Assembly (NCBI GenBank): GCA_029261035.1
Contig: JAJDCD010000025.1
Coordinates: forward strand, 130,926 to 194,925
From: Candidatus Omnitrophota bacterium
Lineage (GTDB): Bacteria; Omnitrophota; Omnitrophia; Omnitrophales; JACROU01
Reading direction: 5' to 3'
DNA length: 64,000 nt
The translations under genes and the position numbers were made by a program. Positions 1 to 64,000 of the stretch are shown here, in pieces. How positions within the stretch are numbered: the stretch's first letter is position 1; the number at the start of each line of letters is the position of its first letter. The notes beneath the pieces are model-generated. The model saw only the letters and a list, made by a program, of their open reading frames with translations. It had not been told where the DNA came from and searched no databases.

Positions 1-4
1 AAAA

Positions 5-36
5 CCCTGGATCCCCGATCAAGTCGGGGATGACAA
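5..36. repeat. R1 palindromic repeat copy 1 (ccctggATCCCCGA-loop-TCGGGGATgacaa)
   Basis: 8-bp stem atccccga/tcggggat with a 5-nt loop, followed by tgacaa. Near-identical copies at 78-115 and 1945-1979, and a degenerate copy at 1878-1913. Confidence 0.7.
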
Positions 37-77
37 TGGTAATGGGGACAGGCACTCCGTTCAGGATGACAAACAAA

Positions 78-115
78 CCCTGGATCCCCGACAAAAACAT
101 TCGGGGATGACAAAC
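78..115. repeat. R1 palindromic repeat copy 2
   Basis: ccctggatccccgacaaaaacattcggggatgacaaac, almost identical to the 1945-1979 copy. Loop is caaaaacat versus cacaaacat. Confidence 0.75.
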
Positions 116-126
116 TTTTAACCTTC

Positions 127-1779
127 TTACATATTTCCATACCGAGGCCCTCCTGATTCTGGAGTTTTCCACTGTATTATTTGATATGGATCTTTAACAG
201 CACATGTTTTACAGTGAACACAATTAGAAGGGTTTAATTTTATATCTCCATCCCCTTTTTCGTCCTCAATCCACTCAAATACATTAGCAGGACAAAAATG
301 AATGCACGGATTTCCATACTCGTGATGACATTCTGTTCGACATATGTCCCTATTGGTTATAACAATATGCGACGGTTGATCTTCCTCATGATAAACTCCA
401 GACAAATAGAGATCTGATGTTTTGTTAAATGTCAATTTTGAATCAAAGGAAACGATTTCGGGTTGCTGTTTTTTCTTATAATACTGATAATCCTTTTTAT
501 TTTTATAACGATTCAAAAAACCTCTTCCTCCTAAAAGCATTTGTGCAGATAAATGAAGCACCCCTTTGAATAATCCTTTCTGAAAAGCTTGTCTAAAATT
601 TCTAAACTTCCAAAGTTCTTCCTTAGCCCAACTCGACTCGAACTTCTGTTGATAGTGAGACAACATTTTCTCTGATGTGTCTGATTGAAGCAAAGACTCA
701 AAAATTGTTTCAGCTGCCATCATTCCAGATTTAATCGCCAAATGAATCCCTTTAAGTCGTCCTGAGTTTAAGAAACCTCCACTTTCTCCTATCAGCAAAA
801 AACCATCCCCATAAAGGCGTGGCATCGCATAATAACCTCCTTCAAAAATCGATTTTGCTCCATAACTCACCAATGTCGCATTCGACAACAACTCCTTTAT
901 ATATGGATGCGTTTTGTATTTCTGTAAAAGCTGATGCGCATCCAACTGAGGGTTGTCATAATCCAAACCTAAAACAAACCCTATAGAAATAAAATGATCT
1001 TCCATGTGATAAATCCACCCCCCTCCAAATTGGTTTGTTTTTAAGGGATAGCCTAAAGTGTGGACCACTTTACCGGACTGATGTTTCAAAGAAAAAACCT
1101 TCCAAATCTCTTTCACCCCCAAGGCATATTGAGCTTCATTCTTTCCTTTTCTAAGATCCAGTTTATTGATAACCGATTCTGAAAGATTTCCAAAAGCACC
1201 TTCTCCAAATACCGTTACTTTTGATTTAATTTTAAAACCTTCTTGAAAGTTAGATTTCTTCTCTCCAGTTCGTGAGAGGCCTTTTGCTGCCGTTTGTATT
1301 CCAATAACCTTATCCCCTTCAAATAAAACTTCTGCTCCCGGAGTATTCAGGAACAGGTCGACCCCTTGTTGTTGAACTTTATCGCCTAACCACTGAACAA
1401 GCCTTCCTAAAGATAAAATGGAATAGCCTCTATTTTCCAAAAAATATGGCGTCCAAGGAAAGCTCCAAGCCTTCTGTTTTGTAAGGTAGCAAAAATCGTT
1501 TTTTGTTACGGGGACTCCGGTCGGAGCTTGTTGCGTTTGAAAGTCTGGAATCAATTCTTTTAAAGCTTTAGGATCCATAACCGCGCCAGATAGAATGTGT
1601 CCTCCAAGATCTGCAGATTTTTCTAAAATTCCAATAGTTATGTTTTCTAAAGGTTGGGAAGAATTTAATGTATTGTAGTTTTGAATGAGTTTGGATAAAT
1701 GATAGGCGCTGGCAAGAGATGCCGGGCCTGCACCTACATAAAGAATGTCTAGCTCTAATGCTTCCATCGACTCAGACAT
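127..1779 (-). CDS. Electron-transfer flavoprotein-ubiquinone oxidoreductase (ETF-QO)
   Basis: 550 aa. N-terminal FAD fold GAGPASLASAY. C-terminal 4Fe-4S ferredoxin motif CIHFCPANVFEW...CVHCKTCAVKDP, typical of ETF dehydrogenase. Confidence 0.8.
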   Translation of the reverse strand: MSESMEALELDILYVGAGPASLASAYHLSKLIQNYNTLNSSQPLENITIGILEKSADLGGHILSGAVMDPKALKELIPDFQTQQAPTGVPVTKNDFCYLTKQKAWSFPWTPYFLENRGYSILSLGRLVQWLGDKVQQQGVDLFLNTPGAEVLFEGDKVIGIQTAAKGLSRTGEKKSNFQEGFKIKSKVTVFGEGAFGNLSESVINKLDLRKGKNEAQYALGVKEIWKVFSLKHQSGKVVHTLGYPLKTNQFGGGWIYHMEDHFISIGFVLGLDYDNPQLDAHQLLQKYKTHPYIKELLSNATLVSYGAKSIFEGGYYAMPRLYGDGFLLIGESGGFLNSGRLKGIHLAIKSGMMAAETIFESLLQSDTSEKMLSHYQQKFESSWAKEELWKFRNFRQAFQKGLFKGVLHLSAQMLLGGRGFLNRYKNKKDYQYYKKKQQPEIVSFDSKLTFNKTSDLYLSGVYHEEDQPSHIVITNRDICRTECHHEYGNPCIHFCPANVFEWIEDEKGDGDIKLNPSNCVHCKTCAVKDPYQIIQWKTPESGGPRYGNM

Positions 1780-1877
1780 AACATCACCTCAAAAGTCATT
1801 GCGAACGAAGTGAAGCAATCTCATGAGATCTCCATGCTCCTTATAGGAGCTCGCGATGACCATTGTCTTAGGCAAAG

Positions 1878-1913
1878 TGTCATTCCCGAAATCTTTAGTC
1901 GGGAATCCATAAC
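1878..1913. repeat. R1-like degenerate palindromic repeat
   Basis: tcATTCCCGAaatctttagTCGGGAATccataac. Same stem as R1 with one substitution. Confidence 0.5.
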
Positions 1914-1944
1914 ACTTATGTATTACCGCACCTTTTGCCAAAAA

Positions 1945-1979
1945 CCTGGATCCCCGACACAAACATTCGGGGATGACAA
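1945..1979. repeat. R1 palindromic repeat copy 3
   Basis: cctggatccccgacacaaacattcggggatgacaa, in direct orientation with copies 1 and 2 on the other side of the ETF-QO gene. Confidence 0.75.
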
Positions 1980-1997
1980 TAGGTCGGCCCTCCTACT

Positions 1998-2029
1998 CGC
2001 TTCACTCTTCACGACTCACGCTTCACGAG
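1998..2029. repeat. Tandem heptanucleotide repeats (CTTCACG-like x4)
   Basis: cgcttcact cttcacg actcacg cttcacg ag, in the spacer between the aminotransferase stop and the ETF-QO start. Confidence 0.5.
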
Positions 2030-2048
2030 ATATTCAGTCTTGAATATC

Positions 2049-3167
2049 TCACAATAAGTATAACAGTCGATCTATATCTTTCTCATTATTGTAAAAGTGT
2101 GGGGCTACGCGTAAACCACCGCCTCTTGGAATGGAAAATATTTTTTCTTTAAATAAAGTTATAGCAGCTTTTTCTGGGTCAGACACTTTAAGAATCACAA
2201 TACCTGAACGATACTCTGGTTCTATGGGTGACAAAGCAGGGATGTTCTTCTTTTGAGCTTGCTCAATGAGATAGTCGGTGAGAAAAAGAATGCGTTCTTG
2301 AATCTCTTTTTTTCCAATAGAATCAAAATAAGAACAGGCGGCACCTAAACTAAAATAGCTTGGAAATGAAGGGCCTCCATATTCAAATCGCGAACAATTA
2401 GGATTCAAAACCGTATTCTTATTATCATATCGATCCGGATCATCCACGCTACGCCATCCAGCAAAAGATGGTTTTTTGCTTTCCAAAAGTCCTTTTCGAA
2501 TATACAAAACACCCCCTCCATAACCAGCCATCATCCACTTATAACTATTCCCCGTCATGCAATCAACGCCCATTGCTTTAACATCGATTGGGAAAGCCCC
2601 TAAAGCTTGAGAGCAGTTAACCACAAAATGTGCTTCCCGTTCTTTGGCTATTTCTGAAAGAGCTTTTAGGTCTTGTCTAAAACCTGTAGCGTATTGAACA
2701 TAACTGGAAAGAATCGTTTTAATCGAAGAGCTCCACTTCTCTTTAAAAAGTTTAGGAAGCGTTTTATTGTCTTCAGAAGATAAAAAATGCACCTTTTCCG
2801 TTTGATGAAGCCAAGGCACTGTTGAAGCGGGAAATTCCATATCGCTCATCATAACTTCCCCATCACTTTTTAGAAGATCGACAATTAAATTCATCCCCTC
2901 AGAAGTACTATGCACAAAAGCAACTTCCTCAGGGTCTGCATTGATGAATTGAGCTACATTCCTTCGAGCTTCTTCTTTGCGCTCGAGCCACTCATCCCAA
3001 ACAAAATCTCCTTGATTCAAAGACTCCTGCCAATACCCAGAAGCCGCCTCAAAAGCAGGACGAGACACTAACCCTCCAGCAGCATGATCCAAATAAACAT
3101 AATCTTTCACACTAGGAAAATCCTCTTGTCTTAATTTACCCCAATCAATCATAATACCTCCCCTCAA
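2049..3167 (-). CDS. Class V aminotransferase / cysteine desulfurase-like PLP enzyme
   Basis: 372 aa with a PLP-fold region SSYVQYATGF...CSQALGAFPIDVKAMGVDCMTGNSYKWMMAGYGGGVLYIRKG. The track start at 3167 is TTG. An ATG at 3152 (MIDWGKL) preceded by gaggggagg is the more likely start. Confidence 0.7.
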   Translation of the reverse strand: MRGGIMIDWGKLRQEDFPSVKDYVYLDHAAGGLVSRPAFEAASGYWQESLNQGDFVWDEWLERKEEARRNVAQFINADPEEVAFVHSTSEGMNLIVDLLKSDGEVMMSDMEFPASTVPWLHQTEKVHFLSSEDNKTLPKLFKEKWSSSIKTILSSYVQYATGFRQDLKALSEIAKEREAHFVVNCSQALGAFPIDVKAMGVDCMTGNSYKWMMAGYGGGVLYIRKGLLESKKPSFAGWRSVDDPDRYDNKNTVLNPNCSRFEYGGPSFPSYFSLGAACSYFDSIGKKEIQERILFLTDYLIEQAQKKNIPALSPIEPEYRSGIVILKVSDPEKAAITLFKEKIFSIPRGGGLRVAPHFYNNEKDIDRLLYLL

Positions 3168-3192
3168 AAAGCATCGTCACACATGTGACGAT
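3163..3192 (-). terminator. Palindrome atcgtcacacatgtgacgat plus U-run (minus-strand terminator/attenuator-like)
   Basis: On the minus strand the 9-bp stem is followed by gcuuuuu. It lies directly 5' of the aminotransferase RBS and 3' of the SpoU gene. A paralogous palindrome sits at 62683-62704. Confidence 0.4.
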
Positions 3193-3204
3193 ACAATATA
3201 CCTA

Positions 3205-3237
3205 GGCAAAATAAGTGCTCGATGCACTTCTTTTGCC
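3205..3237. repeat. R2 hairpin repeat (ggcaaaatAAGTGCtcgatGCACTTcttttgcc)
   Basis: 14-bp stem with 1 mismatch and a 5-nt loop. The core aaaataagtgctcgatgcactt is also at 9189-9225 and 62823-62860, and degenerate at 27339-27368. Confidence 0.75.
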
Positions 3238-3279
3238 AACCTCTCAACACTCACACTAATTTTATACCTCACAGAAAAA

Positions 3280-3352
3280 GATTGTTTTCCCGCCGCGAGT
3301 TCACAAAAATCGTATTGTATTTTTGTGCTGTCTGAGCGCCGGGAATACAATC
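3280..3352. repeat. R3 structured repeat (outer stem + GCGAGTTcacaaaa-loop-ttttgtgcTGTCTGAGC)
   Basis: gattgttttcccgccGCGAGTTcacaaaa atcgtattgtattt ttttgtgcTGTCTGAGCgccgggaatacaatc. Paralogues at 9258-9336, 27421-27492 and 62899-63000 have different loops and compensatory outer stems. Confidence 0.75.
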
Positions 3353-3375
3353 TTTTCCGACCCACCTACCTAAAA

Positions 3376-3903
3376 TTACCCTCTCCCACCCCACTGTCTC
3401 AACAACTCATAAACAATAATCGAAGTAGCCGTAGAAACATTCAAAGAATTCTTCTCACCCCGCATAGGAATCTCAATCGCCCGATCCGCATACTTCATCA
3501 ATCTCTCATCAACCCCATTCACCTCATTCCCAACAACTAAACAAAGAGGATAAGGGTATTCCACATCCCAATACACTTGAGATTCTTCAATGTGCTCTAA
3601 CACCACTATGTGATATCCCGATCGAGTTAACGATTCTAACGCACGGGAGGCATCTACATGATACTCCCAAGGAACCGTCTTCTCCGCACCCAAAGCCGTT
3701 TTACCTACTTTAGGGTTATCCGGAGTGGAAGTAATTCCCGCTAAAATAATTTTTTCCAATCCAGCACCATCCGCAAGACGAAACAAACTTCCCACGTTGT
3801 AAGAACTTCTAATATTATCTAGAAGTAAACAGACAGGCAAACACTCTAATTCCGAATTATTTTTCCTTAATTCTAATATTTCTTGATGACTCAACTTTTT
3901 CAT
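3376..3903 (-). CDS. SpoU/TrmH-family RNA 2'-O-methyltransferase
   Basis: 175 aa carrying SpoU motifs LCLVVGNEVNGVDERL and IPMRGEKNSLNVSTATSIIVYEL. Confidence 0.7.
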   Translation of the reverse strand: MKKLSHQEILELRKNNSELECLPVCLLLDNIRSSYNVGSLFRLADGAGLEKIILAGITSTPDNPKVGKTALGAEKTVPWEYHVDASRALESLTRSGYHIVVLEHIEESQVYWDVEYPYPLCLVVGNEVNGVDERLMKYADRAIEIPMRGEKNSLNVSTATSIIVYELLRQWGGRG

Positions 3904-3910
3904 CGTTATA

Positions 3911-4360
3911 ATGGCACCTTACTTCATTAGGAGAGCAATTAATATGTTTAAAAACCCAACAATGCATTCTAAACCAGATTTCTGGCTTAACTTACCCGGA
4001 ATTGTAACAAAACTGGCTATTCTGCCCTTATCTATTTTTTTAGGCCTAATTCCCTCTATTATCTCCGGAGTACTTACAGCGTGCATTATATGTCTTTTTA
4101 GGCATATCTCTTACAAAGAATCTTTTTACAAGATTCTCAAAGGAATTTCAGAACCTACATACTTTTTTATGCTATCAGGAATTTTATGTATTTATTTCTA
4201 TATGAATACAAATTGGCAGGGGTTAATACTTATAGTAACAAACTTATTTATAGGAGAGCAGCTTTGGAATAAATTGCCTTTATGGCTTGAAAACTACTAT
4301 TGTGAGAAGGTAAATAAAACATCAAGTGTCGATCACATAAACCAAAAAATCAAAAGTTAA
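3911..4360 (+). CDS. Hypothetical membrane protein
   Basis: 149 aa with 3-4 predicted hydrophobic helices. No recognisable family. Confidence 0.3.
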   Translation: MAPYFIRRAINMFKNPTMHSKPDFWLNLPGIVTKLAILPLSIFLGLIPSIISGVLTACIICLFRHISYKESFYKILKGISEPTYFFMLSGILCIYFYMNTNWQGLILIVTNLFIGEQLWNKLPLWLENYYCEKVNKTSSVDHINQKIKS

Positions 4361-4842
4361 AAATCTTCATCATCCTCAAAACGTCCAGACAGTGTCGCCC
4401 CCCAAGTTCTACGGCCTCCATCAACAAGGTTGGGGTCCTCTTTGGTTGTTCCCCAATTAGAATTATCAACAGTTTCTGTTGTAGAGTAATCTTCCTTCTT
4501 ACGTCTTCCTGGTTTTTTGAAATCTCTTTCTGTCATTTTTTCTTCTAAAAGTTTCTCATCCACCTGCAAAGGTTGATCTACATTTCTCTTACGTCCTCTA
4601 GTTTTCTTTTCTGTAACTTCCTTTACCTTCACTTTATTAACAGATACAGTTTTCTTAACCCCTTTCGAAGAAGTTTTCTTCTTAGACAGAGAGGTCTTCT
4701 TTTCAACCTTTTTCTTAGCAATTTTTTTCTTGGAAGCCTTGGGTTTAACGACAGATCTCTTCTTAGAAGCCTTTTTCTTAACAGCTTTTTTCTTTCTTAC
4801 AGGGGAAGACTTTGCTTTTTTTTTCTTAGCCATAAAGATCAC
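4357..4842 (-). CDS. Lysine-rich basic (histone H1-like) protein with an acidic C-terminal tail
   Basis: 161 aa. The N-terminal ~70 aa are K-rich (KKKASKKRSVVKPKASKKKIAKKK). The C-terminus ends ...GRFEDDEDF. Confidence 0.5.
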   Translation of the reverse strand: MIFMAKKKKAKSSPVRKKKAVKKKASKKRSVVKPKASKKKIAKKKVEKKTSLSKKKTSSKGVKKTVSVNKVKVKEVTEKKTRGRKRNVDQPLQVDEKLLEEKMTERDFKKPGRRKKEDYSTTETVDNSNWGTTKEDPNLVDGGRRTWGATLSGRFEDDEDF

Positions 4843-4878
4843 CTCTTATGCGGATATCTCAATATAAGTATAAATAGA

Positions 4879-4914
4879 AAAGGATATGGAGCCTTTAAAA
4901 ACCCCATATCCTTT
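4879..4914 (-). terminator. Rho-independent terminator of the Hc2-like gene
   Basis: Perfect 11-bp stem aaaggatatgg/ccatatccttt followed on the minus strand by a U-rich tract (ucuauuuauacuua). It lies 3' of the stop at 4963. Confidence 0.5.
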
Positions 4915-4962
4915 ATAAAAAACCCAACAAGCGATTGATTTATTAATAAGCAAATCCGTTTA

Positions 4963-5184
4963 TTATTTTCTTTTCTTTTTTGTAGCTTTTTTCTTTGCTT
5001 TTTTCTTAGCTGGCTTTTTCTTAGCAGCTTTTTTCTTTGCTTTCTTTTTTGCTTTTTTCTTAGCAGCCTTTTTCTTAGCAGCCTTTTTCTTTGCTTTTTT
5101 CTTAGCTGGTTTTCTTGCTACTTTTCTTTTCTTAGTAGCTTTTTTCTTACCAGCTTTTTTCTTTGCTTTTTTCTTTGCAGCCAT
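4963..5184 (-). CDS. Histone H1-like / Hc2-like lysine-alanine repeat DNA-binding protein
   Basis: 73 aa made almost entirely of AKKKA/KKAAK pentapeptide repeats. The DNA is a tandem ~15-nt repeat (gcttttttcttagca). Composition matches chlamydial Hc2 / AlgP-type histone-like proteins. Confidence 0.7.
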   Translation of the reverse strand: MAAKKKAKKKAGKKKATKKRKVARKPAKKKAKKKAAKKKAAKKKAKKKAKKKAAKKKPAKKKAKKKATKKKRK

Positions 5185-5610
5185 TGTTAACTCCTTCCCT
5201 CATCCTGAGGTTAAGTTAATGAACCTACTATTAATGAATCATCGCTTTATTAGGTTTAGTTTTCAAAAAACATTTACTTTCGACTTTACTCTCAAAAATG
5301 CGAGATATTCTACTTCGAAAGTTTGTACTCTTATTAACGGAATAATATATCTATTCCTTTATAAAATATTTTACCACTTCATTCTAGTGAATTACAAGTA
5401 TTAATCGCATTTTTTTAAAAAAAGATTATTTATTTTTTTGCGAGAGAAATTATTTTTGTTTAAATTAAAAATATTTTTTTGAATTTTAGTTTTAAAATTT
5501 GTTTTTTCTCTTTTTTTTTCATAGCATTTTAAACTTTTGGTTTTAATTTTTATCAGCGTATTAAAAAATAAAACATTAGATTAACTCTCTCTACCCTATA
5601 ACAATGTGAG
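5185..5610. promoter_or_regulatory. Very AT-rich 425-bp divergent intergenic region
   Basis: Long A/T tracts lie between the Hc2-like gene on the minus strand and the lipoprotein gene on the plus strand. This is probably promoter DNA. Confidence 0.35.
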
Positions 5611-6135
5611 ATGAACCTTTTGCTGCTATTATCAATAGTGAAAGGCAGGCAAAATATGAAGTATCTTTGTTCTATTTTTACCCTTATTTTCTTATTGTCT
5701 GGATGTATGAGCGCAGAAGAGCGCTTCCCTCCTGGGGCACGTGTTGAAGTAACTCAATGGGAATTACTCCAATCTTCCGATGGGACTCAAACCTTAAGAG
5801 GAATAGTAACAAACCATAGTCATTACTTGATTTACGACCTGGTTTTAGTGACCCAACTTATAAAAGAAGAAGAATTTAAAGCAGAATTAAAAACGGAGTT
5901 AAAACCTTTATTCCCTAATACTCAAACCCCTTTTGAACTTATCTTAAGCCCTGAGATAGAAGGCGTCGTTCCACAGTTTTTTTACCAATTTCAATACACA
6001 CGAGAAGAAGAGTTTTGGGACTATCGATACAATAAAAAATTTGGTGGACGTTCTTCTTATTTTAACCCCTCTTTTCGAGCTGGTTATTACCGACACCCCA
6101 CCAGAGATTACATCGATAGCAAAAATCTAAAATAA
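5611..6135 (+). CDS. Putative lipoprotein
   Basis: Signal peptide with lipobox LLSGC. The internal start MKYLC at ~5656 is more likely. No family recognised. Confidence 0.45.
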   Translation: MNLLLLLSIVKGRQNMKYLCSIFTLIFLLSGCMSAEERFPPGARVEVTQWELLQSSDGTQTLRGIVTNHSHYLIYDLVLVTQLIKEEEFKAELKTELKPLFPNTQTPFELILSPEIEGVVPQFFYQFQYTREEEFWDYRYNKKFGGRSSYFNPSFRAGYYRHPTRDYIDSKNLK

Positions 6136-6136
6136 C

Positions 6137-7435
6137 TCACCTCCCTGACCCAAATAAATTAATAACATCACTCCGAATCTTTTTATCCTTATCAAAGTCC
6201 AATAATGCTAATTTTACTGTAAACTCTCCAAACTGATCATTGATGAGATCCATTGCTTTTCTCAACCTTAACTGCTTTTCTGATTCTTTAAGAAACCAAA
6301 GATCCTCCCCCTTACAGGACAAATCGGAAACACTCACCCCTATCAAACGAATTCCTCTCTTAATAAAAGAATGCTCCTTCGTCTTTTTAGAAAAACCCAT
6401 AAATATCTCTAAAGACTCTTTATATATATCTTGTCCATCGTCCATAGCATAGTGACACTTCTTTTGCTTCCCCAAGCTCTTCTTATCACTAAATCGTATT
6501 TTTAAATGGATGGTTCTTCCTTGTAAATTTTGTTTCCGTAAACGTCTGCCTACTCTTTCTGAGAGCCAAAGCAAATACTTTCTAAACTCTCGATAATCAT
6601 AAGTATCTTCTAATAAAGTATACGAGTGTCCTACAGATTTAACTCTATCCTTTGCATCAGCCAAAGCCACAGGAGAATGATCTACCCCCATCCCCATACG
6701 TTTTAATACTGGTCCAATAATACCAAATCTCTCAAAGAGAATATCTTCCGGAAATTGAGCCAATTGACCGCAGGTACGAACACCTAACAAATGAAGCTTA
6801 TCTGTCATATTGGGACCAATACCACACAAGGCATTAATAGGCCTATCTTTTAAAAACCCTTCAACTTTAGGAGAATCAATACGCAAGAGTCCATTAGGCT
6901 TACAATGATCACTGACAAGCTTAGCTAAAAGTTTATTAGGAGCTATTCCAACAGACATCGTAATACCAAAACGCTTCTGAACCCAAGACCTCAAACTGTT
7001 ACCCAAATCTTCCACACAAGGAAAGAAAAACTTGTACGTATCTGTGACATCCATAAAAGCTTCATCAATCGAAAATATCTCTACCTGAGGGGTAAACTCA
7101 GACAACTTCTGAAAAATAATCTGTGAGGTCTCTACATATTTTTGACTATTCGCCGGAACCACAATAGCATGAGGGCATAGTTTTCTTGCCTGAACCAAGC
7201 TCATTCCAGACCCAACCCCATAAGGGCGCGCTTCATAACTCGCAGCACAAACAACCCCTCGAGTCATCGAATGCCCTCCTACCAAAACAGGTTTTCCTCT
7301 ATAATTTGGGTTGGCACTCTGTTCTACAGAAGCAAAAAAAGCATCCATATCGACATGAAATATGATTCTTTCTCTATTGGATATATTTGTTGTTGGAAGT
7401 TGATTGGTAAGATGAACAGATTTACGAGTAAGCAT
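6137..7435 (-). CDS. dinB: DNA polymerase IV (Y-family, DinB)
   Basis: IIFHVDMDAFFASVEQ...KPVLVGG, then the Y-family palm and little-finger pattern. It sits immediately downstream of lexA. Confidence 0.85.
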   Translation of the reverse strand: MLTRKSVHLTNQLPTTNISNRERIIFHVDMDAFFASVEQSANPNYRGKPVLVGGHSMTRGVVCAASYEARPYGVGSGMSLVQARKLCPHAIVVPANSQKYVETSQIIFQKLSEFTPQVEIFSIDEAFMDVTDTYKFFFPCVEDLGNSLRSWVQKRFGITMSVGIAPNKLLAKLVSDHCKPNGLLRIDSPKVEGFLKDRPINALCGIGPNMTDKLHLLGVRTCGQLAQFPEDILFERFGIIGPVLKRMGMGVDHSPVALADAKDRVKSVGHSYTLLEDTYDYREFRKYLLWLSERVGRRLRKQNLQGRTIHLKIRFSDKKSLGKQKKCHYAMDDGQDIYKESLEIFMGFSKKTKEHSFIKRGIRLIGVSVSDLSCKGEDLWFLKESEKQLRLRKAMDLINDQFGEFTVKLALLDFDKDKKIRSDVINLFGSGR

Positions 7436-7445
7436 TGAAACGTTA

Positions 7446-7530
7446 GAAGTCGGAAGTCAGAAGTCGGAAGTCAGAAAAGTTCTGATGTCCGCCTTCTGTC
7501 GTCTGACCTCTGCTTTCTGACCTCAGAGGA
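7446..7530. repeat. Heptad tandem/inverted repeat array (GAAGTCN x4 then TTCTGAC-like units)
   Basis: agaagtcggaagtcagaagtcggaagtcagaa | aag | ttctgatgtccgccttctgtcgtctgacctctgctttctgacc forms an imperfect long hairpin centred on cagaa-aag-ttctg. It lies in the 5' leader of dinB inside the lexA operon. Confidence 0.6.
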
Positions 7531-7536
7531 CAAGGG

Positions 7537-7806
7537 TTATGCAGAATAAGCCATTTGAAATTCTTCGTCATGAGCTTTCTCCAAAGACCAACCTAATGTC
7601 CTGGAGTTAAGACTGACTTCAAACACTCCAGAATCAGCAACGATCTGAAAGAAATAGTGAAGCGACTCCCCTTTCATTTCATGCCACTGGTAAGTTACGG
7701 ACTTCACATGATACTTACGACTCTTCCATATAAACCACACAGGTTGAGTAAGTCCTCTTCTAAAGATAGCTCCAACTTCTATTTTCTCTGCAATTTCTGT
7801 AATCAT
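7537..7806 (-). CDS. Hypothetical 89-aa protein in the lexA-dinB operon
   Basis: Good RBS (ggagagatt-ATG), co-directional with and between lexA and dinB. No recognisable domain. Confidence 0.45.
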   Translation of the reverse strand: MITEIAEKIEVGAIFRRGLTQPVWFIWKSRKYHVKSVTYQWHEMKGESLHYFFQIVADSGVFEVSLNSRTLGWSLEKAHDEEFQMAYSA

Positions 7807-7865
7807 AATCTCTCCATTTGTTTTCCGTTATTGGCTAAGAACCAAAAACATTATTTGTTAATTTT

Positions 7866-8459
7866 TTAGTATTTTCTAAACAAGCTTACGAGCTTACCTA
7901 AAACCTGAACATCCTTCACCTTGATATCTTCATACTTAAGATTTGCTGGTCTTAAAATAATATGGTTTTTCTTTTTATAAAATTGTTTGAGGGTCACCTC
8001 ATCCTCTATGAGAGCAGCCACAATATCTCCATCTTGAGCTGTTTTCTGTTCATGCATTACCACATAATCCCCATCGTGAATTCCTTTCTCAATCATACTG
8101 TCTCCCTGGACCTTAATAATATAGTTACCCGCTTGAGCAAATTCTTTAGGCAAAGGAATACTCTCTTTAATATCTTCAACAGCCAACATGGGACGCCCAG
8201 CTGCAATTTGTCCAAGCAAAGGAATTTCTATCACTTCCGGCTTTTCAGAAGTAAATCGAATAGAACGAGATTGGCGCGGTTCATGAGTAAAAACACCTCG
8301 GGTTCTTAAATGAGACAGGTGCTCATGAACCGTGCTGGCTGCAAGACCCAAAGCTTTGGCTATATCTCGAACCGAAGGAGAGTATCCTTGTTCGGAGATA
8401 AAGCCTTGAACATATTCAATAATGCGTTGTTGTGTAATTCCAGTATTTGCCTTTGTCAT
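7866..8459 (-). CDS. lexA: LexA repressor (S24 peptidase)
   Basis: N-terminal wHTH and a C-terminal S24 domain with AAG cleavage site, GDSM serine and LKQF lysine. The start is chosen at MTKANTG (8459), because the longer ORF start at 8483 falls inside the LexA box. Confidence 0.85.
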   Translation of the reverse strand: MTKANTGITQQRIIEYVQGFISEQGYSPSVRDIAKALGLAASTVHEHLSHLRTRGVFTHEPRQSRSIRFTSEKPEVIEIPLLGQIAAGRPMLAVEDIKESIPLPKEFAQAGNYIIKVQGDSMIEKGIHDGDYVVMHEQKTAQDGDIVAALIEDEVTLKQFYKKKNHIILRPANLKYEDIKVKDVQVLGKLVSLFRKY

Positions 8460-8476
8460 AACAGTTCGAAGTATAC

Positions 8477-8490
8477 CGAACATATGTTCG
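8477..8490. promoter_or_regulatory. LexA operator (Cheo-box type CGAACATATGTTCG)
   Basis: Perfect palindrome cgaacatatgttcg about 18 nt upstream of the lexA start. It matches the GAAC-N4-GTTC consensus used by Gram-positive-type LexA. Confidence 0.7.
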
Positions 8491-8671
8491 GTTTACAAGT
8501 ATTATTTTATCTTTTTTTTATAGCATCTTAAGTTGTTTCTATTAAATAAGTTACAGTTGTAGTAATTATAAGCAAATAAACAATTGAATTGTCGAAGTGT
8601 AGGAAGAAACAATAAAAGACAAAGATAATCATGACTATCTGTCCGCTGTCTTCTGATATAATGCCTCTCCT

Positions 8672-9175
8672 ATGAAACATTTAATACTCTCTTTTTTAAT
8701 TCTATGTTCGCTCGTCTTAGGAATCCCTTCTCTTCATTCCGAGGTTCCTCTTACCGTCAAATCCAAGAGCCCTGCTCCCCCATCCGAGTTTGTTGTTGAA
8801 GCCATTATTGACGTGAATATTTTAAAAAGCGCTGCAGGCCCTTCCATTCGAATGCTGGGAGTTGAAGCCACTCGCAATATTGAAGCTAAAAGAAAGGGGA
8901 TGGAATATTTAGAAACAAATATAAAGGGGAAAACATTCACATTAGAATATGACAAAAAAACGAAAGACCCTATGGGAAGGTTTTTAGCTTACGTCTATTT
9001 CGAAGATGGAAACATGCTAAACGAAGAAGTTCTCTGGAGAGGTTACGGATACGCTTCCAAAAAGTATCCCTGCAAATACATCTACAAATTCCGCCGCTAC
9101 GAAAACGACGCCAAAAGAAAAAACCACGGCCTCTGGAAAAAACTAACCAAACCAGGTGAGACAAAAGACAAATAA
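8672..9175 (+). CDS. Secreted thermonuclease (SNase-like) family protein
   Basis: Signal peptide, then SNase-fold motifs ...IRMLGVEA...GRFLAYVYFEDGNMLNEEVLWRGYGYA. Confidence 0.65.
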   Translation: MKHLILSFLILCSLVLGIPSLHSEVPLTVKSKSPAPPSEFVVEAIIDVNILKSAAGPSIRMLGVEATRNIEAKRKGMEYLETNIKGKTFTLEYDKKTKDPMGRFLAYVYFEDGNMLNEEVLWRGYGYASKKYPCKYIYKFRRYENDAKRKNHGLWKKLTKPGETKDK

Positions 9176-9188
9176 CACGTCTTTACCC

Positions 9189-9225
9189 ATAATAAAATAA
9201 GTGCTCGATGCACTTCTTTTATTAT
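9189..9225. repeat. R2 hairpin repeat copy
   Basis: ataataaaatAAGTGCtcgatGCACTTcttttattat. Same core as 3205-3237 with a different, compensating outer stem. Confidence 0.7.
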
Positions 9226-9257
9226 CTCCCTTCTCCCCACCCAAGTCTACACAAACA

Positions 9258-9336
9258 AGAAAAAGGGAATGCCTCCACTGCGAGTTGCGGAGGCCTTTGG
9301 CCGAGCATGTCTGAGCAGTGGAGGCATTCCCTTTTT
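9258..9336. terminator. R3 repeat copy acting as a bidirectional intrinsic terminator
   Basis: Perfect 22-bp outer stem gaaaaagggaatgcctccactg/cagtggaggcattccctttttc encloses GCGAGTT...TGTCTGAGC. T-runs flank it on both strands, between convergent genes 8672-9175 (+) and 9375-10559 (-). Confidence 0.65.
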
Positions 9337-9374
9337 CGCCACAACTTATAATCTTTTCTACTCACCTTAACAAA

Positions 9375-10559
9375 CTACTTCTTAACCACCTCAACCGTAC
9401 TCCTAGAAGTAAACTGATACTCAATCCCTCTCCAAGTCATCTTTCGAGCAAAAGCAGGAATAATAAAACTTCCAATCGCAAGCACTTGAGTCGCCAAAGC
9501 CAAAACAGGATACCAAATTGTAATCTCACCTATCGTAGGAACTTCCTCTTTAAGACCATCATCAATCGCTTTCTTCAATAAAAGTGTGTTCACAACAGAC
9601 ATATAAACAGGAGACAAAAATAACCAATGCCTCCAATCTAAAGTACCTTGCTGAGCAGCCATAACAAATACGACAGGACTCACCAACATAAACACAATTC
9701 GAGCAATAAACATCAAAGAAACCCCAGTCCACTTCTCTGGGAAATAAACGCGAGAAAGCAAAGACTGCCGATTGGCCCATTTAATAAAATCAATAAAACG
9801 AGTCCCCTCGTAGATAGGTACGATGTTCTGAGGAACAAAGTAATTCTCAAGCCCTGTTGGTTTTAATGCCATACTCAATGTTAAATCATCCGTAAGCGCT
9901 GTCTTCCATATCTCTCTTACATTAAACTCTTCAAAGTGTTTCTTACAGACAGCCATAGCACCCCCATAACACCCTCTAAAACGCTTTACTGTCACAAAGG
10001 CACCTAACCCTGACATCCAGGTAGACTTCACCAAAGACCAGAAAGTCTTCTTTAAAGGAACGTAAACAGGAATACCCGTCGTTATTCCAACATGATCATA
10101 TTGAAGAGGAGCAATTAGGCTTTTAATCCATAAAGGTTGAGGAGATGTATCCGAATCCATAAAAACTAAAACCTCAGACTTATCTCGAACAACTTCCGTC
10201 GCACGAACCAAATTATTAAGTTTCCCAGTATTTGTTACAGGATGTCCCGCAACCACAATTTGAGTCGGTATATCCAAATGAGCACTTGTTAATTCTTGAA
10301 GACGCTCATACGCAGGATCTTCTACTGTTGCTACAGCAAAAACAATTTCATAATCAGGATAATCCTGATTCAATATCGATTTGATGCTCTTATCAAAATT
10401 AGGATCTATCCCCTTGCAAGGAATAATAACGGAAAGAGGAGGGAAATAATCAGGGTGTTTAATTTTAAGTCTTTTTTCCGTCACCCAAAAAAAGTTGAAA
10501 ATAAAAAAGAATTGAAACAAAGTTAAAGTAACACAAACCACGGTTAGTATTTCAAACAT
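9375..10559 (-). CDS. Membrane glycosyltransferase, GT2/GT21 (ceramide-glucosyltransferase-like) family
   Basis: N-terminal TM, then VIIPCKGIDPNFDKSI...MDSDTSPQP (DxD) and C-terminal TM helices. Confidence 0.55.
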   Translation of the reverse strand: MFEILTVVCVTLTLFQFFFIFNFFWVTEKRLKIKHPDYFPPLSVIIPCKGIDPNFDKSIKSILNQDYPDYEIVFAVATVEDPAYERLQELTSAHLDIPTQIVVAGHPVTNTGKLNNLVRATEVVRDKSEVLVFMDSDTSPQPLWIKSLIAPLQYDHVGITTGIPVYVPLKKTFWSLVKSTWMSGLGAFVTVKRFRGCYGGAMAVCKKHFEEFNVREIWKTALTDDLTLSMALKPTGLENYFVPQNIVPIYEGTRFIDFIKWANRQSLLSRVYFPEKWTGVSLMFIARIVFMLVSPVVFVMAAQQGTLDWRHWLFLSPVYMSVVNTLLLKKAIDDGLKEEVPTIGEITIWYPVLALATQVLAIGSFIIPAFARKMTWRGIEYQFTSRSTVEVVKK

Positions 10560-10567
10560 AAGTAATT

Positions 10568-11101
10568 CTATCCCCTTTTATTTGGTATTTTCTTGCCGTA
10601 AGCGTCTTTACGGCTGAGTGGATGAAATAAATGCCACAAAAAATCCCCCGCCGACTCAACAGCCCCCGGCTCTTTATAAGGAGGCGGTGGTACATTGGGA
10701 GCAGGATATTTTTTAGCATTCTGAGTTACAGCTGTACTTGCACTGGATTGTTGTAACGGAGAGGCTGCATTTGGATCCACCTTTTGTGCCATAACTTGAA
10801 TTCCATTTACAGGAACTTGAAGATCTTCATCCGACACAGGTTCTGTTTCCTGCGAAGTAGTCACATCCTCTTCTGCAGTAACCGGAACAGTTCCTTGACT
10901 CTGAACCACACCTTCTGGAAGTTTTTGAGGAGGAATAGGTTCTTCTGTCTGAGGAACCACCTCATCCACTGTTTCTACTTCAGTAATCACAGCATCATTC
11001 TCTAACTCAACAAAGATATCCTTTCGCTCTTTCTTTCCACAAGCCGAAAAAGACATCATCACAATAAGCATAAAAATAATAAAAAACCCAAATCGTCTCA
11101 T
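10568..11101 (-). CDS. Putative proline-rich lipoprotein
   Basis: Signal peptide with lipobox FSACG, acidic and Pro-rich. No family. Confidence 0.4.
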   Translation of the reverse strand: MRRFGFFIIFMLIVMMSFSACGKKERKDIFVELENDAVITEVETVDEVVPQTEEPIPPQKLPEGVVQSQGTVPVTAEEDVTTSQETEPVSDEDLQVPVNGIQVMAQKVDPNAASPLQQSSASTAVTQNAKKYPAPNVPPPPYKEPGAVESAGDFLWHLFHPLSRKDAYGKKIPNKRG

Positions 11102-11208
11102 ACTCTCACTACCTCTCTATATCAATTCTAACGCCTACTTAAGACGAACCATTATAACAGGATATTCACAACACAAAAGGACGGATTTAAAAGATGCTAG
11201 AAGTGATT

Positions 11209-12627
11209 TTAAAAGAAAACAGCAATGGATTGCTTTGTTAGAGACATAAATAAATGAGGAAAAAACCCTGTTACAACCAGAACCGCAATAGATAAGTAGC
11301 AATAGATCTGATAAGCAGGTTTTAAACGAATCGGCTCCAAACCTCCCGCTTCTATCCCTTCGTCTGAATAAGCATCCTTAACAACCATCAAGTAGTAGTA
11401 AAGAGAAATAATACTGTTAAAAATGGCCACTAAAGCTAAAACGTTATAACCCGAATTAACTGCTGCGGAAAATATAAACCACTTCCCTGTAAAACCTGCA
11501 AGAGGCGGAATTCCTGCTAAAGCAAAAAAACTAATAAGCAAAGTCAAAGCCAGCAAAGGAGATCGTTTAAACAAACCCTTTACAGCTGAAGTCGGTACAT
11601 TATTTCCATTTTTAGACAATTGAGAAATAATAAAAAAAGCCGTTAAATTCATAACCAAGTAAGCAGCCGCATAATAAATAGCTCCGCTAATTCCTTTCTC
11701 GCTAATACACAAAACTCCCACCAATAAATAACCCGCCTGAGCAATACTAGAATAAGCCAAAAGACGTTTTAAATCTTTTTGAATAAGCGCGGATAAATTA
11801 CCAATAGTCATTGTGGCTATGGCAATAGCAACCCAAACATCATCTAATACATGTGCAGTCTCTCCTGCAAGCAACATAAATCGAATCAATACAGAAAGAC
11901 CTGCTATCTTAGATACGGTAGAAATAAATCCAATGACCTGCGTATTTCCAGCCTCATAGACATCGGGTGTCCAAGCATGAAATGGAAAAAAAGATAACTT
12001 AAAGAAAAAACCCGCTAAGGAAAAAAAGAAAGCAACCCAGAAAATGGGCATCTGATACAAAAGAGGTAACTGCGCAGCAATTTCATTTAAATATGTGGTT
12101 TGAGTTAACCCAAAAAGCAAACTGAATCCATACACCATAATCCCAGAAGCAGCAATCCCTATCAATATATACTTAATACTAGCCTCTGCACTCCCTTTTC
12201 CATTAGAACGCATAGGAATGAGCAAATACAACGAATATGAGGCTAATTCTAAGGCCGTATAAAGCGTAATCAAATCTTTAGCACTCACGAGCACAACCAT
12301 CCCTAAAGTAGATGTAGTCAAAAATAAATAAAACTCAGGTTGATGCTTCCCATCTACATCCTTAACTTCTTGAGCTAAAAATAAAGTAATAAAATAACCT
12401 AAAACCAAAATCACCTTCATCAACTGAGAAAAACCATCCATAACATAGACTTCTTGAAAAAACACTCCTCTAAAATCAAACGAAAATAAGGCTGAAAGAA
12501 GAACAAGAAAGCCAGCCCACCCTACAAGCTTATGGAACAAAGTCAAATGGACTTCTTTTCTTAAGCTCCAAGAAAAGAAAAACAATGAAGCCAGAACTAA
12601 AAATGTTTCGACACTATAAAACCACAT
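11209..12627 (-). CDS. nuoN: NADH-quinone oxidoreductase subunit N
   Basis: 472-aa polytopic antiporter-like subunit, last gene of the nuo operon. Confidence 0.8.
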   Translation of the reverse strand: MWFYSVETFLVLASLFFFSWSLRKEVHLTLFHKLVGWAGFLVLLSALFSFDFRGVFFQEVYVMDGFSQLMKVILVLGYFITLFLAQEVKDVDGKHQPEFYLFLTTSTLGMVVLVSAKDLITLYTALELASYSLYLLIPMRSNGKGSAEASIKYILIGIAASGIMVYGFSLLFGLTQTTYLNEIAAQLPLLYQMPIFWVAFFFSLAGFFFKLSFFPFHAWTPDVYEAGNTQVIGFISTVSKIAGLSVLIRFMLLAGETAHVLDDVWVAIAIATMTIGNLSALIQKDLKRLLAYSSIAQAGYLLVGVLCISEKGISGAIYYAAAYLVMNLTAFFIISQLSKNGNNVPTSAVKGLFKRSPLLALTLLISFFALAGIPPLAGFTGKWFIFSAAVNSGYNVLALVAIFNSIISLYYYLMVVKDAYSDEGIEAGGLEPIRLKPAYQIYCYLSIAVLVVTGFFPHLFMSLTKQSIAVFF

Positions 12628-12629
12628 AA

Positions 12630-14096
12630 TTAATATCCTCTAAGCAGCACTATGCTGGTCTGTGAAATAAACTGGATCAAGATCATGGGACAAATTCCCA
12701 AAAGAAGCAAAAATGAAAACAAAATGTATTGAGGGAGTGCTGTTTTCCAATTGTGATCCACCCCAACAGGTGCTGTGGATTTATCTGAAGGAACACCCCA
12801 AAAAGAACTCTTTAAAATGCGTAAGATATAAATCGCGGATAGCACTAACCCAAGCAAAGCTAAAGAACCGAACACATAAGAAACTGAGAACGTTGCATAG
12901 ATCACAAGAAATTCAGCGACAAACCCACTCAACCCTGGCAACCCTAAACAAGTTAACCCTGCCAAAATAAAAAAGGTGGAAGCTTTTGGCATTTCTTTAA
13001 ACAACCCTTTCAGGTCATCCAAGTTTCTCGTTTTCTTAGCTTCATAAATATAACCCACACTTGCAAATAAAAGAGCCGTCATAATTCCGTGGGAAAACAT
13101 CTGAAACATCGCTCCATTCAAACCTGCCTGAGTCAATGTTCCAATACCCAACATCACAATACCCATATGAGATACACAGGAGTAACCAACAATGTACTTC
13201 AAATCTTTTTGTACAATCACACACAATGCTGCATAAAGAATATTAATAACACCAAAAGACAACATCAACCACTGCCAATAATGCGCTCCTTCAGGAAAAA
13301 GAGCAACAGCAACTCTTAAAATACCGTAAGCACCTAATGTCTTAAGAACAGCAGCATGTAACATACTGGCTGCTGTAGGAGCTGACGCATACCCATCGGG
13401 TGACCATGTATGAAAAGGCCAAGTTGCAGACAAAGTCCCGAAGCCAATGAGAAATAAAATAAATAACCCTTTTTGCATTCCAGGGCTAAATGAAGCCAAC
13501 TCAAGCATATCTTTTAAATTAAATGTATTTAATCCAGAAACAAAATAAAGAATAAAAAATCCAAACAGAACTAAACCGGAACCTGCCAAAAGATATAAGG
13601 TCAATTTATTCGCAGCATAGGTCTTGTTCCCTGTTCCCCATATATTAACAAGCAAGAACATAGGAATAACCGCTAATTCATAAAAAAGAAAGAAGAAAAA
13701 GAGATCTAAAACTAAAAGAACCCCATAAGCCCCTGCCACCAAAAGCAATAAAAGAGCAAAAAACTCTTTAACTCTAAACTTCAAGTTCTGAGAAACAAGC
13801 ACTCCTGAAAAAATAATAATCGAAGTCAACAAAACCAAAGGAATACTTAAACCATCCACTCCCAGAATAAACTGGATACCCCACCCCGGAACCTCAAACC
13901 ACTGCTCAACCCACCTAAATTCCGCAGAGTGATAATCATAGGCTAACACCAAATAAATCGACCCTAAAAAGGAAATACCACTCCCTATCAAGGCAATTGA
14001 TTTGATTAAACGCGAATTCTCTTCTTTTACAAACAAAATCAAAGCCATCGCAAGAAGAGGCGCTAATAAGATAATACTTAAAATAGGTAAATTCAT
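12630..14096 (-). CDS. nuoM: NADH-quinone oxidoreductase subunit M
   Basis: 488-aa antiporter-like subunit containing WPFHTWSPDGYASAPTAASMLHAAVLK. Confidence 0.85.
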   Translation of the reverse strand: MNLPILSIILLAPLLAMALILFVKEENSRLIKSIALIGSGISFLGSIYLVLAYDYHSAEFRWVEQWFEVPGWGIQFILGVDGLSIPLVLLTSIIIFSGVLVSQNLKFRVKEFFALLLLLVAGAYGVLLVLDLFFFFLFYELAVIPMFLLVNIWGTGNKTYAANKLTLYLLAGSGLVLFGFFILYFVSGLNTFNLKDMLELASFSPGMQKGLFILFLIGFGTLSATWPFHTWSPDGYASAPTAASMLHAAVLKTLGAYGILRVAVALFPEGAHYWQWLMLSFGVINILYAALCVIVQKDLKYIVGYSCVSHMGIVMLGIGTLTQAGLNGAMFQMFSHGIMTALLFASVGYIYEAKKTRNLDDLKGLFKEMPKASTFFILAGLTCLGLPGLSGFVAEFLVIYATFSVSYVFGSLALLGLVLSAIYILRILKSSFWGVPSDKSTAPVGVDHNWKTALPQYILFSFLLLLGICPMILIQFISQTSIVLLRGY

Positions 14097-14098
14097 TT

Positions 14099-15949
14099 CT
14101 ATTTCCCAAAAATTAAATAAATAACAACAAACAAAGATACAACCACTGCCGTAATAATATATTGTTGAACCTGTCCCATTTGTAATGCCGCTGCTTTTTT
14201 ACCACAACGAATGGCCGTCAAACCCACCTGATCCACAATCACATTAATAATATGAACATCCGTCCAAAAACTCATTCTTGAAAATCTGTAAACCCCCTTG
14301 TCTACAACCCATTTCCAAAAATGATCCACAAAGAACTTGTTCTCAATCAAACCAGAAAGGCCTGGAATAAAGGAGACCCACCCCTTTTCACTTGTAGCTT
14401 GCTTACGCCCAAAGTAAAAATAAGAAACTCCAATAGCAAGAACAACACCTATAGTGGTAATAAAAAAGTTCACCCATTGCTCAGCATGCCACTCAGAATG
14501 TAAATGAAAGAACTCTGTAAGCGCTGGTAAGAAAATCCAAAACCCTATCAGAGTCATCAATCCTAAAAACGAAACCGAAATTTTCATATACAGTGGCAAA
14601 GAGTTTTCTTGAGCATCTACCACTTCCCCATTTCTGGAAACAATAAAAGCCATTCGAGTGGTATAGTAAGCCGTTAAAAAACTAATCAGTAAAGCAACCC
14701 CATAAACACCGTAATGATGGCCTTCCATCAGAGAACCAAAGATCGTCTCTTTACTCAAGAATCCTGACAATGGAAACAACCCACACAACGCTAGAGAGCC
14801 AACCCACAATAAAGCGACCATGAGTTTTGACTTTGTACCGTAGGACACCTTAGCCATAGAAAAAATATCATTCGAGTGGTGGGCCATATGAATAAAATAT
14901 CCTGCCAAAAGAAACAACATTGATTTAAAGAAAGCATGTGTCAGGAGATGAAAGAAGCCTCCCTGCCAAGCTCCAGCCCCTATAGCCATAACCATAAAAC
15001 CCAACTGACTAACAGTGGAGTAAGCCAAGATACGCTTCATATCTTTTTCTGTTAGAGCCATCACAGCAGCAATCAAAGATGTTAATGCTCCAATACATAA
15101 GATATAAGTCATCGCAGATTCTGAAAAAGCAATTAAAGGAAAGAGACGAACCAAAAGGTAAACTCCTGCCGCCACCATGGTCGCAGAGTGAATCAAAGCA
15201 CTTACGGGTGTCGGTCCTTCCATCGCGTCTGGCAACCAAGAATGCAAAGGAAATTGAGCCGACTTACCCATCACACCCAAAAATAATAAAACAACAATCC
15301 AAAACACTTCTTGAGGAGATAACAGAGTTCCAGCAGCAGTGATCAATACTGGAATTGCTACTGTTTTCAATTTTACTAGAAGAAGAATAACAGCCGCCAA
15401 GAGACCCAAATCACCAAATCGAGTCATAATAAATGCTTTTATCGCAGCACGTCGCGGCTCGGGTTTTTCATGCCAAAAACCAATCAGCAAGTAAGAGGCC
15501 AATCCCAAAAGTTCCCAAAAAATATAACTTCCAAAAAGGTCTATCGAAACAACAAAGAAAATCATGGCCCAACTAAAAAAAGTAATGGTTCCATAATATC
15601 TACGAATACCCGCATCGTCTTTCATATACCAAAAAGAATACATCTGAACCATAAAACTAATCACACAGACTGTCGTTAGCATCATCAAAGAAACTTTATC
15701 CAGGTAATACCCAATCAAAAGTTCTCCTGTATTCCATTTCAGCCATGTTACTGAAGCAGTAAGAGCAATATCTAAATGAAAACGCTGAAAGAGTAAAACA
15801 CAAGATACCAATGCACCCAAACCAGACAAAGTAATCGCCACTTTTGCCGCTAAAAAACGCTGTTCCTTCTTTTTAAGGAAAAACGTAATCAACAGAAATG
15901 CAACAAAGTTTGAAAAAACTGAAATATTTAATAAAGCTAAATGACTCAT
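14099..15949 (-). CDS. nuoL: NADH-quinone oxidoreductase subunit L
   Basis: 616 aa containing FPLHSWLPDAMEGPTPVSALIHSATMVAAGVYL and a long C-terminal extension. Confidence 0.85.
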   Translation of the reverse strand: MSHLALLNISVFSNFVAFLLITFFLKKKEQRFLAAKVAITLSGLGALVSCVLLFQRFHLDIALTASVTWLKWNTGELLIGYYLDKVSLMMLTTVCVISFMVQMYSFWYMKDDAGIRRYYGTITFFSWAMIFFVVSIDLFGSYIFWELLGLASYLLIGFWHEKPEPRRAAIKAFIMTRFGDLGLLAAVILLLVKLKTVAIPVLITAAGTLLSPQEVFWIVVLLFLGVMGKSAQFPLHSWLPDAMEGPTPVSALIHSATMVAAGVYLLVRLFPLIAFSESAMTYILCIGALTSLIAAVMALTEKDMKRILAYSTVSQLGFMVMAIGAGAWQGGFFHLLTHAFFKSMLFLLAGYFIHMAHHSNDIFSMAKVSYGTKSKLMVALLWVGSLALCGLFPLSGFLSKETIFGSLMEGHHYGVYGVALLISFLTAYYTTRMAFIVSRNGEVVDAQENSLPLYMKISVSFLGLMTLIGFWIFLPALTEFFHLHSEWHAEQWVNFFITTIGVVLAIGVSYFYFGRKQATSEKGWVSFIPGLSGLIENKFFVDHFWKWVVDKGVYRFSRMSFWTDVHIINVIVDQVGLTAIRCGKKAAALQMGQVQQYIITAVVVSLFVVIYLIFGK

Positions 15950-15977
15950 ATTTTTAACTGTAATCCTAAGAGTTACA

Positions 15978-16289
15978 TCACCCTTTCAGGTGATCCATTT
16001 TTTCCACATTAATCGTATTAAAATTTCGGTACACAACGAGCACGATACTTAAACCCACAGCCACTTCAGCTGCTGCAAGCGCAATCACAAAGAGCGTAAA
16101 AATCTGCCCTACAGCCTTATCCACATCCATAAACCGAGAAAAGGTCAAAAAGTTAATATTAGCTGCATTCAAAATAAGCTCAGTAGCAATCAAAATACCA
16201 ATCAAAGAACGTCTAGCAAGCAAGCCATACAACCCAATACAAAATAAGGCTGCTGACAATATTAAATAAGGAGTGATGTCATTAATCAT
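15978..16289 (-). CDS. nuoK: NADH-quinone oxidoreductase subunit K
   Basis: ~103 aa from the internal Met (MINDITPYL...). The track ORF extends to 16331 and overlaps nuoJ. Confidence 0.75.
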   Translation of the reverse strand: MINDITPYLILSAALFCIGLYGLLARRSLIGILIATELILNAANINFLTFSRFMDVDKAVGQIFTLFVIALAAAEVAVGLSIVLVVYRNFNTINVEKMDHLKG

Positions 16290-16812
16290 TTGGAGAATCC
16301 TGTATTGTTGTTTTTTTATCTTTTTGAGCAATCACCAAAGAGCCTAAAATAGAAACTAAAAGCACAACCGAAATAAGCTCAAAAGCAAAGGCATAGCGTT
16401 GAATAATAACTTCCCCTATATGTTTTACCGAGTTATCCCCTACCATCTCGGGAAGCACCACCCAAGGCGTATGAATAAAAATATACGAAAGCGCCACAAA
16501 TACTAAAAGACTTACAGAAAGAGAAATTAATATTTTAGTTACGCTTCTTTTTGACGGCTTCAACGAAAGTGATGGTGAAAGCATAATTGCAAAAATAATC
16601 GCAATCGAAATTGCTCCAGCATAGATTAAAATTTGTATCAAAGCCACAAATTCACTTCGAAGAAAAATAAAAATCCCAGCGGTTCCAAAAAGGGTCAAAG
16701 CCAAACTCAATGCGTTATGAAAAATATTCTTAAGACCCACAGCCATTACAGCACCGCCTAAGGTCACCACAACAAAAAACAAGAATGTAAGATCAGTTAT
16801 TAGCGACAACAT
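16282..16812 (-). CDS. nuoJ: NADH-quinone oxidoreductase subunit J
   Basis: 176-aa membrane subunit, in operon order between nuoI and nuoK. Confidence 0.7.
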   Translation of the reverse strand: MLSLITDLTFLFFVVVTLGGAVMAVGLKNIFHNALSLALTLFGTAGIFIFLRSEFVALIQILIYAGAISIAIIFAIMLSPSLSLKPSKRSVTKILISLSVSLLVFVALSYIFIHTPWVVLPEMVGDNSVKHIGEVIIQRYAFAFELISVVLLVSILGSLVIAQKDKKTTIQDSPND

Positions 16813-17263
16813 CCACTGGAACCTTTCTTTGTTCTACATCTTTTAGAAAATCGTAAATAAAGGTGTCTTTCTTATCATCCGCTAAATTAAATTCCGGAGA
16901 ATGCTCCAAAGTCTTTGTAGGACATACTTCAATACACAAACTACAAAGAGAACACGTGGAAAAATTATAAACAAACTCTGTCGGTCTCTTACGACCCCCT
17001 TCTGGAGGCTTTTCGCCTGCTAACTCCAGAAAACATTTTGAAGGGCAAATATTTTTACATTTCAAACAGGCAATACAATCATGATTTTGTGTTTCAGGAA
17101 AAACTACAAATCGAATTCTTCCCTTATGTACATTTGAAGGTTGAGACGGCTGTAATGGATATTGTAATGTAACAGGGCGTTTAAACATAAACTTCAAGGT
17201 CACACCCATACCCTCAACCAAACTCCACGCACCCAACCCAATTTCTTTAACTGTGTTTAACAT
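16793..17263 (-). CDS. nuoI: NADH-quinone oxidoreductase subunit I (2x[4Fe-4S])
   Basis: Two ferredoxin motifs, CIACLKCKNICPSKC and CSLCSLCIEVCP. Confidence 0.85.
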   Translation of the reverse strand: MLNTVKEIGLGAWSLVEGMGVTLKFMFKRPVTLQYPLQPSQPSNVHKGRIRFVVFPETQNHDCIACLKCKNICPSKCFLELAGEKPPEGGRKRPTEFVYNFSTCSLCSLCIEVCPTKTLEHSPEFNLADDKKDTFIYDFLKDVEQRKVPVDVVANN

Positions 17264-17406
17264 CTTCTTTTATCCCTTGCCCTATCGGGCTATCAGCAAT
17301 CAGCCTTCAGCGAAAATCAACTCATTGTCATTCTGATCCGCCTTTGGCGGAGAAGAATCTAAAACCATCTCTCTCAAGAGATCCTTCGTATGCACTCAGG
17401 ATGACA

Positions 17407-18366
17407 TTACAACTTCAGCACTACCGCAGTGATTAATAAATTAAGAATAGCTATAGGCGTTAGTATCTTCCAACAAAAATTCATTAATTGATCCGGTCTC
17501 AATCGAGGAAAAGTCCATCGAATCCAAATAATCACAAAAACAAGAAAATAAACTTTAAGCAAAAACCAATGAATCCCATCCACGAAAGGCCCTTGCCACC
17601 CACCTAAAAACAAGGCTGTTGTCACGCAAGAAAGCAAAAACACATTAGTGTACTCTGCTAAGAAAAATAAGGCATAACGCATACCCGAATACTCTGTGAG
17701 AAAACCCGCGACCAACTCGGACTCTGCTTCAGGCAAATCAAAAGGGGCTCGATTCGTCTCTGCAAGACCCGAAATCATAAAAATAATAAATGCTATTGGC
17801 TGCATCAACACAACCCAAAATTGATCTTGATACGCAACCAACTCCGTCATCTTTAATGAACCTACCATAAACACCACACTCAAAGCTGATAATAAAAGAG
17901 GGACTTCATAAGCGATAACCTGCGCTACAGATCTCATGGCACCCAGCAAAGAGTATTTATTATTCGAAGCCCACCCCGCCATAAAGATAGCAATCACTTC
18001 GATACTGGCAAATGAAAACAAATATAAAAGACCCACGTTCAAGTCTTTAATAATTAAATTTTCCCCAAAAGGCATAACAATAAATAAAAGCAGCGCAGGA
18101 AAAAAGGCTAATAAAGGAGCTTGAATAAAAAGAAATTTATTCACGTTCTTAGGAATAATCTGCTCTTTCCCTAATAACTTAATTGCATCGGCTATGGTCT
18201 GAAAAATACCATGGGGTCCTACATGCATCGGCCCTAATCGTCTTTGAATATGAGCACTTACCTTTCTCTCTGCATAAACCAACACCAAGGCATTGATGCT
18301 CACAAACCCAAACACAACAACAGCTGTAACCGCAATATTCATTCCTTCAAATAATAATTCGTTCAT
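17407..18366 (-). CDS. nuoH: NADH-quinone oxidoreductase subunit H
   Basis: 319-aa NuoH/ND1-like membrane subunit. Confidence 0.85.
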   Translation of the reverse strand: MNELLFEGMNIAVTAVVVFGFVSINALVLVYAERKVSAHIQRRLGPMHVGPHGIFQTIADAIKLLGKEQIIPKNVNKFLFIQAPLLAFFPALLLFIVMPFGENLIIKDLNVGLLYLFSFASIEVIAIFMAGWASNNKYSLLGAMRSVAQVIAYEVPLLLSALSVVFMVGSLKMTELVAYQDQFWVVLMQPIAFIIFMISGLAETNRAPFDLPEAESELVAGFLTEYSGMRYALFFLAEYTNVFLLSCVTTALFLGGWQGPFVDGIHWFLLKVYFLVFVIIWIRWTFPRLRPDQLMNFCWKILTPIAILNLLITAVVLKL

Positions 18367-18390
18367 TAATTATCCTTTTTCAGCTCAACC

Positions 18391-18494
18391 AGCGGATAGC
18401 GCATAGCGTTTAGCGTATAGAAAAACAAAAAAACGCTTCATCTGTCTTTTTGACAAATGTCCCTATACGCTCCACGCTAAACGCTCTACGCTAT
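18391..18494. repeat. Inverted heptad array (AGCGNNT x4 / NNACGCT x4) forming a long hairpin in the nuoCD-nuoH spacer
   Basis: agcggatagcgcatagcgtttagcgtatag ...40-nt loop... ctatacgctccacgctaaacgctctacgctatcg. A related direct copy tagcgtttagcgtagagcgtatag is at 62637-62662. Confidence 0.6.
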
Positions 18495-20104
18495 CGATCT
18501 ATATCCGGTACAACGATATCTAAACTTCCTAAAACACAAACGGCATCCGCCAACAAGTTTCCTCGGACAACCTCTTTCATAACATTCATATTTGAATAAC
18601 AAGGAGTTCTCATCTTAATTCGATATGGATTTTCAGTACCATCGCTAATCAGATAGATTCCCATCTGACCTCTTGGAGACTCTACAGAAAAATAATACTC
18701 TCCTGCCTCCGGTTTAAATCGTTTTGGAGCATCCGGGTTGTTATAAGGGCCTTCCGGAATCTTAGCTAAGGCCTGTTCCAAGATACTTAAGCTTTGCCAC
18801 ATCTCTTCAACACGAACTTCATAACGACTATAAGCATCGCCGGCTGTGGCTGTAGGGATATCAAATTTAAATTGATTATAAATCCCGTACGGTTCGTTTT
18901 TACGAACATCGTATTCCACACCACAAGCTCTAAGAGGAGCTCCTGTAACTCCATAAGAAATTGCCTGTTCTTTGGTAATCACACCCACACCCTGAGTTCG
19001 TTTCTGAAATATAATATTTTTAGTTATCAGTGTTTCATAATCCTTAAGATTAGCCCTTAACATAGGAATAAATTTGCGAGCACGCTCTATGAATTCTGGA
19101 GACAAATCTCTTTCTTGTCCCCCAAACCGAAAGTAGTTGTAGGTTAAACGACTTCCGTCACACATCTCAAACATCGTTAAAATTTCTTCTCGGTCCTGAA
19201 AACAATAAAGAAATGGAGTAAAACTACCCAAGTCCATTAAAAAAGCTCCGTACCATAGCAGGTGACTTGCAAGACGTTGTAATTCAGAAACAATAATACG
19301 AATGTATTCCGCTCTTTCCGTAATCGTAATACCTAAAGCCCGTTCAACCGTTCCCACATAACCCCAGTTATAAATCATACCCGCCAAATAATCGACACGA
19401 CTTGGATATGGGGTCCATTGCAAATAATTTCCATTTTCAGCCATCTTCTCATCTGCTCGATGAGCATAACCTACAACTGGCTCCAAATCTAAAATAGTCT
19501 CCCCATCCATCTTAAGCAACAACCTCAGCACCCCATGCGTACTTGGATGTTGAGGCCCCAAATTAACAAAATATTCTTGTTCGTCCGAAACCAAGCTCTT
19601 ATCACTTACTTGTTGGTTTGCGTTAGATTCTAATTCCCAAGCCCTATTTACATCTTCAATAGAATCACCCTCAAATTTAAAACCTTTCCTAAGAGGATGA
19701 AAGTCCGAATATTCAGGAAGCAATAAACGTTTTAAGTTAGGATGATTCTTAAACTTAATTCCATACATATCATAAGCTTCTCTTTCATACCAATTCGCAC
19801 CCCGATAAACTTGTGAAATACTAGGAACCTCTTCGGTCCATTCTTGCTTTAATCGAACAACCACACGAAGAAGACCTTCGAAACGGTTAAACTGATACGC
19901 TAACAAAAAGTTTTCGCCAAAATCTGCAGCTGTAATGTTTTCTAGAAAAAAGTCTGCTTTCAGCATCACTTGAGCAACAGCAATCAATTTGTCTTGAGTG
20001 GTTTCAACTTCAAAATGAAATCCTGTTTTACTATAATCACTCACAACAGAAGTTTCTGGATTTACTAAACTAGTGAGTTGTGATTTGATTTCCTCGACTG
20101 TCAT
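18491..20104 (-). CDS. nuoCD: NADH-quinone oxidoreductase fused subunit C/D
   Basis: 537 aa. The N-terminal 30-kDa NuoC part is fused to the 49-kDa NuoD part (…HPSTHGVLRL…). It is followed directly by nuoH, with no nuoE/F/G between. Confidence 0.85.
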   Translation of the reverse strand: MTVEEIKSQLTSLVNPETSVVSDYSKTGFHFEVETTQDKLIAVAQVMLKADFFLENITAADFGENFLLAYQFNRFEGLLRVVVRLKQEWTEEVPSISQVYRGANWYEREAYDMYGIKFKNHPNLKRLLLPEYSDFHPLRKGFKFEGDSIEDVNRAWELESNANQQVSDKSLVSDEQEYFVNLGPQHPSTHGVLRLLLKMDGETILDLEPVVGYAHRADEKMAENGNYLQWTPYPSRVDYLAGMIYNWGYVGTVERALGITITERAEYIRIIVSELQRLASHLLWYGAFLMDLGSFTPFLYCFQDREEILTMFEMCDGSRLTYNYFRFGGQERDLSPEFIERARKFIPMLRANLKDYETLITKNIIFQKRTQGVGVITKEQAISYGVTGAPLRACGVEYDVRKNEPYGIYNQFKFDIPTATAGDAYSRYEVRVEEMWQSLSILEQALAKIPEGPYNNPDAPKRFKPEAGEYYFSVESPRGQMGIYLISDGTENPYRIKMRTPCYSNMNVMKEVVRGNLLADAVCVLGSLDIVVPDIDR

Positions 20105-20763
20105 TATTTATCTTCTTCCTTCTTTTCTTCCGTTTTTTCATCAAGCGTATCCAACGAAGAGTCCTTAACTGTTTCTATTTTTTGATCCGGACGAGGCCCA
20201 GCAGGCTTTTCTTCTCCTGGAGGCGTTGGCGACGGAGTTCCCGTTTCCGGTACCGCCAACACAACATCTTCTTGCCCTGCAACACCCGCAATAATTTTTC
20301 TTTGTAAAAGAAGTAAACCTTCGATAAGACCCTCAGGTCTTGGAGGACAGCCTGGGACATGCACATCCACAGGAATAATACGATCCACACCTTCAACAAT
20401 TGCGTATTGTCCTTCATACTGAAAAGGGCCTCCCCACATGGCACAGCCCCCCATAGCAATTACATACTTAGGAGAAGGCATTTGATCATAAAGCATTTTG
20501 ATTTTAGGAGCCATTTTTCTAGAAACAGTTCCTGCAACAATCATCAAATCCGACTGTCTTGGAGAAGCACGAAAAACACCAGCGCCAAAACGATCCAAGT
20601 CATATTTAGATGCACTTGCTGCCATCATTTCAATCGCACAACAATGAAGACCAAATGTGAGTGGCCACAATGAGTTTGCACGTGCAATATTTAATAACTT
20701 ATCGAGTTTAAAAAAACTAAACCCAGGGGAACCTGATTTTTGAGATGCTTCTACTGACGCCAT
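20104..20763 (-). CDS. nuoB: NADH-quinone oxidoreductase subunit B
   Basis: [16 protein letters not shown]...GGCA, plus a ~50-aa Pro/Glu/Lys-rich C-terminal extension. Confidence 0.85.
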
Positions 20764-21113
20764 TGAAAAACTCCCTTACGCATCGCATAAATTAAAGCCA
20801 ATGTTAAAATAGCAACAAAAACAATCACTTCTAATAAAACTCCCATTCCCTCAATACTTCTAAAGGCCAAAGCAACAGGAAACAAAAAAACGACTTCCAC
20901 ATCAAAAACTAAAAAAATAAGCGCATATAAATAATAAAGGACATTAAAACGAATCCATGCAGAACCAATGGTGGGAACACCACTTTCATAAGTTGTTGTT
21001 TTGTCTTTCCCGATTCCCTTAGGGGCAATCAGATAAGGAACAACCGTGGCCATGAAAGCAAAGAATAAGCCAATTAGAATAAAAGAAAATACCCAGAAAT
21101 AGTCTTGTAACAT
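20751..21113 (-). CDS. nuoA: NADH-quinone oxidoreductase subunit A
   Basis: 120-aa 3-TM protein at the head of the operon. Confidence 0.8.
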
Positions 21114-21246
21114 CTTAAGACCTTCTACTTTATTTAAACAGTTAAAGAAAGCAATGCGAAGTAGCTCCTTAAAAGGAGCGACATAAAGACGAGAATTATA
21201 GCAAAAATACTCCGGGTATTAAAGGGGGGAAAAATAAAAAATGGGA

Positions 21247-22746
21247 CTATTCTGAAGGTGGGTGTTTCTTCCTGGAGAATTGGTCTTTGAGAATATCAAT
21301 TAAATGGCTCCAAAGCCCTGTTTCTTTGTTTAAATGGACTAAAAATGGCAAAAAAAGCACACAAAACAAGCCAAACTGTGAAGCGTTCTTCAAAAGAGGA
21401 GTCCCCTCTCCTTTTGGAAAGAAATGTTCAATAGCCAGCATGGAGGCCACAAAAAAAACAAAAACACCAAAAACACGCATAAACAATCTAAAAGCTTCTT
21501 TTGAATCCATCACCAAACGCACCCCTAAAAGAAAGTGGACTGCATAATACAGAAAGTAAGTCGCCGTCATCATCATAGCTACCCCTGGAAGACCATAACC
21601 CGCTTTTATAACTGCGATCGAAAGAGTTGCTCCTAGTATAATCAAAGCTATCATTGCAGGAATTAAAGATAAATGTTTTTTCGCTGTAATTAATAGAGTT
21701 GCAAATTGTTGATTAAGCGAAAGAAAAAACAAACCCGGTAGAAGAATTTTTAATGGAAACAGCCCTGGCTTAAATTGAGGAAGAATCAAAAACACTAAAG
21801 ACTCCGAAAAGAACCAAACAGCAGCGAGTAATATCGGAAGAATGTAAGCTAAAGCTAATGTACTTTGATAAACAAAATTTTTCAAATCCTTAACATTGTC
21901 TCTCTCACTAAATCTATCTTGATAATGTGGAAACAAAACCACACGTAACATATTTGGGAAACTCGTTAAGTATCCCATTGCCATTAAAGACAACGAATAG
22001 TAACCCATATACTCAAAACCTAAATACCTTGGAATAATAATCCGGTCTAAACACCGAAACACTACGTCCATCGCTCCAATAATCATAATTGGAAATCCAA
22101 AAGTAATTAATGGTTTTAATCGTTCCCAAGAAAAATAAAAAGGGAATTTTTGTCCTGAACGAATAAACACGTAAAGGATGTTAACAAGAAAAATAAACGT
22201 AGTCGCAATATAAAACCCATAGATCTGATAATGCCATGTCATCCACAACAAAGGTAATGCACCAAAGGCACTTGAGAAAACAAGAGCCTGACTGGCCATC
22301 GTAAATTTTTTATATGCCCTAAGAACAACCATCTGATAATAATAAATACGCTGCAATACGAGCAAAACAGAAATCGTAATCAACCCCCAAAAGACAGGCT
22401 CCGAAATTCCTGGCCTCATCCCAAGAGCAACTAAAGCAATTCCACCTCCAAGCAAACACGAGTTCATAAAAATAAACCAAAACACCGTATTTTTTATCTC
22501 TTCCGCTTTTTCAGGCTCTTTCTTACCTAAGCTATAGGGAATTTCTCGAGTAACAGCCTCAAAAGACCCCAAATTAGCAAATTTAGCATACATCAGGATA
22601 ACTTGAAGACTAGCCCAAACCCCACTAAAAACAGGCCCTAAAAAACGTTTCATCAGGATAGAAATGATAAAATCAATTCCATGCGTCAAATAGACCCCAG
22701 AAGCGTAGAGACTAATATCTTTAATGATTTCTTTTTTCTTAGTCAT
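21247..22746 (-). CDS. Polysaccharide biosynthesis / oligosaccharide flippase (MOP-superfamily, Wzx/MurJ-like)
   Basis: ~500-aa polytopic membrane protein. The start is taken at MTKKKEII. The track ORF extends to 22809. Confidence 0.5.
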   Translation of the reverse strand: MTKKKEIIKDISLYASGVYLTHGIDFIISILMKRFLGPVFSGVWASLQVILMYAKFANLGSFEAVTREIPYSLGKKEPEKAEEIKNTVFWFIFMNSCLLGGGIALVALGMRPGISEPVFWGLITISVLLVLQRIYYYQMVVLRAYKKFTMASQALVFSSAFGALPLLWMTWHYQIYGFYIATTFIFLVNILYVFIRSGQKFPFYFSWERLKPLITFGFPIMIIGAMDVVFRCLDRIIIPRYLGFEYMGYYSLSLMAMGYLTSFPNMLRVVLFPHYQDRFSERDNVKDLKNFVYQSTLALAYILPILLAAVWFFSESLVFLILPQFKPGLFPLKILLPGLFFLSLNQQFATLLITAKKHLSLIPAMIALIILGATLSIAVIKAGYGLPGVAMMMTATYFLYYAVHFLLGVRLVMDSKEAFRLFMRVFGVFVFFVASMLAIEHFFPKGEGTPLLKNASQFGLFCVLFLPFLVHLNKETGLWSHLIDILKDQFSRKKHPPSE

Positions 22747-22774
22747 AAGTAAATTTCGATTTATATAAAGTAGG

Positions 22775-23977
22775 TTAGTAGAACAGAGCAATACTTGCTG
22801 TAAATCCATGTAAAAAATTCTTATCCCCTATCGGGCCTATTTCTCCGGCACAAAAAAAACCTGAAATTGGAAAATCTCCAAGCTGCTCATGAAGTAATGT
22901 TACATCATGGTTCTTCTCGTCAAACATATGTTTTCCCCGGCCATTACAATTAAAAATAAGTCCTGCTTTAGGAGGCGTGAATTTACTAGAGTTCACTTCT
23001 TCTTTTTTTTGGTCCAGACATAAAGTTTCCAGGTCTTCATGAGCCGATTGGGAGTCTCGCACATGAAACTGTACTGTATTTCCAATATTTACATAGTCAG
23101 AAACAGATAACGCTCCTGAATTACGATCTAACCCAACAACATTACGAATCACAAAGTCCCCTGTTTCTGGGTTTTGCTTTAACTCATCAACAAGAGAACC
23201 AATAAAAAGCGCTTGTCTTGCTAAAACCTGATCTCTCGCAGAAGCTTTTCTATAATTCTCCTCCAAAAATTGAAGAGCTGTCTTCCCTGCCAAATTATGA
23301 ATAACATTTTCCTGGCACTCCGTAATAACAGCAGGCTCACCAAAAGGTCTACACCCTTGAGACACCAATGGTTTCACTTTAACATTACCAGACAAAACAA
23401 CGCCAACAGCACCTTCACTGCAGATGCCTTCAGACCAAAACAACACATTCTCACCCGGTTCTGTCGCAGCACTTGCCATCCCACCCACCATAGGGGCTCC
23501 CGGAAAGGCATGTTCAATGGATTCAATGAATAAGTTCATATTAAAACTAAATGGGTCAGGCAAAATGAAAAAAGTAGGATTCTCCTCAGAAGAAACCCCA
23601 AAAAATGCTTGGCACTTTTCTTTATCTTTCATTTGCTCTAGGTCAGAAGGTTTAATCCAAAAAGGAATTTTTTTAACATCTGGAAGTTTTGCTAAAAATA
23701 ACGAAATTGCAGAATCAGAGTCTAGCTCTTCATTAGTACCGATGACGTTCAAAGCACTACAGCCCATCAGAACATCAATATCAATTTCTTTTCGAAGTAA
23801 ATCCACTACTTCAAAATACTGGTCTTTAAATGCGGAAGTTACAAAAAGACAGGCTAAGTCTACCTTGTTGTCTGAAAAGCTCCTTAAAGCTTCTTGAGTA
23901 ACCTGTTTAATAAGTTCTGGAAGCTGCTCCCCTTTAGCTACAGCGGAACCAAATTGAGACTGATTATGCTGTTCCAT
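22775..23977 (-). CDS. FIST-domain sensory protein
   Basis: 400 aa. The C-terminus GFFCAGEIGPIG is the FIST_C signature. The N-terminal half fits FIST_N. Confidence 0.55.
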   Translation of the reverse strand: MEQHNQSQFGSAVAKGEQLPELIKQVTQEALRSFSDNKVDLACLFVTSAFKDQYFEVVDLLRKEIDIDVLMGCSALNVIGTNEELDSDSAISLFLAKLPDVKKIPFWIKPSDLEQMKDKEKCQAFFGVSSEENPTFFILPDPFSFNMNLFIESIEHAFPGAPMVGGMASAATEPGENVLFWSEGICSEGAVGVVLSGNVKVKPLVSQGCRPFGEPAVITECQENVIHNLAGKTALQFLEENYRKASARDQVLARQALFIGSLVDELKQNPETGDFVIRNVVGLDRNSGALSVSDYVNIGNTVQFHVRDSQSAHEDLETLCLDQKKEEVNSSKFTPPKAGLIFNCNGRGKHMFDEKNHDVTLLHEQLGDFPISGFFCAGEIGPIGDKNFLHGFTASIALFY

Positions 23978-23998
23978 ATTAAAGACACCTTTACTCGA

Positions 23999-24562
23999 TT
24001 ATTCGTTAACCTGAACCACTTCTTTAATTTCAGGAATCAATTCTTTCAACCGACGTTCTACCCCCATTTTCAATGTCATAATAGAACTTGGACAAGAGCT
24101 ACAAGCCCCTCTAAGGTGAAGCGTCACAACACCCTCTTCATATCCGCAAAAAACAATATCTCCTCCATCCATAGCAACAGCAGGTCGGATTTCTCTGTCT
24201 AAAATTTCAACAATTTGTTGCTCCACACTCCCCTGAACCGACTGGGTATTAACTTGAATTTTTGTAGAAATAATTTCTTTTTCAGAAGTTAAAATTTCTT
24301 TAAGCTTGTCTGCAACAACAGACAGCAAATCTCCCCACTCTGCCTCTTCAAGCTTTGTAACCGTAATAAAATTAGTCCCTATCATTACGCCAGACACATT
24401 CTTAATCTCAAACAAAGTTTCTGGAAGTAAAGACCCTTGAGCAACTTCTTTCGTAGGAAAATCAGCAACCCCATTTTCAAGCACAGGTTGATTGACATTG
24501 AATTTAATGGTATTTGGATTCGGTGTAATTTCAGCAGTCAACACGACTTCTTTAGAACTCAT
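23999..24562 (-). CDS. NFU-type Fe-S cluster assembly protein (Nfu_N + NifU C-domain)
   Basis: C-terminal NifU motif LRGACSSCPSSIMTLKMGVE with CxxC. Confidence 0.7.
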   Translation of the reverse strand: MSSKEVVLTAEITPNPNTIKFNVNQPVLENGVADFPTKEVAQGSLLPETLFEIKNVSGVMIGTNFITVTKLEEAEWGDLLSVVADKLKEILTSEKEIISTKIQVNTQSVQGSVEQQIVEILDREIRPAVAMDGGDIVFCGYEEGVVTLHLRGACSSCPSSIMTLKMGVERRLKELIPEIKEVVQVNE

Positions 24563-24641
24563 ATTCTTCTCCTTTTTAAACTAAGCCTATATAACAAGAC
24601 TACCACAGGTAGGGTATTTTTAAGAGGTTCACAAAAGCTAT

Positions 24642-25952
24642 TTAAATCAAAAGATTTCGGAATAAAACAGCAAAACCAAGGAAAGCGAAAAATCCCATAA
24701 CATCCGTAATGGTCGTTAGTATGATATTAGAACATTGCGCAGGGTCTAGGCCAAGCCCTTTCATACTTAACGGAATTGCAGCTCCGGCTAAACCTGCTAC
24801 CACCAAATTAACAATCATAGCCAGACCAATCACCATTCCAAAGAAAGGATTTCCTACCCAAACCCAGGCGACACCCGCAGTCACCAAACCAATAATCAAA
24901 CCATTAACAGCCCCTATCCAAGCTTCTTTAAGAATCAAAGCTAAAGCACGGTTCGATGGAATCTCTCGCATTACAAGTCCTCGCATTACCACAGCTAAAG
25001 ACTGAGCCCCTGCATTCCCACCTTGCCCCGCAACAACAGGAAGAAATACAGCTAAAACAGTAATTTGCGCAATAATACCTTCGAACAAAGCTACGACGGA
25101 TGCAGCAAGAAACGCGGACAACAAATTTAAATGAAGCCAAGGCAATCTTTTCTTCAGCGAAAACCCCACAGTAGAAAAAGCACGTTCGTCACCACCCGCA
25201 CCAAACATCTTTTGAATATCTTCCGTTGCCTCTTCTTGTACATCTCCAATTAATTGTTCAGCCTTAACAACCCCAAGTAAATGATTTTCATTATCAATAA
25301 CGGGAGCCGCAAAGAAACGGCGTTTAGATAACTCTTCAGCCACTTGCTCTCTATCCATAAATGAGTTAACAGAAAAAATATCTTTACGCGTAATCTCAAC
25401 TAGCTTCGCTTCTCCAGAAGCCAACATCAAATCTCTCATATTCATCACACCAACAAGATGGTTCTCTTCGTCAACCACATAAGCATAAGATGCAGGAGCT
25501 TTTCTACGCGCCAAAACTCTAATTTTTCTAATCACATCCTTAACCCGAGTTTCAGAATAGAAAGCCAAAAAGTCCGTAGTCATAATTCGACCCGCACTGT
25601 CCTCTGGATAAGTTAAATATTCTCTAATTCTATTTTTTAATCTCTCAGGCAAAATAGCTAAAAAACTCTCTCTTTTTTCATTAGGTAAATCAAGAAAGAT
25701 AGCAGCACCTTTTTGAGGGTCTAAATGATCTAAAATATGGGCAAACAACTCCGGAGAAACATCTTCTAATAAACTGGCAACCAAGTTAACCTGCATATGC
25801 GCCAAAGCTTGGGAAGTTAAGTGAGGAGGTAAACCTTTAATAACAGTGACAGCATCATCTTCGGGCAACGTTTCCAAAACATGGACAGCCGACATCAAAT
25901 CTTCTTCAAAATATTTTTCAACTAAGGGCATTAAGGATGCTGGTGTCGACAT
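24642..25952 (-). CDS. mgtE: Magnesium transporter MgtE
   Basis: MgtE_N, then a CBS pair, then the C-terminal 5-TM MgtE domain. Confidence 0.85.
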   Translation of the reverse strand: MSTPASLMPLVEKYFEEDLMSAVHVLETLPEDDAVTVIKGLPPHLTSQALAHMQVNLVASLLEDVSPELFAHILDHLDPQKGAAIFLDLPNEKRESFLAILPERLKNRIREYLTYPEDSAGRIMTTDFLAFYSETRVKDVIRKIRVLARRKAPASYAYVVDEENHLVGVMNMRDLMLASGEAKLVEITRKDIFSVNSFMDREQVAEELSKRRFFAAPVIDNENHLLGVVKAEQLIGDVQEEATEDIQKMFGAGGDERAFSTVGFSLKKRLPWLHLNLLSAFLAASVVALFEGIIAQITVLAVFLPVVAGQGGNAGAQSLAVVMRGLVMREIPSNRALALILKEAWIGAVNGLIIGLVTAGVAWVWVGNPFFGMVIGLAMIVNLVVAGLAGAAIPLSMKGLGLDPAQCSNIILTTITDVMGFFAFLGFAVLFRNLLI

Positions 25953-25972
25953 AACTACTCATTCCTATAAAT

Positions 25973-27154
25973 TTATTCTTCTTTGATATCTATTTCAACA
26001 TTAATTCTTCTAGGCTCCACGTTTTCCAAAACAACTTTTTTGTTCGAAAAAGTAACGTCTGAATTTGAAATAAACACACTTTGTTTTTCTTTTCTTACGT
26101 CTAATGTTCTTAGAATTAGGTGGATCGTATTCGCATTAGCAAAATAAAACGACCTTCTAGGTCCGGAAAAGCTAACCTCTACGACTTCAGGGTCTGTTTT
26201 TACCTCAGTAACACTTTTAGGTAATTTAGCGTATTCTACAGGAATTTCGTAGGTTTTATAAACTAATTTAGACCCATCTACTAAAACAAACCATAAAGCT
26301 AAGGACATAACTAATGCAATGACCTTTTCTCTATAGTTTTTCTTAAAGAAATGCTGCCATGGCTTCTTTTCTTCTTCTGGAGCAATCACCTTGTAGAATT
26401 TCTCTAGAAGACGGCTTAAAGCATTCGCATCTTCTATTTCCTTAATCTCCGCTTTATTAGCATAGGATATACTCCCTCTCTCTTCCGAAACGATCAAACA
26501 CAAAGCATCTGAGAGCTCTGACAAACCTAAAGCAGCAGCATGTCGTGTTCCTGACTGGCCCAATTTCTTCATATTCTTAGACAAAGGCAAATGAGACCCA
26601 ATTTGAGAAATTCGATTCTTTTCAACAATCACAGCACCATCATGTCCTGCAGAATGCGGATCGAAAATACTCTTTAAAATAGGCTCACTCAACTTCCCAT
26701 CAAGCTCAACACCACCTTCTAAATGTCTCAAGATTAAATCTTTGCCTCGGATAACAATTAAAGCCCCAATACTCTCACGAGACAAATCCATAATTGTCCT
26801 CACAAGAACTTCTGTTTCAGGTCTTGTAATTCGCTCCCGCCCTCTTATCTTGAGCCTTCGCTTCAATCCAAAAAGTGCAATCTGTTCAAAGAAATGCCTT
26901 AACTCTTCCTGAAAAATAACCACAAGTGCTATTAAAAAAACAGCAAAAAAACCTTCAAAAATAGTAGATGTGAGATACAGATTAAACTGTCTGGACAATA
27001 AATAAATGAGAGCAACAATAAATATCCCCGTCAACACAAACGCTGCTTTAGTCTTCTTAAACCACACAAGAATACTATAAACAACCAGCGTCATAAAAAG
27101 AATATCAATCAACCCCGACACACCCATTTCCTTCAAAAAACTCAACACACCCAT
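25973..27154 (-). CDS. cdaA: Diadenylate cyclase CdaA with a C-terminal TM + YbbR-like extension
   Basis: 3 N-terminal TM helices. DAC motifs GALIVI, DGAVIV and GTRHAAALGLSELSDALCLIVSEERGSISYA. An extra ~125 aa follows (TM VIALVMSLALWFVLV plus a beta-rich YbbR-like region). Confidence 0.8.
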   Translation of the reverse strand: MGVLSFLKEMGVSGLIDILFMTLVVYSILVWFKKTKAAFVLTGIFIVALIYLLSRQFNLYLTSTIFEGFFAVFLIALVVIFQEELRHFFEQIALFGLKRRLKIRGRERITRPETEVLVRTIMDLSRESIGALIVIRGKDLILRHLEGGVELDGKLSEPILKSIFDPHSAGHDGAVIVEKNRISQIGSHLPLSKNMKKLGQSGTRHAAALGLSELSDALCLIVSEERGSISYANKAEIKEIEDANALSRLLEKFYKVIAPEEEKKPWQHFFKKNYREKVIALVMSLALWFVLVDGSKLVYKTYEIPVEYAKLPKSVTEVKTDPEVVEVSFSGPRRSFYFANANTIHLILRTLDVRKEKQSVFISNSDVTFSNKKVVLENVEPRRINVEIDIKEE

Positions 27155-27304
27155 AACACACCCTCAATCTATAGCCATTAGCCATTAACTTCAACCGCCA
27201 GAAGCGGTCCGCTATCTTTACAGCGGATTCTAAATCCTAAACAAACACATCACCATAAACAACGCCTTCATCCCCAACCTAATCAAACCGCTAACAACAA
27301 AACG

Positions 27305-27333
27305 CGTTTCGTTATGAATACCATAACGAAACA
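27305..27333. repeat. R5 hairpin repeat (gtttcgttatN-loop-NataacgaaaC)
   Basis: Perfect 11-bp stem gtttcgttatg/cataacgaaac. A paralogue with the same stem and a different loop is at 62787-62814. Confidence 0.65.
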
Positions 27334-27338
27334 CCTTA

Positions 27339-27368
27339 AACCCCAGAAACAATATGGGCTCGATGCCA
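27339..27368. repeat. Degenerate R2 copy
   Basis: aaatatgggctcgatgccatcttgttt versus R2 core aaataagtgctcgatgcacttctttt. Confidence 0.45.
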
Positions 27369-27420
27369 TCTTGTTTCAACCCCTAACACACTATCAAGCG
27401 TTCAGAACTTAAAGGAAAAT

Positions 27421-27492
27421 AAAATGTTCCCGCCGCGAGTTCACAAAAATCGTTCCTCAATTTTTGTGCTGTCTGAGCGCCGGGAACATTTT
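27421..27492. repeat. R3 structured repeat copy
   Basis: aaaatgttcccgccGCGAGTTcacaaaa atcgttcctcaattt ttgtgcTGTCTGAGCgccgggaacatttt. Perfect 12-bp outer stem with compensatory changes relative to copy 3280-3352. Confidence 0.75.
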
Positions 27493-27524
27493 ATTTTCCT
27501 CTCACCCACATCCACGCTCCAAAC

Positions 27525-28589
27525 CTAACCCCTAAACGGATAAACCCACTTTACCTTCAAAGGAATCCTAACCCTCCTCATAAACCTCTGCACCAACTCT
27601 TTCTCCACCTTAATCCAAAATGCCTCATCCCTATTCTTCCCAATCTTAAAACTCCCCCCTCCAATACTCCCATGCCCCCCCGCATCTCCTCGATCATCAA
27701 AAATATCTCTCAACACTTCACCTGCTTGAGCATTAGGAGTTGAAGTTCTCAACGAAACATGAAGTTTCCCATTATATCTTCCCGTAGTTAAAGACCAACG
27801 GATTCCTTTGTACGTAAGCAGAAAATCAGCAATTTGAGAAACAAGATCTGGATTCTTAACGTCACCCAAATGAGAAAAAATAAGGCTTCGACATTTTACA
27901 GCTGTCTGAATTCCTTTTCCCAAACTAACAAAAAAACTGCGTGAAAGAGCCGATGGATTTTGAATACGTGCCAAAGCCCTCAAATCGCAATAAGGAAGTA
28001 TGTCTAAATAAACACGAATTACTTTCGGATGTTTTGCTCGATATAAATTTAATGTATCCGAAATAATCCCATATGCAAGAGCCGTTGCAATCCGCACTGG
28101 AATTTCTTTACCTAAGATTAATAACGCTTGCGCCAATATAACCGATGTCGCTCCACAGTCAGGATCCACAATGCTCAAATCAGCATTTGGCTTCTCTTCC
28201 GAAGGGTGTTGATCTAGAACTATTCTAGAACGTCTGCTTTTGGGAAATGGATTGTTTTTAAAATTAGGCTGGGTATCTACGAGGGCCACATTAGAATATT
28301 TCTTAAAATCATTTTTCCTTAACTTGTGTACTGGAATTTTAAGCGTATGGACTAATTCTTTATTTTCAACTCTCCCTATAATGCCTCCATAAACCATTTT
28401 AGACGGAACCCCATAATTACTCTCTACAATATGTTGCAAAGCAAAAGCACTCGCAATGGCATCTGGATCTGGAAAATCGTGCATCAAAATTAAAAGCGGA
28501 TTGATATCCTCTTTTTTTTCTTTTAAAAAAGACAATAGCTTCTCTGCATTTAGCTGAATATGATCTGGTTTTATTTTCATCTTCTTCAT
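27525..28589 (-). CDS. DHH-family phosphoesterase (NrnA-like; possible pApA/c-di-AMP phosphodiesterase)
   Basis: N-terminal DHH region LILMHDFPDPDAIASAFAL and a DHHA1-like GGHGSIGGGS. It lies immediately upstream of cdaA. Confidence 0.6.
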   Translation of the reverse strand: MKKMKIKPDHIQLNAEKLLSFLKEKKEDINPLLILMHDFPDPDAIASAFALQHIVESNYGVPSKMVYGGIIGRVENKELVHTLKIPVHKLRKNDFKKYSNVALVDTQPNFKNNPFPKSRRSRIVLDQHPSEEKPNADLSIVDPDCGATSVILAQALLILGKEIPVRIATALAYGIISDTLNLYRAKHPKVIRVYLDILPYCDLRALARIQNPSALSRSFFVSLGKGIQTAVKCRSLIFSHLGDVKNPDLVSQIADFLLTYKGIRWSLTTGRYNGKLHVSLRTSTPNAQAGEVLRDIFDDRGDAGGHGSIGGGSFKIGKNRDEAFWIKVEKELVQRFMRRVRIPLKVKWVYPFRG

Positions 28590-28725
28590 ACACCCCCCAA
28601 TAAACAGACAATACTTTTATATATCGATCTTTTCAGGAACTTTCTGAACGAAAATAACCCTCAGGAAGAAGGTTTCAAGTCGTGAATAAAGGCAAGAGGT
28701 CTTCCAGGACTGTCTTAGGCTAGTT

Positions 28726-30060
28726 TCAACGTAAATTCTCTTCAACTAGCAACTTTTCTAAATACTCTCTAAGCTTCGCGCTATCATGTCGAACAAGATC
28801 CGTTTCATGGCCAATATCAGAAACAATTACTTTAGCTTTTGTAACTTTTTGAATTTTTTCCTTATCTTTACCATTAATAAGATTTTGGCCTTTTTTGGCA
28901 TATTCCTGAATCGCTTTTCCAGAGACCTTGCTATTAGACAAAATTACATAATCCAAACAGTCAGCCTGAAGATATTTAATTATTTCTGCAATATGATCCG
29001 AGGCATCAAAGTTGGTTGTTTCACCAGGCTTTGTCATTAAATTACAAACATAAATTTTCTTTGCCTTAGATTGTTGAATCGCTTCCTTAACACCCCCAAC
29101 CGTTAAATTAGAAATAACGCTCGTAAACAAATCTCCAGGGCCCACAACGAGCAAGTCCGCATTGATAATTGATGAATAAACATCCATGGTACAATTTACT
29201 TTTGGCTCATGCCACGTATCTGCGATCTTTAAATTAGGATCCCTTCCATTCAGAATATCAATGTTCGTCTCCCCTTTAATGACAGAACCATCCTCAAAAC
29301 GAGCTGTTAAATCCGTTAATTGATCCGTAACAGGAAGTACGATCCCTTGAATATTCAGGATATCTCCCAACATCTTCACCGCACTTACCATCGATCCCGT
29401 AATATCGTTAAGTGCCGCTAAAAACAAATTACCAAAGCTATGTTCTGCTAAATCTCCACCTTTATTAAATCGATACTGAATAATTTGATTCATCACTTCT
29501 GGGGCATTTGATAAAGCAACTAAACTTCGTCGAATATCTCCCGGAGGTAAAATCCCCATAGACTCTCTTAATCTGCCAGAAGACCCCCCACTATCACTCA
29601 TAGTAACAATAGAAGTTAAAAGAACATTTGGAATTTTTTTAATCCCAATCAGCAGATTAAACAATCCTGTACCACCTCCAATACATGTGATTCGAGTCTT
29701 GCGGTTTATGACCGAACTTACATAAGCAATAAATTCTCTATGGTTAAAAGGTCGTTGGATAATATGACTACATCCTAACTCTTTAACTGTTAATATGTTT
29801 TCTACAGAAATACCAGAAGCCACAAATAAATATTGGCTCTTTGAACCAGCAATCTGTTTAATTAGCTCTGTTTTCTCTGTTAAATTCTCAATATTTTCCG
29901 CATCCCCATCAATGACAATGCAGTCCATACTTTGCTGTCTGATAAGCAATTCTATTTCATTAATCGTATTAGCCCAAAATATATTCACGTCCAATGGACT
30001 TAAAATATCATGAACTTCTTTTACAAATAAATTCTCTCCAAAAATGAGTATCTTTTTCAT
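28726..30060 (-). CDS. Receiver-domain fused to a YvcK/UPF0052 (CofD-like, GlmR-type) protein
   Basis: The first ~115 aa are a CheY-like receiver fold. The remainder has YvcK signatures CIGGGTGLFNLL and VTMSDSGGSSGRLR. Confidence 0.7.
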   Translation of the reverse strand: MKKILIFGENLFVKEVHDILSPLDVNIFWANTINEIELLIRQQSMDCIVIDGDAENIENLTEKTELIKQIAGSKSQYLFVASGISVENILTVKELGCSHIIQRPFNHREFIAYVSSVINRKTRITCIGGGTGLFNLLIGIKKIPNVLLTSIVTMSDSGGSSGRLRESMGILPPGDIRRSLVALSNAPEVMNQIIQYRFNKGGDLAEHSFGNLFLAALNDITGSMVSAVKMLGDILNIQGIVLPVTDQLTDLTARFEDGSVIKGETNIDILNGRDPNLKIADTWHEPKVNCTMDVYSSIINADLLVVGPGDLFTSVISNLTVGGVKEAIQQSKAKKIYVCNLMTKPGETTNFDASDHIAEIIKYLQADCLDYVILSNSKVSGKAIQEYAKKGQNLINGKDKEKIQKVTKAKVIVSDIGHETDLVRHDSAKLREYLEKLLVEENLR

Positions 30061-30105
30061 TTTATTAAATTCCTCAAACGAGTCACTTCTGATAATAAAT
30101 TCATC

Positions 30106-31224
30106 TTAAACAATTTGCTTACTTAAAAACTGAATAATTCTCTTTGAAGCTTTTCCATCCCCATACGGGTTAGGTTTTCCCTGAAGTTTTTTTGTTAACT
30201 CTGGATTATCCAAACATCTCTTAGTCTCTTTAAAAATACGTTCAGGCTCTTGCCCCACAATACGACTAAATCCTGCTTTCACACCCTCAGGTCGTTCTGT
30301 TACATTTCTAAGAACAAGAATGGGTTTATAAAATGACGGAGCTTCCTCTTGAATCCCACCAGAATCCGTTAAAATCAAATCGGAGTGTTGCATCATATAA
30401 ACCAAAGAATCATAAGCTACAGGCTCAATTAAATGGATATTAGGGGTATTCTTTAACATAACTTTAACTACTTTTTGAACGTTAGGGTTTAAATGGACTG
30501 GGTAATAAATGTCTATGTCTGGATAGAAACGTGCCACTTTTTGAATTCCTTGACACAGCTTCTTGAAAGGAGCACCAAAACTTTCTCTTCGATGCGCTGT
30601 CAGCAATATGTTTCTCTTATTTAAATCTAAATGAATGGGTGGTTTTTTTCTCTTCTTGAGAATTCTTTTCATTTCTATTAAAGCGTCAATTCCCGTATTT
30701 CCTGTCTTAACAATATTCTTTTTAGGCACACCCTCTTTAACAAGCCTCGAAAAAGCCAAAGAAGTAGGTGCAAAATGAAAATCAGCAACTTGGGTTATTA
30801 ACCGACGATTAATTTCTTCTGGAAAAGGCTCATATTTATCATCACTACGCAACCCGGCCTCGACATGTCCCACAGGAATTTTTAAATAAAAAGCAGATAA
30901 AGCGACCAAAAAAGCCGTTGAAGTGTCCCCTTGAACCAAAACACAATCTGGTTTTATTTTCTTTAACATGCGTTCCATGTTTTTTAAAATACGCTCACTT
31001 AAAGAAGATAGGGATTGGTTATGTGTCATTAATTTCAAGTTGTAATCCGCTTTTAAATTAAAAAGCTTCATCACTTGATTTGCCATGTGAATATGCTGCC
31101 CGGTCAAAAGAACAATAGGTTGAAGCTGCTTACTCTTTTTCATTTCGATTGCTAAGGGTGCCATTTTCAAAGACTCGGGTCTAGTTCCCCAACATAAAAG
31201 TATTTTCTTTTTAGATTTAGCCAC
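30106..31224 (-). CDS. wecB: UDP-N-acetylglucosamine 2-epimerase (non-hydrolysing)
   Basis: ILLCWGTRPE...QPIVLLTGQH...VQGDTSTAF...GHVEAGLRS. Confidence 0.85.
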   Translation of the reverse strand: MAKSKKKILLCWGTRPESLKMAPLAIEMKKSKQLQPIVLLTGQHIHMANQVMKLFNLKADYNLKLMTHNQSLSSLSERILKNMERMLKKIKPDCVLVQGDTSTAFLVALSAFYLKIPVGHVEAGLRSDDKYEPFPEEINRRLITQVADFHFAPTSLAFSRLVKEGVPKKNIVKTGNTGIDALIEMKRILKKRKKPPIHLDLNKRNILLTAHRRESFGAPFKKLCQGIQKVARFYPDIDIYYPVHLNPNVQKVVKVMLKNTPNIHLIEPVAYDSLVYMMQHSDLILTDSGGIQEEAPSFYKPILVLRNVTERPEGVKAGFSRIVGQEPERIFKETKRCLDNPELTKKLQGKPNPYGDGKASKRIIQFLSKQIV

Positions 31225-31327
31225 GAGACTCCTTGTCTTCTAAAGTTGAAATTGAAACTAAAAAGTAAAACACCCTATGTGCAAACTCTCAAAATTGCTC
31301 GTTTGTTTTCTTGAAAATTCTTAATTT

Positions 31328-33061
31328 CTAAAACCGATAACTAATGTAACTAGAAGCACTCGTTGCTTCAATGCTTGAATTATCTCGACTCCAAGATGTT
31401 CCAGCAACCAAATTCATTCGATCCATCAAACGATAACTCAAACTTCCATAGAGAGAAAGTGTATTACGACCTTCATCCGTCACATCATAAGAAGTCCCCG
31501 TCGTCATCGTTAGCTTCTTTGTTAAAGTCCAATATTTTTCCATGTTAAGCGTATTCGTAATCAAAGTTAAATTCCCATCTGTGTTTTCAATAGAAACAAA
31601 GAAGTCGCTCACATCGTTTATGATGTCATAAGTAAACCGGTAGGACATCAACAGGTTGTGTTGTTTTAAAAAAGCTCTAGAAATTCCAAACCCCAAAGTG
31701 TTAGAACGATTTCTACTCGGGTCCCAATAAGTTTGATGGTGATGTAGCAAACTTACTTCCCAACGATCTTTAGGGATCCATGTAATTGAATTTCTTAAAC
31801 CCCAACGCGGGTTATTTCTCAAATTTTTAGTTTCCCATTTCAAATCAATACGATGAACCACTTTTTCAAATAGCTTGGACTGCAAACCTACTCCATAGGT
31901 GAATGAAGTTGTTTTGTGTGTATCATCATGCCGAGAAGATGCAGAAACAAAAGCTTTAAATGCTGCTGTAATAGGATGTGCATACTCTAAAGTATTGTAA
32001 ACAGATTCAGAACGAATTCGATTGGGAACACCTCTATCAGCCCCTTGTCGATTTCTTTCTTGATAAAAAAGAAAAGAATGCGCTAATGTGGGAGCTAAAG
32101 CTAAATTAATCTGTGAGAAACGAGAACTAATACGGCGAGAAGCATCCGGATTTGAATCCGACAATTGAGAATAGACTTTCTCTGCAGCCCCATATTTCTG
32201 ATTATAAAAATAGGTGTTTCCTAATTCTTCCAGAACCTCCGTATCATTAGGAGAACTTGCTAATAGCTTTTCGTAAGCTTCAGAAGCTTTGGTCCAAGAT
32301 TGTAATTCAGAATAAATTTGCGCTAATTCTTTAAGAGCCCTTGAATTCGTTGGGTCTTTAATAACCACTTGTTCATAAACAACTATGGCGTCCTTAGTTT
32401 TCCCAGCCCAATTTAACACCTGAGCTTTCTTCAGTAGGGCATCAACATCATCTGGATCTTCAGCTAAAACCTGATCATAAACAGCCACGGAAGCATCCCA
32501 CTGTTGTTGCCAATTCAAAAAATCCCCCATCTCTTTTTTAGCGGCTAAAAATTCAGGATCTTCTTCAATTATTTTATTCAATTCTTTAACTGCCTTCTCC
32601 CGATAACCATAGTTCTCTAGAGCTCGAGGCCAAGCAAGGCGCATATTGTTATCGTAAGGTCTTAAAAAAGCTGCTTTTGCAAAATATTTCTCAGCTCGAT
32701 ACAAGTCTCCAACAGCAACATAAACTTCGGCTGCCTCATTCAAAATAAATGGGTTATCCGGGTGACGGCGCATCAAAACATCATATTTTTCTTTCGCAGA
32801 TCCTTTAGCACGAAGGTAAGAATAAGAACGTGCTTCACGAAGAAGCTTTTTTGAATCTTTTCCAAGAGTGGATGTATCCCAATCCTCCTTTCCATCTGAG
32901 GTTTGAGCATTTGCTTGAGGTGAAAAAAATCCTTTTAAGAATTTTTTTACTGAAAACTGAGTTTTATCCTCAGGTTGCCCAGCGTAACAAGTTCCAATAG
33001 AAAAAGTAATTAAAAGAAAAACTACAAAAAATTGCCGTGCTGAAAAAATTTTTCTACTCAT
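31328..33061 (-). CDS. TPR-repeat protein with a C-terminal beta-barrel-like domain (BcsC/PgaA-like exopolysaccharide exporter candidate)
   Basis: Signal peptide, then several TPR-like repeats in the N-terminal half. A beta-rich C-terminal half ends in the aromatic residues ...ISYRF. Confidence 0.45.
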   Translation of the reverse strand: MSRKIFSARQFFVVFLLITFSIGTCYAGQPEDKTQFSVKKFLKGFFSPQANAQTSDGKEDWDTSTLGKDSKKLLREARSYSYLRAKGSAKEKYDVLMRRHPDNPFILNEAAEVYVAVGDLYRAEKYFAKAAFLRPYDNNMRLAWPRALENYGYREKAVKELNKIIEEDPEFLAAKKEMGDFLNWQQQWDASVAVYDQVLAEDPDDVDALLKKAQVLNWAGKTKDAIVVYEQVVIKDPTNSRALKELAQIYSELQSWTKASEAYEKLLASSPNDTEVLEELGNTYFYNQKYGAAEKVYSQLSDSNPDASRRISSRFSQINLALAPTLAHSFLFYQERNRQGADRGVPNRIRSESVYNTLEYAHPITAAFKAFVSASSRHDDTHKTTSFTYGVGLQSKLFEKVVHRIDLKWETKNLRNNPRWGLRNSITWIPKDRWEVSLLHHHQTYWDPSRNRSNTLGFGISRAFLKQHNLLMSYRFTYDIINDVSDFFVSIENTDGNLTLITNTLNMEKYWTLTKKLTMTTGTSYDVTDEGRNTLSLYGSLSYRLMDRMNLVAGTSWSRDNSSIEATSASSYISYRF

Positions 33062-35226
33062 TAAGAATCCTTAAAAGGGTCTCTAAACCCATATTTTCTT
33101 CTTCTGTAAATAAATGCGCCTAAAACACTTGAAATTAATAATAGAACGCCCAACCACATAAAAAATGATTTATCTGTTTTTGATTTCTTTTTACCTTTAC
33201 GTTTACTTTCACCTGGCCCATAGGAATACCATTGATCTTTTTCATTAATCAACACGACATCCCCATCCCACTGAGAGGAGATTTCTCGGTTCAAAAGATT
33301 CATGGTAGCCAACTCTACAAGCTCATCGGTCTTAGCCGAAACGACCATAATATTCCGATTCTTATTCCAAGGAGAAGTTAAAAGCTCTAACAAAGCTACA
33401 TTTTGCAGGAATTGAGGCAAAATTTCAATCCTTGTTCTTTTTGGCTGGTCCGTCTGAACATCGATTGGAAGTGGCAGCTTTTTATTAACCTCTTCTATCA
33501 ACGGATGTCTAGACAAACTCCCAATCAGAATAAAATCAAACTCTTTCTTCATCTCATCTGTAACTTCCGATGTTCTCAAAATATTAAATTTAGGTGTTTC
33601 GTTATAAGGCATCAAGGACGCTAGCATATATACCGAATTATAAGCAGCCTCAAACTCTTTAGTTGTAGCATCCTCTGGAATAACTATTTGAATAGGGTTC
33701 AATCCACGTTCCCCGTAAAAAGACGCTGGGAAATTTTGAAACCCTCTCTCTTCTGTAAGGAAATGAGGTACATGAAAATAAGAATTATCATGAATAATAA
33801 GCCATGCTCTATCATAATAACGACTTTCACAGTCATTTTGACCCACATCCAAATAAACACGGATGCGCACCAACAAATCTTCATCCTCTAAAACCTCTTC
33901 TGGAAGATTGAATTTCCAACGAGTACGGCCACCTCCCCCTGCAAGTTTAAATGTTTCTAAGGGTTTATCATTAACCAAAACCGTAAGAATAGACTTATCT
34001 GGATCTAATAGTGGAGAATAACTCGCATCTAGAAAAAGCGATGTGCCTGGTAAGAGTTCCCAATGAGGGGGAACATCATAATAAAACTCCACAGAACTCT
34101 CAAATGTTCCTGCAATTTTAGAAGTCACATAACCCAAATCTCTAAACGTAGGACTAGCCACATCGGCAATAATTTTTTTCTCTGGTAAATCCTCGGAAGT
34201 TTCGATAACAGCAAAGTTTCCTATCATTTTCTCCACTAAATCAGGAAAAGTTAACGCCTCCGCTGTTTTTTCAAGGGTGCTCTGATTCGCCCCTGAAATG
34301 ATAGTAATCACTCTTTTCTGCTCAACAGGAGATCGAAGCATCACAACAACACCTTTATTCTCGTTTAATTGACCTAGAGCACCTGGGGGGATTGTCCGGT
34401 TAAATTCTTGTTGAAAGACATTCCTATCCAACGTTCCAATGGAAATAAGACTCGATCTTTCTAAATCATTTTTAGGGGGTTTTTTTCCTATAAAAACTTT
34501 TACTCTTGGATACAAAAAGGGCTCCGAAAATCCAAAATATTGAATTAAAACCGCTGCTGATCTCCTCTCCTCAATAGTAGGATCCTCTGGAAGAACAATT
34601 AAAAGAGGCGTTCTCCCTTTTTCAAATTTTTCTACTTTTAAGTAAGGGTCTGGGAACAATTCAATATTATCTACAGACTTTGTTTGATAAGTCATCTGCA
34701 GTTCACTTTGCTTATGCACCACTACCCAGTTTGCAGGATTCTCTAAATCATGACAAGGTCTTGTAATGTTTTGAATCGTATAAAAACGAAACTGAATTGA
34801 GTTATACCCCGACTTTAAAAGAGATTGAGGAATCGATAGTTCGTGAGGTTGAATTTCAGAATTTTCAGGCAATAAATTCATACTATGGATAGGCTGTTCA
34901 TTTACAAGTACGGTTACCGTAGAGGTCGGTGCTAATATATTTGAGTGACTCATTAAATAGATAAGCCGAAGGTTTTGAGTTATTTCCACATTTCTAGGAA
35001 CAAGAAACCAGGCTGTAAATTGATTGAACAGTCCCGTCCCAACATAATCCTTACCTTCTAGGATCTTAAGATTAATGTCTCTGGGAATATCTGCTGTCTG
35101 CAGCAAAACTTTACTTCCCTCAACAACTCCCTTAACAGGCCCTTCATTTTTCTTTGCCTGAACTTCCATAGGCAAAAGGATTGTGCTTACAAAAAAAATT
35201 AAAACAAAAGTTGATAATTTTCTCAC
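33061..35226 (-). CDS. BcsB-like periplasmic synthase co-subunit (signal peptide, large periplasmic region, C-terminal TM anchor)
   Basis: 721 aa whose architecture and position immediately downstream of the GT2 synthase mimic BcsB. Sequence similarity is not verified. Confidence 0.35.
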   Translation of the reverse strand: MRKLSTFVLIFFVSTILLPMEVQAKKNEGPVKGVVEGSKVLLQTADIPRDINLKILEGKDYVGTGLFNQFTAWFLVPRNVEITQNLRLIYLMSHSNILAPTSTVTVLVNEQPIHSMNLLPENSEIQPHELSIPQSLLKSGYNSIQFRFYTIQNITRPCHDLENPANWVVVHKQSELQMTYQTKSVDNIELFPDPYLKVEKFEKGRTPLLIVLPEDPTIEERRSAAVLIQYFGFSEPFLYPRVKVFIGKKPPKNDLERSSLISIGTLDRNVFQQEFNRTIPPGALGQLNENKGVVVMLRSPVEQKRVITIISGANQSTLEKTAEALTFPDLVEKMIGNFAVIETSEDLPEKKIIADVASPTFRDLGYVTSKIAGTFESSVEFYYDVPPHWELLPGTSLFLDASYSPLLDPDKSILTVLVNDKPLETFKLAGGGGRTRWKFNLPEEVLEDEDLLVRIRVYLDVGQNDCESRYYDRAWLIIHDNSYFHVPHFLTEERGFQNFPASFYGERGLNPIQIVIPEDATTKEFEAAYNSVYMLASLMPYNETPKFNILRTSEVTDEMKKEFDFILIGSLSRHPLIEEVNKKLPLPIDVQTDQPKRTRIEILPQFLQNVALLELLTSPWNKNRNIMVVSAKTDELVELATMNLLNREISSQWDGDVVLINEKDQWYSYGPGESKRKGKKKSKTDKSFFMWLGVLLLISSVLGAFIYRRRKYGFRDPFKDS

Positions 35227-36539
35227 AACATCCTCAATTTAACTCTAGGTGTTTTATCCCAAAAAGGTTGCTTCCCTTTTTGCTCTGTTTTCTCAAAAAA
35301 ACTTTTAATATTTAAAAAAATCCAAGCTTGCGAATAAGTGAAATACATGAGAATCGCAAGCCCTATATTTTTAAGGGTATTTTCTGAAGTCTCTTCAAAA
35401 CTCATTGTCACAGCAATAGATACAACAAATAAAGTCAGAGCCATAAACCACGTTAAAAACAAGGGGCCCGACACAGATACATGAGCAATATTAATCACAC
35501 CCAAAACGAATACGATATCAGAAACCACAATGGTAAACAAGAGAATTCCATAGACTGAAGCCATGTAAAAAATTTGTTTAATATTTTTAAAACTAAAATG
35601 CTCTCTGCTCAAATATTTCTTAACAATATATTGATTCCCCTTCAACCACCGCATTCGTTGTTTTTGCCAAACCTTCCATGATTCCGGCTCCTGTTCCCAA
35701 GTAATAGCAAATGGATTGAAAGCAACATAATAACCCATATCTAAAATACGTAACGTTAGTTCCGTGTCTTCTGTTAAGGCTGATTCATCCCACCCTCCCA
35801 ATTTCTCCAGTATTTCTCGCTTAAAAACAAAATTCGTGCCGGGAATCATGGCTACCTTATCTTTATACCACCTTCCCGCCTGAACCATCCATTGATGAGA
35901 AATGAATTCCAAATTAATAAATTTGGTTAACAGGTTCTTTTTTCTATTTTGAGTTCTTACCTTTCCACACACAACCGCATTTTTAGGATCGGAAAGCATT
36001 TCAGCCATAAGGTACTTTAGCGTCGTTGGCTCTGGATTATTATCTGCGTCATAAATGCAAATATAATCTCCTTTAGCTACTGCCATCGCTTGATTCAACG
36101 CAAAAGATTTTCCTTTCCTCCCCTTTCCTTTAGGTACATGAATCGGCTTAATTATTTTGAAACTTTTAGCATAACTATCTAAAAGTTGTTTGGTATTATC
36201 CGTAGATTCATCATTGATAATCAAAACTTCATACCGGTCTGAAGGGTAATCAAGCTCAATCATCGAATCCATGGTTGATTCAATCACATTTTCTTCATTA
36301 CTTGCTGGAATCATAATACTAACGAACGGAGGGTCCTTAAAATTGGATAAATTCTCTTCTAACCTTTGGCGTCCTGACATAAAAAATCGATAAGCCATAA
36401 TTACAAGAGAAGAATGATAAAGCAGAACGATCCAAGTAATTATTAGGCAAACAAGAAAAACAATATCAATAAAAGCATTTTGAAACATAGAGGCCTGCCT
36501 ACTCTTTATCTTTATGTTTTTTTCTAAAGTGACTTTCAT
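35223..36539 (-). CDS. Processive family-2 glycosyltransferase (PgaC/cellulose-synthase-like exopolysaccharide synthase)
   Basis: N- and C-terminal TM helices. Motifs D, DAD, TED and QRMRW (QxxRW). Confidence 0.75.
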   Translation of the reverse strand: MKVTLEKNIKIKSRQASMFQNAFIDIVFLVCLIITWIVLLYHSSLVIMAYRFFMSGRQRLEENLSNFKDPPFVSIMIPASNEENVIESTMDSMIELDYPSDRYEVLIINDESTDNTKQLLDSYAKSFKIIKPIHVPKGKGRKGKSFALNQAMAVAKGDYICIYDADNNPEPTTLKYLMAEMLSDPKNAVVCGKVRTQNRKKNLLTKFINLEFISHQWMVQAGRWYKDKVAMIPGTNFVFKREILEKLGGWDESALTEDTELTLRILDMGYYVAFNPFAITWEQEPESWKVWQKQRMRWLKGNQYIVKKYLSREHFSFKNIKQIFYMASVYGILLFTIVVSDIVFVLGVINIAHVSVSGPLFLTWFMALTLFVVSIAVTMSFEETSENTLKNIGLAILMYFTYSQAWIFLNIKSFFEKTEQKGKQPFWDKTPRVKLRML

Positions 36540-38394
36540 GATAAGAAGTTCTAGAAATAAAAATCTTTAAAATAATTCCAACAAAAACAATAGTTAAGCC
36601 AAAAAAGAACCACACAACCCAACGTTGAACTGTTTCTACTTGATTAGAGGTGTCTCCAATAATAAATCCATGCACTTTCCCCATAAAACGTCTAATCGGA
36701 GAGGGTCTCTTCTTTGAGGTTTCAACCACAAACATACTATTCTCTCTATCAGGCACCAAAACCAAAGCTTGTCCATCTGGAGCTAATTTCCACCTTTCAT
36801 CCAAAGGTTCATAGTTCTCATTTAATAAAAAGGATCTTAACCATTCATTTTTCATTTTAACCTTCAACATTCGAGCGTTCCCATCCAGGGTCACCATTTT
36901 CTCGGTAGGTTTAAAAATTTCATACTGATCTAGCCCTGTAAATACTGTATGTTCATCTCCCAACACAACTCCGGGAACTTGCCTCAAATCAAAGGGGGAA
37001 TACCCTAAATCCTTAAGCCCTTTAATCACCTGCATCAGGTATTTAGGTTTAAAATAAGGATGATAAAAAAACCCAACCAAACTATCTCTAACGATACTAT
37101 AAGGTTTAGCATTTTGTATTTTCTTATCAGGATCTTCACCTTGCTCTAAACTCACGTAACCCAAATTTTCTGTGAGCAACGTAAAACCATAAATGTCTTT
37201 TGTCAGATAAGGAACCGATTGCGTTATTGTATAGGACTCATTCGAAACTTGTCGCTGCTCTACTGCTATGGAAAAATACTGGGATATAATTGAAAGAGAT
37301 CGCTCGCCTGCTGCATAGTGAGGCGTTTCCCAAGCAACAGGATACAACCCAAGACTGGCTAATTCCCTAATTCCTTTTCTCATTTTTTCATGAATTATTT
37401 GTTCGGTGTATTCTTCTATAGGTCGATCATTGGGGACATCCCAAAACTCATAACCTTCCCCCGACTCATTTTTCCATTGATGTGTATATCCATGTAAAAG
37501 AATAGCCCCTCCCATCGAAGCACAATCTTTAAGTACTTTCACTAAGTGAGGCCGTTCTTTCATATAAACAATTTTTTTTCCAGGTTGCTTGTAAACCGGA
37601 GTTACTGCCATCATAAATGGAACAGACTCCTCATAAAGTTCTTCACAAATATTTCTAAGCCTTGAGGGCTCTCGCATGGGATGAATATCCTCTAGACGAA
37701 CAAAGAAATGAGAGGAAATTTTATGGGGTTGCTGAAAAATTTCATGAAGAATATCAGCAAAGACAAGATTGGAAACACCGTAATAAATAGAATCTGACAC
37801 AAACCACAAGTTTCTAGCATGAATTGCAAAAGGAGCAAAACCAGAATCACTCAAAAATATTCCGTAAGTCTTTATATTTTTTCGATCCAATATTTCGGCC
37901 ACAAGAACCTGCTCATTATCTACTCTAGAGTACACTTGCTTATTATACGTAATGCTATTAAAACCTCCCGATTGGGAAAGAATTCGGAATTTAAAAGCTT
38001 CAGGATGCCTTTCTAGTAATTGTTGAATATTCCATCTCAGCCAAACAACACTCGTGGTAGGATATTTAGGAATATCATCAAGAAAAGCCTCTGGAATTTT
38101 ATTTTCCTTAAGGTTTCCAATATAGAAGACAACATCATAACGTTTAAGGAGTCCTGGAACATATTTATCTATAGGCACTCGCGCAATTTTGGGGTTAAAG
38201 TGACCAATCAAATTGGTGAGCATGATCGGCTCGACTGGAATTTTTAGTACGTTTTGATCAAACTGTTTAATGGGAGTGTCATGATACAGAATCAAAACAC
38301 GTGGAGCAGGCTCTTCTGTATGACCCACCATTGGAAAAAGAAAAGCACTAAGAAGAACAGAACCCGCTATAGCCCAAATACTAATCCGCATCAT
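36499..38394 (-). CDS. Periplasmic polysaccharide-deacetylase-like (DUF2334-type) protein with C-terminal TM
   Basis: Signal peptide. Region HFFVRLEDIHP...LLHGYTHQ resembles the deacetylase/DUF2334 fold. C-terminal membrane anchor. Confidence 0.35.
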   Translation of the reverse strand: MMRISIWAIAGSVLLSAFLFPMVGHTEEPAPRVLILYHDTPIKQFDQNVLKIPVEPIMLTNLIGHFNPKIARVPIDKYVPGLLKRYDVVFYIGNLKENKIPEAFLDDIPKYPTTSVVWLRWNIQQLLERHPEAFKFRILSQSGGFNSITYNKQVYSRVDNEQVLVAEILDRKNIKTYGIFLSDSGFAPFAIHARNLWFVSDSIYYGVSNLVFADILHEIFQQPHKISSHFFVRLEDIHPMREPSRLRNICEELYEESVPFMMAVTPVYKQPGKKIVYMKERPHLVKVLKDCASMGGAILLHGYTHQWKNESGEGYEFWDVPNDRPIEEYTEQIIHEKMRKGIRELASLGLYPVAWETPHYAAGERSLSIISQYFSIAVEQRQVSNESYTITQSVPYLTKDIYGFTLLTENLGYVSLEQGEDPDKKIQNAKPYSIVRDSLVGFFYHPYFKPKYLMQVIKGLKDLGYSPFDLRQVPGVVLGDEHTVFTGLDQYEIFKPTEKMVTLDGNARMLKVKMKNEWLRSFLLNENYEPLDERWKLAPDGQALVLVPDRENSMFVVETSKKRPSPIRRFMGKVHGFIIGDTSNQVETVQRWVVWFFFGLTIVFVGIILKIFISRTSYHESHFRKKHKDKE

Positions 38395-38412
38395 TATCCA
38401 AAGCTCCTTCTT

Positions 38413-39369
38413 CTAAGCATCAAGCTTATTTACGCCCAATTGTCCTCCTGATTTTAGGAGTCCTATGGTCTTCTTAATCTCTTTTTCACTTTCTTTAACT
38501 ATTTTTTGATGTCCCTTACCCAAGCTTTCTAAATCCTTAATAACGGCCTCCATCAACTTTTCAGGCAATCTACCTGTTTCAGGGTAATTAGCGACCCCTG
38601 CAATCAAATCAATATCCGCTCTTAATTTACGACCTCGATAATCGATTTGAACTTTTAATAGATTTTTTCTAATCCTCTCTAAGACAACGTCTGTTTCTGC
38701 GCGAGAAGTATCCGGCAAAATAAGCCCATAAAGTGAAACGCCTAATTTTGCTTTCTTATCTATATCCCGAGTACTTCGGCAAATAGATTCCGATAATTTT
38801 TTAGAAGCTTCAATGGATGCATCAATCCCCATGAGCCGCTGAAGATTATCTAAATTTCCAATTTGTAATAAGAGCAAAGTAAAATTTGCTAAAGAACGTT
38901 TAGACCGAGAACACTCCTCTTTTAAATCTTCCTGAAAAGTAACCTCATTCCCAACCATTCCCAATTGTCCAGATCGAAGCAATGATTCTAGTTGCCTAGA
39001 ATATTTTTTGAATAATTTCTCAACAAAAATAACACCATCACCCAGATACCCTCCTACGATAGCGCCTATTGGTATTAAAAAAAGCCAAACCATATCTTTT
39101 GTGGTTAAACCAAAACGAAGCTCAAGAACATAAGCCTGGAAGAAGTAATTACCTCCGTAAACGATCACACCCACTAATGAAGCAATGAGACCAAGGGTAA
39201 TTCCAAAGAAAACGGAAGCGATGATAACCGCGTATAGAATAAATACACACAAATAATCATCTGATGTCACTCTATTAGATAAAAGAACAAACTGCGTAAC
39301 CAACATAGAAAACAGCATCAACCCTGACACTACATATTTAATTTTTCTCGCATTAGATTGAATCATAAA
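38413..39369 (-). CDS. Membrane protein with degenerate GGDEF domain retaining the I-site (PelD-like c-di-GMP receptor candidate)
   Basis: 4 N-terminal TM helices, then a C-terminal GGDEF fold with RDID-KKAKL-GVSLY in place of RxxD-x5-GGDEF. The start is taken at MIQSNARK. The track ORF extends to 39459 and overlaps the upstream gene. Confidence 0.55.
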   Translation of the reverse strand, partial: FMIQSNARKIKYVVSGLMLFSMLVTQFVLLSNRVTSDDYLCVFILYAVIIASVFFGITLGLIASLVGVIVYGGNYFFQAYVLELRFGLTTKDMVWLFLIPIGAIVGGYLGDGVIFVEKLFKKYSRQLESLLRSGQLGMVGNEVTFQEDLKEECSRSKRSLANFTLLLLQIGNLDNLQRLMGIDASIEASKKLSESICRSTRDIDKKAKLGVSLYGLILPDTSRAETDVVLERIRKNLLKVQIDYRGRKLRADIDLIAGVANYPETGRLPEKLMEAVIKDLESLGKGHQKIVKESEKEIKKTIGLLKSGGQLGVNKLDA

Positions 39370-40487
39370 TTCTTCAATTTCCTCTCTAAAACATAGGTTA
39401 AAAGTACCTGCAAATGATCGAAAGAATGTCCACCCAACCCCACATAAGAACCTTCCCACAAAGATCCATTTTGAGTTTGAGATAGTATATTTACTCTATC
39501 TATAACAATATCATACAATTCTGACTCTTGCACCAGCACACATAAACGTCCTATAAGCGCGTAAACGACAATGCTTTCATAAGAGACCAACGCCTCTCCT
39601 GTAGAAGGCTCATACATCCCAAAGATCTTACCATCCTGAGCCCATTTTGACTTAATCACCTGTATAAAATTATTTACCGAAAAACCTTTTTCAGCCAAAT
39701 GAATAGCACAAATAACCTGATTAATAAAGTTCTTCTCAAAATCAAAATAAGTTTCTGTTTTCGTATTATAGCGATCATAAAAAAACCCAGATTTATGGGT
39801 TCCTTTAAGAAGAACTTCTAAAGATTTTTCGTAAATAGCTTTCCAATCGGAATCAATTTTAGACAATAAAAACATGCTTTCTAAATCCAAATAAGACAAA
39901 TCAATAACTAGCTCTCCGCTCTCATCTCCATCGTACATGGGTTGATGGAGCAAATATCCTTTATATTGAGCCTCATTTTTCATCGAATCAGCAAGTCTCA
40001 TTGCAGTTTCTCTATATTGTTTTTTACTCCACTTATCTTCCGCTTCTAGCAACGCTCGTACTGTTCTTAAATCATCAATGGTTGCTCCATAAGGATGAGG
40101 GATGGCTTCACCCTTCTCATCGATCTCAATCCTCCATGACAAGGAGTCATTTTTTAATAAAAAGTACTGCTGAATAATTTCTAATTGCTCATCAAATTCT
40201 TTTTCTAAATTTAATAATTCTAAAATCCAAAGCCACATACTTACTGTTTCGGACAAAGACTCACGAACATAATCTTCACGATAAGGAATTTTATCTGCTT
40301 TTATGGGATAAGTTTCTATCAGTCCAATCTCATTCGTGAGTTGAGTTCGAACATAATCCAAAGCTTCTTGAACCCCTCTATCCTCCGGATAACTTTTTAT
40401 AGATCCCTTAAATACGAAATAAGAAACTGCTATAACGAATAATGAAATACATAAAACCTTTATAGAAATAACGGCTTTTTTAGCCAT
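39363..40487 (-). CDS. Membrane-anchored glycoside hydrolase family 8-like (BcsZ-like endoglucanase candidate)
   Basis: N-terminal TM. LSETVSMWLWIL and ATIDDLRTVRALLEA resemble the GH8 catalytic Glu and Asp regions. Confidence 0.45.
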   Translation of the reverse strand: MAKKAVISIKVLCISLFVIAVSYFVFKGSIKSYPEDRGVQEALDYVRTQLTNEIGLIETYPIKADKIPYREDYVRESLSETVSMWLWILELLNLEKEFDEQLEIIQQYFLLKNDSLSWRIEIDEKGEAIPHPYGATIDDLRTVRALLEAEDKWSKKQYRETAMRLADSMKNEAQYKGYLLHQPMYDGDESGELVIDLSYLDLESMFLLSKIDSDWKAIYEKSLEVLLKGTHKSGFFYDRYNTKTETYFDFEKNFINQVICAIHLAEKGFSVNNFIQVIKSKWAQDGKIFGMYEPSTGEALVSYESIVVYALIGRLCVLVQESELYDIVIDRVNILSQTQNGSLWEGSYVGLGGHSFDHLQVLLTYVLERKLKNL

Positions 40488-40644
40488 AAACCAACCCTTT
40501 TATACAAAATTAGACATACTCTTAATTATTACGTATCGACATAAAGAAGGGTTATCTAAAGCCTAAGAAAAAGAACAGAAAAGCACCTTCTGTCTTCATT
40601 CAAATTAAGGTACAATTAGTACATAGACTACAAGGAGATCTATT

Positions 40645-42198
40645 ATGGCAGAACCCTTTGATCCAGACAAAATGCAAAAAGAGCTTATGGAGCAACTTAA
40701 GAAAATGATGGAGCAACAAGATCCTCCCCTTAAACCAGAAGAAGAAAAAGAACGTGAAAAAACAGACGAAGATGGAAAGGACTCCAAAAGACAAAAAGTT
40801 TTGGAATTTAACTTAAAACCCAAAGATGTAAAAAAACACCTCGATCGTTTTGTCATTAAACAAGACGAAGCAAAAAAAGTATTAGCAACTGCTGTCTGCG
40901 ATCACTATAACCACGTCAAACTCCTGGCTCAAGGAGAAACAGACAGAAACTACATGAAACAAAATATTATTATATTAGGCCCTACCGGCGTTGGAAAAAC
41001 TTATCTTATTAAACATTTAGCAGATCTTATTGGTGTCCCCTTTATTAAAGCAGATGCAACGAAATTCAGCGAAACGGGTTATGTCGGCGGCGATGTCGAA
41101 GACCTTGTCAGAGACCTAGTACAAAAAGCAGAAGGTGACATGGAACTTGCTCAGTACGGCATGATCTATTTAGATGAAGTAGACAAAATAGCTACACCAA
41201 CTAGCACAACAGGCCGAGATGTTAGTGGCAGCGGCGTCCAAAGAGGTCTTTTAAAAATCATGGAAGACACCGATGTTCCTCTAAGAAGTTCTATGGACAT
41301 CCAATCTCAAATTCAAGGAATGATGGAGTTTCAAAAAAAAGGAAAAGTAACTAAACCTACTATCAATACTAAGAATATCTTATTTATCGTGAGTGGTGCT
41401 TTTAGTGAGTTAACTCCTATTATTCAGAAACGATTAAAACAGTCTCAAATCGGATTCAAAATAGATACTGATCACTCAGATATAAAAGAAAAAGAAATCT
41501 TCAACCAAGCTGAAACCAAAGATTTTATCGACTTTGGATTTGAACCTGAATTTATTGGAAGACTCCCTGTCAGAGTTATCTGTGACTCCCTCACAGAAGA
41601 AGACTTATACACAATTCTTAACTCTTCTGAAGAATCTATACTCAAACAATATATAAGTGCCTTTAAAGCATATAACATTAAAATGAAAGTTAAAGACGAA
41701 GCTCTATGGGAAATCGCAAAAGTTGCTGCAAAAGAAAAAACAGGTGCCCGAGGTCTTTTTACTGTATTTGAAAAGACGTTTCGTCATTTAAAATACGAAC
41801 TTCCGTCAACACATATTAAGGAGTTTCAATTTACTCCTCAAATGGTACTAACTCCTAGCGAAGAGACAAAAGAATTACTAAAAGAAGAAAGAAAACAAAA
41901 ATTAAAAGAAATAGAAAAAGAAGTTTGCCAATTTGAAGAAGCTTTTGAAGAAAAAAATTCTATTCAAATCCAATTTGATTCTAAAGCATTGAAATGCTTA
42001 CAAGAAAAAATTATAGAGCAAGACGAAGATACTCTTTCTTACTTAGAAAAACTTCTTTCCAACTACGCTTACGGATTAAGTCTCATCCAACAAAAAAAAG
42101 GCACTAAAAAATTCACAATCACTAAAGATATAATCAACAAGCCCAATGTTGTTTTAGATCAATGGATCAAAGAAACATTCAAATCAGATAAAAAGTAA
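40645..42198 (+). CDS. ClpX-like AAA+ unfoldase lacking the N-terminal zinc-binding domain
   Basis: Walker A GPTGVGKT, GYVG pore loop, IGF loop and RDVSGSGVQRGLLKIMEDT align closely to ClpX. An acidic ~55-aa N-terminus replaces the C4 zinc finger. ~120-aa C-terminal extension. Confidence 0.75.
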   Translation: MAEPFDPDKMQKELMEQLKKMMEQQDPPLKPEEEKEREKTDEDGKDSKRQKVLEFNLKPKDVKKHLDRFVIKQDEAKKVLATAVCDHYNHVKLLAQGETDRNYMKQNIIILGPTGVGKTYLIKHLADLIGVPFIKADATKFSETGYVGGDVEDLVRDLVQKAEGDMELAQYGMIYLDEVDKIATPTSTTGRDVSGSGVQRGLLKIMEDTDVPLRSSMDIQSQIQGMMEFQKKGKVTKPTINTKNILFIVSGAFSELTPIIQKRLKQSQIGFKIDTDHSDIKEKEIFNQAETKDFIDFGFEPEFIGRLPVRVICDSLTEEDLYTILNSSEESILKQYISAFKAYNIKMKVKDEALWEIAKVAAKEKTGARGLFTVFEKTFRHLKYELPSTHIKEFQFTPQMVLTPSEETKELLKEERKQKLKEIEKEVCQFEEAFEEKNSIQIQFDSKALKCLQEKIIEQDEDTLSYLEKLLSNYAYGLSLIQQKKGTKKFTITKDIINKPNVVLDQWIKETFKSDKK

Positions 42199-42303
42199 CT
42201 GCCCATATTCTCGTTCAATAAGCACTGATTTTGACCCATCTTTAGAAGAATAGTACAAAATACATGTTTGTTTCATAAGGCTTTCTCTTGCATAAATCTT
42301 AAA

Positions 42304-42720
42304 TTACTGGCCAATGATTTTTACTAGCACTCTTTTTTTTCTTTGCCCATCAAACTCCGCATAAAAAATCTGTTCCCAAGGACCAAAGTCTAGCTCCCCT
42401 TTGGTAATAGCCACAACTACTTCTCTTCCAAATAACTGCCTTTTTATATGCGCATCTCCATTATCTTCACCTGTCTGATGATGTTGATATTTATCAATAT
42501 CATAAGGAGCTATATTTTCTAAAAATTCATCAAAGTCTTTAATTAATCCAGACTCATCGTCATTAATATACACACTCGCTGTAATATGCATTGCATTAAC
42601 AAGACACAATCCTTCTTGAACACCACTTTCATGAACCAAAGATTCAACTTCATGAGTTATATTAATATAATCTCTTTTTTTCTTAATATTGAACCATAAA
42701 TGCTTCGTTAATACCTTCAT
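42304..42720 (-). CDS. YjbQ/UPF0047 family protein
   Basis: 138 aa containing ...[22 protein letters not shown]...[16 protein letters not shown]. Confidence 0.65.
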
Positions 42721-42813
42721 TAAATACTCCTATAATTAAGGGTGAGGAATAAAAAAAGAGGACATTCTAATGAAATAGAACATCCTCTTTTGATTAAATA
42801 ACAAAGAACGAAA

Positions 42814-43935
42814 TTAGGATACAGCTTCTGCTGTTTTTTGCGTTTCTTGACTTATAAAGTCGAGAGTCATTTGATAGGCTTGATCATCTGTAAATTGCTT
42901 GGGAGGGTGTTTCTTAAAATAAGCAGATGGGCCGTAAAGAATCCCTCCTTCACCTCTATCTAAAGCTAATTTACAGCATCGAATAGAATCAATAGCAACT
43001 CCAGCAGAGTTAGGAGAATCTTCTACAGAAAGGCGTAATTCAATATTCATAGGCACGTTACCAAATAGCTTACCTTCCATTCTTAAAAAACAAACCTTAT
43101 TGTCTTTTTGCCAAGGAACATAATCGCTAGGGCCAATATGAATATTTTTGCTTTCTAAACGCTCAGCACTCACAGATTGAACAGCTTCGGTTTTAGAGAT
43201 TTTTTTAGAATGGAGGCGCTTACGATTAAGCATATTCAAGAAATCGGTATTTCCACCTGTATTAATTTGATAGGTACGTTCTAATTTAACTCCTCTTTTC
43301 TTAAAGAAGTCTGTTAACAAACGATGTGTTAACGTCGCCCCAAATTGAGCTTTGATATCGTCGCCAATAATAGGAAGGTTTTTCAATCTAAATTTTTCAG
43401 CCCACTCAGGATTACTTGCAATAAAAACGGGTATGCAGTTAATCAAAGCTACTCCTGCTTCCAAAGCACATTCCGCATAAAACTCCGTTGCTTGCTGAGA
43501 TCCTACAGGAAGGTAATTAATTAAAACTTCTGCCCCTGTTTCCTTTAAGATTTTAACAACATCTTCTTTTTCTAACTCAAGCTCTTCTGAAAGAAGAAAT
43601 GTCTCATCTTCTTCATAATCTTTCATGTGTTTCGAAAAACCATCCAGAACCTTACCCATGGCCACTGTAACACCGCTCTCAGGAAGATCGTCACAAAAGA
43701 CGGTTGTACAATTAGGCTTTTCAAAAATTGCTTGATTTAACTCTTTCCCCACTTTTCTTTGGTCTATATCAAATGCAGCTACAACTTCTATATCAAAAGG
43801 TTTATAACCATTGATATCCCAATGCAAAAGACCAATTGCTTCTTCCTCGGTTTTGCTTTGATAATAATAAATTCCTTGAATTAGAGAACTAGCACAATTA
43901 CCAACACCTACTATAGCGATTTTTATTTTTCCCAT
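42814..43935 (-). CDS. Inositol-3-phosphate synthase (myo-inositol-1-phosphate synthase)
   Basis: NAD-binding N-terminus KIAIVGVGNCASSLIQG. Catalytic region NTGGNTDFLNM...HSKKISKTEAVQS matches the MIPS signature (NHLGNNDG...SKEISKS). Confidence 0.75.
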   Translation of the reverse strand: MGKIKIAIVGVGNCASSLIQGIYYYQSKTEEEAIGLLHWDINGYKPFDIEVVAAFDIDQRKVGKELNQAIFEKPNCTTVFCDDLPESGVTVAMGKVLDGFSKHMKDYEEDETFLLSEELELEKEDVVKILKETGAEVLINYLPVGSQQATEFYAECALEAGVALINCIPVFIASNPEWAEKFRLKNLPIIGDDIKAQFGATLTHRLLTDFFKKRGVKLERTYQINTGGNTDFLNMLNRKRLHSKKISKTEAVQSVSAERLESKNIHIGPSDYVPWQKDNKVCFLRMEGKLFGNVPMNIELRLSVEDSPNSAGVAIDSIRCCKLALDRGEGGILYGPSAYFKKHPPKQFTDDQAYQMTLDFISQETQKTAEAVS

Positions 43936-44215
43936 TTAAATAAAGCTCCTTAATCCATGAAAAATTTTGTGCCCCCAAACCTAAAAAAAATGAGATAAGA
44001 AAGCGAAGAATTGCTCCCCTACTGTAAAAGGTGCCCTAGTTTACATCATGTCTGTGGATAAATAAACAAGAAAATCCTGTTGTTTTTCAAAGCATAATTT
44101 TTGAGATATAAATTATTAAAAAAATGTAACTATATTAAAATAAACAAGTTACGATAGTAGTAATAATTAAAAAATCACTTAAATTAATCCAACCACACAG
44201 TTCCACAACATCGAT

Positions 44216-44722
44216 CTAAAGCTTGTTTCCAAAAAGAATCTCTAGATAAGATCTGTCCTCAATATCAGTCTCTTTTAACGACAGTTTTTTAAACCACTGA
44301 CGTATCGCGCTTTTACTTCCTTCTATCTCCAAAAACCAGCCTATTTTTTTAAGATAATCTAAAGTAATAAAGGCACCTTTTACTTTGTACTCTTCTCTAT
44401 GTTTAGAGTAGGAAAATCTCTTTGAATACCCTAATGTCCGCATCAACTCTTTAGCAAATCCATAGTCTATCTCCGTCTCAACTTCAAAACGTTTAACGGG
44501 TCTTTTAGTTAACCGACGTCCCTTAAGAGTTAACCAAGACTTATCCCCACATCGTCTTAAACGTAAAGCTATTTTTTTGTTTTTTAATTTATTCGAAAAA
44601 TCATAAAATTCATTATGCTCTTCTCCCGATCGAATTTTTTTTGCTTTAAACTCCTTCATTTTTTTCCTTATTAAAGTGGGGGAGCTAACTTTACACTTAA
44701 TCTCAATTTCATATTGCTTCAT
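44216..44722 (-). CDS. CYTH-domain protein (CyaB/thiamine-triphosphatase family)
   Basis: EIEIKCKV start, LRLRRCG, LTLKG, FEVETEI and WFLEIE motifs of the CYTH fold. Confidence 0.6.
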   Translation of the reverse strand: MKQYEIEIKCKVSSPTLIRKKMKEFKAKKIRSGEEHNEFYDFSNKLKNKKIALRLRRCGDKSWLTLKGRRLTKRPVKRFEVETEIDYGFAKELMRTLGYSKRFSYSKHREEYKVKGAFITLDYLKKIGWFLEIEGSKSAIRQWFKKLSLKETDIEDRSYLEILFGNKL

Positions 44723-45423
44723 ATCTCACCTCTTAAATATTTCATTCTCTTCTTTTCCGAAAAGCGTTCGATAGCATAACGCAACATCGTTCTAGGCATC
44801 TGCCTATAGTGTTTTTTTAAAAATATTTCTTCTTTATTTTGATCCTTCTTTCCAACCTCTCTCAACATCCAACCTACAGCTTTGTGAATTAAATCATGTT
44901 CATCTTTCAATAAAATTTTTGCAATACGTAATGTTTCTTGATAACGATTCTTTTGAATAAAATAGTAAGAAGCAACGATAGCCACCCTCTTTTTCCACAA
45001 ATCATCTGAAAGAGCCAACTTTGTCAAAATAGCTGTATCTTGATTAAAAAGATAAGCTCCAACAATTTTATGAGCTGTTAAATCCACCAAATCCCAATTG
45101 TTAATCCATCGCATTGATTTTAAATAGAATTCATATATTTTTTTCTTCTCTCCACAAGAACCTTCTTGGAATTGATTTACAAGGATTAGCAATGCCATCA
45201 ATCTTTCTTCATGAATTTTTGATTGCATCAATGAACTCAATTCTTTAAGACTTAAATAAGCAAAGCTCTTAGAGAGCTCCCTCACGTCTGGAACAGTCAC
45301 TCCAATAAACACGTCCCCTTCAGCGTATTCCCCAGGTCCCATTTTAAAAAAACGCATACTTTGCTTAGATCTTTTTAATGTTGCTCTTTTTCGAAGTTGT
45401 TTTTTAGCTAAACTTATAGACAT
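44719..45423 (-). CDS. DNA alkylation repair protein (AlkD/AlkC HEAT-like glycosylase family)
   Basis: FFKMGPGEYAEGDVFIGVTVPDVRELSK and a HEAT-like repeat architecture. Confidence 0.55.
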   Translation of the reverse strand: MSISLAKKQLRKRATLKRSKQSMRFFKMGPGEYAEGDVFIGVTVPDVRELSKSFAYLSLKELSSLMQSKIHEERLMALLILVNQFQEGSCGEKKKIYEFYLKSMRWINNWDLVDLTAHKIVGAYLFNQDTAILTKLALSDDLWKKRVAIVASYYFIQKNRYQETLRIAKILLKDEHDLIHKAVGWMLREVGKKDQNKEEIFLKKHYRQMPRTMLRYAIERFSEKKRMKYLRGEI

Positions 45424-45526
45424 TTATCTCTCCTTAAAAAGGATATATTAGCAATATTTTAGTTAAGATTTAATAAAAAATAATCGACAATAGATAATAG
45501 TATCTATTTAACAATGGAGGAACAGT

Positions 45527-45979
45527 ATGTTTAAAGCCATTATGAAAACAAATGATAATGATTTTACGAGTTTAATTTTACGTCTCTCCCTTGGGGTCGT
45601 TATGTTCCCACACGGGGCTCAAAAAGCTGTTGGTTGGTATGGTGGAAACGGTTTCGAAGCAACGATGAATTTTTTCACAACACAACTCAGCATCCCTCCT
45701 TATTTAGCAGTTCTTGTTATAGCAGCTGAGTTTCTCGGAGCACTAGGATTAATTGTAGGCTTCTTATCTCGAATTGCCGCCTTAGGTATAGGAATAACGA
45801 TGACTGTAGCAGCTCTCATGTTTCATGCTCAACATGGCTTTTTTATGAATTGGTTTGGAAATCAAAAAGGCGAAGGAATTGAATATCATATCTTAGCCGC
45901 TGCTATATCTTTAGCCATCGTTATTCGTGGGTCTGGTTTTGGATCTTTAGACTCTATATTTTCTAAAAACAATCGTTAA
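45527..45979 (+). CDS. DoxX-family membrane protein
   Basis: 150 aa with 4 TM helices. The MFPHGAQKAVGWYG pattern fits DoxX. Confidence 0.55.
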   Translation: MFKAIMKTNDNDFTSLILRLSLGVVMFPHGAQKAVGWYGGNGFEATMNFFTTQLSIPPYLAVLVIAAEFLGALGLIVGFLSRIAALGIGITMTVAALMFHAQHGFFMNWFGNQKGEGIEYHILAAAISLAIVIRGSGFGSLDSIFSKNNR

Positions 45980-45999
45980 TTGCTTCCAGGGAGTTGATA

Positions 46000-47256
46000 T
46001 TACTCAACTCCCTTACTTTTTAATCGATTCCGAACTCCTTGAGCGACTAAATAACCACTAGACCAAGCCCACTGAAAGTTAAAACCTCCAATCCTTCCAT
46101 CAACATCTAAAATTTCCCCTGAAAAAAAGAGCCCTTCTTGCCGAAAGGATTCTAATAACTTAGCGTTTACCTCATCTAAACAAACTCCCCCAGCCGTAAC
46201 TTCGGCCTTAGAGTAACCAACAACACCCTCAGGCCGAAACTCATACGCAAAGAGTCCTTGAATTAAATTATTCTTGTTCTGCTTCGATAATTGATTGAGT
46301 ATCTTATTTTTTTCCAAACTGATTTTTTTCAATAAAACATCCACGAATCGTTCCGGAAATATCTCAGACAGAAATCGTCTCACATTCTTTTTTGGAAATT
46401 TTAAAATTGCTTTTTCCAACCTCTGTTTCCATTCTTCAGAATTGTGATCTGGCAAAAAATTAGCCAATATCTTCACCTTTCCAATCTTCCTCAACCTTTC
46501 CCAATCTCTACTTATATTTAACACGGTCGGACCACTCAACCCTGTGTGGGTAAATAAAAACCCATCCTTAAAGCTCTTCTTTTTTTTACCATCAACCCAC
46601 AAAGTTAATTCACAAGTAAAAGATATACCCGACAAAGAATTCCAATCAGAGTCCTTTAAGTTCAATGGAGTCAATGCCGGTGAAGTCTCCACTAAATTGT
46701 GCCCAAAAGACTGTGCCAACTGATACCCGCTCCCATCACTTCCCGTAGTAGGATGAGAAAGTCCTCCCGTTGAGAGAACTACCGTTTTTGCATAGAGAGA
46801 AAAACCCTCCCCCTTTACCAAAAAAAGATTATTTAAAAAACACAAACTATTCACTTTATGGTTATTTTTAATAGGAATTTTCTTTTTAGAACATTCTTGA
46901 ACGAGTGCATTTAAAACGGTTCTTGCAGAATGAGTCGAAGGAAAGAGTTTTCCTGTATCCTCCACAACCAGATTAACTCCAATATCCTGAAAGAAATCTT
47001 TGGTTTTCTCTTGAGAATAGTTCTTTAGAACATTACGAACAAAACGAGGATGGGATGTTCCGTAATCCTTTTCTGTAACAACAACATGTGTCACATTACA
47101 ACGGTTCCCTCCAGACATTAAAATTTTTGCTCCAATTTTATTTTTACTGTCCAAAAGAACTACGTTTACAGAATGGTTAGCACATTGAATTGCTGTCATC
47201 AGACCTGCTGCACCGGCACCAACAACAATACAATCATAGATAGGTTCTTGTTTCAT
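46000..47256 (-). CDS. HI0933/BaiN-like NAD(FAD)-utilising flavoprotein
   Basis: YDCIVVGAGAAGLMTAI...GGNRCNVTH, then the HI0933 fold. Confidence 0.7.
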   Translation of the reverse strand: MKQEPIYDCIVVGAGAAGLMTAIQCANHSVNVVLLDSKNKIGAKILMSGGNRCNVTHVVVTEKDYGTSHPRFVRNVLKNYSQEKTKDFFQDIGVNLVVEDTGKLFPSTHSARTVLNALVQECSKKKIPIKNNHKVNSLCFLNNLFLVKGEGFSLYAKTVVLSTGGLSHPTTGSDGSGYQLAQSFGHNLVETSPALTPLNLKDSDWNSLSGISFTCELTLWVDGKKKKSFKDGFLFTHTGLSGPTVLNISRDWERLRKIGKVKILANFLPDHNSEEWKQRLEKAILKFPKKNVRRFLSEIFPERFVDVLLKKISLEKNKILNQLSKQNKNNLIQGLFAYEFRPEGVVGYSKAEVTAGGVCLDEVNAKLLESFRQEGLFFSGEILDVDGRIGGFNFQWAWSSGYLVAQGVRNRLKSKGVE

Positions 47257-47285
47257 AAAGGATCATTAGAAGCTAAGATTAGCTA

Positions 47286-47642
47286 CTACGCCCCTATTTC
47301 CTGGAAAGTTTTATGAAGTTGTTCTAAATCTAGAGGTTTAATCAAGTATTGTTCCACACCCAAACTCATTGCTTGCTGCAACATATCTTCATTGTCTACA
47401 GCTGACAACATAATTACTTTAACATCTCGCCATTTTTGTTTAACTTCTCTTAAAAGTTCAATTCCATTCATTCCGGGCATTTTAATATCAAAAACACATA
47501 AGTCAGGTTGCTTCTTGTCTAAAAAGACCAGCGCCTCTTCAGCCGAGAGAACAAAATCAACTTGATAATTTCTTTCTTCCAAAAACCCTTTAAGAAAATC
47601 ACAAATTTCTTCTTCGTCATCAACTAGCAATACATGTTTCAT
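47286..47642 (-). CDS. Stand-alone CheY-like response-regulator receiver
   Basis: 118 aa with LLVDDEEE, D in DIKMPGMNG and IKP. No output domain. Confidence 0.8.
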   Translation of the reverse strand: MKHVLLVDDEEEICDFLKGFLEERNYQVDFVLSAEEALVFLDKKQPDLCVFDIKMPGMNGIELLREVKQKWRDVKVIMLSAVDNEDMLQQAMSLGVEQYLIKPLDLEQLHKTFQEIGA

Positions 47643-48061
47643 AAATCTCCTTCAAATGTTTTTTTTCGATTAAGAACCAAAATCGTATCATAATCTCTAA
47701 GCAAATAAAGCGTTAAACAAGCTGCCAACATCGGAAATGCAGTAAAAAACAAAAGATGAATCTCAACATAAGGGGTTAAATATTGTTTAAATGTGGAAAT
47801 TGTAGATATGAAGTGCAACAACAAGACTAATCCATAAGAGTATTTCTTAGCTATTCCAAAAAGAAAAAGAAAGCAAAGCATCAATTCCAAAGCCCCCACG
47901 ACATACACCAAATTCAAGGCTAAATTAGGAAGTGAATAAAATGTCTTAAATACGGCTGCAGCATGATCAGGACGGAAAAACTTATCTAAACTCCACAATA
48001 AAAAAACAATAAAAACAGTCATCCGAATACTAAATAAAGCTACAGATAGTTTTTTATTCAA
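47639..48061 (-). CDS. Small membrane protein (4 TM)
   Basis: 140 aa, hydrophobic. Overlaps the receiver gene by 4 nt. Confidence 0.35.
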   Translation of the reverse strand: MNKKLSVALFSIRMTVFIVFLLWSLDKFFRPDHAAAVFKTFYSLPNLALNLVYVVGALELMLCFLFLFGIAKKYSYGLVLLLHFISTISTFKQYLTPYVEIHLLFFTAFPMLAACLTLYLLRDYDTILVLNRKKTFEGDL

Positions 48062-48076
48062 AAAAAATTCCTTCCT

Positions 48077-50317
48077 CTATTCTAAACCTTTGTTTTTTCT
48101 AATAAACCAATCTAATGTTAATAAAAATAAAATCAATCCTAAAATCCACCATTGATTCCAAAAAGGTTTTGAAGCTTCTCTTAAATGAACTAATCTTAAT
48201 TGGCTTAGAGCTTGTTCAAATCGACTCATCTCTGAAAAATCAAGGTATTGTCCCTCTGTAGTTTTAGCCAAAGACTTCAGTAAAACCTCATCTTTTTCCA
48301 TATGTAAAATTTCTAAGCGCGAAGCCTGCACAGAAAAGTGTTTTTCAATAATCTGCGGAACTGAATTTGGTTTTAAATAATGAACTCGAAACAAATAATC
48401 CCCTTCAGACAACCCATCAAATTGTTGCTTAATTTCCTGATCTACTTCTAGCACGCTATATTCTTTAATGCTTAAACGTTCTTCTCCTTTAAATAGTTCT
48501 AAATGTAAACGTGTATTATCCGACCTACCTTCATTTTCGGGCAAAATCAGGGAAACATTTAAATCTCTCGACTCCTCAACAAAAGCAGGGAATAATTGTA
48601 TTTGGATAGGATTTATTTTTTTCTTAAGTCTATTTTCCGTCAACCATTTAGTCGTATTAATCCAGAACTCAGAGAACAACCATTCTTCTTGATTACCTTG
48701 CCAATCTTGAAACCACTGCCCCCAGTTGTAAGTAACATCTGAAGTAAATGCTAATACTTTTCCATTTCCATAGTTTTGTGAAGCTAAAATAACTCTAGGC
48801 CCAAAGGTACTTAAGTCCTCTGGATGTTTTAAAATAGAGGTTGCAGCTGGTTTTAGGCGTCCCACATAGTTATAACCACCTAAATCAGGAACGCTCCCCC
48901 ACAAAGCTTCATTCTCACTCTCATTATCTACTAATTGAAGAATCGGATGATCATAAGCACCTTCAGAAATGACCGGTTTAAATTTATTCTCCACTGTACC
49001 TTGAGCTCTCAAAAAGATATCTTTTTTATATTCTTCACTAATTTCAACAGGTAGCATTTTTTCAATTTCTGTACCCAAATAACCACCATCTCCAAATGAG
49101 TCAACGCCTCCGATCATCACCAAAGCCCCTCCCTCATTTTTAACCAAAGCCTCAATCCATTGAATTTGCTCATCTGTTAACAAACTACGTTTAACATCAC
49201 TTAAAATCACAACATCATATTGAAATAATTCCTGTTTTGATTTTGGAAAACCATATAAAGGATCTTTGATAAATGGAACAGCTTCTTGCTTAGCAAAACC
49301 CTGCAAACTAGAAGCAAAAGTCACTTGAATATTAGGATCCTTCTCTAGGGCTATTTTAAATTTATTTTCATCTTTATAAAAAGATTCTATGTAGAAAACA
49401 TTTATCAACCTTTTACGCGCCTCTAACCAAACCCTCATATTATTATCTTCGTCGGTCGCCTCACCCTCTAAAGAAATTAGTTTTAAATCAATGTAATGGA
49501 CTCCAGGGTCTAAGATCGACAAATCAAGCTCCTTTGATTCAGAACTTAAATCAACTTCTTGCTCCAACTTCAAACTGCCATCAACATATAATTCTAAACG
49601 AGTTGCATTAGCGGATGGAGACACCGAAGACCAAAGTGTTTTTACTGGAAATATTTCGTCAATAAAAACAAAGTCAGGAACCACAACCTCTTGTATCGAA
49701 GTATTAGAAACAGCCTCTTTATCCCCCATGCCAATAGCAACCCAAGGAAAAGATAATTCAGAAAAAATAGTTTCTTTGTCTTTAAATAAATCTGTTGCAT
49801 TCCCATCACTAAACAAAACCCATCCTAATAATTCAGAGTCATCTGAGTACAAACGATCTATTTGTTTTAAAGCAGAAATAAGATTAGACTCACTGCCCTG
49901 AACACCCAACAAAGTCAAGTTATCCTGTTTTTTAGTTTTAATATCAAAAGAGTAAAGAGCAGTCTCTTCTTTATTAAGCATTTTCCGCCAATAATCATCT
50001 TCTTGAAAATAGTTCCTAAGCAAACCAACTCGAGACGTCCCCTCTCCCTTATCTACCACACCCATACTAGAGGAAGTATCCACCAATACTCCAACCCACT
50101 CTTTATCTCTTTCCTGATTCCAGTAAGGATCTAAAATCAGAAACACAATGAGAGCCAAAACAGATACTCTCAAAAAACCTAGAAAAATACGTGTACTTAG
50201 ACTCACAGGGACTGAAAAGCGTAAATACGCAAAAAACAACACCACACATAAGCCCAAAATAAGCAAAGTTAAAGTTACGGGTGGTAACATATTTATATAT
50301 TTAAAATCTTCTATCAT
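48077..50317 (-). CDS. Membrane vWA-domain protein with GATase1-like (DUF1355-type) domain, BatA/B-like
   Basis: 2 N-terminal TM helices, MIDAS motif VLVDTSSSMG, later GGALVMIGGVDSFGDGGY and a C-terminal TM. Confidence 0.5.
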   Translation of the reverse strand: MIEDFKYINMLPPVTLTLLILGLCVVLFFAYLRFSVPVSLSTRIFLGFLRVSVLALIVFLILDPYWNQERDKEWVGVLVDTSSSMGVVDKGEGTSRVGLLRNYFQEDDYWRKMLNKEETALYSFDIKTKKQDNLTLLGVQGSESNLISALKQIDRLYSDDSELLGWVLFSDGNATDLFKDKETIFSELSFPWVAIGMGDKEAVSNTSIQEVVVPDFVFIDEIFPVKTLWSSVSPSANATRLELYVDGSLKLEQEVDLSSESKELDLSILDPGVHYIDLKLISLEGEATDEDNNMRVWLEARKRLINVFYIESFYKDENKFKIALEKDPNIQVTFASSLQGFAKQEAVPFIKDPLYGFPKSKQELFQYDVVILSDVKRSLLTDEQIQWIEALVKNEGGALVMIGGVDSFGDGGYLGTEIEKMLPVEISEEYKKDIFLRAQGTVENKFKPVISEGAYDHPILQLVDNESENEALWGSVPDLGGYNYVGRLKPAATSILKHPEDLSTFGPRVILASQNYGNGKVLAFTSDVTYNWGQWFQDWQGNQEEWLFSEFWINTTKWLTENRLKKKINPIQIQLFPAFVEESRDLNVSLILPENEGRSDNTRLHLELFKGEERLSIKEYSVLEVDQEIKQQFDGLSEGDYLFRVHYLKPNSVPQIIEKHFSVQASRLEILHMEKDEVLLKSLAKTTEGQYLDFSEMSRFEQALSQLRLVHLREASKPFWNQWWILGLILFLLTLDWFIRKNKGLE

Positions 50318-50326
50318 AATTCTATT

Positions 50327-52318
50327 TTAACTTTCTGATAATAGTTGAAAATACTTAGAAACAGCAGAACGATAAACCGTTGGAATGTTCTGATCTTCGC
50401 CCGCTCGATAAATTGAAACTTGTTTTTCTATTAAATCAATTTGAGGCTCCACGCTTTCAAGCTCATTTAAAAGTTCTTCGTACGTCACAGAAGCAGACTC
50501 GTAATCTGTGTACTCTCCTAAATTCAAGACGTCTAAAAGTCGGGTTGCTAATTCGGATAACTTTCTCAACTCCATCACAAACTGATCTTGAGTATTCAAA
50601 ACACCTATCTGTCTTTTGATTTCTTCAAGCTGAAATATAAACTGTTTTTGTTTTAAAATAAAATACTCTACTGTTGGATTTGGGTTTTCGAATTGACGTA
50701 AAGGTTTGAATTTTTTAACCTCATTAATAAACATCTTTTCTTGTAACATCCATTCTCTCAAATCACTTAAACTCTCTTCCAATTCTAATTCCATCTTCAC
50801 ATCTCTTTGATTATCTTCATTTGGAAGAGTTTGTTCTTCAAGCTGTTGAGAACTCCCCTGCACGCCCCCTTCTAGTTCTTTGACTACTCCCATAACTTGA
50901 CTAGAACCAGCAGAGCCTCCCAAAGAACCTTCCAAATCTGATGCAGACGCCTTTCCCTGTGAGTCAGAAGATCCCTCACTTCCTTGCCCTAAAGACTCGG
51001 ACACAGAGTCTCCAGATCCAGAATCGTCTCCTCGCCCATCTCCTAAATCAGCCCCCAGCTCCTTAGCTTTTTGTTCTGATTTTTCTGCCAACTCGGATAA
51101 ATCTTTACTATCTCCCCCCTCACCACCAGGAGACACTCCTCCTTGAACTAAAATATTGTCATCATCCCCAGAATCTGCCGCATCACTTCCTTGTTGTCCC
51201 ATTTCTGAAATACTATTTTCTTCAGAACCTTCCTCACCTTCCCCTCCAGATTTCGATTGAGCCTCACCTTTCCCCTGAATCCCTTCCGCCCCGCTACCTT
51301 CACCCATTCCTCCATCGCCATCGAGACCTTCATCCTGTCCTTCAGGCGCTTGAGCTTCTTCTGAAACAGCTAACTCAACACCCTCACCTTCACCTTGAGC
51401 CAGATCCTTTTCTTTCCCATCAGATGAACCAGCTTCTCCTCCGGTAGCTCCTGAGGCTGCATCTTCTGCATCCACAGCTTCTTCAACATCCGCTCCACCT
51501 TCACCTTGAACCGATTCTGAAGCTACTTCGTCCGAAGATCCCTCTCTGTTTTTTGAATCCAACTGCTCTAAAGACTGCCCCTCTTCTTCTTGATCTGTTG
51601 CTTTTTTATCTTCACCTTCTGCTTCAAGCTCAATTTCAGCATCTTCTGCTTTAGAAGCCTTTTCTTCAAGATCTTCCTGCTCCTCTAAATCAGATGAACC
51701 TTCATTCAAATCCATAGGCAAATCTTCTTCTGCTGACTTGGCAGGATCTCCTTCGGTCATAGGAAAATCCGCCCCCAACTCATCTTGAGTTTTAGATTCA
51801 AAAAGAGCAACCTCATCTCCCACAGCCTTTTCTTCTTTAGGAAATTTTCCTGGCGCTGTTTTCTTATCAAAATAAGAGCCAATCAAAGCACTTTCTCTTG
51901 GAACTGCTTTTTCATCCCAAAAATGTATTTCGCCGGTCAATGTTAAAGACATTCCTGAAAAGAAAGCCGCCTGTTCTTGGAAAGATTTAGACAAATCTTT
52001 CTCTTCCAAAAATTGCAAAGAAAAAGAAAGCTTTTCTCTATATGACTGAATCTGCTCAAAAGCCTCTGGCTCGTCCTCTATCAAATCTTGCCTTTCTTCC
52101 TGGATGTATTCAATTATCTTATCCACCTTTTCCAAAACCCTTTTTTGTTCTAATTTCAACTTATTCACCTGCCCCGCAGACTCCAACACCTCAAAGGAAT
52201 CTTCTAAAAACGTTGGGAGCACTGCTTCTTCAGCAAATAACGTTCCAAGAAAACCCGTAGCTGTAACGACTGCAGTAAGTATGAATAATTGTTTAAAATA
52301 CTTCATTGCTATAAACAC
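50327..52318 (-). CDS. Secreted coiled-coil protein with ~300-aa highly acidic, Gly/Ser/Glu/Asp-rich disordered region
   Basis: 663 aa. Signal peptide, N- and C-terminal coiled-coil segments and a central low-complexity acidic tract (EGEGEEGSEENS...). No family. Confidence 0.4.
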   Translation of the reverse strand: MFIAMKYFKQLFILTAVVTATGFLGTLFAEEAVLPTFLEDSFEVLESAGQVNKLKLEQKRVLEKVDKIIEYIQEERQDLIEDEPEAFEQIQSYREKLSFSLQFLEEKDLSKSFQEQAAFFSGMSLTLTGEIHFWDEKAVPRESALIGSYFDKKTAPGKFPKEEKAVGDEVALFESKTQDELGADFPMTEGDPAKSAEEDLPMDLNEGSSDLEEQEDLEEKASKAEDAEIELEAEGEDKKATDQEEEGQSLEQLDSKNREGSSDEVASESVQGEGGADVEEAVDAEDAASGATGGEAGSSDGKEKDLAQGEGEGVELAVSEEAQAPEGQDEGLDGDGGMGEGSGAEGIQGKGEAQSKSGGEGEEGSEENSISEMGQQGSDAADSGDDDNILVQGGVSPGGEGGDSKDLSELAEKSEQKAKELGADLGDGRGDDSGSGDSVSESLGQGSEGSSDSQGKASASDLEGSLGGSAGSSQVMGVVKELEGGVQGSSQQLEEQTLPNEDNQRDVKMELELEESLSDLREWMLQEKMFINEVKKFKPLRQFENPNPTVEYFILKQKQFIFQLEEIKRQIGVLNTQDQFVMELRKLSELATRLLDVLNLGEYTDYESASVTYEELLNELESVEPQIDLIEKQVSIYRAGEDQNIPTVYRSAVSKYFQLLSES

Positions 52319-52320
52319 CC

Positions 52321-54084
52321 TTAAGCCTTACTTGATTCAAATTGTTGTTTATTCCAAGCTTTTAATGTTTCAACCGGAACACTAGAAATATAATCCCAAG
52401 TGTCCTCTAGTAATTTCTCTTGATCCAACATTACATCTTCAAATAAAATTCTGTAAGTTGATTGCTTTAACTCTTTATCCGCTTCTCTATACTCTTCCTC
52501 AGTATTTCGTATTAAAAAACTAAAATAAGGAGATCTAACAATATTAGAAACTTGGTCAAAATACCGATCACGAACTTCAATATATACAAAAACCAAATCA
52601 CTTCCTGACAAACCCAAAGGTTCTATTTCTAATATTGGGTTAAGCGTAATCTCGGTAACCGTATCTCCTTTAGGAACAAGCCCTACACGTTGCTCTTTTC
52701 CTTTATACAAAATAACCATTTCCACAGAATCCACCCCGTAATCGTCACTAATAAAAATCTCAAAAGGAACGGAGTCGTCTGTGTTTACATAATTTTTTAA
52801 TTGAGGTTCCTTCACATCTAAAAATGGGGGTAAATCCGGTAAGGTTTGTATCCAAACCGATGAAACATCTAACAAAGGATTTCCATTCACATCTTGAATA
52901 TCCAAACTAATAAAAGCATCTCGCGTTGCAATGAATGAAGTTTCCAGAAACTGACTTATTTCGTTCAGCATCAAAGGAATCTGTCTTCCCGACTCAGACT
53001 TGACAAAAGCACTGCCTACTGGCTGGTTGAAATTAACAGAAAGAGTTATTTTAGTTCCTTTTGGAACTGTTAACTTATCCTTCCAACCTTCTTTAATTTG
53101 ATCAGATAAATTCGTATTTTTAGGATATTCCAGTTTCCAAAATACACGATTCATCGTTAAAGATTCATATAGCTCAATATTAAACTTTGCAGATGTTTGA
53201 TGATCCGCCTTTATGTAGTAGGTACTTTCGCGAGACACTCTAGACAATAAATAGACATACTGACCCTCCCCAACAGAACTCATTGGAACAACTCGCCATG
53301 CAGGATCATCCTTTTCACGGAAACAAAGCAGAACCTGCTCGGGCTTGTAATCTAATATGCGAGCCTTAATAAAAAGATTACTTTTTCTTGGAATCTCACA
53401 ATCACCTGGGTTTACTTGAATTTCAAAAGAGGGTAAGTTTTCTGCTGCCAACATGGCTTCATCAGAAACATTGGTTTTAATCACAAAAGACTCGCCTGTC
53501 AACCTTTCCCAACTCGTCTTAAAAAATGAAGGATCTACTTTCCAATGAACAAAACCTCCTACCCCTATAAAAAAAATAAATAAAAGCGGTAAAACAACTC
53601 GTCTGGGTGCAACTGCTTTAGAAAAATCAAAGCGGTCTAAGATACCAACCATCTTCCCCTGAAGACCTACAGCTAAGGCCTGACTAAAAGCATCTTTATT
53701 TAATTTTTTACGCTTCTTAGAAAACTCGAGTGCCGAGGTGAGCCGCCCTGCTAAACTCGGATAATTTTTTTCCAACGTCACCGCTAGACGCCCCGGATTC
53801 CTTCGATTAGTAACATAGCTTACAAAAGCAAAGAAAAGAGGAACCCCTATCAAAGAAGCAAGCAAAGCTTCTTTAGGAATGTAAACAGGTATTACATCTG
53901 GATAAAAATAGGTTGTAACCAATAACAAATACATACAAACAACCAAAAAAACCAGAGTGTAAAGACACACACAAAAGGCCTCAAAAAAAACGACCCCCCA
54001 AGTTCTTCTTTTTAAAATATTTTCAAACGAAGCTGAACTCATTTCATTAAACCCATGTTGTTTTATAAAGACGATTTGCCACAA
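52321..54084 (-). CDS. Hypothetical polytopic membrane protein of the Bat-like cluster
   Basis: 587 aa with N-terminal TM helices and a large soluble domain. No family recognised. Confidence 0.35.
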   Translation of the reverse strand: MWQIVFIKQHGFNEMSSASFENILKRRTWGVVFFEAFCVCLYTLVFLVVCMYLLLVTTYFYPDVIPVYIPKEALLASLIGVPLFFAFVSYVTNRRNPGRLAVTLEKNYPSLAGRLTSALEFSKKRKKLNKDAFSQALAVGLQGKMVGILDRFDFSKAVAPRRVVLPLLFIFFIGVGGFVHWKVDPSFFKTSWERLTGESFVIKTNVSDEAMLAAENLPSFEIQVNPGDCEIPRKSNLFIKARILDYKPEQVLLCFREKDDPAWRVVPMSSVGEGQYVYLLSRVSRESTYYIKADHQTSAKFNIELYESLTMNRVFWKLEYPKNTNLSDQIKEGWKDKLTVPKGTKITLSVNFNQPVGSAFVKSESGRQIPLMLNEISQFLETSFIATRDAFISLDIQDVNGNPLLDVSSVWIQTLPDLPPFLDVKEPQLKNYVNTDDSVPFEIFISDDYGVDSVEMVILYKGKEQRVGLVPKGDTVTEITLNPILEIEPLGLSGSDLVFVYIEVRDRYFDQVSNIVRSPYFSFLIRNTEEEYREADKELKQSTYRILFEDVMLDQEKLLEDTWDYISSVPVETLKAWNKQQFESSKA

Positions 54085-56170
54085 ATGCTTCTAGTAAGAA
54101 CAAAACTAAAAGAGTGTACAGCAAAGGTAAATAAACAAATTTACGGTGTTCTTTTAAATCCAAACTTTTTGTTCCTGTAGCTAAAACTTCCCGCTCTTCG
54201 TTAGAAGCTGCTAGCTGAATGTATCGAACTTGAGATTCTTTTGCATCGCTATTAATAGCAACCCTTCTTCTAACTTTGGTATTATCAGGTAAAATACCTG
54301 CCCACTCGTAGATACCTAATCCATTAGTTGAAAATGACGACGAACCTATCTGCCTATCATTATATAAAGTAATTTGCTCTCCATCAGGAGAACGAATTAA
54401 AATTCGATCAAAAACTTGATCTTTGGACTCTCCTTCAAAATGTATCAGATCTCCTACTTTCAAATTTGAGCCAACCCCTTTAATCGGTTGATTTACATAT
54501 TTAAATAACTCAAATAAAAAAGGAACGTATAAAGGATTTTTTGGAAAATCATTCCATTTCTGATTTAAGGTCGAACACCAAATAAAGACACGCCCTTTTT
54601 CCAATGTTCTTTCAACAAGCAATGGCCATTGATCATCTAACCACAATAAGATTTGATTGTTCTGATCGGGCAACTGTAAAAAAGGAGCTAATTTCCAAAA
54701 AGAGACCTGATTTAACTTCCCCTGCTCCCCTAATTGAAAAACACGGAACAAAGGGTGTTCATAATCTATACTTTGAATAGAAAACGCCTTTTCTTTTCCT
54801 TTTTCCTTTTCTTTCAACGAAGAAAAATACCCGCCTAAAAGCTCTGTTAAGTATGGATTTTTTGAAGTGTTTTCTAGGCGAACACGATCTCCTAAAGAGT
54901 AGATAACATTCCCCCCAGAACGAACATAATATTTGAGCTGCGTTACCTGCTTTGGAGTTAATTCAGCTGTATCGGCGATCATAACAACACCATAATCGCT
55001 CAATTGAAACTTATCCATATTTTCTAATTGAATGGAGTTCATATCTACCCAAGAAGCTTTATTGTCTTCTTTAAAACTCTGAAAGACTTTCGTTACATAA
55101 AAGTAAGGATTATCAAAAGGATAAACATAATTCTCATCCTGGACTAAAAGAATATTTAAACGTGGCTGAACCTTAGCTATTGCAAACCTCTTATTATCGA
55201 TACTTAAGTTATCCCCACTCACCTTTACATGGATCGGAAATTCTCCCTGTGCAGGAAATGAATGATTAAACACGACTGCATTTCTTCCAAAACGAGTCAG
55301 CTCTATTTCCTTAGAAGCAACCATCGTTTCATCTACCCAAAAACTAAAATCTAAACGCGTTCCCAAAGGTAACCCAGAATTACGATACACAACTTTAATA
55401 TCTTCTTTAATGTTTGGCAAGAAAGGTTTGACCGGAAAAATCACATCTTCAATAAACACATTTTGATACTCCGAAGGTCTGACTTGCATCAAATTAATTT
55501 TCAACCCATCGGATTTCATCTCGTCCTCAAAATTAAGATGAAGCTCTTCATCTAGAATAGAAAAATCGGACACTATATTAATCTCTGTCTTAGCCCATTC
55601 CTGTTGAGGAACCAAACTACTTACTTCTTGAGTCAACCGTTCAAAATTAGATGAAAAATCGGACAAAGAAATGTTTTCTAAAGCATAAAATAATTGATCT
55701 TTTTCATCTGTCTTTAAAATCTCAGAATATATATTTTGATTAAAAACATACAAAGAATACAAAGGACTTTTGACTTTATCTTGATTAATCTGCTTTACAA
55801 TCCTCTCCTTCGCCTTTTCAAAGAGAGACTGGCCATCTTCTGAATAGCCCATACTATAAGAGTCATCCAGTATAAAAATAGAGTGCTTATCAGATTTCGC
55901 CTGAAGCAAATCAGATCTTTGTATAATAAAAGGTAACGTGAAAACCAAAACCAGCAATGCCAAAATAAGCAAACGAAGAATCAGTAGAAATAATTTCTTC
56001 CACTCAATCGTATTATAAGAACGCTTAGATATTTCAGCAAGAAACTCCACAGAACTAAAACTTGTTGTCTTCAAAGTTTTTGCTTTCGTCAACAAAAGTA
56101 AAAATGGAATAATAAGGGCCAGTAAACCCCAAAAAAATATAGGTGTTACAAAATTTAAAAATTCCATCAA
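54047..56170 (-). CDS. BatA-N-terminal-domain / vWA membrane protein
   Basis: N-terminus MMEFLNFVTPIFFWGLLALIIPFLLL...TSFSSVEFL is typical of the aerotolerance-regulator N-domain. MIDAS FILDDSYSMG. C-terminal TM. Confidence 0.55.
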   Translation of the reverse strand: MMEFLNFVTPIFFWGLLALIIPFLLLLTKAKTLKTTSFSSVEFLAEISKRSYNTIEWKKLFLLILRLLILALLVLVFTLPFIIQRSDLLQAKSDKHSIFILDDSYSMGYSEDGQSLFEKAKERIVKQINQDKVKSPLYSLYVFNQNIYSEILKTDEKDQLFYALENISLSDFSSNFERLTQEVSSLVPQQEWAKTEINIVSDFSILDEELHLNFEDEMKSDGLKINLMQVRPSEYQNVFIEDVIFPVKPFLPNIKEDIKVVYRNSGLPLGTRLDFSFWVDETMVASKEIELTRFGRNAVVFNHSFPAQGEFPIHVKVSGDNLSIDNKRFAIAKVQPRLNILLVQDENYVYPFDNPYFYVTKVFQSFKEDNKASWVDMNSIQLENMDKFQLSDYGVVMIADTAELTPKQVTQLKYYVRSGGNVIYSLGDRVRLENTSKNPYLTELLGGYFSSLKEKEKGKEKAFSIQSIDYEHPLFRVFQLGEQGKLNQVSFWKLAPFLQLPDQNNQILLWLDDQWPLLVERTLEKGRVFIWCSTLNQKWNDFPKNPLYVPFLFELFKYVNQPIKGVGSNLKVGDLIHFEGESKDQVFDRILIRSPDGEQITLYNDRQIGSSSFSTNGLGIYEWAGILPDNTKVRRRVAINSDAKESQVRYIQLAASNEEREVLATGTKSLDLKEHRKFVYLPLLYTLLVLFLLEAFVANRLYKTTWV

Positions 56171-57075
56171 TTCATCTTCTCTCTCGTTTGAAGAAATACC
56201 CTTAACGCCTGATCAAAGGACGTTGTTGTTTCCAACATTTTATAAGTCACTTTCAATTTATGACATATTTGCTGAATCTGATCTAAGTATTTTTTCATCT
56301 GCTCAACATATTCTTCTTTGAAATAATTAGGTTGCATCAAAATGCGATCTTTTGTTTCTAAATCTTCAAAAAACCCAAACTTTTCAAATGGAAATTTAAG
56401 CTCTTCTTCACTCAACACTTGAAACACAATTAGCTCGTTCTTCTTATGCATGAAATGTTTTAACGTTTGCTCTATATGTTCAGGGTTCGCTAATAAGTCT
56501 GAAAAAAGAATAATAAGACTTCTTTTCTTGATTCGATTAGCTACTAATTTTGCAGAATCATTAAAGTGAGACTTACCACCTTCTTTTAAATGTTTAAACT
56601 CCTTTAGCAAACGACCCAATTGTTGATGAGAGGAGCTGGGATTAATTATTTTTCGAATCTTTCCGTCAAAAAGAATAACTCCAACCATATCTCTTTGCTT
56701 TAACAACATGTAAGATAATGCCGCTGCAATATAAGAAGCATACTCTCTTTTACTCATGGCTATCTTATCGCCGGAATAGCTCATAGACTTACTGATATCA
56801 ATAACAATCCAAGCTTGAAGGTTTGTTTCTTCTTCAAACTGTTTTACAAAATAACGATCTGTCTTTCCAAACAATTTCCAATCAACTAACTTTAAAGGAT
56901 CTCCAGGGTAATAATCACGGTGCTTACTGTAGTCTAGTGAAACGGTATGACGCGGCCCTTTATGAAATCCCATAAAAAACCCGTCTATAATCAACCGAGC
57001 CAATAATTTATAATCAGAAATTGCAGAAATTACTTTAGGATCAAGAAATTTCTTACTTTCTTTAAAAGAAACCAC
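56167..57075 (-). CDS. DUF58-family protein (MoxR partner)
   Basis: 302 aa containing ...DWKLFGKTDRYFVKQFEEETNLQAWIVIDIS.S... It lies immediately downstream of moxR. Confidence 0.7.
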   Translation of the reverse strand: MVSFKESKKFLDPKVISAISDYKLLARLIIDGFFMGFHKGPRHTVSLDYSKHRDYYPGDPLKLVDWKLFGKTDRYFVKQFEEETNLQAWIVIDISKSMSYSGDKIAMSKREYASYIAAALSYMLLKQRDMVGVILFDGKIRKIINPSSSHQQLGRLLKEFKHLKEGGKSHFNDSAKLVANRIKKRSLIILFSDLLANPEHIEQTLKHFMHKKNELIVFQVLSEEELKFPFEKFGFFEDLETKDRILMQPNYFKEEYVEQMKKYLDQIQQICHKLKVTYKMLETTTSFDQALRVFLQTREKMN

Positions 57076-57092
57076 TCTAGAAGCTCCAATAA

Positions 57093-58151
57093 TTACTTTT
57101 TATGCTCAGGAACAGCATCCAATATCTTCCGAACAATTTCCATGGATGTTATTCCTTCTGCATCAGCAGAAAAGTTAACCTTGATTCGGTGTCTAAGAAC
57201 AGAAGATGCAACAGCTCGTACATCTTCCGTTGAAACACAAAAATTTCCTTTAATTAATGCCCGTGCTTTTGCCGCTAACACCAAATTTAAAGAAGCTCTA
57301 GGACCCGCCCCCCACTCAACCCAATCATTAACAAAATCATACTTGTTTTCCTTAGAAGGACGTGTAGCAACAATAATATCAACAGCATAACGAAGCACAG
57401 AGTCAGAAATGAGCATTGCTCTTACCAGTTGCTGCAAATCAAGAATATCTTCTTTTGTAATAGTCTCTCTCACCTTACTCGTACTCGATTGAGTATACTT
57501 TTGAGTAATTTTCACTTCTTCATCATATTTTGGATAGTCAATAAACACATTAAACATAAAACGATCTAACTGAGCTTCAGGTAAAGAATAGACCCCTTCT
57601 TGATCAATTGGATTTTGTGTTGCCACTACAAAAAAAGGTTCTTCCAAAGAATAAGTTGTGTTTCCAACAGAAACTTCTTTATCTTGCATGGCTTGAAGAA
57701 GAGCTGATTGTGTCTTGGGAGAAGTTCTGTTAATTTCATCAGCCAAAAGAAAGTGACAAAAAATAGGCCCTTTTAAAAACTTCAAAATTCGTTGATTTGT
57801 CTCAGGATCTTCTTGAATAATTTCTGTTCCGATAATATCAGAGGGCATCAGGTCTGGGGTAAATTGAACCTGCTTAAAATTTAAGTTCATAATTCTAGAT
57901 AAGGTTCTGAAAATAAGGGTTTTTCCTAAACCTGGAACCCCCTCTAGAAGAACATTTCCTTTACATAAAATACAAATAATAATTAAATCGATAATTTCTT
58001 GTTGACCCACAATAACTCTGCCCATTTCCTGGCGAAGCTCATTATAAAATACTTTAATTTTATCGATGACTTCCTGGCCAGCTTCAGCAGAATCAGCTCC
58101 TTTAGAAAGTATAAATAATCTTTTTTTCTCTTCTTTGGAATCAGACATCAA
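57093..58151 (-). CDS. MoxR-family AAA+ ATPase
   Basis: Walker A GVPGLGKT, then FTPDLMPSDIIG, and ATQNP...QLDRF. Confidence 0.85.
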   Translation of the reverse strand: MMSDSKEEKKRLFILSKGADSAEAGQEVIDKIKVFYNELRQEMGRVIVGQQEIIDLIIICILCKGNVLLEGVPGLGKTLIFRTLSRIMNLNFKQVQFTPDLMPSDIIGTEIIQEDPETNQRILKFLKGPIFCHFLLADEINRTSPKTQSALLQAMQDKEVSVGNTTYSLEEPFFVVATQNPIDQEGVYSLPEAQLDRFMFNVFIDYPKYDEEVKITQKYTQSSTSKVRETITKEDILDLQQLVRAMLISDSVLRYAVDIIVATRPSKENKYDFVNDWVEWGAGPRASLNLVLAAKARALIKGNFCVSTEDVRAVASSVLRHRIKVNFSADAEGITSMEIVRKILDAVPEHKK

Positions 58152-58424
58152 AACACCCTCTTAAAATCGGTAACTTCAGTTATAAAAAATAGTTACACAG
58201 CATACTCAAACAGACGCATTTTACAGGTAAAAGCACCCTAACGCAACCAACAGTATATCTCAAAGAATAGCTTACTTCCTATAGAGGGGTATTTACTTGG
58301 CGCTCTTCGGTCACGTATCTAGTGTGCCGGGTCAAAAACCTGAGACACCATAGTCATAAATATAATATTTATTTATATTTTTATTAAATATTATTTAAAT
58401 ATTGGGGTGATTTAAAGTTTTTAC

Positions 58425-59171
58425 TCATTCACTTGAGGGGTCTTGAGGAACCAAAGGAACAAATCGTACAGGAAGGATTACTTTCTTTTTGACCTGATCT
58501 AGAGTCTTGGTCACTAAAATTAACTGCTGTCTCACATCCCCTACAGGAATAACCATCTTCCCACCCTTATCACTTAATTGCTCAATTAACGCCTCCGGAA
58601 TTTCTTCGGGTGCTGCCGTCACAATAATGGCATCAAATGGCTGCTCTTCAGGCCAGCCCTTATAACCATCACCTACTAAAATAGAAATATTTTTATATCC
58701 CATGGAGCTTAATAATGCTTCAGCATTTTTTGCTAATTCGGGAATAATCTCCATAGAATAAACGCGCTCAACAATCTCTGCAAGTACAGCCGCTTGATAA
58801 CCAGACCCCGTTCCAATTTCCAAAACTCTATCCGTGGGTTTCAGATCCAAAACTTGAGTCATCAGAGCAACAATATACGGCTGAGAAATCGTTTGTTCAT
58901 AACCTATCGAAAGAGGACCATCTATATAAGCCATTGATCTAAAAGATTCAGGAACAAACAAATGTCTCTGAACTACCTTCATCGCTTCCAAAACCCTTTC
59001 ATCACTTATGCCTCTTTCTTTTAAATGTTTCTTTAGCATGACTTTTCTCTCTTTATTTAACTGTTTACCCAAGTCAGGGTCGGCAGCAATAAAATCTTGC
59101 GTTTTAAAAGCAGCAAGGCCTGCAACAAAAATAAATACAACAATGACACCTAAAACTATTTTTTTCATCAC
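58425..59171 (-). CDS. pcm: Protein-L-isoaspartate O-methyltransferase with N-terminal signal/TM
   Basis: SIGYEQTISQPYIVALM...VLEIGTGSGYQAAVLA. The hydrophobic N-terminus is MMKKIVLGVIVVFIFVAGLAAF. Confidence 0.8.
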   Translation of the reverse strand: MMKKIVLGVIVVFIFVAGLAAFKTQDFIAADPDLGKQLNKERKVMLKKHLKERGISDERVLEAMKVVQRHLFVPESFRSMAYIDGPLSIGYEQTISQPYIVALMTQVLDLKPTDRVLEIGTGSGYQAAVLAEIVERVYSMEIIPELAKNAEALLSSMGYKNISILVGDGYKGWPEEQPFDAIIVTAAPEEIPEALIEQLSDKGGKMVIPVGDVRQQLILVTKTLDQVKKKVILPVRFVPLVPQDPSSE

Positions 59172-59189
59172 GATCCCTATCTCAAATCT

Positions 59190-60488
59190 TTAATGTTGCT
59201 TCACAAAGTAATAAACAGGAAGCCCTGTCAGCAACAAACATAACCCAATAAGCGACTCATATGGAAAAAAGAGCCACGTATTCAAAAACAAAGAGACACA
59301 CACCAACAAAAAAGCCAATGGAACCCAAGGGTACATTGGAACTCGGTATGGACGATCCATATCTGGGTATTTCTTCCTCAAACGAAAAAGCCCCCAAGTA
59401 ACTAAAATAAAACTTAGCCAAACAATCATCCCTGAAAAAAACAACAGCTTTTCAAAAGTTCCCAACACCACAAAAGTAATAGCCAGAACCATAATCATTC
59501 CAATAGACAAAGTTAATCTTTTTTTAGGGTACAAATTCTTTTGATGAATCCCGAAAACAGGATGATCCTCAACCAAAGCATAGGTGATTCTACCCCCTGT
59601 AATAATAGTACCATTCATCGTAGCTAAAGAGGCAATCAAAATAAACAGTTTTACAATAATTCCTCCTAGTTGTTTAAACACAATATTAACAACATCTTCG
59701 ATCACCAGAGGACTAGTAGCCATTTTATCAATCGGAATCAAATATAAATAAACCACATTCATGGCTAAGTACAAAAACGTTATAACACCTAAAGAAATCA
59801 TTAGAGCTTTAGGAATCAAAACAGAAGGGTTTCGGGTCTCTCCAGACAAAAAAGTATTTTCATGCCAACCACCAAAAGCCCACAGAATAGGAACGAGCGC
59901 CAGAAAAAAAGCTTGAAAAAAAGAAGTCTCTAAAACGTATGCTGTCGGGAGTAATCGAACCCAATCCCCTTTAGAAGAAAAACTACCCGCACCTATCAAA
60001 TAGAGCAATAATAAAACGGCACAAGTCACAACAACCCACTGAATCTTTTTGCCCATCGACAAACCAGATAGATTGAAAATACAAAGAAATGCAATAGAAC
60101 TGACTGCAATCCACTTCACAAAATAAGTATCTATGGAAAAAAGAGAACACGTTGCTTGTGCGGAAATAAAAGAAACGGCTGCAATGGATCCAGGTCGAAT
60201 AATCACCCACTCAACCCAACCATAAAGAAAGCTGACTAAAGGCCCAAAACTTTCCCTTAAATAAATATAATTTCCTCCAGACTTTGGAAAGGACGTAGCA
60301 AGCTCCGCATAACACAGGGCACCCAGAAAACAAATCCCCCCTCCCACGAGCCAAGCCAACAAAACCCAATGAGGTTGAGGTAAATAGTACGCCACCTGAG
60401 AAGGAACCTTAAAGATACCCACACCCACAACGATACCCACAACAATAATAACCGAATCCCAAAGCCCTAGAACTTTTTTATTTAGCAT
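59190..60488 (-). CDS. Amino acid permease (APC superfamily)
   Basis: 432 aa with 12 TM helices and an APC-type N-terminal pattern GGGICFLGALCYAELATSFPKSGG. Confidence 0.7.
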   Translation of the reverse strand: MLNKKVLGLWDSVIIVVGIVVGVGIFKVPSQVAYYLPQPHWVLLAWLVGGGICFLGALCYAELATSFPKSGGNYIYLRESFGPLVSFLYGWVEWVIIRPGSIAAVSFISAQATCSLFSIDTYFVKWIAVSSIAFLCIFNLSGLSMGKKIQWVVVTCAVLLLLYLIGAGSFSSKGDWVRLLPTAYVLETSFFQAFFLALVPILWAFGGWHENTFLSGETRNPSVLIPKALMISLGVITFLYLAMNVVYLYLIPIDKMATSPLVIEDVVNIVFKQLGGIIVKLFILIASLATMNGTIITGGRITYALVEDHPVFGIHQKNLYPKKRLTLSIGMIMVLAITFVVLGTFEKLLFFSGMIVWLSFILVTWGLFRLRKKYPDMDRPYRVPMYPWVPLAFLLVCVSLFLNTWLFFPYESLIGLCLLLTGLPVYYFVKQH

Positions 60489-60719
60489 TTACTTCAAACC
60501 TCCAAGAAAAAGCATTCTAACATTTTTTACTTTCAATAGGGAAAACTCCATGAAAGAAAAGTTCAAGCAGCTTAAAAAAAGATCTTAATAGATGAGACTC
60601 TCTAGTTTTTAAAATATGGGAAAATTTAATCGAATAAGAAGAAAAGATTTTATCTAACAGAAACTAACACTTCCATGTCATTAGCTTCTGCCAGACAAAA
60701 CCTAAAGGAAAGATAGAGC

Positions 60720-60995
60720 TTACTTATTAACTGCTTTTTTAAGATCAGATCCTGCAGAAAATGCTGGAACTTTTTTAGCAGCGATTTTGATACTTTGTCC
60801 TGTCTTAGGATTACGACCGGTGCGTGCTTTTCTTTTACGAACCAAAAAACTACCAAAACCAACTAATTGAACTCTGTTACCTTTTTTCAAAGATCCTTTA
60901 ATCGCATCAAAAGTAACATTCAGCGTTTCTAGAGCTTTAGCTTTAGAAATACCTGTTTTCTTAGCGATTTCTTGTGCAAGTTCTTGTTTATTCAT
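60720..60995 (-). CDS. hup: DNA-binding protein HU
   Basis: 91 aa: MNKQELAQEIAKKTGISKAKA...VQLVGFGSF...RNPKTGQSIKI. Confidence 0.85.
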   Translation of the reverse strand: MNKQELAQEIAKKTGISKAKALETLNVTFDAIKGSLKKGNRVQLVGFGSFLVRKRKARTGRNPKTGQSIKIAAKKVPAFSAGSDLKKAVNK

Positions 60996-61053
60996 TATAT
61001 TTCTCCTCCTTAGTTGTTGATATATTAACTAGGGCAAACGCCCTCAGTTAAAA

Positions 61054-62064
61054 TTAGCGATGAGCTTGAGTAACAATAAACTCCGGTCGTACTTTTCGAC
61101 TCATCAATGACTCTACGGCCTCTTCAGCCGACTTACCTTGAAACAGAACTTGGTAAATTTCTTGAGTAATTGGCATATCTACTTGATACTTCTTAGATAA
61201 CTCAATAGCAGCCTCCGTTGTTGGAACACCCTCGGCCACCATGTGCATCGACTCTAAAATCTCATCTAATGACTTTCCTTCCCCAATCAATGTACCTACT
61301 TTTAGATTTCTACCATAAGGAGAAAAACAAGTCGTAACTAAATCACCCATACCAGATAGCCCAAAAAAAGTATTCGCTTGAGCTCCCATACAAATCCCTA
61401 ACCGAGCAATCTCAATCATACCCCGAGTCATAACGGCTGCTTTAGCATTCTCACCCAGCTTCAAACCATTGATAATCCCAACAGCCAGCGCAATGACATT
61501 CTTAAAAGCACCTCCAAGCTCTACACCAATAACATCTTCAGACGTGTATATGCGGAAATGTTCATCAATAAAATTAGATTGTATAAATTGAGCGTACATC
61601 GGATTCGTACTTGCAGCAACTACGCATGTAGGTATTTTATGAGCCACTTCTTCTGCATGTGAAGGCCCTGAAAGAACAACAAGTTTTGCTTTTGGAAAAT
61701 GGGAAAGAATAATTTCGGAAGGACGAAAATTTGTTTTCTTCTCAATCCCTTTAGAAACACTGACAAGAGTTTTTTCATAAAACCACTCTTCATCACATTG
61801 ATATAGAACATTTCTTAAAAACTGAGTAGGAATTGCTGAAATAACAACATCCCCAAACTCAACAGCTTCTTTTAAATTAGATGAAATTTGAAGAGACTCT
61901 GGAAATGGAATGTTAGGGAGAAACTTTACGTTCTCTCTTTTCTTCTTTAATTCTTCTGCATACTCAGGAAAAGCACTCCAAATAAGCACTTCTTTTTTTT
62001 GACTTTCGAATAACAATGCGAGCGCTGTTCCCCAACCACCATCACCAAGAATTGTAACCTTCAA
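61054..62064 (-). CDS. gpsA: NAD(P)H-dependent glycerol-3-phosphate dehydrogenase
   Basis: MKVTILGDGGWGTALA... in a GpsA-length protein. Confidence 0.85.
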   Translation of the reverse strand: MKVTILGDGGWGTALALLFESQKKEVLIWSAFPEYAEELKKKRENVKFLPNIPFPESLQISSNLKEAVEFGDVVISAIPTQFLRNVLYQCDEEWFYEKTLVSVSKGIEKKTNFRPSEIILSHFPKAKLVVLSGPSHAEEVAHKIPTCVVAASTNPMYAQFIQSNFIDEHFRIYTSEDVIGVELGGAFKNVIALAVGIINGLKLGENAKAAVMTRGMIEIARLGICMGAQANTFFGLSGMGDLVTTCFSPYGRNLKVGTLIGEGKSLDEILESMHMVAEGVPTTEAAIELSKKYQVDMPITQEIYQVLFQGKSAEEAVESLMSRKVRPEFIVTQAHR

Positions 62065-62212
62065 TAGAAAACCCCAGTTTTATTAATCAGTTAACAACCA
62101 ATCGTTTGATAAGCCTTGTCCCACAAGGAATTACAAGAGGTCGTAGTATAACAAGCGCTCCAAGAAGGGTCAAAGGGTTTTTTGAGAAAAAACAAAAATA
62201 TTTTTAGAGCAT

Positions 62213-62620
62213 TTAATGACTCAAAATTTGACAAACTTCCTCAGGAATTCTCTTAGGTTTCATTTCTGAATTCACAAATACATGGCTCGAAGAACCTTCA
62301 GCGACTTTCCTCATCCCCTCCTTAAGAAACACCTCATAAGTGAATTTTAGAGAAGTTTTACCTATAAAATCAATAACAGTACGTATCACAATCAAATCAT
62401 CATAGCGTGTCGGAGCCAAATAGGTACAATCTACATTTACAACGGTCAAAAAATACCCCTGCTCTTCTAGTTCCGTATAAATAACTCCCTTGTCCCTAAA
62501 ATGCTCTGTCCTGGCAACTTCAAACCAAGTAAAATAATTCCCATAATAAGAAACCCCCATCTGATCCGTCTCAGCATACCGAACCCTAATCTCACAATCA
62601 AAAAATTCCTCCGCCATCAT
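62213..62620 (-). CDS. Acyl-CoA thioesterase, YbgC/4HBT family
   Basis: 135 aa hotdog fold: IRVRYAETDQMGVSYYGNYFTWFEVAR. Confidence 0.7.
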   Translation of the reverse strand: MMAEEFFDCEIRVRYAETDQMGVSYYGNYFTWFEVARTEHFRDKGVIYTELEEQGYFLTVVNVDCTYLAPTRYDDLIVIRTVIDFIGKTSLKFTYEVFLKEGMRKVAEGSSSHVFVNSEMKPKRIPEEVCQILSH

Positions 62621-62636
62621 TTTCTCCTTTCCTTAC

Positions 62637-62662
62637 TAGCGTTTAGCGTAGAGCGTATAGAC
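62637..62662. repeat. Heptad repeat tagcgttt-agcgtag-agcgtat (R4), paralogue of the nuoCD-nuoH spacer arms
   Basis: ctagcgtttagcgtagagcgtatag versus 18398-18420 gcatagcgtttagcgtatag. Confidence 0.55.
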
Positions 62663-62682
62663 TTCCTTTGTCTTATTAACCC

Positions 62683-62704
62683 GATCGTCACACACGTGAC
62701 GATA
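62683..62704. repeat. Palindrome atcgtcacacacgtgacgat (paralogue of 3173-3192)
   Basis: Same palindrome as 3173-3192 with one substitution. Confidence 0.55.
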
Positions 62705-62786
62705 CCACCTGAATCCTAAACCAACTTATCTGCACAATTAGGCATTTATCCCTGCAATTCTATAATCTTCCTGTAAACAATTAAAT

Positions 62787-62814
62787 GTTTCGTTATTTAG
62801 ACCAATAACGAAAC
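62787..62814. repeat. R5 hairpin repeat copy
   Basis: gtttcgttatt-tagacc-aataacgaaac, same stem as 27305-27333. Confidence 0.65.
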
Positions 62815-62822
62815 TCATTACA

Positions 62823-62860
62823 CCCAGGCAAAATAAGTGCTCGATGCACTTATTTTGGCA
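62823..62860. repeat. R2 hairpin repeat copy
   Basis: cccaggcaaaatAAGTGCtcgatGCACTTattttggcaaccc. Confidence 0.7.
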
Positions 62861-62898
62861 ACCCTCCACACCCCCCACTTGTATTAAAACACTTCAGG

Positions 62899-63000
62899 AG
62901 GAGGAAGGAATATTCCCCGCCGCGAGTTCACAAAAGGGACAGTCCCCAATGGGGACAATCCCTTTTGTGCTGTCTGAGCGCTGGGGAATATTCCTTCCGA
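62899..63000. repeat. R3 structured repeat copy with an inserted inner hairpin
   Basis: Perfect 16-bp outer stem ggaaggaatattcccc/ggggaatattccttcc encloses GCGAGTTcacaaaa, an inner hairpin gggacagtcccc-aat-ggggacaatccc, and ttttgtgcTGTCTGAGC. Confidence 0.75.
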
Positions 63001-63022
63001 CGACGAGCCCTTCACAACAACT

Positions 63023-63376
63023 CTAAACCTCTTTAAAGACCCGATATAACAACACTCCTGCAATAATCCCCAGACAATCAAACACCCCATCCCAAAAACT
63101 CATCATTCTTGTTGGGACAAAGTACTGATGAACCTCATCAGATACAGCATAAAGCACTGCCAAAACAATCCCTATAAAAATAAAGTCTGAAATCCAAGTT
63201 CTAAGAAAACGAAAAAATAAAATAGGCACAGGGATGTACAACAAAAAATGAAACAACTTGTCTATAAATGGAATAGGATTTTCAACAGGGGTAATAGGAA
63301 CACTAGAAAGGTAAAACAAAAAGGACAAATAGCCCAACAGAGGAATTACTGAGAAAAAGAGATAAGAAAGATTCAA
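63023..63376 (-). CDS. VanZ-like small membrane protein
   Basis: 117 aa with 4 TM helices. SDEVHQYFVPTR...D...G resembles the VanZ motif. Confidence 0.4.
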   Translation of the reverse strand: MNLSYLFFSVIPLLGYLSFLFYLSSVPITPVENPIPFIDKLFHFLLYIPVPILFFRFLRTWISDFIFIGIVLAVLYAVSDEVHQYFVPTRMMSFWDGVFDCLGIIAGVLLYRVFKEV

Positions 63377-63378
63377 GA

Positions 63379-63663
63379 TTAACTTTCTTGTTTTTTGGAA
63401 CTAGTCCCACACGCAGAAGCTGAAGGCTCTACTTTCTTGCTTTTCAAACCTTGATCTTCTTTAGCTTTCTTTTGATAATCTGAAGTTCTGTAATCTGTTT
63501 GGTAAAAACCTTTTCCTTTAAACAGAACTCCCCCACCCAAACTAATCAAACGCTTAACAGCGCCTTTACATTCCGAACATTCTGTAAGAGGTTCCGCAGT
63601 CATACTCTGGAATTGATCGAAACGAAAACCGCATTCTTGACACTCATATTCATATGTTGGCAA
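63379..63663 (-). CDS. FmdB-family zinc-ribbon protein
   Basis: MPTYEYECQECGFRF...CSECKG gives a CxxC...CxxC ribbon. Confidence 0.6.
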   Translation of the reverse strand: MPTYEYECQECGFRFDQFQSMTAEPLTECSECKGAVKRLISLGGGVLFKGKGFYQTDYRTSDYQKKAKEDQGLKSKKVEPSASACGTSSKKQES

Positions 63664-63683
63664 TTAAGTTCTCCTCAAATTCT

Positions 63684-64000
63684 TTACTTAAATGTATCTT
63701 TTAATTTATCCAAAAAGCCCTTAGAAACCTCTACATTTTCTTTTCTTTTTTGTGCTAATAAACAAATAATCTTTTTTTCTTCATCCGATAATTTTTTTGG
63801 AATTTCTATTTGGACACGAACCAACTCATCCCCACGACCTCCTCCATGCAAACGAGGTAAGCCCTTTTCTTTTAGACGAAAAATTTTAGCACTTTGTGTT
63901 CCTGAAGGAATCTTAAGTTTAACTTTCCCTTCCAAAGAAGGTACTTCAACAGAGCCTCCAACACAGGCTACCGTAAACGGAATTTCCACATCACACAAAA
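63684..64000 (-). CDS. DnaJ/CbpA-type co-chaperone, C-terminal domain (partial; N-terminus beyond window end)
   Basis: A reading frame is open to the window edge. The DnaJ C-domain pattern ...VPSLEGKVKLKIPSGTQSAKIFRLKEKGLPRLHGGGRGDELVRVQIEIP. Confidence 0.5.
   Translation of the reverse strand, partial: LCDVEIPFTVACVGGSVEVPSLEGKVKLKIPSGTQSAKIFRLKEKGLPRLHGGGRGDELVRVQIEIPKKLSDEEKKIICLLAQKRKENVEVSKGFLDKLKDTFK

Follow-up and report, generated by a model that had tools for sequence, protein, structure and literature searches.

Background

Several bacterial lineages carry modular repeats between their genes. The BOX elements of Streptococcus pneumoniae (boxA-boxB-boxC), the ERIC/IRU sequences of enterobacteria and the Correia elements of Neisseria are repeats of 100-200 nt between genes, built of modules or as one long imperfect palindrome; they fold as RNA, lie in intercistronic or 3' regions, are present in some strains and absent from others, and encode no transposase of their own. 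Another group, the REP/BIME elements, is mobilised by RAYT transposases. The Omnitrophota are an uncultured lineage, and we know of nothing described about their non-coding elements. One account of REPs places them in extragenic DNA between unidirectional or convergent genes, mostly 3' of coding regions, where they join other motifs to form mosaics of fixed order, and it presents them as probably mobile and working as RNA hairpins (PMC3733652). Here we describe R3, a hairpin found in the 64-kb stretch of Omnitrophota DNA that was analysed (the window) and in other genomes. Our leading, though tentative, reading is that the R3 family consists of undescribed, insertion-polymorphic hairpin elements that are kin in kind to the REP/BIME, ERIC and BOX stem-loop repeats.

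A two-hairpin unit at four intergenic sites

Four intergenic sites in the window share one two-hairpin unit, and R3, its larger hairpin, belongs to a family undescribed so far. All four copies lie on the + strand with their parts in the order R2 hairpin, C-rich linker, R3 hairpin (Table 1), an arrangement that the sequence-only reading had already claimed for these loci and that is borne out at all four. The R2 loop motif GCTCGATGC has exactly four matches (3217, 9203, 27358 and 62839) where 0.16 are expected, and none of 100 shuffles gave four, while TGTCTGAGC matches exactly at 3329, 9308, 27470 and 62971 in the window. With the R3 covariance model the window copies score 55.8-80.4 bits (E-values between 1e-11 and 1e-17); the unrelated match that ranks next reaches 12.8 bits. 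When the whole unit is folded, R2 and R3 form separate hairpins and the linker between them is unpaired (z = -7.6 and -9.3 for copies 1 and 2).

Table 1. Positions of the two-hairpin unit and of its parts in the window
Feature	Position	Strand	Description and evidence
Unit copy 1	3205-3356	+	
R2 copy 1	3205-3237	+	GGCAAAA-U-AAGUGC-UCGAU-GCACUU-C-UUUUGCC; sequence, loop motif match, fold
Linker copy 1	3238-3275	+	C-rich, G-poor (C 0.34, G 0.03); unpaired in fold
R3 copy 1	3276-3356	+	Inverted-repeat arms 3276-3296/3336-3356; outer stem, internal loop GAGUU/CUGUCUGA, inner stem CACAAAAAU/AUUUUUGUG; covariance model 74.3 bits; folds
Unit copy 2	9189-9337	+	
R2 copy 2	9189-9225	+	Arms 9189-9204/9210-9225; fold
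Linker copy 2	9226-9258	+	C-rich (C 0.48, G 0.03)
R3 copy 2	9259-9337	+	Arms 9259-9281/9315-9337, 100% complementary; variant core GCGAGUU-GC..GC-AUGUCUGAGC; covariance model 55.8 bits
Unit copy 3	27346-27500	+	
R2 copy 3	27346-27377	+	Diverged stem GAAACAA..AUG(G)GC-UCGAU-GCCAU..UUGUUUC; sequence, loop motif match, alignment
Linker copy 3	27378-27412	+	C-rich (C 0.33, G 0.09)
R3 copy 3	27413-27500	+	Arms 27413-27436/27477-27500; covariance model 80.4 bits
Unit copy 4	62827-62998	+	
R2 copy 4	62827-62859	+	Sequence; direct-repeat families D7, D8
Linker copy 4	62860-62902	+	C-rich (C 0.39, G 0.12)
R3 copy 4	62903-62998	+	Arms 62903-62923/62978-62998 and 62929-62948/62950-62969; inner stem-loop extended (GGGACAGUCCCCAAUGGGGACAAUCCC); covariance model 75.3 bits

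The sequence-only reading was filed under the range 3163-3352, which also covers a distinct palindrome, R1 (3171-3194). The R2 core first called invariant, AAAATAAGTGCTCGATGCACTT, is present at loci 1, 2 and 4 and is replaced by ACAATATGGGCTCGATGCCATC at locus 3, which leaves GCTCGATGC alone as the invariant part. Together, R1, H, R2, the linker and R3 make up a BIME-like mosaic in the window. Further hairpin repeat families seen there are R1, H and a GTCATCCCCGA-type family.

The linkers contain 33-48% C and 3-12% G, compared with 21% C and 15% G in local intergenic DNA, an excess of C and a shortage of G that rule out a spacer of mere background composition. This composition bears on one alternative, which we regard as unlikely: the unit could be a multi-copy, trans-acting sRNA transcribed from the + strand, in which R2 would be the 5' hairpin, the linker the seed, and R3 with its trailing U's the terminator. 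The C-rich, G-poor seed (CAACCUCU, CCCUCC, CUCCCUUCUCCCC) would pair with G-rich ribosome-binding sites. Anti-Shine-Dalgarno sRNAs are usually laid out in this way, as a hairpin, an unpaired C-rich linker and a long hairpin with U's, and the departure of the linker from other intergenic DNA agrees with such a role.

An invariant loop between freely changing helices

R3 is 70-125 nt long overall (the window copies measure 79-96 nt, and a diverged copy, L030, about 125 nt at most), and its hallmark is an asymmetric internal loop, 5' GAGUU opposite 3' CUGU(C/U)UGA, clamped by unchanging G-C and C-G pairs. A small mismatch, either C-C or A-G/G-A, adjoins the loop, and W1, W3 and W4 have in common a C-C mismatch three pairs off it. 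Except at the C/U site, the loop and its two closing pairs are constant in DNA of 37% to 67% GC. The helices on either side vary in sequence yet remain paired. That compensatory change maintains these stems had been proposed from the window copies, and an alignment of 11 R3 copies supports it: both partners have changed in 23 of the 25 pairs, and the share of paired cells is 91%, compared with 64% for shuffles and 33-47% for slid controls. The distal arms are wholly different among copies, and what is shared is the loop-proximal 6-20 bp.

Some of the finer claims of the sequence-only reading held in part. The motifs GCGAGTTCACAAAA and TTTTGTGCTGTCTGAGC are found at loci 1, 3 and 4, whereas locus 2 has GCGAGTTGCGGAGG...GCATGTCTGAGC, so that GCGAGTT and TGTCTGAGC are the invariant segments. 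Among the stretches described as single-stranded, GAGUU and CUGUCUGA do form the internal loop, but CACAAAA/TTTTGTG is a helix in which CAC(AAAA) pairs with (UUUU)GUG. The outer stems, said to be perfectly complementary, are so in copy 2 but contain a U-U mismatch in W1 and a G-U pair in W4. In the AT-rich window genome R3 is flanked by A- and U-tracts; the U-runs reported to follow it are indeed present on its 3' side, but they pair with the A-runs on its 5' side and therefore belong to the stem.

The pairing pattern appears to favour one strand, the + (motif) strand, on which there are seven G-U pairs as opposed to two A-C pairs, a small count in which L003 and L005 are related copies. The sole loop change found is the U that replaces C in L030, by which a predicted G-C pair becomes G-U on that same strand. 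A preference for the + strand would suit an sRNA. Folding energy was dropped as a guide to the strand because both strands of R3 fold about equally well.

Copies in other genomes and empty sites in relatives

Most genomes known to carry the R3 family are Omnitrophota genomes, and at least one copy lies in a genome from Fibrobacteria; the covariance-model search of related genomes covered about 190 kb. The contig with the latter copy, L001, is genuinely from Fibrobacteria, as the relatives of its XseA are consistently so named, and 29 kb from Fibrobacteria relatives of L001 contained no R3 copy. A second candidate for a cross-phylum copy, on a contig labelled 'Elulimicrobium' (L002), was ruled out, since its PGM is 80-87% identical to proteins named Omnitrophica. 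Outside the window genome, R3 always occurs without R2 and without the C-rich linker, and the conserved part is thus not the putative seed of an sRNA. The proximal outer stems are alike at unrelated loci of different genomes (GGCAUAUC..UGCGAG in L002-L005 and L030), as would be expected of one spreading element. Chance similarity or an assembly artefact is hardly credible given E-values of 1e-11 to 1e-17, and the R3 core also occurs in independent assemblies from other samples, with a Logan assembly of another run reproducing locus 1.

Relatives lack R3 at the orthologous position of every site that could be tested, four in all (two in the window and two elsewhere), and the genes there often overlap. 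At locus 1, SpoU and SufS are 223 nt apart in the window, 53 nt apart in L018 and overlapping in L031 and L032. Between GT and SNase the window has 199 nt and L018 has 10 nt, and the two genes overlap in L031. In L002, 201 nt separate PGM from an acyltransferase, against 38, 36 and 7 nt in relatives whose PGM is 81-87% identical, and the two genes on either side of L030 overlap in L028 and L029. By standing between genes that overlap in relatives, R3 marks sites of rebuilt operon structure. Filled intergenic regions cannot be aligned with empty ones, and neither a target-site duplication nor a clean boundary of the element can be seen, which counts against mobility. Insertion polymorphism in operon junctions would be unusual for sRNA genes. 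Among the three roles offered by the sequence-only reading, that of a miniature mobile element like BOX or Correia is the best fit to the empty orthologous sites.

Gene context and signals for transcription

At loci 1-4, R3 lies 19, 37, 24 and 24 nt from the stop codon of a minus-strand ORF. Copy 2 has convergent genes on its two sides and falls within the 3' region of the SNase gene, which is on the + strand; its + strand is thus certainly transcribed, a point in favour of an sRNA. Everywhere the neighbours of R3 are unrelated housekeeping genes with no consistent gene association. Relative to these neighbours, seven copies are antisense and two sense (L003 and L030), with one more flanked by convergent genes; this bias does not reach significance, and we rejected orientation as a strict rule. 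The two sense-oriented copies between genes speak against an sRNA, and scans for promoters gave matches at chance level only, with none at locus 3, L002 or L005. On the other side, a terminator-like hairpin comes after R3 in L004; it is on the motif strand, to which both flanking genes are antisense.

The sequences show a GC-rich hairpin with a U-tract directly after it on both strands at loci 1-3, but not at locus 4, L001-L006 or L030; the terminator scan does not score stems or loops of this length. An earlier suggestion that the element is a terminator does not hold for the family as a whole: the U-tract is missing from GC-rich homologues, and L030 and locus 1 are within junctions whose genes, in relatives, overlap or stand close together in an operon. 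A broader version, which we consider unlikely, is that the element acts in cis at gene ends on minus-strand mRNAs, where R3, R2, H and R1, each read as its reverse complement, would serve as stacked intrinsic terminators or 3' stabilisers for the upstream genes, bidirectionally at locus 2. This would account for the start of R3 19-37 nt past stop codons and for the U-tracts 3' of R3 on the gene-sense strand at loci 1-3. R1, R2 and H scored as terminator-like on the minus strand at 2, 3, 1 and 4 sites, where 0.2-0.4 were expected; the near-equal folding of both strands is compatible with it, and long hairpins after genes are common in the clade. However, a terminator has no need of an invariant 5/8-nt internal loop, the U-tract is missing from GC-rich copies, and wobble pairs favour the opposite strand. 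Moreover, locus 1 is between SpoU and SufS, which overlap in relatives. As 19 nt lie between the end of R1 and the start codon of SufS, efficient termination would silence that gene. L030 also sits in an operon junction and has no U-tract.

A possible mobile hairpin

We lean, without firm conviction, towards R3 being a non-autonomous mobile hairpin like REP, BIME and BOX, recognised by its loop in single-stranded form, with side effects on termination or mRNA stability. In such a scheme, the invariant loop would be recognised on the folded single strand, either ssDNA or RNA, by a factor encoded elsewhere, and this recognition would drive the copying of R3 to new intergenic sites. In the window genome, R3 would have been joined to a second hairpin, R2, and to the C-rich linker, and the resulting composite of 150-170 nt would have been placed at four or more sites in one orientation throughout. 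After insertion, the long hairpin would probably affect termination or mRNA stability as an RNA structure. Mobility in trans, protein recognition of the loop, the acting strand and the effects on transcripts are the parts of this scheme that we infer.

Some observations fit this scheme and others count against it. No transposase or reverse-transcriptase domain was found in the window ORFs scanned (nearly all minus-strand ORFs of at least 80 aa and the main + strand ORFs), which fits a non-autonomous element, and no mobilising gene was found within the window. Simple copying of a fixed unit does not explain distal outer stems that differ between copies yet pair, which speaks against mobility. 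The strand favoured by wobbles is the C-rich strand, and if GC skew marks the direction of replication, it is not the exposed lagging-strand template, which argues against an ssDNA route like that of IS200/IS605.

Whichever reading is correct, R3 is a concrete motif with good covariation support that is absent from Rfam, and the 11-sequence seed alignment and working covariance model can be run on all Omnitrophota and Fibrobacterota genomes. If R3 is mobile, an invariant asymmetric loop with free arms points to an enzyme that recognises a folded single strand, and if it is a host RNA, it would represent a new protein-binding or regulatory motif.

Comparison with known motifs and elements

No Rfam 15 family matched the window or L001-L005 at gathering thresholds, in keeping with the sequence-only reading, which could not place the repeat in a family familiar to it. 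At E-values of 10 or less the best matches were PyrR (24 bits, where 54 are needed) and lactis-plasmid (19 bits, where 70 are needed), and the others were miRNA hairpin models. Literature searches with the core sequences returned only unrelated primers, and topic searches returned general REP literature and nothing on Omnitrophota repeats. In IMG/VR, the strict R3 core had no matches and two relaxed cores had seven, all of them chance matches by the covariance model (16 bits or less, without the hairpin), which indicates that the element is not phage-borne. BLAST against plasmid and phage collections gave no match to the element.

R3 might instead be a new structured RNA class, with the invariant loop as the site of a conserved protein or as a catalytic core, spread horizontally and repeated only secondarily; we judge this very unlikely. 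Its 17 invariant or near-invariant loop and clamp nucleotides, flanked by fully covarying helices in two phyla and over 37-67% GC, speak for such a class, as does the lack of an Rfam match. Possible tandem G-A pairs by the outer stem, opposite a CUGA box that directly abuts the helix, recall K-turn (box C/D) or loop-E type protein sites. As read from the alignment (strands CGC-GA-GUU-CAC and GUG-CUGUCU-GA-GCG), however, R3 does not have the K-turn layout: the 5' strand lacks a 3-nt bulge before GA, the bulge on the other strand is 6 nt, and GUU places three extra nucleotides between GA and the inner helix on the non-bulged strand. No Rfam family of the C/D type or bearing a K-turn rose above noise on R3. 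The absence of a consistent gene association and the dispensability of the copies at orthologous sites also weigh against a new RNA class.

Self-cleaving ribozyme models (hammerhead, twister, twister-sister, pistol, hatchet, hairpin and HDV) had no match at E-values of 10 or less; the known self-cleaving classes have a junction or pseudoknot, and R3 is an unbranched, plain hairpin. It is quite unlikely that R3 represents a new class of structured nucleic-acid motif whose loop would be an active site or handle, belonging either to a small self-cleaving RNA or to the hairpin of a single-strand-specific mobiliser that crosses between Omnitrophota and Fibrobacterota. By alignment, R3 also does not fit a K-turn or C/D box, a hammerhead core, the sarcin-ricin loop or loop E, SRP domain IV, group II intron domain V, attC or a dif-like forked hairpin. 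An integron attC site has RYYYAAC at the 5' end of the hairpin, GTTRRRY at its 3' end and a cassette-array context. In R3 the conserved bases are central rather than terminal, GTT is in the 5' half, and there is no integrase or cassette array. At window loci 1-3, R3 looks like a bidirectional intrinsic terminator in that a GC-clamped hairpin stands between an A-tract and a U-tract immediately behind the stop codons, but stems totalling about 25-45 bp greatly exceed those of terminators, the invariant loop is left unexplained and some copies are within operon junctions.

Among mobile elements, the window unit resembles the PATEs derived from IS200/IS605 in its two hairpins with a spacer, fixed orientation and lack of a visible target duplication, and by analogy its conserved irregularities may reflect recognition of a folded single strand. 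In contrast to PATEs, TnpA/TnpB are not nearby, and outside the window genome R3 stands alone without a second end. MITEs conserve their terminal inverted repeats, whereas R3 shows the reverse pattern of free arms and an invariant loop, which is not typical of REPs either and counts against a mobile element. The presence/absence polymorphism of MITEs at orthologous sites is shared by R3 (four of four testable sites). BOX, ERIC and Correia elements have no sequence similarity to the R3 family and conserve the whole element or its terminal repeats, whereas R3 conserves only the central loop and proximal stem. Compared with REPs, which are palindromes of 20-40 bp, R3 is too long, while R2, at 32-37 nt, is within range. 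The flanks of R2 and R3 differ among copies and share no unpaired GTAG/CGTC end tag. The R1 palindrome starts with CGTC, but inside the stem. No RAYT was seen within the 64-kb window, and the Y1 transposase domain was absent among the window ORFs scanned. R3 differs from REPs in its conserved internal loop with free arms, and it resembles the REP/BIME system in its membership of a mosaic and in its placement, with three window copies between tandem minus-strand genes and one between convergent genes.

A composite repeat unit at four intergenic loci

The window carries the same ordered modules, a smaller hairpin (R2), a C-rich linker and a larger hairpin (R3), on the plus strand at four loci (see table), and the sequence of each locus confirmed the order and orientation proposed in an earlier sequence-only reading. 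The R2 loop motif GCTCGATGC occurs four times in the window against 0.16 expected, and TGTCTGAGC is found at exactly the four R3 sites. A covariance model built from R3, a check suggested in that reading, picked out the four copies at 55.8-80.4 bits, and nothing else in the window scored above 13 bits except the reverse strands of those hairpins. The four-locus repeat is real and statistically solid. Folding of the whole unit gives R2 and R3 as independent hairpins joined by an unpaired linker (z = -7.6 and -9.3). The linker, 33-43 nt long in every window copy, had been described as C/A-rich; its C-richness goes beyond the intergenic background (33-48% against 21% in intergenic DNA generally here), and it is also poor in G (3-12% against 15%).

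Positions of the R2 and R3 hairpins and of other features in the window and in contigs of other genomes
Feature	Sequence	Position	Strand	Description
Copy 1 (W1)	window	R2 3205-3237; R3 3276-3356	+	
Copy 2 (W2)	window	R2 9189-9225; R3 9259-9337	+	
Copy 3 (W3)	window	R2 27346-27377; R3 27413-27500	+	
Copy 4 (W4)	window	R2 62827-62859; R3 62903-62998	+	
R1	window	3171-3194; 62684-62703		palindrome CGTCACAC(A/C)(T/C)GTGACG
H	window	27304-27334; 62787-62814		hairpin GTTTCGTTAT-loop-ATAACGAAAC
GTCATCCCCGA type	window	9-34; 82-111; 1948-1977	-	GTCATCCCCGA-loop-CGGGGATCC
GTCATCCCCGA type	L018	6700-6930		
GTCATCCCCGA type	L028	11428-11460		
GTCATTGCGA type	window	1797-1825		GTCATTGCGA...GCAATC
Very long hairpin	window	18391-18495		
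Very long hairpins	L032	15420-15545; 18435-18515		
Very long hairpin	L018	18250-18335		
Basic ORFs	window	4963-5184; 4357-4842	-	73 aa (MAAKKKAKKKAGKKK...) and 161 aa
Tandem DNA repeats	window	4695-5193		
Small hairpin with U-tract	L004	3970-3989	-	terminator-like
Nested inverted repeats	L016	1-2000		IMG/VR 3300032011_004599
R2-like hairpin	L016	449-482		CAUUAAA-U-AAGUGCUCGAUGCACUU-C-UUUAAUG

Structure and conservation of R3

Across 11 aligned copies, both partners have changed in 23 of the 25 R3 stem pairs (19 of 25 in a hand-made alignment), which bears out the compensatory covariation claimed earlier, and 91% of cells are paired, compared with 64% in column shuffles and 33-47% in slid controls. 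Among the pairs, only the G-C and C-G closing the internal loop, GAGUU / (C/A)UGU(C/U)UGA, are without any variation, and the loop is itself invariant or nearly so in DNA of 37-67% GC. The unusual feature of R3 is a conserved centre, loop and clamp, with free arms. A mismatch, C-C or A-G/G-A, is usual three pairs below the loop, and W1, W3 and W4 have C-C there. Several details of the sequence-only reading needed correction: its long "invariant" strings hold only in three copies out of four; CACAAAA and TTTTGTG, taken as single-stranded, pair with each other and leave only GAGUU and CUGUCUGA unpaired; and the outer stems, although kept paired by compensatory change, are not perfectly complementary, with a U-U mismatch in W1 and a G-U pair in W4.

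Both strands of R3 fold about equally stably. Wobble pairs on the motif (plus) strand number seven G-U against two A-C, and the sole loop substitution, C to U in contig L030, would put G-U on that strand where a G-C pair is predicted. This is suggestive of the motif strand being favoured, on a thin count in which the L003 and L005 copies are related.

Distribution and presence/absence at matching sites

The 23-nt core of R3, GCGAGTTCAC...GTGCTGTCTGAGC, was found in five species-representative genome contigs and one metagenome contig, and was not found in IMG/VR. Three of the five genome contigs are labelled Omnitrophota. A fourth, DYOU01000035.1 (L002), goes under the name "Candidatus Elulimicrobium sp.", but its proteins place it in Omnitrophota: the PGM has 80-87% identity to proteins named Omnitrophica and the gene order is theirs as well, so the label or binning looks wrong. 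The Fibrobacteria contig is genuine; the relatives of its XseA are consistently named Fibrobacteria or Fibrobacter. The covariance model found a further, diverged copy in L030 (41 bits; core UGCGAGUU-UGGAAAC...GUUUCCA-CUGUUUGAGCA) that exact-pattern scans would miss, and the family is therefore wider than those scans show. No R2 or C-rich linker adjoins the R3 copies outside the window genome. In the IMG/VR contig L016, a 2-kb stretch poor in ORFs and full of nested inverted repeats includes a hairpin resembling R2 whose basal stem covaries; a further small hairpin comes before it, an arrangement shared with window loci 3 and 4.

The most informative of the tests on R3 was the comparison of matching gene junctions with and without it. 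The SpoU to SufS junction spans 223 nt in the window with the element and 53 nt in L018, whose gene order matches the window's from ETF-QO to the Nuo genes, and the genes overlap in L031 and L032; the GT to SNase junction spans 199 nt in the window with the element, 10 nt in L018, and is overlapping in L031. The PGM to acyltransferase junction is 201 nt in L002 with the element, and in relatives of L002 with 81-87% identical PGM it is 38 nt (L028), 36 nt (L029) and 7 nt (L030); the aldehyde dehydrogenase to CTP-transferase gap, about 140 nt in L030 and almost entirely one hairpin, is an overlap in L028 and L029. About 120 kb of Omnitrophota relatives contained just the L030 copy, compared with four copies in the 64-kb window, and 29 kb from relatives in the Fibrobacteria contained none. 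Proximal outer stems are alike among copies at unrelated loci of different genomes. Together with the junctions, this indicates that single intergenic sites, operon junctions included, gain or lose R3.

The best-supported reading, which we hold tentatively, is that R3 belongs with hairpin elements of the REP/BIME, ERIC or BOX kind, being non-autonomous and insertion-polymorphic, and that in the window genome it would have become fused with R2 and the linker into a composite unit. We infer mobility, an acting strand and effects on transcripts, together with a trans-acting factor that would recognise R3 as a folded single strand, as its conserved centre and free arms suggest.

Genomic context and transcript signals

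The window organism is an Omnitrophota bacterium; the named relatives of its SufS-like protein are all "Candidatus Omnitrophica/Omnitrophota". Nearly all genes lie on the minus strand (plus-strand GC skew -0.2) and are housekeeping genes (ETF-QO, SufS-like desulfurase, SpoU methylase, DinB, LexA, Nuo complex, CdaA, cellulose synthase subunits, HU and others), and no transposase or reverse-transcriptase domain was present among the ORFs scanned. Two lysine/alanine-rich basic ORFs without a Pfam match account for the tandem DNA repeats. R3 ends near a minus-strand stop codon, as had been noted, at 19-37 rather than 23-40 nt. At loci 1, 3 and 4 the flanking genes are in tandem on the minus strand; at locus 2 they are convergent, and the SNase gene there carries the plus-strand form in its 3' region. 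Seven copies (W1, W3, W4, L001, L002, L004 and L005) are antisense to the neighbouring genes, two (L003 and L030) are sense, and W2 is the single copy between convergent genes; antisense orientation is a tendency and no rule.

A gene-end terminator or stabiliser would fit the gene-sense strand, on which R1, R2 and H are terminator-like by score and U-tracts follow R3 at loci 1-3, but GC-rich copies lack the U-tract and at locus 1 the last hairpin lies only 19 nt from the start codon of SufS, where termination, if efficient, would silence this gene, which is co-transcribed in relatives; we regard this explanation as quite unlikely. A family of plus-strand sRNAs with a C-rich seed is unlikely; promoter-like matches near the R3 copies scanned, at window loci and outside, were at chance level. 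On the motif strand of L004, R3 is followed 17 nt downstream by a small hairpin with a U-tract. This hairpin is antisense to the genes on either side and may hint at a motif-strand transcript; the count of such hairpins is within chance for the region.

Comparison with other repeats and known families

The composite sits in a mosaic with R1, H and GTCATCCCCGA-type hairpin repeats. R1 has only two copies (0.02 expected); the one at locus 1 is followed by UUUUU on the gene-sense strand and stops 19 nt short of the start codon of SufS. R1 starts with CGTC, as does the CGTC-tagged REP superfamily (PMC3733652), but in R1 the CGTC lies inside the stem. At loci 3 and 4, R2 has H directly on its 5' side; H is terminator-like by score on the minus strand. 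The GTCATCCCCGA hairpins and the GTCATTGCGA type near them are all gene-sense, and small hairpins of that style also occur in relatives; the GTCATCCCCGA type appears to be a second repeat class with a wide distribution. Very long intergenic hairpins just after genes have arms in which a unit of about 7 nt is repeated in tandem (TAGCGNA, CGTATAT, GCGAATT), the unit differing per genome.

Consistent with the earlier statement that no known family fits, Rfam searches of the window and homologous loci at gathering thresholds gave no family match, the weak matches being to generic hairpin models; BLAST against plasmids and phages returned nothing, and we found no description in the literature. R3 is undescribed and not assignable to any named family. 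That its invariant loop marks something mechanistically new is improbable, as is a new protein-binding or catalytic RNA. In the loop, a CUGA box lies directly against a helix and tandem G-A pairs are possible, as in a K-turn, but the K-turn layout does not fit: the non-bulged strand has three nucleotides too many and the bulge measures 6 nt. R3 differs from known self-cleaving classes in being an unbranched hairpin, and from attC sites and MITE terminal repeats in having its conserved bases at the centre and not at the ends. We place R3 within the known class of intergenic stem-loop repeats, as an undescribed member.

Follow-up and report, generated by a model that had tools for sequence, protein, structure and literature searches.

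The window, a stretch of DNA of 64,000 nt (64 kb), contains a lexA-ORF89-dinB operon in which the spacer ahead of dinB is filled by a hairpin built of 7-nt units (7445-7530). On balance, this hairpin is likely a gene-less member of an intervening-sequence (IVS)-type class of insertions, characterized by heptad arms and an association with PF05635 genes, and a probable substrate of RNase III. We regard it as a selfish or near-neutral passenger rather than a device that evolved for this operon. The hallmark of the class, as we envisage it, is a pair of inverted arms with about 4-6 tandem 7-nt units each (units of 8-9 nt are rare), and the G-rich arm is the 5' one. In the full-length form, a PF05635/TIGR02436 four-helix-bundle gene (annotated 'S23p / 23S rRNA intervening-sequence protein') lies between the arms, and such cassettes are placed in sense orientation in short spacers of co-directional genes.

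The hairpin between ORF89 and dinB

The operon is on the minus strand and is headed by lexA (7866-8483; PF01726 and PF00717), with synteny in L001, L002, L004, L085 and L086. ORF89 (7537-7806), which encodes 89 amino acids, lies between lexA and dinB. It has homologues of 81-89 amino acids in every syntenic locus, and no family match was found for it. Its C-terminus has an extra tail relative to the L086 homologue. The dinB gene (DNA polymerase IV; 6137-7435) was identified by PF00817 and PF11799 and by its homologues, and its start was placed at the ATG at 7435 because the N-terminus ML(T/V)RKS is common to the relatives (starts in L001, L086 and L088). No Shine-Dalgarno sequence is visible before the dinB AUG. 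The spacer between the ORF89 stop (7537) and the dinB ATG (7435) is 101 nt long and is filled by the hairpin element. A preliminary description had assigned the repeats to a spacer of ~100 nt between these two genes, and the Pfam matches back its identification of lexA and dinB.

On the plus strand, four GAAGTCG/GAAGTCA heptads (7446-7476) are followed by AAAG and then by six TTCTGAC-like units (TTCTGAT, GTCCGCC, TTCTGTC, GTCTGAC, CTCTGCT and TTCTGAC). The arrangement of direct heptads facing inverted ones, noted in the preliminary description, is thus seen both in the sequence and by TRF. In mRNA sense, that is on the minus strand, the 5' arm (7481-7530) consists of six degenerate, G-rich heptads (GGUCAGA, AAGCAGA, GGUCAGA, CGACAGA, AGGCGGA and CAUCAGA-A), as judged from sequence, TRF and fold. 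Its outermost heptad is separated from the ORF89 stop by 7 nt. The loop CUUU (7477-7480) is assigned from the fold, in which the predicted loop is 3 nt. The 3' arm (7445-7476) is C/U-rich and contains 4.6 heptads (UCUGACU UCCGACU twice; TRF and fold), and its end is 10 nt ahead of the dinB AUG. TRF reports the segment 7445-7476 with period 7 in 4.6 copies, or equally as a perfect 14-mer in 2.3 copies, and the segment 7495-7524 with period 14 in 2.1 copies. The G-C difference is +6 for the 5' arm and -7 for the 3' arm.

In the predicted fold, 7445-7476 pairs with 7481-7511 to form a stem of 26 pairs with one single-base mismatch about every heptad, and the outer heptads (7512-7530) are outside the main stem. 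The hairpin is imperfect, as first described, and its arms are therefore about 31 nt in length and not ~35 bp. The mRNA strand has a folding energy of -37.1 kcal/mol (z -3.6), matched by none of 200 shuffles; the plus strand folds slightly better, at -41.2 kcal/mol. In the minimum-energy fold, there is also pairing between the AUG region of dinB and the stop region of ORF89. A search of the entire 64-kb window against Rfam at the gathering threshold gave zero matches.

A strong hairpin in an intergenic spacer could be an intrinsic terminator or attenuator acting between ORF89 and dinB. This is extremely unlikely here. The stem is not followed by a U-tract (CUUCUAACGUUUCAAUG), a scan for terminators finds nothing at the position of the hairpin, and typical terminators have much shorter stems with fewer mismatches.

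Other period-7 arrays in the window

Arrays were detected with a core-repeat scan, in which a 4-mer core is repeated at least 3 times, and with a lag-identity scan. Run on the 64-kb window, the core-repeat scan gave 7 arrays at period 7, against 1.05 +/- 1.07 expected from dinucleotide shuffles. Five of the seven have at least 4 copies, and none of the other periods between 5 and 12 has a 4-copy array. Among periods not divisible by 3, period 7 alone is enriched in the window. For comparison, 50 kb of the E. coli nuo region contain zero period-7 arrays at the strict threshold.

A second gene-less element fills the spacer between nuoCD and nuoH, where the preliminary description had already pointed to a similar architecture. 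In mRNA sense, its 5' arm (18463-18494, minus strand) reads AUAGCGU, AGAGCGU, UUAGCGU, GGAGCGU and AUAG, and the nuoCD stop TAG (18491-18493) falls within the first heptad. A 42-nt interior (18421-18462, minus strand), with two small hairpins by fold, separates it from the 3' arm (18391-18420, minus strand), which reads CUAUACGCU followed by AAACGCU, AUGCGCU and AUCCGCU and ends 24 nt from the nuoH AUG (18366). The element is built of AGCGNNT units, has 22 matching bases between its arms, and folds with -52 kcal/mol (z -5.9). The G-C difference is +8 for its 5' arm and -5 for its 3' arm.

Three shorter heptad runs were also found where they had been reported. A G-rich solo array of four CGUGAAG-type units in mRNA sense (2002-2029, minus strand) lies in the aminotransferase/ETF-QO spacer, and REP-like hairpins adjoin it. 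The second (17289-17311, minus strand; GCUGAUN three times in mRNA sense) lies in the nuoH-nuoI spacer. The third (62637-62662, minus strand) is C-rich, reads CUAUACG, CUCUACG, CUAAACG and CUAG, and is located 17 nt upstream of a thioesterase AUG; its units belong to the same AGCGNNT family as those at 18391-18494. The heptad sequence thus varies by site, with at least four unrelated units within the 64-kb window.

The dinB spacer in related genomes

Six syntenic loci were retrieved, and the ORF-dinB spacer was compared across L001, L002, L003, L004, L085, L086, L087 and L088. The DinB proteins of the closest relatives are 57-64% identical to that of the window, one of them (62%) is named 'Candidatus Omnitrophica', and the relatives with this locus are probably Omnitrophota. 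The spacer differs among them. It is empty in L086 and L087, where 17 nt separate ORF81 from dinB and no hairpin is present. In L002 and L003, it contains a 119-aa gene of the PF05635/TIGR02436 'four helix bundle' family, bracketed by a perfect 30-nt inverted repeat of NNCCGTG units; the start codon of the gene is 4 nt past one arm and its stop codon overlaps the other. In L004, the spacer contains a toxin-antitoxin pair, and a PF05635 gene with AAAATGA/TCATTTT arms is found one spacer upstream. L085 has ORF6N and HI1420-like genes in the spacer. In L088, ATTTCAG/ATTGCAG arms enclose a 350-nt interior without an intact ORF. This interior was considered as a PF05635 pseudogene, since by eye its ends look like those of the PF05635 protein, but it gave no significant HMM or Pfam match and the assignment was rejected. 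In L001, the spacer contains REP-like hairpins and CGCAATT arrays, with heptads directly ahead of the start of dinB. Spacers with heptad elements can thus also contain distinct REP-like hairpins of a different kind. Comparison of the filled sites with the empty site revealed no target duplication, and inverted arms are present. No recombinase or transposase was found associated with the elements.

Because the spacer is empty, cassette-bearing or otherwise filled in relatives, the hairpin in the window is an insertion in a hot spot and not a conserved part of the operon. This bears on the possibility that it is a cis-regulatory RNA of the SOS operon, evolved by the host and selected for processing, stability or translational control of dinB. 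Its position inside an operon, 10 nt from an AUG with no visible Shine-Dalgarno sequence, would suit such a role, as would the predicted pairing between the AUG and ORF89-stop regions in the minimum-energy fold and the presence of heptads just before the dinB start in L001 as well. However, we regard this explanation as very unlikely, given the 17-nt spacer without hairpin in L086 and L087, the unrelated inserts with different units in other relatives, and the occurrence of the same architecture in the nuo and other spacers and in unrelated phyla. The earlier proposal of recurrent heptad hairpins inside operon spacers stands, but their interpretation as operon-specific elements does not. Processing of the mRNA at such a hairpin is plausible by analogy with known IVS stems, as a consequence of the element and not as its origin.

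Heptad arms at PF05635 genes across phyla

The architecture seen in L002 and L003 is widespread. A pattern scan of species-representative genomes gave 80 loci, the best matches to one subfamily and mostly from MAGs. They come from Planctomycetota, Nitrospirota, Desulfobacterota, Bacteroidota, Clostridia, Patescibacteria, Elusimicrobiota, Omnitrophota, Methanophagales and others. In the 80 species genomes, 85 PF05635 ORFs have full flanks, and 425 random positions in the same loci served as controls. Lag-7 identity of at least 0.76 (21 comparisons) is reached by 28/85 upstream and 30/85 downstream flanks, compared with 6/425 and 10/425 controls; at other lags, 0-9 of the same flanks reach the threshold. 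Strong period-7 flanks are therefore found at about a third of PF05635 flanks and at about 2% of controls. An inverted-repeat score of at least 14 between the two flanks is seen for 36% of pairs and for 0/425 controls. With a looser cut, period 7 is present on at least one side in 52/85. About ten loci have 8-nt units and at least one has 9-nt units, and only 14 have nothing above the thresholds.

The unit sequence differs at almost every locus. When two arrays of one locus are separated by more than 1 kb, they agree at 6/7 or more positions in 32% of comparisons; for arrays of different loci, the figure is 2.9%. Across phyla, PF05635 proteins share 60-76% identity, whereas the units show free variation. 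A G-rich 5' arm is present in 34 of 38 cassettes, and a C-rich 3' arm in 33 of 37. The arms adjoin the stop and start codons of the neighbours, at about 10 and 16 nt (medians), and read-through into the arms was observed to produce spurious C-terminal tails in P0131, P0159 and P0205. In 50 cases, the PF05635 ORF has the same orientation as the long ORFs on either side, and in 5 it is antisense to both of them. None of the PF05635 loci examined is in rRNA, so the rRNA location looks like the exception.

Cultured organisms show the same link between heptads and PF05635, including Nostoc, Anabaena, Stanieria and Riemerella plasmids. The arm unit is AGTAGGG in Nostoc edaphicum (NZ_CP054697), GGGAACA in Nostoc sp. 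C052 (NZ_CP040276), GGTGACA between cas6 and cas4 in Anabaena sp. 90 (NC_019429), CCTCTGC on two plasmids of Nostoc PCC 7120 (NC_003267 and NC_003276), CCTCTGC-like in Stanieria (AP017376) and GGTTYAA in Riemerella (NZ_CP081938). No PF05635 relative on a phage was confirmed in IMG/VR with the method used. The solved relative of the cassette protein is XCC0516 from Xanthomonas campestris, and its structure 2GSC was deposited as five chains.

These features raise the question of whether the arms are binding arrays on DNA, ssDNA or RNA, with one protein module per 7-nt unit, read by a cold-shock OB-fold, a four-helix-bundle pentamer or a TALE/PUF-like protein. A period that is conserved when the sequence is not would be expected of such an array. 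The number of units per arm (4-6) invites comparison with the five chains of 2GSC, and CspB has been reported on heptamers with one protein per unit (cited in PMC4679880). In addition, the stems lack an excess of G.U mismatches, so that selection for RNA pairing is not demonstrable. Nevertheless, a binding array is an unlikely explanation. With at least four unrelated heptad sequences in one 64-kb window, no single sequence-specific reader fits, and the TALE- or PUF-like reader suggested in the preliminary description has no support; a non-exhaustive look at the window also noticed no TALE- or PUF-like gene. The units are free to vary while PF05635 proteins remain 60-76% identical across phyla, the window has no PF05635 gene, and the strict inverted symmetry of the arms is left unexplained. 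A protein that reads the structure or the register of the heptads may exist.

Gene-less hairpins and the place of the dinB hairpin

Arrays are also found away from PF05635 genes. In 583 kb of locus DNA, there are 129 lag-7 arrays, whereas lag 8 gives 26 and the other lags 0-15; 71 of the 129 are at the ends of PF05635 genes and 58 are elsewhere. About 37 inverted pairs have a PF05635 gene in a loop of 359-716 nt. Some nine others form hairpins with a short loop; these come from Nitrospirota, Patescibacteria, Elusimicrobiota, Clostridia and Desulfobacterales loci and from the window, and several of them carry the unit of an adjacent cassette.

The unit family of the window was used for a metagenome scan (GWCRGAN in 3.5 copies), which gave at least 120 matches. 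Among the matches listed, there are at least 24 short-loop gene-less hairpins and at least 2 intact PF05635 cassettes, and the G-rich arm comes first in all 25 gene-less hairpins scored. The gene-less hairpin in L104 has a unit that is exactly GTCAGAA. In L152, GACAGAA/GTCAGAA arms surround an intact PF05635 ORF (E 5e-23). The unit family of the window thus brackets an intact PF05635 gene, providing a direct link from the hairpin family to the gene.

The dinB hairpin has the features of the class. It has inverted arms with at least three tandem 7-nt units each (4.6 and about 6), it sits between co-directional genes, with 7 nt to the stop of ORF89 and 10 nt to the ATG of dinB, and orthologous sites show presence/absence polymorphism. 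Its unit family is that of the arms bracketing the PF05635 gene in L152, and it includes the Coxiella unit GACAGAT. The rule of a G-rich 5' arm and a C-rich 3' arm is strand-symmetric, and both window hairpins fit it. A G-rich 5' arm was tried and rejected as an indicator of the sense strand for the window hairpins, because the two strands of a palindrome share this property. The dinB hairpin has a 4-nt loop without a trace of a gene, and no PF05635-like ORF was found in the 64-kb window; it is therefore filed as a gene-less form and not as a cassette. From sequence comparison, 'gene-less form' is best read as a label for its build and unit family, which does not imply descent from a cassette.

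Local replication slippage that favours heptamers would offer another origin, with the inverted pairing arising by chance and with neither a relation to PF05635 nor mobility. Heptameric simple repeats are over-represented in many prokaryotes, which has been ascribed to polymerase slippage (cited in PMC4692102), the unit copy number varies among Coxiella strains (PMC4990558), and the perfect 14-mer in 2.3 copies in one arm of the dinB hairpin suggests recent slippage. On the other hand, slippage alone makes no inverted partner. Nor does it explain the G-rich-5' rule (25/25 hairpins among the matches listed and 34/38 cassettes), the exact bracketing of a gene, the units common within a genome (32% vs 2.9%) or the empty orthologous sites. 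Comparison of L104 and L106 with the window suggests that one hairpin recurs at non-orthologous sites, its ends outside the repeats being conserved. We therefore consider slippage as the whole explanation to be highly improbable.

Relation to known systems

The closest described system is the 23S rRNA IVS of Coxiella burnetii. It contains an S23p (PF05635) ORF and a 28-bp terminal stem, with three GACAGAT heptamers and one GACAGAA ahead of the ATG (PMC4990558). RNase III cuts the stem at the first repeat, and the copy number of the repeat varies between strains (PMC4990558). Cleavage of the stem by RNase III is known for the IVSs of Coxiella, Salmonella and Leptospira (PMC4990558). Like the element in the window, the 23S rRNA IVSs with an S23p ORF (Coxiella burnetii, Leptospira) have terminal inverted repeats and a long stem, and the 5' arm of the Coxiella IVS consists of tandem heptamers of the window's unit family. 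In contrast, the window element is located in an mRNA spacer and not in helix 9, 25 or 45 of 23S rRNA, and it has a 4-nt loop and no ORF.

Tandem heptamers have been described in several other contexts. These include the STRR arrays of Calothrix and Nostoc, the GGGAATC arrays of Xanthomonas with 70-75 convergent inverted pairs (PMC4692102), the TAACTGA arrays of Beggiatoaceae, cyanobacteria and Bacteroidetes (PMC4679880), and heptamers upstream of Nostoc recF and recO (bioRxiv 2022.06.06.494920). Similar to the arrays in the window, they are tandem 7-nt repeats of 2-14 copies in intergenic DNA, often tens of bases from a start codon. In the descriptions compared, they are interpreted as simple repeats, as formers of G-quadruplexes or as signals for translation, and PF05635 is unmentioned. 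Compared by description, the window differs from them in its units (GTCAGAA, AGCGNNT, CGTGAAG and GCTGATN) and in a host related to Omnitrophota MAGs. The openly searchable literature yielded no paper that states a general link between heptamer arrays and PF05635, and only the Coxiella case. As far as we have checked, the general association has not been described before.

REP/BIME elements and MITEs are also similar to the class, in that they are small, gene-less, imperfect palindromes in spacers, often within operons and co-transcribed. They too outnumber their coding relative, as do the heptad hairpins among the GWCRGAN matches listed (at least 24 hairpins vs at least 2 cassettes). However, the arms of the heptad class are made of tandem short units, and conservation is limited to the period, the symmetry and the rule of a G-rich 5' arm. 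The elements have no common sequence and lack the conserved 20-40-nt palindromic unit of REP/BIME. We know of no RAYT or transposase partner for the heptad class. Avd of diversity-generating retroelements is a distant homologue of the cassette four-helix-bundle protein (NF033474 matches weakly, with an E of 0.004, well below the cutoff). Here, neither a reverse transcriptase nor template/variable repeats are present, and the likeness concerns only the cargo protein and not the hairpin.

Mobility and effects on the host operon

The copying process may act on DNA. Mismatches in cassette stems are of the G.U type in 57 cases and of the A.C type in 70 in the sense strand (p = 0.29). There is no excess of G.U, and therefore nothing indicates selection on sense-strand RNA. 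The slightly better fold of the plus strand of the dinB hairpin likewise speaks against a constraint on the RNA; arm symmetry may be kept by a copying process at the DNA level. One could go further and propose that the hairpin is purely a DNA-level element, a cruciform or single-strand hairpin used in recombination, insertion/excision or replication, with RNA folding incidental. The lack of strand asymmetry in the mismatch types and the strand-symmetric arm class are consistent with this proposal, and polymorphic sites and unit families common within a genome imply copying. As a full account it is quite unlikely, because no recombinase, transposase or target duplication was seen, because the gene-bearing form is strongly sense to host genes, which points to dependence on host transcription, and because cleavage of IVS stems by RNase III in RNA is proven (PMC4990558). 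The DNA-level reading is compatible with an IVS-type insertion, of which it would represent the mobility half.

Our data tie PF05635 genes to heptamer repeats across phyla, including the STRR hosts Nostoc, Calothrix and Anabaena. Genes for PF05635 'four helix bundle / 23S rRNA IVS proteins' are among the commonest unexplained small microbial genes. Intergenic heptanucleotide repeats have been described since 1990, to our knowledge without an accepted origin or role. The rRNA-borne IVS would be a special case of an element that lives mostly in operon spacers and whose gene-less form outnumbers the gene-bearing one among the GWCRGAN matches listed. A much broader view is possible but tentative: cassettes, together with gene-less hairpins that far outnumber them, could form one as yet unrecognised mobile superfamily in bacteria and archaea that is behind much of the prokaryotic heptamer excess (STRR, GGGAATC and TAACTGA), spreads in a transposase-free, transcription-dependent manner, has a pentamer that reads the register of the repeat, and averts Rho polarity by placing the G-rich arm first. 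The last point is speculation; a G-rich-first order could avoid a transiently exposed C-rich tract on which Rho loads, and thereby a polar insertion in operons. In genome annotation, we recommend masking such hairpins as insertions instead of treating them as operon-specific regulators.

In the lexA operon, an element of the GTCAGAA/GACAGAA family would have entered a lexA-ORF89-dinB spacer that is otherwise about 17 nt, and it is presumably co-transcribed with the three genes. Its arms would then form an imperfect RNA duplex of 26 pairs ending 10 nt before the dinB AUG. By analogy with IVS stems, RNase III may cut this duplex between ORF89 and dinB, or the duplex may occlude the dinB initiation region, or both. 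An RNase III gene was absent among the ten mid-size ORFs of the window that were scanned. Either cleavage or occlusion could make dinB expression lower than that of lexA or uncouple it from lexA. The expression of an error-prone polymerase may thus be lowered or uncoupled by a long duplex whose distance to the start codon is 10 nt.

Results and Discussion

The lexA-dinB operon contains an ORF of 81-89 residues (ORF8x; minus strand, 7537-7806 in the window) that has homologues and keeps its place between lexA and dinB in all relatives examined (syntenic loci L001, L002, L004, L085 and L086). It had no Pfam or NCBIfam match and probably encodes an as yet uncharacterised protein that belongs to the SOS operon in the window's lineage. 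Compared with the L086 copy, the window copy carries an additional C-terminal tail, EEFQMAYSA. The lexA-ORF8x and ORF8x-dinB spacers of relatives also hold toxin-antitoxin-like pairs, a Gp49/HTH pair in L004 (9356-9996) and an ORF6N gene with an HI1420-downstream-type gene in L085 (1450-2399). Small selfish modules thus use this SOS operon as a general landing site.

A second type of small hairpin repeat, unrelated to the heptad type, fills spacers that also hold heptad elements, at 1780-2000 in the window (minus strand), 9820-9950 in L001 and 250-450 in the syntenic locus L088. Examples are GTCATCCCCGAATG...CGGGGAT, GGATTCCCGAC...TCGGGAATGACA and GTCATCGCGAGC...GCAATGAC. In L088, a hairpin element of this second type, whose inverted ends read GTTCTGCACTTTTTGTCATTGCGAG, sits nested within a heptad-armed element. 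The window also has a long nested inverted repeat at 62840-63000 (minus strand; outer pair GGAAGGAATATTCCCC...GGGGAATATTCCTTCC, inner pair AAAAGGGA...TCCCTTTT); after it, upstream of a thioesterase gene, comes a hairpin that resembles a terminator, CAAAATAAGTGC...GCACTTATTTTG.

A minority of the cassettes that enclose a PF05635 gene have units of other lengths in both arms, 8 nt in L019, L026, L063, L074, L079 and L081 and 9 nt in L037. What is conserved, therefore, is a short period in tandem arms, with a unit length of 7 nt strongly preferred but not obligatory.

A translated 7-nt unit gives a 7-residue period. The database PF05635 proteins P0131, P0159 and P0205 have C-terminal tails such as HRTTNHEPRTRRKI (columns 137-154 of their alignment, A1), which resemble a heptad arm translated by read-through and so are probably annotation artefacts. 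In L002, a called 205-residue gene (ATGAATCGTGGACCGTGGACC...) has a perfect CGTGGAC x3.7 array (5231-5256) right at its beginning; either the array is translated or the gene start is miscalled.

On an Anabaena sp. 90 plasmid (L095; NC_019429, 44265-44633), a heptad-armed PF05635 gene is located between cas6 and cas4. A large clustering study counts '23S rRNA IVP' among CRISPR-linked domains (PMC10910872), and this placement may explain that assignment. The PF05635 gene beside the cas genes could be carried along as a passenger and not be part of the CRISPR system.

In the nuoCD-nuoH spacer, the nuoCD stop codon TAG (18491-18493) falls within the first heptad of the element's arm, so nuoCD either takes its stop from the inserted element or has had its own stop replaced by it. 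In this operon (16282-21113) nuoH comes directly after nuoCD; the nuoE, nuoF and nuoG genes of the E. coli nuo region are all absent between the two. As encoded at this locus at least, the complex I-like enzyme lacks the NADH-oxidising module.

A Lys/Ala-rich, histone-H1-like ORF of 73 residues with AKKKAKKK repeats is encoded at 4963-5184 (minus strand) by tandem DNA repeats of 12, 15 and 54 nt. Two similar genes are located at the syntenic place in L001 (12580-13253).

Follow-up and report, generated by a model that had tools for sequence, protein, structure and literature searches.

A probable SOS operon of the lexA-imuB-C-polY type in an Omnitrophota genome

Results

Genes and features of the locus

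The window (by which we mean the whole stretch of 64,000 nucleotides that was analysed) carries on its minus strand a lexA gene, a gene for an 89-aa protein and a gene for a Y-family DNA polymerase, in that order, headed by a palindrome that lies within a predicted promoter (Table 1). The first-pass annotation had proposed a co-directional cassette of lexA, a small ORF and dinB, and all of its elements are found here, with dinB (7435-6137) lying outside of the interval 7537-8490 to which that cassette had been assigned. Scanning the window for Rfam families and tRNA genes gave no matches.

Table 1. Coordinates of the features of the operon within the window.
Feature	Position	Strand	Description
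Y-family DNA polymerase gene, DinB / Pol IV type	6137..7435	-	432 aa
Polymerase C-terminal extension	6140..6304	-	absent from E. coli DinB
Imperfect hairpin	7440..7527	.	spacer between ImuB-C gene and polymerase gene; inverted and tandem repeat finders
Standalone ImuB-C family protein gene (GSU0042-like / DUF6504-related)	7537..7806	-	89 aa
lexA	7866..8459	-	197 aa, winged-HTH and S24 autopeptidase domain
Sigma-70-like promoter	8470..8498	-	promoter scan; predicted function
Putative LexA operator	8476..8491	.	CCGAACATATGTTCGG, a 16-mer that is perfectly palindromic around a GAAC-N4-GTTC core of the Cheo-box type

The longest lexA ORF (8483-7866) begins with an ATG that falls within the palindrome, and we set the start at the ATG at 8459 (MTKANTG...) by alignment with relatives. 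The protein matches the LexA model TIGR00498 with an E-value of 5.7e-57 and 192.6 bits (cut-off 110.95), and contains both the DNA-binding domain (PF01726, LexA_DNA_bind, 3.1e-14) and the peptidase domain (PF00717, Peptidase_S24, 2.4e-31). Its cleavage site, QIAAGRP (AAG from residue 86), the catalytic serine in GDSM (from 119) and the catalytic lysine in TLKQF (from 156) all line up with their counterparts in seven further LexA proteins. A contig scan with LexA returned two distant loci only, L015 and L016.

A putative LexA box in the spacer of a predicted promoter

The palindrome of the GAAC-N4-GTTC (Cheo-type) class that had been noticed upstream of lexA is present and is conserved in four relatives. 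The 14-nt palindrome CGAACATATGTTCG (8477-8490) extends by one base pair on either side to the 16-mer listed in Table 1, and 17 nt separate it from the lexA ATG. The Cheo box is the Gram-positive SOS operator, CGAACRNRYGTTYC; the palindrome found here fits that consensus exactly, whereas the host belongs to a Gram-negative-type candidate phylum. The operator fills the 17-nt spacer between the hexamers TTGTAA (8498-8493) and TATACT (8475-8470) of the predicted promoter, with the lexA ATG lying 10 nt past the -10 hexamer.

The motif alone is not significant, as GAAC-N4-GTTC occurs once in the window against an expectation of 0.86 from shuffles, a second count giving a similar result. The same box lies in the same -35/-10 spacer in three relatives (L001, L026 and L027) and at the operon head in a fourth (L025), in all cases with diverged flanks. 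It is this exact position within a promoter directly upstream of lexA, together with its conservation in four diverged relatives, that raises the motif above chance. Relaxed operator searches of the window returned no more matches than expected by chance, none of them convincing at three mismatches, and no second LexA box was found within the operon by the window search.

The 89-aa protein belongs to the standalone ImuB-C family

The ATG of the small gene is preceded, at a distance of 5 nt, by the sequence GGAGAG. Scans of its product against Pfam and NCBIfam gave weak matches to DUF6504 and DUF2794 only, that to DUF6504 reaching 17.9 bits (cut-off 24.2; E 0.0039) and covering only residues 6-45. 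We base the assignment on the family profile and not on this single sub-threshold match. The family consists of all-beta proteins of about 80 aa and comprises 587 cluster representatives at E<=1e-3 (123 at E<=1e-10), nearly all of them 78-104 aa in length, and DUF6504 is matched by 60 of 102 family members, with a best E-value of 8.7e-9. W73 (window numbering) is nearly invariant in 102 family sequences and invariant in 75; P22, F25, W27 and G46 are also conserved, and the GR(K)Y segment is basic. The AF2 model (pLDDT 90) shows six beta strands over residues 2-80 and had no fold match in the PDB, in agreement with the description of ImuB-C as a novel beta-barrel (PMC12926913).

The lexA-adjacent 84-aa ORF on pSD of Geobacter anodireducens, a close relative of G. 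sulfurreducens, is related to the 89-aa protein (BLASTP 8e-18, 34% identity) and is matched by the family HMM at 1.2e-30; given its identical operon position, it is presumably the equivalent of GSU0042. Standalone ImuB-C proteins (GSU0042-like, DUF6504) were described in 2013, 2019 and 2026 (PMC3765255, PMC6511836, PMC12926913), the GSU0042-like family having been defined in the first of these; a literature search for DUF6504 by name found nothing. The small protein had been annotated as uncharacterised and lacking a recognisable domain, a description that no longer holds, since the comparisons give good support for its membership of the standalone ImuB-C / DUF6504 family and the operon type has been published; with the Pfam match of the protein itself below threshold, this could not have been recognised without search tools. 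One protein with four matching stretches (P0121, 909 aa) was dropped, as it proved to be Ig-like and repetitive and its WQYKK match was due to chance.

The link between this family and the domain fused to ImuB was examined with six proteobacterial ImuB proteins, retrieved from plasmids in a search with E. coli DnaE. DUF6504 matched the extreme C-terminus (the last ~75 residues) of four of the six, with E-values of 2.4e-4 to 0.06, below the gathering score. When the family was aligned to the six C-termini with hhalign, the match was in register, with an E-value of 3.9e-4 and a probability of only 36%, and a direct HMM search of the family against ImuB gave a weak match. Published profile searches link standalone ImuB-C and ImuB at E-values of 1e-4 to 1e-5 (PMC3765255). 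The predicted homology is thus remote in our own tests and partly rests on those published searches. A Streptomyces DnaE2-like match had no informative neighbour.

A RecA-NT-like tail on the Y-family polymerase

The product of the third gene scores 296.9 bits (cut-off 256) with NF002677, the Pol IV equivalog, and also matches IMS (9.6e-48) and IMS_C (4.5e-22). Its motifs DMDAFFASVE (residues 29-38) and SIDEAF (122-127) align with E. coli DinB, and with catalytic motifs intact the enzyme is apparently active. The C-terminal extension contains a clamp-binding-like motif, DLWFL (aa 378-382), followed by a segment resembling the N-terminus of RecA, EKQLRLRKAMDLINDQFGEFTVKL (aa 386-409), and the protein ends in the clade-conserved INLFGSGR (aa 425-432). 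The 67-aa tail alone matches DUF4113 with an E-value of 6.8e-4, below the gathering score; the N-terminal part of DUF4113 has been equated with the RecA-NT motif (PMC6511836). Pol IV-type polymerases with such a tail correspond to the 'GeoPolY-like' association group of that paper, into which the window polymerase may fall. An I-x-x-Q-F-G pattern is common to this tail, the RecA N-termini of E. coli and Deinococcus, and ten other ImuB-C-linked polymerases. When the window polymerase was aligned with these ten homologues from ImuB-C loci and with E. coli DinB (pSD was left out), the catalytic motifs and a C-terminal tail with a clamp motif and RecA-NT-like segment were found in all 11 (11/11), whereas E. 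coli DinB has no such tail. The nearest named relatives of the window polymerase are a polymerase from a Candidatus Omnitrophica MAG (62%), followed by polymerases of Zixibacteria, Thermodesulfobacteriota and Verrucomicrobia (44-47%).

Conservation of the gene order

The pairing of this small-protein family with tail-bearing Y-family polymerases is obligate in the genomes compared. Ten independent contexts contain a called copy of the small gene, and in every one of them an IMS/IMS_C polymerase gene stands downstream of it (in pSD the polymerase is frameshifted); seven of the ten have lexA upstream of the small gene. An eleventh place, on Pelobacter pPRO1, has a match to the small protein without a called gene and without an adjoining polymerase gene. 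In Collierbacteria, the pair of small gene and polymerase gene occurs without lexA, after a ribosomal protein operon. Conversely, the polymerase by itself led to three loci (L025, L026 and L027), each with a family member between lexA and the polymerase gene, matched by the small-protein HMM at E-values of about 1e-35, so the small ORF is conserved where the annotation had made its conservation the point to check. All relatives preserve the order and the strand of the genes; unrelated genes are inserted in the operon spacers of relatives.

A stable hairpin ahead of the polymerase gene

The 101-nt spacer that separates the small gene from the polymerase gene contains a hairpin whose arms consist of tandem 7-nt units, AGAAGTC repeated 4.6 times and its complement. 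As RNA it folds with a predicted energy of -37.1 kcal/mol (z -2.67). It was not called as a terminator, and because it lacks a T-tract it is unlike an intrinsic terminator; the scan called no terminator within the operon. No Shine-Dalgarno sequence is obvious for the polymerase gene, and given this and the stable hairpin, expression of the small gene and the polymerase may be uncoupled. Related hairpin elements occur in three of the relatives (L001, L025 and L026), and a literature search on heptamer repeats with intervening-sequence (IVS) proteins found nothing. In relatives, the hairpin loop holds a gene for a four-helix-bundle protein of the 23S-rRNA-intervening-sequence type (PF05635), and the sequence of the 7-nt arm units varies from copy to copy.

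Discussion

The operon described here is an ordinary SOS operon of an already described type, found in an Omnitrophota genome. That it is regulated by LexA is well supported; that LexA binds the CCGAACATATGTTCGG box and that the three genes are transcribed together is what their arrangement would predict. We think it quite probable that this is a LexA-autoregulated operon of the published lexA-imuB-C-polY type, in which the small protein, probably along with RecA, is a partner of the polymerase and has no catalytic part itself. In the undamaged cell, a LexA dimer sitting on the palindrome between the -35 and -10 hexamers would block RNA polymerase. Upon DNA damage, RecA filaments would bring about self-cleavage of LexA at the Ala-Gly bond and the operon would be transcribed. 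Its products would be additional LexA, by which the switch is reset, together with the ImuB-C protein and the Y-family polymerase. The ImuB-C protein would most likely be a small subunit that binds the polymerase, and RecA would be held through the RecA-N-terminus-like motif of the polymerase tail. Formation of such a complex may affect the activity of the polymerase, and the outcome would be a multi-subunit translesion polymerase resembling Pol V. A similar role, as a regulatory subunit that binds PolY or DnaE2, has been proposed for ImuB-C (PMC12926913). A point against this reading is that ImuB-C makes contact with DnaE2 and ImuA in published AlphaFold models, and the window encodes neither of these. 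For standalone ImuB-C proteins in general, those of Geobacter and Deinococcus included, the biochemical role is still a proposed one (PMC8072749).

The closest known counterpart is the Geobacter sulfurreducens operon lexA-imuB-C-polY, which is described as damage-induced and co-transcribed where PMC6511836 cites Jara et al. 2003. The gene order there (lexA-GSU0042(imuB-C)-dinB) is the same, with an ImuB-C protein of ~80 aa and an active Y-family polymerase that bears a RecA-NT-like tail, and LexA controls its own expression through a box at the start of the operon, as we would expect here. The two loci differ in their operators: the Geobacter LexA box consensus is of the GGTT-N-ACC type (GGTTGACATGTGACAACC in pSD), whereas the window locus has GAAC-N4-GTTC. 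They also differ in phylum, in the longer spacers of the window locus with their heptamer-periodic hairpin, and in the polymerase end, which is LFGSGR here and a SPAWRP-type tail in Geobacter.

Other damage-induced polymerases share parts of this arrangement. In the ImuA-ImuB-DnaE2 mutasome of Pseudomonas, Caulobacter and Mycobacterium, which is likewise LexA-controlled and induced by damage, the C-terminal beta-barrel of ImuB is the probable homologue of the small protein, and the partner of Y-family fold carries a RecA-NT motif. Unlike in the mutasome, the catalytic residues of the Y-family protein are preserved in the window locus, the barrel forms a polypeptide of its own, and neither the operon nor the rest of the window contains imuA or dnaE2. 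E. coli Pol V (UmuD'2C-RecA-ATP) is encoded by a LexA-repressed operon with the small-subunit gene upstream of a Y-family polymerase whose C-tail binds RecA. The small protein here, however, is neither an S24 peptidase nor an SH3-like UmuD, and there is no sign of proteolytic activation. The YqjX-YqjW and YolD-UvrX pairs of Bacillus subtilis also have a small gene upstream of a Y-family polymerase with a RecA-NT tail and an operator of the Cheo-box type, but the published models describe a different fold. The 89-aa protein matched neither Peptidase_S24 (UmuD) nor YolD (PF08863) at E<=1, which excludes membership of these families, not an analogous role.

Among the roles suggested for the small protein in the first-pass annotation, that of a polymerase accessory factor gains support from the pairing with the polymerase, whereas those of a division inhibitor or toxin do not find support. 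An SOS-induced inhibitor or toxin unrelated to the polymerase would agree with the size of the protein and its position in an SOS operon, and with nothing else that we found: the protein is hydrophilic (GRAVY -0.26), the Pfam and NCBIfam scans showed no SulA fold, YneA-type anchor/LysM or toxin family, the family accompanies the polymerase gene even where lexA is missing, as in Collierbacteria, and the protein is probably related to a domain fused to ImuB. We regard this explanation as very improbable indeed. A better case can be made for the idea first put forward by Aravind et al. 2013 (PMC3765255), in which the small protein would not be a polymerase subunit but a DNA-binding damage sensor that recognises lesions or the structures of stalled forks and recruits a repair enzyme encoded by a neighbouring gene. 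Basic positions conserved in the family alignment (R16, R17, K28, R30 and K31 in the window protein) lie beside conserved aromatics, and standalone ImuB-C genes have been found adjoining Ku/ligase, SplB-type radical SAM, SRAP and polymerase genes (PMC3765255); in our own set, the small gene of L003 is followed by a radical SAM gene, and L010 has an SRAP gene after the pair of small gene and polymerase gene. However, the protein is near neutral (pI 6.4; 5.4-9.2 across the family), unlike a DNA binder of strongly basic character, every one of the ten contexts has a Y-family polymerase gene downstream, and the domain lies at interfaces between proteins in published AlphaFold models (PMC12926913). 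A sensor role therefore seems unlikely to us, though it is the most credible alternative for the protein itself.

A different question is how far the control by LexA extends. The operator might govern lexA only, or lexA and the small gene, with the hairpin ending or processing the transcript and the polymerase being expressed independently. The stability of the hairpin is consistent with this, and the genes inserted in the spacers of relatives imply that tight translational coupling is not required. Against it stand the missing T-tract, the failure of the hairpin to be called as a terminator, and the finding of neither a separate convincing promoter nor a further LexA box ahead of the polymerase gene; gene order and strand are moreover kept in all relatives, and the account in PMC6511836 reports the Geobacter operon as a single transcript. 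We consider such split expression improbable, more so than the sensor role, and prefer the single LexA-controlled operon. For the hairpin we can offer a speculative proposal, itself unlikely to be right, that it is an 'empty' representative of a hitherto undescribed class of stem-loop elements, that such elements have inserted more than once into the spacers of the operon, and that its transcribed stem might act as an RNase III-type processing or insulating site setting the ratio of ImuB-C to polymerase.

The locus extends the published lexA-imuB-C-polY module to an Omnitrophota lineage. That the pairing holds in phyla very far apart, among them Collierbacteria, where lexA is missing, adds weight to the view of ImuB-C as a dedicated partner of tail-bearing Y-family polymerases; as a test of that role, the window locus is no easier than the cultivable Geobacter or Deinococcus systems. 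A literature search on LexA or the SOS response in Omnitrophota found nothing. The consensus of the five loci of the clade, C[CT]GAACAT[AT]TGTTC[GA]G, provides a first candidate LexA operator for this Omnitrophota clade and could help to predict its SOS regulon. One of the five operators, the variant CTGAACATTTGTTCAG of L027, also fits the Myxococcus-type box.

A standalone ImuB-C gene between lexA and the polymerase gene

The best-supported reading of the cassette is a LexA-autoregulated operon, whose three genes lie in the same direction on the minus strand according to both a region read and the ORF listing. The 89-aa protein encoded between lexA and the Y-family polymerase gene was described in the first-pass annotation as uncharacterised and without a recognisable domain, but it is no orphan. 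A word-based search returned only four close relatives. With a full profile search the family grew to 587 cluster representatives at E<=1e-3, of which 123 reach E<=1e-10; nearly all have lengths of 78-104 aa. All sequences of a 102-member alignment share F15, while V11, P22, F25, W27, G46, W73 and L75 are nearly invariant. The protein matches the lexA-adjacent ORF of Geobacter anodireducens at E 8e-18 (family HMM against that ORF, 1.2e-30). DUF6504, the Pfam family of standalone proteins resembling the ImuB C-terminal domain (ImuB-C), matches 60 of the 102 members (best 8.7e-9), with a weak, below-threshold match to the window protein by itself (E 0.0039). It also matches four of six proteobacterial ImuB proteins over their final ~75 residues (E 2.4e-4, 3.1e-4, 4.1e-3 and 0.06). 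Aligned with six ImuB C-termini by hhalign, the family gave E 3.9e-4 at a probability of 36% (13% with two sequences), and the P-x-x-F-x-W-x-G-R, W and F-x-V motifs fell into register. These tests make membership of the standalone family firm; the relation to the fused ImuB domain appears supported but remote. AF2 predicts six beta strands with confidence (pLDDT 90), and Foldseek with this model found no solved structure below E 0.3.

The family is already named in the literature. Aravind et al. (PMC3765255) reported a conserved C-terminal tryptophan, and DinB as the commonest neighbour, often with LexA, SRAP or SplB-like radical SAM genes. Active Y-family polymerases have been described as coupled with standalone ImuB-C (Timinskas and Venclovas, 2019; PMC6511836), in a paper that also cites a damage-induced lexA-imuB-C-polY operon of Geobacter sulfurreducens forming a single transcription unit, and a 2026 survey (PMC12926913) counts the PolY and ImuB-C pair as one of its association modules, its models giving ImuB-C a novel beta-barrel fold. 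Separately, Gluconobacter and Kozakia plasmids carry a 77-81-aa ORF between imuB and dnaE2, with no convincing match to DUF6504 or any other Pfam family.

The small gene is paired with a polymerase gene

A Y-family polymerase gene lies downstream of the small gene in 10 of 10 independent contexts with a called gene (the copy on the Geobacter plasmid pSD is frameshifted), and this order does not depend on whether a locus was found via the small protein or the polymerase. The first-pass annotation had made its proposal hinge on conservation of the ORF in relatives with lexA-dinB, and the polymerase-only search did find family members in three such loci (L025, L026 and L027; family HMM ~1e-35 each). 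One exception is an unannotated family ORF on Pelobacter propionicus plasmid pPRO1, with no adjoining polymerase gene and an IHF gene next.

The spacers of the relatives' operons are insertion hot spots, with core gene order and strand kept. Among the inserts are PF05635 genes, DUF72, a radical SAM gene, a HigBA-like pair (Gp49 + HTH), a methylase paired with an EcoO109I-type restriction gene and, before lexA, a DUF1016/YhcG gene.

Positions and arrangement of features (window positions unless a locus is named; L-numbered loci are from other genomes or plasmids)
Feature	Position	Description
lexA	8459-7866 (-)	197 aa; TIGR00498 E 5.7e-57; LexA_DNA_bind + Peptidase_S24
89-aa ORF	7806-7537 (-)	GGAGAG 5 nt before ATG
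Y-family polymerase gene (dinB)	7435-6137 (-)	IMS 9.6e-48, IMS_C 4.5e-22; passes Pol IV equivalog NF002677
Polymerase tail, part 1	residues 378-382 (6290-6304)	clamp-motif-like DLWFL; QxxLF in remoter members
Polymerase tail, part 2	residues 386-409	EKQLRLRKAMDLINDQFGEFTVKL; K-Q, L, A, I-x-x-Q-F-G common to RecA N-terminus
Polymerase tail, part 3	residues 425-432 (6140-6163)	clade-specific end INLFGSGR
SNase-family gene	8672-9175 (+)	staphylococcal-nuclease-like; hydrophobic N-terminus
Histone-H1-like ORFs	4357-4842 (-); 4963-5184 (-)	161 aa; 73 aa
Hairpin before polymerase gene	7440-7527	in 101-nt spacer; arms tandem heptamers AGAAGTC x4.6 and complement
Second heptamer hairpin	18390-18492	different heptamers, AGCGTAT / ATACGCT
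Single heptamer arrays	17288-17312; 62636-62661	
Paired-hairpin repeat	1870-1975	GTCATTCCCGAAATCTTTAGTCGGGAATCC ... GGATCCCCGACACAAACATTCGGGGATGAC
L001 gene order		lexA, small gene, dinB; SNase, glycosyltransferase, nuo synteny as in window
L003 gene order		lexA, small gene, radical SAM gene, two more genes, dinB
L005, L007 (Collierbacteria) gene order		small gene and polymerase gene immediately after ribosomal protein operon; without lexA
L009 gene order		lexA, small gene, dinB
L010 gene order		small gene, dinB, SRAP gene
L012 gene order		small gene, restriction-modification genes and DUF72 gene, polymerase gene
L013 (G. anodireducens pSD) gene order	4249-5477 (dinB)	lexA, 84-aa ORF, frameshifted dinB split into two ORFs
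L025, L026, L027 gene order		81-83-aa gene between lexA and polymerase gene
L014 (pPRO1) family ORF	4001-4249	
L031, L034 (Gluconobacter, Kozakia plasmids) ORFs	L031 2264-2497; L034 2259-2504	between imuB and dnaE2
Spacer insertions	L025 1625-3955; L026 2590-3996; L027 2949-3758; L012 414-2714; L003 5339-8120	
Heptamer arms, L025	3553-3592; 3955-3984	
Heptamer arms, L026	about 2560-2590; about 2950-2990	
Heptamer arms, L001	5870-5985; 6420-6444	GCGAATT-type
Paired-hairpin element, L001	6280-6410	44-aa ORF called over element
Putative operator layout, L001		TTGTAA, CCGAACATATGTTCGG, TATACT
Putative operator layout, L026		TTGACA, CCGAACATTTGTTCGG, TATAAG
Putative operator layout, L027		TTGACA, CTGAACATTTGTTCAG, TATCCT
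Box, L025		upstream of DUF1016 gene inserted ahead of lexA
Palindrome, L003	about 4345-4365	GGTCTACAAATGTAGACC
Palindrome, L009	about 4165-4180	TAACAAATGTAG
Palindrome, L013 (pSD)	about 3335-3355	GGTTGACATGTGACAACC

A candidate operator within the putative lexA promoter

The LexA protein has its cleavage site, Ala-Gly, in the AAG that begins at residue 86, and keeps the GDSM serine and the TLKQF lysine. We place its start at the ATG at 8459, since the conserved N-terminus begins there in an alignment with seven other LexA proteins; the longest mechanical ORF begins at 8483, within the palindrome CGAACATATGTTCG reported in the first-pass annotation. That palindrome does exist at 8477-8490, as part of a longer perfect 16-mer, CCGAACATATGTTCGG. 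GAAC-N4-GTTC occurs once in the 64 kb against 0.86 expected from shuffles, so the motif by itself is no evidence, and the evidence for a putative operator is its position and conservation. The palindrome, 17 nt upstream of the lexA start, exactly occupies the 17-nt spacer between the TTGTAA and TATACT hexamers of a promoter-like site, which would imply repression by promoter occlusion, and the -35/box/-10 layout is repeated in relatives despite diverged flanks. Cassettes of other lineages with the same architecture have different palindromes before lexA (CTACAAATGTAG-type in L003 and L009), as expected if every LexA lineage has its own motif. A literature search found no treatment of LexA or SOS in Omnitrophota, so the candidate clade operator C[CT]GAACAT[AT]TGTTC[GA]G is a small new datum; all else at the locus belongs to a known kind.

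The lexA ATG lies just 10 nt past the -10 hexamer TATACT, without a Shine-Dalgarno sequence (8459-8475), which would leave the lexA mRNA with little or no leader. This spacing is also 10 nt in L001 and is 9 nt in L026; in L027 the leader is 20 nt long and contains AGGAAG. An SNase-family gene is divergent from lexA and adjoins the cassette in L001 and L025 too; the box is 180 nt from the start of this gene, and co-regulation is not implied.

The polymerase tail has a RecA-N-terminus-like motif

The dinB gene that the first-pass annotation had placed after the 89-aa ORF is present, but beyond the interval it gave. In an alignment of the window polymerase, E. coli DinB and ten homologues taken from ImuB-C loci, all 11 ImuB-C-linked polymerases keep the catalytic motifs and have a C-terminal extension, which E. 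coli DinB lacks. DUF4113 matches the tail alone at E 6.8e-4, and its N-terminal part has been equated with the RecA-NT oligomerisation motif and argued to bind RecA as in Pol V (PMC6511836). In ImuB, this RecA-NT motif is reported to serve for binding ImuA' (PMC11791113).

In the Omnitrophota-like clade the clamp-binding motif, usually QxxLF, is degenerate (DLWFL, ELWLL), and (N/D/Q)LFGSG(R/K), conserved at the extreme C-terminus there, may be a relocated clamp-binding motif; remoter ImuB-C-linked polymerases terminate in SPAWRPxG instead. The polymerase gene has a conserved N-terminus, MLTRKS, and no recognisable Shine-Dalgarno sequence before it (7436-7460), which L001 lacks likewise.

Proposed mechanism and alternatives

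The sequence comparisons show which genes are present, where the box lies and that it is conserved, the family of the small protein and its pairing with a polymerase gene. From these we infer that LexA binds the box, that the three genes are co-transcribed and that ImuB-C and the polymerase form a physical complex. Damage-activated RecA would trigger LexA cleavage and hence expression of ImuB-C and the polymerase. Together with RecA, which the polymerase tail would hold, these two could work as a multi-subunit translesion polymerase similar to Pol V. Motif and promoter/terminator scans detected neither another box nor a terminator-like site inside the operon. The transcript might be interrupted at the hairpin before the polymerase gene, but that hairpin lacks a T-tract and the terminator scan did not call it.

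As to the small protein, Aravind's proposal of a DNA-damage sensor is mildly disfavoured by its near-neutral pI (6.4) and by the strict pairing with a polymerase. This pairing, which holds even without lexA, also speaks against a division inhibitor or toxin, as do the hydrophilic character of the protein and the failure to find any such family match in Pfam and NCBIfam.

Lineage and repeats around the cassette

The closest named polymerase, from a Candidatus Omnitrophica MAG, is 62% identical, and the next (44-47%) are from Zixibacteria, Thermodesulfobacteriota and Verrucomicrobia. Window G+C is 34-40%, and its other genes (fused nuoCD, ETF-QO, BcsB, BatA) fit a free-living bacterium. A few kb away from the cassette are two Lys/Ala-rich histone-H1-like ORFs built of AKKKA repeats.

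The intergenic heptamer hairpins vary in unit sequence by copy (AGAAGTC, AGCGTAT, AACCGTG, AATGAAA, GCGAATT), and a literature search found no description of them. In the cassette operon spacers of L025 and L026 a PF05635 (23S rRNA intervening-sequence protein) gene sits within heptamer-periodic inverted arms. The two hairpins of the window have short loops (26 and 45 nt) that hold no gene, and with no PF05635 gene in the 64 kb its hairpins look like gene-free copies of the L025/L026 element. The hairpin inside the cassette stops a few nt upstream of the polymerase ATG. A dispersed paired-hairpin repeat lies near 1.9 kb, and a similar element fills the imuB-C-to-dinB spacer of L001.
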